Origin: Thermoproteaceae archaeon
Lineage (GTDB): Archaea; Thermoproteota; Thermoprotei; Thermoproteales; Thermoproteaceae
Direction: 5' to 3'
Assembly (NCBI GenBank): GCA_020833025.1
Contig: JAJHRB010000053.1
Span: 1-10,620, forward strand
Length of the DNA: 10,620 nucleotides
Below the pieces are notes generated by a model. That model was not told the DNA's origin and did not search any database. It worked only from the letters and a program-made list of their open reading frames with translations. How positions within the stretch are numbered: the stretch's first letter is position 1; every line of letters begins with the position of its first letter. Positions 1 to 10,620 of this stretch are shown here, in pieces. A program made the translations under genes and the position numbers.

Positions 1-68
1 GCAGCGCCGAGGCGCCGCGTGAAGCCGGTGATTCCGCGCCGGAGAAGACAGCCAAAGCGGCGACGGAT

Positions 69-127
69 TGGCGCCGGGGGTGGGATTTGAACCCACGCCC
101 CCTCGACGGGGACGGGATCTCGAGTCC
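69..127 (-). repeat. Left att site: duplicated 3' 59 bp of tRNA-Ser(CGA)
   Basis: TGGCGCCGGGGG...GATCTCGAGTCC is identical to 10494-10552. It covers the anticodon loop through CCA and lacks the tRNA 5' half. Confidence 0.97.
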
Positions 128-133
128 TCTAGA

Positions 134-162
134 GTAAAGTTTCGGCGCCGCAGAAACTTTAA
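134..162. promoter_or_regulatory. GTAAAG-N17-CTTTAA dyad (putative integrase arm site/operator) overlapping the probable int TATA box
   Basis: TAAAGTTT (135-142) and AAACTTTA (154-161) are inverted. 134-148 is a perfect 15-bp inverted copy of 10446-10460. GAAAC-TTTAATA lies about 25 nt upstream of the ATG at 186. Confidence 0.6.
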
Positions 163-185
163 TAGTCTGTGAGAAATTTGAGCGC

Positions 186-1415
186 ATGATGTGGGAACAG
201 TACTTCTACAAGCTCACCGACCGGCAGCGCGTCGAGATAGTCAAGTGTCTCGTGGAAAGCCTGGGCGTCTCCATCGCCGACATAGCCAGGGCGGCCGGCG
301 TCTCGAAGATGGCCGTGTCCAATTGGGTGAGAGGCGTGAACGCGCCGCAGGTGGACAGACTGATAGCCCTCCACAGCGCCATGCCCGAGACCGTGGCCAG
401 GTGCCTGCCGGAGCCGCCGGCTGGCAGGCTTGAGGTGGACATGGCCCTCTCCACCCTGGCGCGGGCCGCCAGGGATCCCGCCCTCAGGGACTACATTCTG
501 CAGCAGCTCGAAACGCTCTTCCCGGGGCAGATCAGGCGCCAGCTGGCGTACCGCGTTGAGCGTGAAGACATTGAGGCCTTTAGGGGGCGTCTCCTCTCCG
601 AGGGCGTTGCTAAGGAGACTGCCGACGAGTACCTGCGCTACCTCGTGAAATTTCTAAGCGCCGCAGGCTGGGTCATCTCGCCCGACACGGTTCAGAGGGT
701 CTACGCCATAGAGACGCCCCACGTCAGGCGGAAAACCGCCGTCGCGCTGAAGCGCTTTATCGACACCGTCGTGAGGACGCGCGAGCCCCAGCTCGCCGCG
801 CTGCTGTACGACGCGTTCACAACGCCTAAGGTCAAGGCGAGGAATAACTTCCGCGTCCCCTCGCTCGAGGAGGTCAAGAAGGTCTGGGAGGAGACGAGCA
901 AAATCTCGCCGTGCGCCGCGGCGGTGTGGGGCATCATGGCGGAGACCGGCGTCCGTCTCGACCACCTGCTTAGGGCGAGACTGGACGGTCTCCAGCTCGA
1001 CAGGCGCCGGCTGCTCCTCGGCGAAACGGAGGGCCCGAAGAGACAACCATTGGTATTTTTGACGGAGGGCGCCGCGAGGTACTTGCGCGACGTGTATCTC
1101 CCCTGGCGCGAGAGGTTCTGCCGAATGCTGAGGCTCAGCACCGACAAGCTGTTCCCGTGCCGCGAGGAGACGCTGTACCAGTGGCTGAGGGAGGCGAGAC
1201 AGAGGGCTGGGCTTCCCTGGCTCGAGCCGAAACTGCTGAGGAAATTTGTGGCGCAGTGGCTGCTCGACCGCGGCGTCGACGTCGCGGACATCGCCGTGCT
1301 TCAGGGCCGCTCGCTGCCAGGAGGGCTAGCGGTGACGGTGGAACACTACATCGCGGACTTCGAGCGCAGGCTGCGCGCCGTTTTCGAGCAGCACGCCCTG
1401 CGGGTGTTCCCGTGA
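186..1415 (+). CDS. int: Tyrosine recombinase/integrase with N-terminal XRE-like HTH (unsplit, pNOB8-type organisation), 409 aa
   Basis: HTH SIADIARAAGVSKMAVSNWVRG; catalytic-type motifs TGVRLDH (R), GPKR (K), KLLRKF (R), LQGR, EHY (Y); adjacent to att. An in-frame TAA at 135-137 shows the ORF does not cross att. Confidence 0.93.
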   Translation: MMWEQYFYKLTDRQRVEIVKCLVESLGVSIADIARAAGVSKMAVSNWVRGVNAPQVDRLIALHSAMPETVARCLPEPPAGRLEVDMALSTLARAARDPALRDYILQQLETLFPGQIRRQLAYRVEREDIEAFRGRLLSEGVAKETADEYLRYLVKFLSAAGWVISPDTVQRVYAIETPHVRRKTAVALKRFIDTVVRTREPQLAALLYDAFTTPKVKARNNFRVPSLEEVKKVWEETSKISPCAAAVWGIMAETGVRLDHLLRARLDGLQLDRRRLLLGETEGPKRQPLVFLTEGAARYLRDVYLPWRERFCRMLRLSTDKLFPCREETLYQWLREARQRAGLPWLEPKLLRKFVAQWLLDRGVDVADIAVLQGRSLPGGLAVTVEHYIADFERRLRAVFEQHALRVFP

Positions 1416-1455
1416 GCCGCGCGGTGGGGCCGGCCGCATGGCTCTGAAATGCAAA

Positions 1456-1479
1456 ACTCTCCGTTAATCGGCGGAGAGT
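1456..1479. terminator. Hairpin downstream of int (possible terminator/processing signal)
   Basis: ACTCTCCG (1456-1463) and CGGAGAGT (1472-1479) form a perfect 8-bp stem with an 8-nt loop, 40 nt after the int stop. Function is inferred. Confidence 0.35.
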
Positions 1480-1511
1480 GGAAAGAGAAATGTTTAAGTA
1501 TTTGCCAGTAT

Positions 1512-1594
1512 AAAAAGACGGGCCGGGGAGGGTCAGCCTGCGCGGGTTAGTTCACGGGTCGCCTCAACACCCTCTCATCACCCCCGGCCCGTCT
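1512..1594 (-). ncRNA. Candidate box C/D guide sRNA
   Basis: Minus strand reads GUGAUGA (box C, 1581-1575), 12 nt, GCGA (D'-like), CCC, GUGAACU (C'-like), 12 nt, CUGA (box D, 1536-1533). It is enclosed by a perfect 13-bp terminal stem (1594-1582/1528-1516) ending in a U5 run (1516-1512). Confidence 0.65.
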
Positions 1595-1851
1595 CCGTCT
1601 CCTCTACTCACGCACACCTCGACTCCCTGCCCTGCCTATACAAAACTAACACCAGCGGCATGCCCGCGATTGCATGGCGATTATGGCAATTAATGGTGCA
1701 TTACAAACGCCCCCGCGGGATGTTTCCCCAACGGCGCAGTGCTGCTAGCGCGCGCCTCGGCACTTTCTTGAGCAACCTGGCAAGCCCGGCCGCCACCCGC
1801 CCGAAGATTGGAGGCGCGCACCTCAGCGCGAACTCCCTCTCCGCCGGACTT

Positions 1852-2589
1852 TCATAGCAGCCTTTTCTCCTGCAACTTCAGAAACAGCTTCTCGATGCCG
1901 AAAATTTCGGCGAACTCATCCAGGCCTAGCGCCCTGAAAAAGCTTTCTGGACGCAACCCCCCGACAATGCCCCTGAAGAGCTCGGGCCTCGCGAGCTCCG
2001 GCTTGACCGCGTAGGCCTCGGGGCCGTCGGGTATTACGATAGGCCGAAGGTCGGGCGTGAGAATAGCGCCCCAGAACCAGGGCGGGACCCTTCTCAGAGC
2101 CCCTCTGAGGTCTTCCAAGGCCAGAGCCCCCGGCCCGAGGGCTTTCACAATACTTTCTACTCTCTCCACGTCGAGGACCATGTACAATTCCTTGCGTCTA
2201 ATGGACCGATTTACCCAGGAACTTATAACAAATTCCTGGAGAAATTTGATGACTTCATTTGTCGGAGCAAGCACCCTTCCAGCATACTCCTCAAGCCACC
2301 TCTCCTGAAACCTCTCCGCATCCTCTCGCAGCGCCTCTGCGAGCACGTCGAGGCTCAAGCCTTCAACTACGGGTTCGTGCTCCTTAGTCCTTTCATCTGT
2401 TACGTGGCTGAAAATCTTACCATCTTTAAAATATACCGTGACGTGGAGCCCGGGGTCCTTGCCCTCAATAATAGGCTTAAACACGAAACCGTCTTTCGTT
2501 TGAGCAAAGACAAATGTTATCGAAAACCCCTCCTTGTATTTAATTTCCAGCACTCTGCGAGGGCTCACGCGGCCTTCCGGCACCAGCAA
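1852..2589 (-). CDS. Hypothetical protein, up to 245 aa (low-GC cargo); start possibly GTG at 2568
   Basis: Long ORF with natural globular composition. CTTAATT TATA-like box at about 2588-2594 fits a leaderless GTG at 2568. No family recognised. Confidence 0.8.
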   Translation of the reverse strand: MLVPEGRVSPRRVLEIKYKEGFSITFVFAQTKDGFVFKPIIEGKDPGLHVTVYFKDGKIFSHVTDERTKEHEPVVEGLSLDVLAEALREDAERFQERWLEEYAGRVLAPTNEVIKFLQEFVISSWVNRSIRRKELYMVLDVERVESIVKALGPGALALEDLRGALRRVPPWFWGAILTPDLRPIVIPDGPEAYAVKPELARPELFRGIVGGLRPESFFRALGLDEFAEIFGIEKLFLKLQEKRLL

Positions 2590-2656
2590 TTAAGAACCTT
2601 GACCGCGCAGAGGCGCGCTGCCCCGGCCGGCGGCCGCACGCTGCGCGAGGGGCCCG

Positions 2657-3060
2657 CTAGACTAGCAGGGCGACGCCGTGCCGATGAACAGCGCTTCCCG
2701 CGCGCTGGCAGTCAAACTGCGCAATCGCACGCCGTGATTCGTCTGTATACCGCACCTCGACCTCCCTGCGCCCGAACATAGACTGCGCTGAGTGCTCACC
2801 GTCGTGAAGTGCTAGCGCGAAATGCCACGGCGGCTTCTCCATTGACGTGAGGGCCGGCTGTCTCTCTGCGTCGCTCTGAATTTCAAACCGCGCAGACCAC
2901 GCGGCGAACAGCTCGCCCCATATGTCAATATGTCAATAGAATTTTCTGCTTTCACGCGCAGAACCCTTGGCGTGCGCTCCGCTCTCACGCGCCGCCCACT
3001 GTTTAGCAATATAAAGACCTTCTGGCGCGGGCGCGCTGCGGCTGACAAAGCCGGCAGCAC
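2657..3060 (-). pseudogene. Probable frameshifted gene (~131 aa when repaired)
   Basis: Tandem ATATGTCA duplication at 2920-2935. Removing one copy joins ORF 3060-2812 in frame to ORF 2842-2657 (218-8=210 nt), giving ...KAENSIDIWGELFAAWSARFEIQ...MEKPPWHF...ALLV. Confidence 0.5.
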
Positions 3061-3278
3061 CTTCAGGAACGCCCGCCAGAGCCGCGCAGCGCCTGTGGAT
3101 CTCGTGAGAGGTGTCGCGTGCTCGCACTATGCCCGCCACTTAAGCATGCGCCAAAACCGCCCCCTTTCGGCGCAGCGCGCCAAAAGGGCGACCTGGCACA
3201 AACTGCCGGAAACACCCCTTGCGGCACTGCGGCCATCAAGGCTATGTTTCAACCCTTCTTGAGATTCGACCGCTCGCG

Positions 3279-3731
3279 TCACCCGCCTTCTGGCACTTTT
3301 AAGCTTTTCGCCCGTTTTTGCAGGCCCGGCGCCCGCTTTTCCCGGCTTTTTCTTGGGCAAACCAACTCATCTCTTGTGTACCGCACAATTCCCATCCGCA
3401 CAAGCCTTTTGCGAATAAAGGAAACAGAGACGCCGCAACGCCTGGCGACCTCTGCAGCCGGGGCGCAGCCGCTTGCAACCATCTCGACGACGCAGGTGGT
3501 CCTGTCGAGCCGCGGCGCGAGCGCCGTTCTGAGCCCCACTATCATTTCTCTGAGCTCTGCCACCTGCTTTGCCAGCTCGGAGATTGCGAGGGAGAGGCGT
3601 TTGATGTGCCCCTCAATTTGCCCGAGCCTGCCGCCCAGGTCAAACCGGGTGTCTTCTAGCGCGGCGAAAATTCCGAGGAGCCTGTCGGATATCGCTAGCA
3701 GCAGCTCCGTGTCCCTCTTCTTGCCGAACAC
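3279..3731 (-). CDS. Coiled-coil protein with C-terminal HTH, 150 aa
   Basis: Heptad-like helix LGQIEGHIKRLSLAISELAKQVAELREMIVGL, then HTH AAEVARRCGVSVSFIRKRLVRMG. AAAAA-CACTTAA promoter-like element about 22-35 nt upstream of the GTG. Confidence 0.75.
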   Translation of the reverse strand: MFGKKRDTELLLAISDRLLGIFAALEDTRFDLGGRLGQIEGHIKRLSLAISELAKQVAELREMIVGLRTALAPRLDRTTCVVEMVASGCAPAAEVARRCGVSVSFIRKRLVRMGIVRYTRDELVCPRKSREKRAPGLQKRAKSLKVPEGG

Positions 3732-4056
3732 GGAGCCCCGGCCGCGCCGTTGTTAAGTGTTTTTGCGTGATTGCGCGCGGCGCCACGGGCCGGCAGGAGG
3801 TGAGCTGACTGCGCGGGGCACGCGCGCCGCGCGGTGAGCCGGCACGCCATCACCGGCTGGCGACCGCGCATATCGCCTGCCCGCGCCGGCCGGTGATTAT
3901 GCATGCCGCCTACCTGCCCGGCGCTCGCGCCCCCCGCGGGCCCGGCGGCGCGCCAGCGCGGCGCGCCGGCTGTCACAGCCGTGACCGCAACGCTGGCGGC
4001 CACTTGCGGGCGGTCTCCCATGCCATGCGTGCCGCGCGCGCGGGAGGGCTGGGAAA

Positions 4057-4239
4057 TCATCGCCGGGGGGAGGGGGGTAGGTACCCTATTACACTATTTT
4101 CATGGCTGGAGGTCTCGCGGATGGCCCGCGCCGCCACGACGTGGACCGCCTGGCCGCCCGCGCCAACCGCCCTGGCCAGCTTCATGAAGAGCCTGGCGCG
4201 GACCCTCACGGCAGCACGCGCGCGCACGCACACGTGCAT
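4057..4239 (-). CDS. Putative ribbon-helix-helix (CopG-like) protein, 60 aa
   Basis: Pattern of beta strand AVRVR, helix ARLFMKLARAV, Gly turn, helix AVHVVAARAIRE; ATG start. Pattern match by eye only. Confidence 0.45.
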   Translation of the reverse strand: MHVCVRARAAVRVRARLFMKLARAVGAGGQAVHVVAARAIRETSSHENSVIGYLPPSPRR

Positions 4240-4612
4240 TCCCGCCAGGAGACCCCAAACGGCGGTGCTCGCGCTTTACATTCGCGCACCCCGCGCGCGA
4301 GTTATAGGGCGCCACCCGCGCCCAAGTGACTTGACAGCTTGCGGCACCAGCGCCGGGAACGCTTGACTCGAGCCAAGCCGGAATGCTACTTGTGTCGCGC
4401 AGTGCCCGCCGGGGGAGAAAGCTGAGTCCGGCGGGACGTGGCGCGCGCGGGCTCCGCTTTTAGCGATTTTCCGCAAGCGGTTTCTGGCGCCGTGTCGAGG
4501 GGCAGTTGCGACTTAAGTGAATGCCCGCCAGGGGCCCGCACTGTATCTTTGTGCAACCCACGCCGGGCATTACGTACAGGGAAAAAATGAGAAAACACAC
4601 TACCCACTACCG

Positions 4613-4680
4613 AGTGTGGTAGTGCAGGCAGTGCGGGAAGTGCCGGGAGTGCAAGAAGTGCAAGTGTGCGGGTAGTGCAA
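4613..4680 (+). repeat. Iteron-like AGTGC array 1
   Basis: AGTGC at 4621, 4630, 4639, 4648, 4657 (exact 9-bp period) and 4674, with variants TGTGC at 4665 and AGTGT at 4613. It ends 13 nt from the primase stop codon. Confidence 0.8.
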
Positions 4681-4692
4681 TTTGTCCAGCAT

Positions 4693-5934
4693 CTAGCCCT
4701 CCCTGGACGCGCGTCCAGGCCCCTCCCCCAGGCACTCCCTAACGCAGTACCACGCGTCTCTCTTGCAAGTCAGCGCCTCGCGAAGGCTGAACAGCGGCTT
4801 TTTGCCGCGCGCCAGCGCGGCGGTGCACCTCTCGTGCTTGTCCTTGATCATGCGCTCGTAGTCGCGCGGCAGCGGGTCAAGGCCGAGCGCTCTCGCGAAG
4901 AGCTGGACGCACTCCTCGACGCCAACCCCGTCAACGGCGCAGCCGCAGCCCCACACGCCCGCCAGTCTCTCGCGGCAGTCCTGCCTGAGGCCGGGGTTCC
5001 TCTCAATGACGTCCAGCAGGATTTGCAGCCAGCCGCCCCCGCCCGCGGCGGCCCGGGCTGGCGCCGGCGAGACGCCGGTCTCTTCGGCGCCCCTGCTCGC
5101 CGGGCGCGACTGCAGGAGGAAGCCCACCACCGCGCTGTCCACCGGCTTAGGCCACGCGAGCTCCGTAATTCTGTCGCCCGTCGCGGGGTCGAAGATGAAG
5201 GCCTCCCGCCCCGTCTTGCTGTTCACGGTGTACGGCACCCTGAACTTCCTGCCGGCGTCGAGCGCCCGCCCGTCCACCCCGGCGCCCAGGAACTGCGCGA
5301 GACCCCTGGCGAGCGCGGGGCGCCACTCGGCGTCGTAGAGCCTGGGCAGCGCGAGCTTGACGTGAAAGCCCTTGGCGCCGGAGTAGACAAACATGGCCTC
5401 GACTCCCGGCGCGGCGAGTCTCTGCCTGGCGCGCCGGGCCTTGCGGAGGACGTACTCCCAGGACGGGCACTCCCCGCCGCCCCAGTGCATGGCGTCGTAG
5501 ACCTCAACTGGCGGCACGCCGAGTCTCCTCGCCACCTCCCGCACGGCGTCTTTCAGCCTGCCCTCCGCGGCGCGCTTCAGCTCTGCGCCCGTCGCTCTAT
5601 CCCTGAACACGTACTTGCTGCCGTCTACCTCCACCGCCACGGGCGGCGGCCTGAAGTCCAGGTCGAGGGTCAGCAGGTCAAGCCGGGCGGGCACGGCGCC
5701 TCTCTCCGTGCACCTCGCGGGGGAGCCCGCGTAGAGGGCGTCCGAGGAGGCGATGTCGGCGCCCCTTCTCAGCGCCCTCCATATCGGCTCGCCGGACACC
5801 CACCGCCCGCTGTGCGTGTCCATGAACGAGACGCAGGCGCCGTCTCGCTCGATGTAAACGACGGCGCGCAGCCATTCCTCGCGGCCGCAGCCCCTCGGGC
5901 CGCAGAGGTACTCGACGTGGTCGAAGCGGGTCAC
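4693..5934 (-). CDS. Archaeo-eukaryotic primase (AEP) superfamily primase-polymerase with Cys-rich C-terminal domain, 413 aa
   Basis: Motif I LDLDF, motif II SGAKGFH, motif III region LDAGRKFRVPYTVNSKTG. Start placed at GTG 5934, overlapping the helicase TGA (GTGA), rather than the track's 5967. Confidence 0.9.
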   Translation of the reverse strand: MTRFDHVEYLCGPRGCGREEWLRAVVYIERDGACVSFMDTHSGRWVSGEPIWRALRRGADIASSDALYAGSPARCTERGAVPARLDLLTLDLDFRPPPVAVEVDGSKYVFRDRATGAELKRAAEGRLKDAVREVARRLGVPPVEVYDAMHWGGGECPSWEYVLRKARRARQRLAAPGVEAMFVYSGAKGFHVKLALPRLYDAEWRPALARGLAQFLGAGVDGRALDAGRKFRVPYTVNSKTGREAFIFDPATGDRITELAWPKPVDSAVVGFLLQSRPASRGAEETGVSPAPARAAAGGGGWLQILLDVIERNPGLRQDCRERLAGVWGCGCAVDGVGVEECVQLFARALGLDPLPRDYERMIKDKHERCTAALARGKKPLFSLREALTCKRDAWYCVRECLGEGPGRASREG

Positions 5935-7733
5935 AGGTCCGCCAGCCACCTGTGGCCCCCCTCGCACTCGACCACGTACACCCTCTTGCGCGCGCGGCTC
6001 AGGGCAACGTACGCCAGCCGCCGGTTGCCGGCAGGTCTCTCGCTCGTCGCGCTGTTTATCACAAAGACGGCGTCGACTTCCAGGCCCTTGCTCGCGTGCA
6101 CGGTGTCGACGAACAGCCTGAGCTTCTCGAGCCGCTCGAGCTCCCTCTCCCTGTCAAGCGCCAGCTTTAGCAGCTGCGCCGTCTCCCTCTCGCGGCCCTT
6201 AATCGCCTCGAGGAACCTGACAATCTCGTGATCCGCCCTTTTCGCGACGTCCAGGAGAGTGCCCTGAGTCAGGCGCTCGTATAATTCCTTGTATAGTTGC
6301 CGCAGCCTGGCGGGCAGGCCCTTGAGCCCCGCGACGATGAAGCCGCGGGCGTGGAGCCGCATCATGACCGACAGCGCTGTCGCGTTGTCGGCCGTGAGCG
6401 CGAACACCCTGTGCCCTGCGGCGAGCTCTCTCTCCACGTGCTCTTCAAGTCGCTCGCACGGCACGCGGCGGAGCTCCCCCTTGACGTCCTCGCGACCGCG
6501 CCATACTTTCTTGACGCGGTTGGGCTCCTGCTCGATTATTCGTCTCGCGAGTCTCGCGAGGGGCTCCTCCGGGAGCCTGAAGCTCCTTGCAAGGACGTGG
6601 TACTCGCCGGGGGTCTCGCCGCGCTGTATCATTTCCACGATCTTTAGCGTGACGTCGACGGAGGCGCCGTGGAGGCTGTCATATATCAGCTGGTCGTCGT
6701 CGCCAGCGAGAACGACGTATTCCGCGGCGTCGAATATGCGGGCCACCAGGTTGCGCAGCGCCGGCGACAAGTCCTGGAACTCGTCCAGCATCAGCACTTT
6801 CGGCTTGACTCTCCGTCTCCCGCACCTCACCTCGTAGGGCTGCCGGAGACACCGCGCTGCCTCCACTACCAGCGAGAAGTCAAGCCTCACCCTGCCCCCG
6901 GCCAGGGCGCGCCAGAGCTCGTGCGCCCCGCCCGCGGCCTCGCAGAGCGACGCGGCCCTCCCGCTAAGCGTCTCGCCGATCAGCGCGTCGCCCCACCCGA
7001 GGAGCCTCAGGTACCTCCGCCACGTCTCCCGCCCGCGGTAATCGAGGCGCCGGTAGGCCTCTCGCAGCGCTGGCAGGCCGCCGACGTGAAGGGTGTAGTC
7101 AAAGAGATGAAAGACGTAATTGCCCGCCTCTTGCCGGTACGGGTCGAGCGAGTACTTGAGCCCCGCGGAGCCGGCCGCCTCCGCGCGCAGAACCTCCTGG
7201 GCCACGTCTGGCTCCAGCACGGCCTTGCTGCCGGGCACGCGGTACGGGCGGTACCTGCCCTCTACGTCCCTGTACACGACCGGGAACACCCTGAGCCCAA
7301 GGCCGATGCTCCTCACGGCAAGGCCGTGAATCGTGGCGACCTGACCGTCGCAGACCGCGCCGAGCATCTGTCTCCACCGCCTCTCGGCGTCGTGGGCCAT
7401 TGAGACTGTGAAATAGCCGGCGCACGGCAAAAGCCCGCCCGCCCCCGCGTCGTAGAGCGCCACCGCGATGCCGCCGGGCAGCGTCACCCTGCCAGCGGCC
7501 GCGAGCAGCGTGGCGTGATACGTTTTGCCCGTGCCCGGCGGCCCGAAGAGGAAGACGGCCCTCCGCCGCGACTTGAGCCACTCAAAGAACTCTGTCTCGT
7601 CCAGCCGCGGCAGGGCCGGCTTGATCGCCTCGACGGTCTCGGCGTAGTCCGCCGGCTCCGCGCGCGCGGACGGCGCTGGCAGCGACGGCATGCGCACGCC
7701 CGGCAGTCTCAGCGACGGCAGCTTCAGCGGCAT
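5931..7733 (-). CDS. UvrD/Rep/PcrA-like superfamily 1 helicase, 600 aa
   Basis: Walker A GPPGTGKT, TIHGLA, Walker B DEFQD, GDDDQLIY, SFRLP, TVHASKGLE, LAYVALSRARKR. Strong SD GGAGGAGGT directly before the ATG. Confidence 0.95.
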   Translation of the reverse strand: MPLKLPSLRLPGVRMPSLPAPSARAEPADYAETVEAIKPALPRLDETEFFEWLKSRRRAVFLFGPPGTGKTYHATLLAAAGRVTLPGGIAVALYDAGAGGLLPCAGYFTVSMAHDAERRWRQMLGAVCDGQVATIHGLAVRSIGLGLRVFPVVYRDVEGRYRPYRVPGSKAVLEPDVAQEVLRAEAAGSAGLKYSLDPYRQEAGNYVFHLFDYTLHVGGLPALREAYRRLDYRGRETWRRYLRLLGWGDALIGETLSGRAASLCEAAGGAHELWRALAGGRVRLDFSLVVEAARCLRQPYEVRCGRRRVKPKVLMLDEFQDLSPALRNLVARIFDAAEYVVLAGDDDQLIYDSLHGASVDVTLKIVEMIQRGETPGEYHVLARSFRLPEEPLARLARRIIEQEPNRVKKVWRGREDVKGELRRVPCERLEEHVERELAAGHRVFALTADNATALSVMMRLHARGFIVAGLKGLPARLRQLYKELYERLTQGTLLDVAKRADHEIVRFLEAIKGRERETAQLLKLALDRERELERLEKLRLFVDTVHASKGLEVDAVFVINSATSERPAGNRRLAYVALSRARKRVYVVECEGGHRWLADL

Positions 7734-8767
7734 ACCTCCTCCTCGGCGATTTCAAGCAGCCCGGCAACTCTCTCGACGCTGAAGACATAGGCCGCCGCGC
7801 AGTTTTTCCCGCCGCAGTCAAAGTCGCCGGGAGTGTAGTACACGTAGTGCCGCTCGGCGAGCACGCCGAGCTTCTTCGCGATTCTCGTGAAAGCCTGCCG
7901 GCTCCGGAACCTGAGCGCAAACGCGTCGACTATCTCGCCGAGAAGCCGCGACGGCACGTACAGAAGCCCCCCGCGGCACCAGCGCCCGTGGTAGCTCCGC
8001 TCCGGCAGCAGGGGCAGCCTGAGTATTTGCCTCAGCGCCTGCTTGAGCGCCAGCTCCTCGAGAATCGTGTCCGGCTTCGCGTGCAGCTCGATCAGCGTCA
8101 GGAGGTCCCCGGCGCTTCTCTGATCGATCTCGATGCCCAGCTTGGCGCGGAGGGCGTCGTTCAGCGCTGGCGGCACTTTCAGCTTTTGCCCCTTCCCCCG
8201 GCCGCGGAACTCCCCGGGCCTGACGCTAACGCTGAACTCCTCCCCGCCGGCCCTGACGACTAGCGTGTAGACCGGGCGCCCGCGTCCGTCCCTCCCCTCA
8301 AAGACGTCAGCGACGAACTTCTCGAAGAACTCAACCGCGTCTATTACACAGACCGCGCAGTCGGCAAGCGCCTGCAGGGCGATTTCGTGGGCCAGCCGGG
8401 CGTGCTCGTGTGAATACTGTAAGGGCTCGTCGGGGAGACCGAGCTTCCTGACTATCCTCATGAGCAAAACGTCGCTGGCGCGCGCCCTCGCCCTCAGCAG
8501 TGCCAGAATTTCGTCGCGTCCCGCCGCCCTGACCTCGTCAGGGCACTCCCTCAGGGCCTCCGCGACTTTCTCGGCCAGCAGCAGCGGCGAGCAGCGGCTG
8601 AGGGCGAGCCGCTGGCAAAGCACGCCACCCACCTCGACGGGGCCGCTGTCGCCAGCAAGCGCTCTCTCCAGCACCTCGGGCGGCGGCAAAAGTTTATTTT
8701 TCGGCGTGATGTTGTTTACTGCCAGCGCCGGGGCGGGGGCGGCCATGGCGTCGTCCGGGGCGGTCAT
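7724..8767 (-). CDS. Hypothetical protein with probable C-terminal winged helix, 347 aa (candidate initiator/origin-binding protein)
   Basis: Natural-looking ORF overlapping the helicase start by 10 nt. ATG 8767 has a GGAGAG SD-like sequence and overlaps the upstream TGA (ATGA). The C-terminal LYVPSRLLGEIV...SRQAFTRIAKKLGVL...AYVF resembles a wHTH. Confidence 0.8.
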   Translation of the reverse strand: MTAPDDAMAAPAPALAVNNITPKNKLLPPPEVLERALAGDSGPVEVGGVLCQRLALSRCSPLLLAEKVAEALRECPDEVRAAGRDEILALLRARARASDVLLMRIVRKLGLPDEPLQYSHEHARLAHEIALQALADCAVCVIDAVEFFEKFVADVFEGRDGRGRPVYTLVVRAGGEEFSVSVRPGEFRGRGKGQKLKVPPALNDALRAKLGIEIDQRSAGDLLTLIELHAKPDTILEELALKQALRQILRLPLLPERSYHGRWCRGGLLYVPSRLLGEIVDAFALRFRSRQAFTRIAKKLGVLAERHYVYYTPGDFDCGGKNCAAAYVFSVERVAGLLEIAEEEVCR

Positions 8768-9075
8768 CTCTCCGGCGCCAGCGTCTCCCGTTCTTGCCTG
8801 GCTTTCTTGACGACCTCCACGCCCGGCACGGCAATCGCGCCGTTCGGCACCCCGGGGAGAATGTAAGTAGTGCAGATAATGCAAGAGTGCAGGAAGTGCA
8901 GGAATGCAGATAGTACGAGTTGGCCAACATCCACTCCGGTCTTGACAAGTGTCAACTCATGCGGCGTTAATGCTTTTAACTTGCCAGCGCCCTGGCTGCC
9001 GGGCGGCGGGGCGCCGCGGCTTCCACCATCAACTGGACTGCCCCCTGGGGCCGCTGGCGCCAGCACCGCTGTCAT
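8764..9075 (-). CDS. Hypothetical protein, 103 aa (G/P-rich N-terminus, hydrophobic centre)
   Basis: ATGA start/stop overlaps at both ends (9075-9072 and 8767-8764) suggest translational coupling. The ORF contains repeat array 2. Confidence 0.55.
   Translation of the reverse strand: MTAVLAPAAPGGSPVDGGSRGAPPPGSQGAGKLKALTPHELTLVKTGVDVGQLVLSAFLHFLHSCIICTTYILPGVPNGAIAVPGVEVVKKARQERETLAPER
8869..8916 (+). repeat. Iteron-like A(G/A)TGC array 2
   Basis: Units at 8869 AGTGC, 8878 AATGC, 8886 AGTGC, 8895 AGTGC, 8903 AATGC, 8912 AGTAC. Spacing 9,8,9,8,9; same orientation as array 1. Confidence 0.75.
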
Positions 9076-9458
9076 TTTTCACGAAATTGCAGCCACCTCT
9101 GCCGCCGCGCCAGCTCGGCCTCTTCCACGGTCTGCAGCACCTCCACGCCCAAAACCGCGACCGTTTTCGCGCGCGCGGTGATTGCCTCGATGGTTGGCTT
9201 GTAGCGCGCGGCCACTTCCAGGTCCACCGTGGTCCTTGTGCGGCGGTGGAGACGGGCTATGACCTCGACGGGGGGCGTCGAGAAGTCGGCAGGCGCGACG
9301 AGGAGGCGCACCCTCCAGGCTCTTTCCAAATGCGGCCAGGTCTCGATTGGTATTTTAATGTAATACGTGAAATACTCCTTGCCGTCGTACCTTTTCCGCT
9401 TCACCCCCACCTTCCCTATTACGACTCGCACATACCGGAGCCAACCTGGAGCCCGCAC
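9072..9458 (-). CDS. Putative AbrB/SpoVT-like (swapped-hairpin) DNA-binding protein, 128 aa
   Basis: GKVGVKRKRYDGKEYFTYYIKIP resembles the AbrB-type beta-hairpin with its Y-I-x-I-P signature. TTATA at 9481-9485 lies about 23 nt upstream of the GTG (leaderless); first gene of the operon. Confidence 0.65.
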   Translation of the reverse strand: MRAPGWLRYVRVVIGKVGVKRKRYDGKEYFTYYIKIPIETWPHLERAWRVRLLVAPADFSTPPVEVIARLHRRTRTTVDLEVAARYKPTIEAITARAKTVAVLGVEVLQTVEEAELARRQRWLQFREK

Positions 9459-9472
9459 GAGAGACGCCGATT

Positions 9473-9565
9473 TGTTTCGCTATAACAACTTTTCGGTTTC
9501 AAGCCGCCGGGAAGCTTGTTTCGGCACGTGTTTCATTAGTGTTTCACATCGGCGCGGTGAAACAC
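9473..9565. promoter_or_regulatory. Divergent promoter region with phased TGTTTC operator-like array
   Basis: (T/G)GTTTC at 9473, 9495, 9517, 9529, 9540 (spacing 22,22,12,11). Perfect 9-bp inverted repeat GTGTTTCAC (9539-9547)/GTGAAACAC (9557-9565). Confidence 0.7.
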
Positions 9566-9607
9566 GAAGATGGTAACGTTTTTATAACGGACTTCTCACA
9601 GGTTCTC

Positions 9608-10414
9608 GTGAGCAAAACGGGGACGATACTCGAGACTGTTAGAAAGATACTGGAGGAGAGAGGGTGCGTGGAAAGGGGCGAGCTGAGGCGGCTGGTGTAC
9701 GCCGAGGTGGGCGGCGGGCACTCCACCAGGGTTCTGCTCAACCGGGCGCTCAGGCGCCTCGAGAGGAAGGGCAGGGTCTACAGCAGCGGCCACCTCGTCT
9801 GCTTTATCGACGAGGAGCTGTCCACGCTTGTGGAGGCGCTCAGCGAGACTGTCGGGCGGGAGAGGGTGGAGGAGCTGAAGAGGAGGGGCCGTCTCCTCCT
9901 GCAGCTCATAAGGTCGGACAAGCTGTACGCGCTGGAGACGTGGGTCAAGATGGAGGGGAACACGCTTGAGGTTTACATCGACAACCCGCTGGAGCTGGCC
10001 CTCGCCCTGGCCGTCCTGTACCTCCTCCTCGAGGCAAACTGCAAGGAGGGCTTGCCCGGTGGCGACACCTCCTCCGGTTCCGACACCAGCTGCCGGCTCG
10101 AGCTCGGCAAGACCTGGTGTGACTACAAGGTGAGGGTATACACATCAGTTGTGGCGCTCCGCGACGTGATGAAAATGAGGGTAGAGCGTTTGGGCCCCCT
10201 TCAGTACCGCGTGGCGGGCCCTGAGGTCGTGGGGCCGGGGCACTCGCTGTATGTGGTGAAGTTCAGCGGCAGGTGCAGAGACAGGAGGGGCGAGGTCAGG
10301 GACGCATACTTTATTCCGTGGTCCGCCCTGGCTCATGAGGAACTAAAGCTGGCCATAGTCCTCCGCTTTGTAAAAATCGCGAAAATTCCCACAAGCTTCC
10401 CACAGAGGGCGTAA
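9608..10414 (+). CDS. Winged-helix protein (putative repressor) with unknown C-terminal domain, ~268 aa
   Basis: wHTH pattern ILETVRKILEERG-VERGELRRLV...LNRALRRLERKGRV. TTTTTATAAC at 9579-9588 lies about 24 nt upstream of GTG 9608, which is preferred over the track's 9539 start inside the operator array. Confidence 0.8.
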   Translation: MSKTGTILETVRKILEERGCVERGELRRLVYAEVGGGHSTRVLLNRALRRLERKGRVYSSGHLVCFIDEELSTLVEALSETVGRERVEELKRRGRLLLQLIRSDKLYALETWVKMEGNTLEVYIDNPLELALALAVLYLLLEANCKEGLPGGDTSSGSDTSCRLELGKTWCDYKVRVYTSVVALRDVMKMRVERLGPLQYRVAGPEVVGPGHSLYVVKFSGRCRDRRGEVRDAYFIPWSALAHEELKLAIVLRFVKIAKIPTSFPQRA

Positions 10415-10473
10415 AGCCTTTCTCACGCGCAGTAAAGCCCGCGGCGCGCCGAAACTTTACGGCGCCACTTTAC
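10411..10473. promoter_or_regulatory. Cluster of GTAAAG/CTTTAC motifs next to the right att (putative integrase arm sites)
   Basis: GTAAAG at 10411 and 10432; CTTTAC at 10455 and 10468. The 10432/10455 pair has the same 17-bp spacer as the left dyad. Confidence 0.6.
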
Positions 10474-10493
10474 TTAATTTTGTCAAGAGGATC

Positions 10494-10552
10494 TGGCGCC
10501 GGGGGTGGGATTTGAACCCACGCCCCCTCGACGGGGACGGGATCTCGAGTCC
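10494..10552 (-). repeat. Right att site (within the intact tRNA)
   Basis: 59-bp identity to 69-127. Confidence 0.97.
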
Positions 10553-10581
10553 CGCGCCTTGGGCCGCTCGGCCACCCCGGC
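10494..10581 (-). tRNA. tRNA-Ser (anticodon CGA), intronless, CCA encoded, 88 nt
   Basis: Acceptor stem GCCGGGG/CCCCGGC, G discriminator plus CCA, anticodon arm CGGGA-CTCGAGA-TCCCG (anticodon at 10547-10545), long variable arm, GGTTCAAATCC T-loop. Confidence 0.97.
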
Positions 10582-10601
10582 CGCGTCTCTGCCGGCCCTC
10601 A

Positions 10602-10616
10602 ATTTATAAGCTTTCG
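10602..10616 (-). promoter_or_regulatory. Archaeal BRE/TATA promoter of the tRNA
   Basis: Minus strand CGAAAGC-TTATAAAT ends 21 nt upstream of the tRNA 5' end. Confidence 0.8.
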
Positions 10617-10620
10617 GCGG

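Follow-up and report, generated by a model that had tools for sequence, protein, structure and literature searches.

The window analysed here, the whole stretch of 10,620 nucleotides, comes from a Pyrobaculum genome assembly of 1.56 Mb in 126 contigs (62.6% GC, 94% completeness), referred to below as the host genome. Two att repeats bracket an element of about 10.4 kb that is integrated in tRNA-Ser, and inside it lies a hairpin carrying the boxes of a C/D guide RNA. This att-bounded residence bears out the location in a mobile element given in the original prediction. The hairpin lies 100 nt past the integrase stop codon, convergent with the integrase gene, and 258 nt downstream of an open reading frame (ORF) of 245 amino acids that is encoded on the hairpin's own strand. 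The element also encodes a UvrD-like helicase and gives a weak prim-pol hit; Pfam searches with neighbouring ORFs were uninformative. The main features of the element are as follows.

65..127, no strand: att repeat, a partial tRNA-Ser (3' part) at the integrase end, 98.4% identity over 64 nt to 10489-10552
186..1415, plus strand: integrase (HTH and archaeal tyrosine integrase domains; PF16795, PF00589)
1516..1594, minus strand: whole MITE-like C/D sRNA unit (inverted-repeat stem around a C/D core)
10489..10552, no strand: att repeat within the intact tRNA-Ser(CGA)
10494..10581, minus strand: tRNA-Ser(CGA), intact

Elsewhere in the window, positions 3246-3340 (plus strand) hold a solitary CRISPR repeat (GTTTCAACCCTTCTTGAGATTCGAC) with about 70 nt resembling the flanks of the CRISPR arrays that the host carries on contigs 89 and 103. 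About ten other contigs have similar lone repeats, one of them directly beside a tRNA-Ser on C102. The lone repeat of the window may be what is left of a mini-array, or it may be a scar that recombination has left on the mobile element.

Anatomy and folding of the C/D-like unit

Read along the minus strand, the unit and its surroundings comprise the following parts.

1637..1644, minus strand: TATA-like TTTGTATA, 43 nt upstream of the stem; position differs in the contig 69 copies
1582..1594, minus strand: 5' arm of the 13-bp terminal inverted repeat, AGACGGGCCGGGG
1575..1581, minus strand: box C, GUGAUGA
1563..1574, minus strand: D' guide, 12 nt, GAGGGUGUUGAG, complementary to tRNA-Leu(CAA) nt 32-43
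1559..1562, minus strand: degenerate box D', GCGA, with the GA kept
1556..1558, minus strand: D'-C' spacer, CCC
1549..1555, minus strand: degenerate box C', GUGAACU, with GUGA kept; its C6 can pair with G1 of D'
1537..1548, minus strand: D guide, 12 nt, AACCCGCGCAGG, antisense to tRNA-Leu over the variable-arm end, T stem and U54U55
1533..1536, minus strand: box D, CUGA
1529..1532, minus strand: C/U-rich spacer CCCU between box D and the 3' stem arm
1516..1528, minus strand: 3' arm of the terminal inverted repeat, CCCCGGCCCGUCU
1512..1516, minus strand: T5 run, to judge from its sequence a likely archaeal termination signal
1453..1500, minus strand: conserved 3' flank with TACTTAAAC (TATA-like), TTTCTC and a CTCTCCG...CGGAGAG hairpin, followed by TTTT

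The spacing 7-12-4-3-7-12-4 is exact and spans 49 nt. Boxes C and D with this spacing, the degenerate D' (GCGA) and C' (GUGAACU), the perfect 13-bp stem with its U5 tail and the TATA-like box TTTGTATA had all been proposed beforehand, and each is present where it had been placed. Boxes C/D and C'/D' with two 12-nt guides also match the dual-guide layout of archaeal C/D sRNAs, as predicted. The TATA-like box is weak evidence because its position is not conserved in the copies on contig 69. The motif RTGATGA-N36-44-CTGA occurs once on the two strands of the window, compared with 0.035 expected from 200 mononucleotide shuffles, and a terminal stem of at least 8 bp beside such a motif was found in none of 200 shuffled windows. 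Across the genome, only 2 of 45 such motifs have a stem of at least 8 bp. An Rfam search with the unit returned only a sub-threshold match to the Pyrobaculum C/D family sR36 (RF01124; 19.3 bits against a gathering threshold of 55, E = 0.31). In addition, the D'-CCC-C' block (GCGACCCGUGA) is present in a compact sRNA of the relative G018. Judged by these sequence features, the hairpin is a genuine box C/D guide-RNA-like gene.

The terminal stem does not sit where a canonical C/D RNA would have it. Its 13 pairs are perfect, extending to 16 bp when G-U pairs are included, and to this extent the stem originally described stands; however, it is offset by 4 nt from the canonical register of the C/D kink-turn (K-turn). 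That register is held by GGG/CCC only, a stem of 3 bp in which the CCC of the spacer (1529-1532) pairs with the GGG at 1585-1583. Predicted energies are -21.1 kcal/mol for a combined fold, in which a 5-nt bulge separates the 3-bp stem from 11 bp of distal stem, and -30.1 kcal/mol for the long stem with both guides free. The predicted minimum free energy (MFE) of the unit is -42.9 kcal/mol (z = -2.96). This fold uses the alternative GAGGG(U)/(A)CCCUC pairing, about which the original prediction had cautioned; it is 12.8 kcal/mol better than the fold with both guides free and, in naked RNA, sequesters the 5' half of the D' guide. The complete set of five pairs between GAGGG and CCCUC is found only in six Leu-directed copies of the repeat family described below, those whose guide starts with GAGGG, and only two to four of the five pairs form elsewhere. 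The pairing was therefore rejected as a conserved feature and is taken to arise incidentally from the guide sequence and the C-rich spacer. D' and C' may form a K-loop, as both boxes keep their GA dinucleotides and a pair between C6 of C' and G1 of D' is possible.

A repeat family in Pyrobaculum genomes

The search for a paralogous copy that the original prediction had recommended found two strong ones, both on contig 69 of the host genome, with 84% and 75% identity to the window unit. A covariance model (R1) was built from four copies with the terminal stem as its only structure. It scores the window unit at 103 bits and gives three strong and two weak hits in the host genome (at 94% completeness), 16 hits in Pyrobaculum calidifontis (G017), and weaker single hits in G002, G052 and G055. 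The window unit is clearly homologous to the P. calidifontis copies in sequence and structure, and its D' guide is a single nucleotide apart from that of one of them (L056).

In a comparison of about 20 homologous copies, the guides vary while boxes C and D change little or not at all, the very pattern that the original prediction had proposed looking for in related elements. Box C appears as UGAUGA, UGAUGU, UGGUGA or CGAUGA, and box D (CUGA) shows no variation in the tabulated family copies. In P. calidifontis the D' and C' boxes read GGGA/GGGG/GGGT and xCUGCCCG. A C/U-rich spacer of 2-5 nt separates box D from the 3' arm in 16 of the 19 tabulated copies. The stem changes between genomes: it is GGGCCGGGG/CCCCGGCCC in the window and GGGGAGGGG/CCCCTCCCC in P. 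calidifontis, with GGGGCAGGGG in G002 and GGGCCCAGGG in G055. It covaries as it changes, with 88% of stem cells paired across copies, nine of the 13 pairs altered on both sides, and a covariation score reached by none of 500 shuffles, all in an alignment whose rows were fitted to the covariance model and in a few cases come from the reverse strand. Such covariation is equally expected from terminal inverted repeats acting at the DNA level. The 3' flank common to P. calidifontis copies (TTAGATAAA..TTTCTCCGCCGAC) aligns with positions 1453-1500 of the window, which indicates that the repeat unit is longer than the hairpin. The possibility that this conserved downstream flank in P. calidifontis is an integrase remnant was considered and rejected.

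Several further observations concern the P. calidifontis units themselves. With their conserved 5' and 3' flanks they reach up to about 630 nt (in L039, 603573-606663, at positions 1138-1768 and 2140-2600), and L039 contains one convergent pair with about 550 nt between the two units. The TATA-like TTAGATAAA lies about 25 nt beyond the hairpin and could drive outward or antisense transcription. Five of 14 copies are located within 3 kb of a tRNA gene.

Related units occur in other genomes as well. A third Pyrobaculum genome contains one degenerate copy (G002:C1, L016, 1501-1585, minus strand) with the stem GGGGCAGGGG, box C AUGAAGU and box D CGGA. In a genome from another family of the same order, a C/D sRNA (G055:C4, L018, 1501-1593, plus strand) has C, D', C' and D boxes that are all fully canonical; its terminal stem is 10 bp long, CCCUU forms the spacer behind box D, and then comes a T5 run. 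Its canonical boxes within the same architecture suggest that the offset long-stem design is not limited to degenerate copies. Another R1 hit, in the host genome itself (L057, G000:C117:2713-2796, plus strand), is an sRNA whose C, D' (CUGA) and D boxes are canonical and whose C' box reads GUGAGCG, located 66 nt past an uncharacterised ORF of 477 amino acids. Its stem (GGGGCCGGGGG/CCCCCGGCCC) is that of the window copy, and eight contiguous nucleotides of its D' guide match the variable arm of tRNA-Leu.

A family of this kind has been described in P. calidifontis as "MITE-like elements resembling sRNAs", with at least 15 copies (Lui et al., 2018; Nucleic Acids Res 46:5678, PMC6009581). These copies have near-consensus C and D boxes, highly degenerate D' and C' boxes, and conserved imperfect flanking inverted repeats, and their guides are moderately similar to one another and either orphan or directed at non-conserved tRNA sites (Lui et al., 2018). 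Five were classed as sRNAs (sR131, sR133, sR137, sR139 and sR141); sR141 alone accounted for 13.6% of small-RNA reads, and many antisense reads were seen in the family (Lui et al., 2018). The elements occupy unstable regions away from conserved genes, and they were not detected in five other Pyrobaculum species (Lui et al., 2018). Matched by description, the window unit very probably belongs to this published family.

Complementarity of the guides to tRNA-Leu

The tRNA set used for target searches was taken from the Rfam tRNA model; ARAGORN had given only 13 tRNAs and no target. The contiguous tRNA-Leu of the host (C100:10709-10812, minus strand) has the anticodon CAA once a 19-nt non-canonical intron is removed, and both guides of the window copy match it. 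The D guide pairs with CCUGCGUGGGUU over all 12 nucleotides (11 Watson-Crick pairs and one G-U), covering the end of the variable arm, the T stem and U54U55. None of 300 shuffled guides did as well, the complementarity is bounded exactly by the C' and D boxes, and the target is present in all five tRNA-Leu loci of the host genome. The D' guide pairs at 10 of 12 positions with CUCAAGACCCUG, nt 32-43 of the spliced tRNA-Leu(CAA), which comprise the anticodon loop and the 3' side of the anticodon stem; the mismatches are at G37 and nt 43. Taken alone the D' match is not significant, as 38 of 100 shuffles were as good. In rRNA, neither guide had a convincing sense-strand match among the 16S and 23S sequences of G017 and G005 and the partial host 16S, the host 23S being absent from the assembly. 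The rRNA genes of the host's genus-mates carry introns.

The register of the D' guide recurs throughout the family. When the best match was sought among 30 P. calidifontis tRNAs, it fell exactly on nt 32-43 of a Leu or Gly tRNA for 14 of 17 family copies, whereas shuffled D' guides reached 0.2 copies on average and 2 at most. The anticodons tracked in these 14 copies are CAA, GAG, UAG, CCC and GCC, and the D' guide of the degenerate G002 copy likewise reads as antisense to the anticodon loop of tRNA-Leu(CAG). In most copies the D guide has its match in the D-arm (nt 10-21) of the tRNA that the D' guide matches; in two copies this match is 11 of 12, with none of 100 shuffles as good. The window copy and one of the contig 69 copies (m) have a D guide to the T-arm instead. 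The sequences thus describe a common guide design, in which D' is antisense to tRNA nt 32-43 and tracks the anticodon and D is antisense to the D- or T-arm. The tRNA-Leu matches of both guides and the family-wide nt 32-43 register are new in this analysis.

These patterns bear on two explanations that require no guide function. In the first, the hairpin is a bidirectional terminator or other structural hairpin between convergent genes, and the boxes are coincidental. Its location between the convergent integrase gene and the 245-aa ORF would suit such a role, as would a strong hairpin followed by T5. However, termination in archaea generally requires T-runs only, and the plus strand has no T-run past the hairpin. 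The unit is also found in other, unrelated contexts, where C and D are conserved and the guides track tRNA anticodons, and the conservation of the boxes across copies largely refutes this explanation, which we regard as highly improbable.

In the second, the unit is a fragment of a tRNA-Leu gene in antisense orientation, for example a relic of tRNA-targeted integration. Both guides are indeed antisense to tRNA-Leu, and in one contig 69 copy (p) and in the P. calidifontis copies the order of anti-anticodon and then anti-D-arm is colinear with an antisense tRNA. The window order, anti-anticodon and then anti-T-arm, is not colinear, the complementarity appears to end exactly at the box borders, and the element is integrated in tRNA-Ser rather than tRNA-Leu. 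The 14-17 nt between the guides are unlike the intervening tRNA sequence, and in the window copy this segment has no discernible tRNA similarity. Together with the non-colinear guides, this argues for a guide function over a relic of a tRNA gene, and the relic is an extremely improbable account.

The host tRNA-Leu genes are themselves unusual, as they are apparently split. Two stand-alone 5' fragments (nt 1 to about 21) lie at C89:44350 (plus strand) and C89:55027 (minus strand). Four stand-alone 3' fragments, with the anticodons CAA, UAG, CAG and GAG, lie at about 22690-22800 on C34 (plus strand), about 48470-48580 (plus strand) and 53480-53590 (minus strand) on C89, and about 3140-3250 on C102 (plus strand). 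Each 3' fragment has its own promoter-like box (AAAACTTAAAAA), and the GC-rich trailers of the 5' fragments are complementary to the leaders of the four 3' fragments. All five tRNA-Leu genes of P. calidifontis are contiguous, and trans-spliced tRNAs were reported to be absent from the sequenced Pyrobaculum (Chan et al., 2011; PMC3218864).

Mobility, possible function and comparison with known systems

The best explanation, which we consider probable, is that the unit is one copy of the Pyrobaculum MITE-like sRNA family and a proposed tRNA-Leu-directed guide. A C/D sRNA gene within a 10-16-bp inverted repeat would have landed in the 10.4-kb element or been inherited by it, where it now lies in the gap that separates the 245-aa ORF from the convergent integrase gene. 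Transcription would proceed along the minus strand and end at the T5 run. Boxes C and D may then form a K-turn on the proximal GGG/CCC, with the distal 11 bp paired across the 5-nt bulge, and the RNA would be bound by L7Ae, Nop5 and fibrillarin; fibrillarin and Nop5 are both encoded in the host genome. The D' guide would pair with the anticodon loop and 3' anticodon stem of tRNA-Leu(CAA) (nt 32-43), and the D guide with the variable-arm end, T stem and U54U55 common to all tRNA-Leu. By the N+5 rule, the predicted outcome is 2'-O-methylation of A36 and C48, or else the pairing may act as a chaperone only. To our knowledge, neither A36 nor C48 of tRNA-Leu is a recognised 2'-O-methylation site. 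Whether the window copy itself makes a working tRNA-directed RNP is finely balanced, and on the sequence features at hand we lean slightly towards doubt.

One alternative is that the copy is an inert hitch-hiker, a decaying MITE-like repeat that is relevant as DNA only, as an inverted repeat mobilised in the past, and whose tRNA match is inherited from a functional ancestor, with no working RNP. Consistent with decay, C' and D' are degenerate, the stem is out of register, an alternative fold competes, and two positions of the D' guide are mismatched to the target. Of 15 P. calidifontis copies, only 5 were classed as sRNAs (Lui et al., 2018). The contig 69 copies lie in a wrecked element around a 129-nt integrase fragment, and the closest related integrase loci have no copy. 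In contrast, the boxes of the window copy are the best of the family, with consensus C and D, GA in D' and GUGA in C', and the copy has exact 12-nt guides, a 3-nt D'-C' loop and a T5 run directly after the stem. Its D guide is perfect over 12 nt and bounded by boxes, unlike the D guides of most copies, which looks like maintained or newly acquired targeting. On balance, we consider the inert repeat rather unlikely.

The three strong copies of the host genome are all linked to one integrase family, with the intact gene on contig 17 and a remnant on contig 69. On contig 69, two inverted sRNA units in convergent orientation (725-815, plus strand, and 1244-1329, minus strand) bracket the 129-nt integrase fragment (876-1004), about 600 nt from a second tRNA-Ser copy (39-123). 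The paired units, the integrase fragment and the nearby tRNA-Ser make this region look like a decayed sister of the window element. When scored with the covariance model without filtering, no such hairpin was found within 1.5 kb of the closest integrase homologs, which are on contig 12 of the same genome (71% identity) and in G015 (66%), G006 (twice, 61%) and G019 (56%). An integrase search across the genome collection gave no match. A pattern scan of the viral collection (gap of 33-34 nt) revealed no further carriers, and a metagenome pattern scan returned only contig 69 itself and a chance match inside an unrelated gene. The absence of the unit from the closest integrase loci and from these wider collections suggests that it is an accessory to the element lineage. 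The contig 12 homolog belongs to a second related integrated element (contig of 11,687 nt), which has no sRNA unit and has tRNA-like att repeats at 492-612 and 11352-11454.

These comparisons weigh on the adaptive role first suggested for the hairpin, in which the element carries its own guide and reprogrammes the modification of host tRNA-Leu to its own benefit. The unit lies within the att boundaries, all three strong host copies are tied to the integrase family in comparable arrangements on contigs 17 and 69, and both guides match one tRNA species. However, related elements with integrases 56-71% identical have no unit, the P. calidifontis family is dispersed with no linkage to integrases, and no further carriers emerged from the viral and metagenome scans. 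The element genes show no bias towards UUG, which accounts for 4.8% of their Leu codons and 5.0% of those genome-wide. The guide is therefore not the element's own, as the unit belongs to a dispersed repeat family that the closest integrase homologs do without, and a redirection of host methylation by the element found no specific support. We consider such adaptive cargo decidedly improbable. A broader scenario, in which integrative elements ferry tRNA-directed C/D guide repeats between Pyrobaculum genomes and an active guide directs the host methylation RNP to two sites of tRNA-Leu, its anticodon loop and its T-arm, and so alters the maturation or decoding of a tRNA whose genes are apparently split in this host, is speculative and also improbable. 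For the MITE-like guide family that we favour as the source of the unit, a well-preserved copy inside an integrative element provides a tangible means of spreading horizontally. Were the RNA active, the mobile element would import a guide that modifies a host tRNA; if it is inactive, the unit is another repeat copy in an unstable region.

The original prediction knew of no described archaeal example, and this holds in part: the RNA family has been published (Lui et al., 2018), whereas none of the literature found describes a copy residing in an integrative element. A literature search for plasmid- or virus-borne archaeal C/D sRNAs, which was not exhaustive, returned nothing relevant. Like the published MITE-like sRNAs, the window unit has near-consensus C and D boxes, degenerate D' and C' boxes, flanking inverted repeats, multiple copies and guides with complementarity to tRNA, in addition to its homology to the G017 copies. 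It differs in that it comes from another Pyrobaculum genome, the published family having been detected in P. calidifontis only, and in that it has the stem GGGCCGGGG rather than GGGGAGGGG, only three strong copies in its genome, better preserved D' and C' boxes, and a D guide to the T-arm of tRNA-Leu rather than the D-arm. It is also located inside an att-bounded integrative element, beside an integrase. On this assignment, the only known "transposon-like" family of archaeal methylation guides now extends beyond P. calidifontis.

Canonical archaeal dual-guide C/D sRNAs share RUGAUGA and CUGA boxes, internal D' and C' boxes, two 12-nt guides and a 3-nt loop with the window unit, and both guides can likewise be directed at nearby sites of one RNA. 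The terminal stem of such RNAs has from zero to a few base pairs, unlike the stem of 13-16 bp offset by 4 nt seen here, and the window unit further departs from them in its degenerate C' and D' boxes and in matching no Rfam family at threshold. A more distant parallel is found in the snoRTs of mammals and platypus which, as outlined by Lui et al. (2018), are also multiplied and dispersed C/D guide genes with orphan guides. The archaeal family differs from snoRTs in showing no sign of reverse transcription (no poly-A), in being organised as an inverted repeat rather than a retroposon, and in its archaeal host.

Follow-up and report, generated by a model that had tools for sequence, protein, structure and literature searches.

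The window, that is, the whole stretch of DNA analysed here (10,620 nt), is a complete integrative element. The element (10,425 bp) is inserted in a tRNA-Ser(CGA) gene, is bordered by perfect 59-bp direct repeats (69-127 and 10494-10552) and contains an sRNA gene, which is convergent with the integrase gene and lies just beyond the integrase stop codon. A prim-pol and an SF1 helicase were also detected among its coding sequences by domain search. Directly upstream of the sRNA gene, on the same strand, is a 245-aa open frame (orf245); neither this frame nor six other unassigned ORFs matched any entry of Pfam or NCBIfam, no usable relatives of orf245 were found in the Atlas, its structure model was of low confidence, and the frame may be no gene at all. 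No likeness to RNP proteins was detected among the element ORFs with Pfam and NCBIfam. The genome of the host, which we take to be a hot-spring Pyrobaculum, is assembled into 126 contigs (1.56 Mb, 94% complete) and encodes fibrillarin. The features of the locus are as follows.

69-127: attL, which repeats 59 bp of the tRNA-Ser gene (3' part) perfectly
186-1415, plus strand: tyrosine integrase with an N-terminal HTH (Pfam Phage_integr_3 / Phage_integrase)
1514-1596, minus strand: complete box C/D sRNA gene with its 15-bp terminal stem (inverted repeat), from the hit of covariance model R1 and the fold
1596-1582, minus strand: 5' strand of the stem
1575-1581, minus strand: C box GUGAUGA (sequence read)
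1563-1574, minus strand: D' guide GAGGGUGUUGAG, adjoining the C box (pairing to tRNA-Leu(CAA) nt 32-42)
1559-1562, minus strand: D' box GCGA, degenerate, GA kept (12-nt spacing from the C box)
between the D' and C' boxes, minus strand: CCC linker
1549-1555, minus strand: C' box GUGAACU, degenerate, UGA kept
1537-1548, minus strand: D guide AACCCGCGCAGG, adjoining the D box (pairs with CCUGCGUGGGUU of five tRNA-Leu)
1533-1536, minus strand: D box CUGA (sequence read)
1532-1514, minus strand: 3' strand of the stem
1512-1516, minus strand: oligo-T run directly after the 3' stem (sequence read), likely an archaeal terminator
1852-2589, minus strand: orf245
10494-10581, minus strand: tRNA-Ser(CGA), the integration target (attR, 10494-10552)

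The two guide stretches of the minus-strand gene were read at 1537-1548 and 1563-1574 (plus-strand letters, CCTGCGCGGGTT and CTCAACACCCTC, respectively). We assign 1514-1596 as an intact archaeal box C/D sRNA gene. A RUGAUGA-type C box near the 5' end and a CUGA box near the 3' end are joined by the stem, the internal D' and C' boxes retain the GA and UGA for the K-loop, both guide spacers are exactly 12 nt, and each guide has a partner among the stable RNAs, with Watson-Crick pairing at N+5 (see below). The predicted fold has -42.9 kcal/mol (z -2.9; 0 shuffled sequences folded equally well) with the 15-bp terminal stem, and covariance model R1 matched 1517-1593 with 67.8 bits. The D' box varies among the relatives described below (GUGA in the paralogs, GGGA in Pyrobaculum calidifontis copies). 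Degenerate C' and D' boxes are known to weaken D'-guided activity. In the Rfam scan, the best match of the sRNA was Pyrobaculum sR36 with 19.3 bits, below the gathering score of 55; this is weak counter-evidence, because archaeal C/D families are mostly species-specific. The Rfam match of a G/C-rich hairpin within the integrase gene (990-1031, minus strand) to mir-351 was spurious (25.9 bits; gathering score 70).

A preliminary description of this DNA had proposed that both guides are antisense to tRNA-Leu, probably tRNA-Leu(CAA). The tRNA sequences that it assumed proved correct for the host: each of the five tRNA-Leu has GGCCUGCGUGGGUUC where the variable arm meets the T stem, and the anticodon arm of tRNA-Leu(CAA) is CUCAAGACCCUG (in the host after removal of the intron at 34/35; directly in the intron-less P. 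calidifontis gene). The search of host RNAs for complementary sites, which had been set beforehand, was performed as a genome-wide scan, and the D-guide target was found at five tRNA-Leu loci with 0 mismatches and one G-U. The reconstructed genes are the isoacceptors UAA, CAA, UAG, CAG, and GAG. In all five, the guide pairs at 12 of 12 positions with the target C-C-U-G-C48-G49-U50-G51-G52-G53-U54-U55, and the N+5 nucleotide is C48 in a G-C pair, as had been proposed. With shuffled guides, the probability of such a match was ~0.0002 when only tRNA-Leu was considered and ~0.001 for a set of 30 tRNA genes. The D guide would direct a 2'-O-methyl group onto C48 of all five host tRNA-Leu, of which the mature sequences are identical or nearly identical to those of the five intact P. 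calidifontis tRNA-Leu. A scan of 62 genomes of the order for this C48 guide joined to a D box gave no other carrier, and we regard the guide as new. Four near-matches to it in these genomes were rejected as the antisense strand of tRNA-Leu genes, a judgement made from 16-mers alone. The tRNA-Ser of the window had been dismissed as a target, and rightly so: it pairs over only 9 contiguous positions, and three box-proximal pairs are missing.

The D' guide pairs with nt 32-42 of tRNA-Leu(CAA) (CUCAAGACCCU) except at G37, in agreement with the preliminary description. In total, 10 of 12 positions pair; the mismatches are G37 and the C-box-proximal end, and the duplex is broken into 5+5 by the G37 mismatch beside the target nucleotide. 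The N+5 nucleotide is A36, in a U-A pair. For both guides, the best match among stable RNAs falls in one tRNA family: the D guide fits every tRNA-Leu, and the D' guide specifically fits CAA, or UAA with one additional G-U at position 34. Taken alone, the D' match is weakly significant (p 0.03-0.1 with shuffled guides). From the bulge-helix-bulge geometry, we infer an intron at 34/35 in both the CAA and the UAA gene of the host; because of this intron, the D' site would be present only in the spliced tRNA. Once splicing has taken place, the D' guide is predicted to bind tRNA-Leu(CAA) at its anticodon loop and, through one wobble pair, tRNA-Leu(UAA); nt 36 is the candidate site. A shift of the D' register to nt 34 was considered and rejected: the sole GA-bearing D' box, G(C/U/G)GA, lies exactly 12 nt past the C box in all copies. 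To our knowledge, Nm36, Cm16, and Cm48 are not established tRNA modifications. Codon usage lends no support to a proposed tuning of UUG decoding, UUG being ~5% of the Leu codons in the element and in the host alike (p 0.07).

As a separate observation, the host has only one tRNA-Leu gene in one piece; the other four are split after ~nt 26. The 5' halves were located at C89:44350 (plus strand) and C89:55050 (minus strand), and the 3' halves, which are separately promoted, at C34:22756, C89:48536, C89:53516, and C102:3202; the half genes have G/C-rich leader and trailer sequences. The intact gene is at C100:10709-10812. In P. calidifontis, all five tRNA-Leu genes are intact and intron-less with the same mature sequences, and the split of the host genes is thus considered to be recent.

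Past the att core, the host assembly forks into the window contig (C17), C69 (= L064; joins C61), and C78. The tRNA-Ser and the upstream flank at the window end also form the beginning of C69, and C78 carries the other flank of the window; the fork looks like a graveyard of earlier stacked integrations or an alternative strain haplotype. C69 holds two more copies of the sRNA, at 723-799 (plus strand) and 1243-1319 (minus strand), and between them a relic of the window integrase (876-1004, minus strand). The integrase-sRNA arrangement of the window recurs there as a relic; this recurrence, and an intact integrative element as the carrier, are new. The host has only these three copies; each is at the one tRNA-Ser site and linked to an integrase or an integrase relic, and their inverted repeat is long and unlike that of the P. 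calidifontis copies in sequence. One of the C69 copies (C69a) has the D guide of the window and the D' guide GAGGGAACUCAU; the other (C69b) has the D' guide GAGGGAACUCAG and the D guide AGACCUGGCGCG. tRNA-Leu(GAG) is matched in the register 32-43 by the D' guides of both copies, again with a mismatch at G37; relative to the window guide, they are changed opposite nt 34, 36, and 38, which are the exact differences between tRNA-Leu(CAA) and tRNA-Leu(GAG). The D guide of C69b fits the D loop of tRNA-Leu, from C12 to nt 20b, with C16 at N+5.

Sister elements were found in the same genome: C12:10058-11269 (integrase, 71% identity), C63:528-4518 (prim-pol/helicase/orf386, 55-63%), C35:2161-6132 (a more distant replicon), and C19:38731-38994 (an integrase fragment). 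The sRNA is absent from all of them, and also from sister elements of G015 and G006 and from an integrase relic of P. calidifontis. No close relatives of the integrase were found in the genome-contig and viral-contig collections, the sRNA had 0 matches in the phage and plasmid collections, and the prim-pol had 0 matches in the plasmid collection. Pattern scans of IMG/VR for the sRNA gave nothing genuine (13 seed hits were spurious), and the metagenome scan returned solely contig C69 itself.

Relatives of the sRNA were found by BLAST in genome G017, which we take to be that of P. calidifontis; the match to copy L003 has 92% identity across 24 nt, and that to the copy at G017:605088 has 70% across 71 nt. 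The alignment of the host and P. calidifontis copies (A1) has 22 invariant columns, and the D' guide GAGGGAACUCAG of C69b is identical in copy L023. Covariance model R1, built from A1, recovered 14 P. calidifontis and 3 host copies and 0 in 26 other genomes of the taxonomic family; its E-values are rough, and the recovery of both groups is circular because the model was built from both. One degenerate copy was found in genome G002, and the family is patchy (2-3 of 29 genomes). The 14 P. calidifontis copies match the ~15 'MITE-like sRNA elements' described by Lui et al. 2018 (PMC6009581).

Eighteen family copies were scored against 30 P. calidifontis tRNA genes (introns left in, set incomplete), since direct 12-mer pattern searches for tRNA-Gly were too noisy. 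The best tRNA match of the D' guide was the anticodon-loop register 32-43 in 15 of the 18 copies (shuffled guides, 1.8%), and that of the D guide was the D-loop (C16 at N+5) or C48 register of tRNA-Leu or tRNA-Gly in 14 of the 18 (shuffled guides, 1.1%), with the D guide in the same tRNA family as the D' guide of its own copy in 12 of these 14; the counts overstate independence, because the copies are related and the independent units are the six anticodon classes matched by the D' guides (Leu CAA, UAG, GAG, and CAG; Gly GCC and CCC). This family-wide covariation gives strong backing to the D' match. It had been argued from the window alone that two guides would hardly fall on one tRNA by chance, and the D' guides of the paralogs, which covary with other Leu and Gly anticodons, bear this out. 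Every copy directed to Leu or Gly has nt 36 as the N+5 nucleotide of its D' guide (D' box GNGA, 12-nt spacer). A37 is paired in the Gly-directed copies, and a purine is always opposite G37 in the Leu-directed copies; G37 is presumably m1G in the mature tRNA, which would fit its unpaired state. Several P. calidifontis copies match poorly with their guides.

Known groups of RNAs were compared. The P. calidifontis family includes sR131, sR133, sR137, sR139, and sR141, and its members are expressed, one of them accounting for 13.6% of the small-RNA reads; they are described as having conserved terminal inverted repeats, degenerate internal boxes, and 'orphan or non-conserved tRNA targets' (PMC6009581). 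Like them, the window RNA has a G-rich terminal inverted repeat and 12-nt guides, with C and D boxes that are canonical and C' and D' boxes that are degenerate. It differs in being located inside an intact integrative element beside an integrase gene in another species, in the inverted repeat (GGGCCGGGGG in the window RNA, GGGGGAGGGG in the MITE-like sRNAs), in the better preservation of the C' and D' boxes, and in the C48-directed D guide, which is new relative to the P. calidifontis family. The two-guides-one-tRNA design of the family, with the D' guide fixed on the register 32-43, is regarded as new; it is not stated in the main text of the paper (PMC6009581). What was already known is that the MITE-like family exists and that tRNA-directed C/D guides are common in Pyrobaculum, where 32 of 110 chromosomal families target tRNA at 23 positions (PMC6009581). 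These chromosomal sRNAs share with the window RNA the machinery and the kind of target, with sites such as G51 and nt 34 in the stems and loops of tRNAs; ~80% of them have a single tRNA guide, and it is rare for both guides to address one tRNA.

A further comparison is with Pyrococcus abyssi sR47, which together with related sRNAs guides Nm34 of tRNA-Leu(CAA) and tRNA-Leu(UAA) (PMC3413156, PMC7994747). Both sR47 and the window RNA are box C/D guides to the anticodon loop of tRNA-Leu(CAA) that work with L7Ae-Nop5-fibrillarin (predicted for the window RNA). sR47 is chromosomal and targets C34 with its D guide, whereas in the window RNA the D' guide is used with a two-nt shift (N+5 at nt 36, not at position 34 as in the sR47 type), a mismatch at G37, and a second guide on the same tRNA. 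That the register 32-43 points to nt 36, and not to the wobble base, is new. Reprogrammed guides methylate the D, variable, and T loops of tRNA-Leu in vitro, and sR47 methylates C34 (PMC3413156); the optimal duplex is 8-10 bp, with methylation opposite the fifth guide position upstream of D or D' (PMC7089733).

We consider with a probability of about 0.58 that the element carries as cargo a functional-looking box C/D guide gene that would operate through the host RNP, with both guides directed to tRNA-Leu, and that belongs to a mobile family. Box C/D guides are usually regarded as host housekeeping genes. The RNA would assemble with the host L7Ae-Nop5-fibrillarin into a canonical sRNP, because the element encodes no recognisable RNP protein. 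In each copy of the mobile family, the two guides would share one tRNA (Leu or Gly) as their target. The most plausible gain for the element may be that tRNA bonds become nuclease-resistant or that tRNA-Leu function is otherwise altered; shielding from tRNA-cleaving nucleases is a reasonable guess, because loss of fibrillarin in human cells makes tRNAs more open to cleavage by angiogenin (PMC10576143). A bolder version, which we put forward only tentatively, is that the family is a re-targetable dual-guide module which hijacks the host C/D machinery and modifies chosen host tRNAs at the unusual positions nt 36, C16, and C48, which could make them resist tRNA-cleaving nucleases of defence systems or toxins, or could shift decoding in favour of the element. 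If this were true, it would represent a mobile-element-driven edit of the host tRNA epitranscriptome.

The alternative that survives best, although we think it unlikely, is that the sRNA does nothing in trans and is a MITE-like repeat, either selfish or in decay; the boxes would then only stabilise the transcript or serve transposition, and the match would have been inherited or copied from tRNA sequences and be unselected. The family was published as MITE-like, with its conserved terminal inverted repeats and degenerate internal boxes (PMC6009581), its distribution is patchy, the guides of several P. calidifontis copies match poorly, and the D-loop-type D targets and the D' targets are collinear with the tRNA, as those of an antisense copy would be. 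However, the complementarity to tRNA ends at the borders of the 12-nt guides and extends neither into the boxes nor into the linker, which argues for selected guides and makes a passive origin as an antisense of tRNA less likely. Moreover, the switch from Leu to Gly was made by both guides together, six different anticodons are tracked by the D' guides, and the window copy and C69a have exchanged the D guide for one to a non-collinear site of tRNA-Leu, which is the best match of all (12/12).

Less probable still is non-catalytic antisense action, in which an abundant RNP or RNA would sequester, chaperone, or shield tRNA-Leu without methylation. The central mismatch of the D' duplex and the unusual position of its N+5 nucleotide would suit such a role, dual guides on one tRNA would suit a clamp, and one family member reaches extreme abundance in P. 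calidifontis (PMC6009581); against this, a methylating RNP needs both the exact 12-nt spacing and the canonical C and D boxes seen here, and the D guide is fully paired around N+5. That the true targets are mRNA, rRNA, or element transcripts, with the tRNA-Leu matches due to chance, is very improbable: outside tRNAs, the D guide has one perfect 12-nt match (C29:3047) and one with a single G-U (C61:51506), but these were rejected as being at about the genome-wide chance expectation and within ambiguous ORF sequence; the host assembly lacks the 23S and half of the 16S rRNA (its tRNA set is also incomplete), but no 16S or 23S site with <=1 mismatch was found in the rRNA operons of five Pyrobaculum relatives or in the partial 16S of the host; and the five tRNA-Leu hits with the family covariation are far beyond chance.

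The main reading, a mobile guide gene for tRNA-Leu, suggests that mobile DNA borrows the RNA-methylating machinery of the host to act on chosen host tRNAs. In the family design, one arm is directed to the anticodon loop and the other to the tRNA core, and the design has been re-aimed at six anticodons. If active, ~80 nt of cargo would allow mobile DNA to write new ribose methylations on selected host tRNAs. This would also account for where the enigmatic P. calidifontis 'MITE-like sRNAs' came from and why they favour tRNAs, and the idea is directly testable in that cultivable organism.

Several further observations were made on related sRNAs. P. calidifontis L026-L030 and L080-L082 form a second MITE-like subfamily with both guides on tRNA-Gly: the D' guide pairs at up to 11 of 12 positions with the GCC or CCC anticodon loop (C36 at N+5), and the D guide at up to 11 of 12 with the D loop (C16 at N+5). 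In the same genome, two MITE-like copies are located ~2 kb from tRNA-Leu(CAA) (G017:603113-603197, 605080-605156, and 605719-605794), and of the two substitutions private to this tRNA-Leu(CAA) gene, one is in the D loop and one in the variable arm, both within target sites of the family D guides; several other copies lie 0.4-3 kb from tRNA genes. In a sister genus, a chromosomal C/D sRNA (L002; G018:C57, ~1500-1560, plus strand) has the D'-linker-C' module GCGACCCGUGA in common with the window RNA; its guides are unrelated to those of the window sRNA, and the common module hints at module shuffling between sRNAs.
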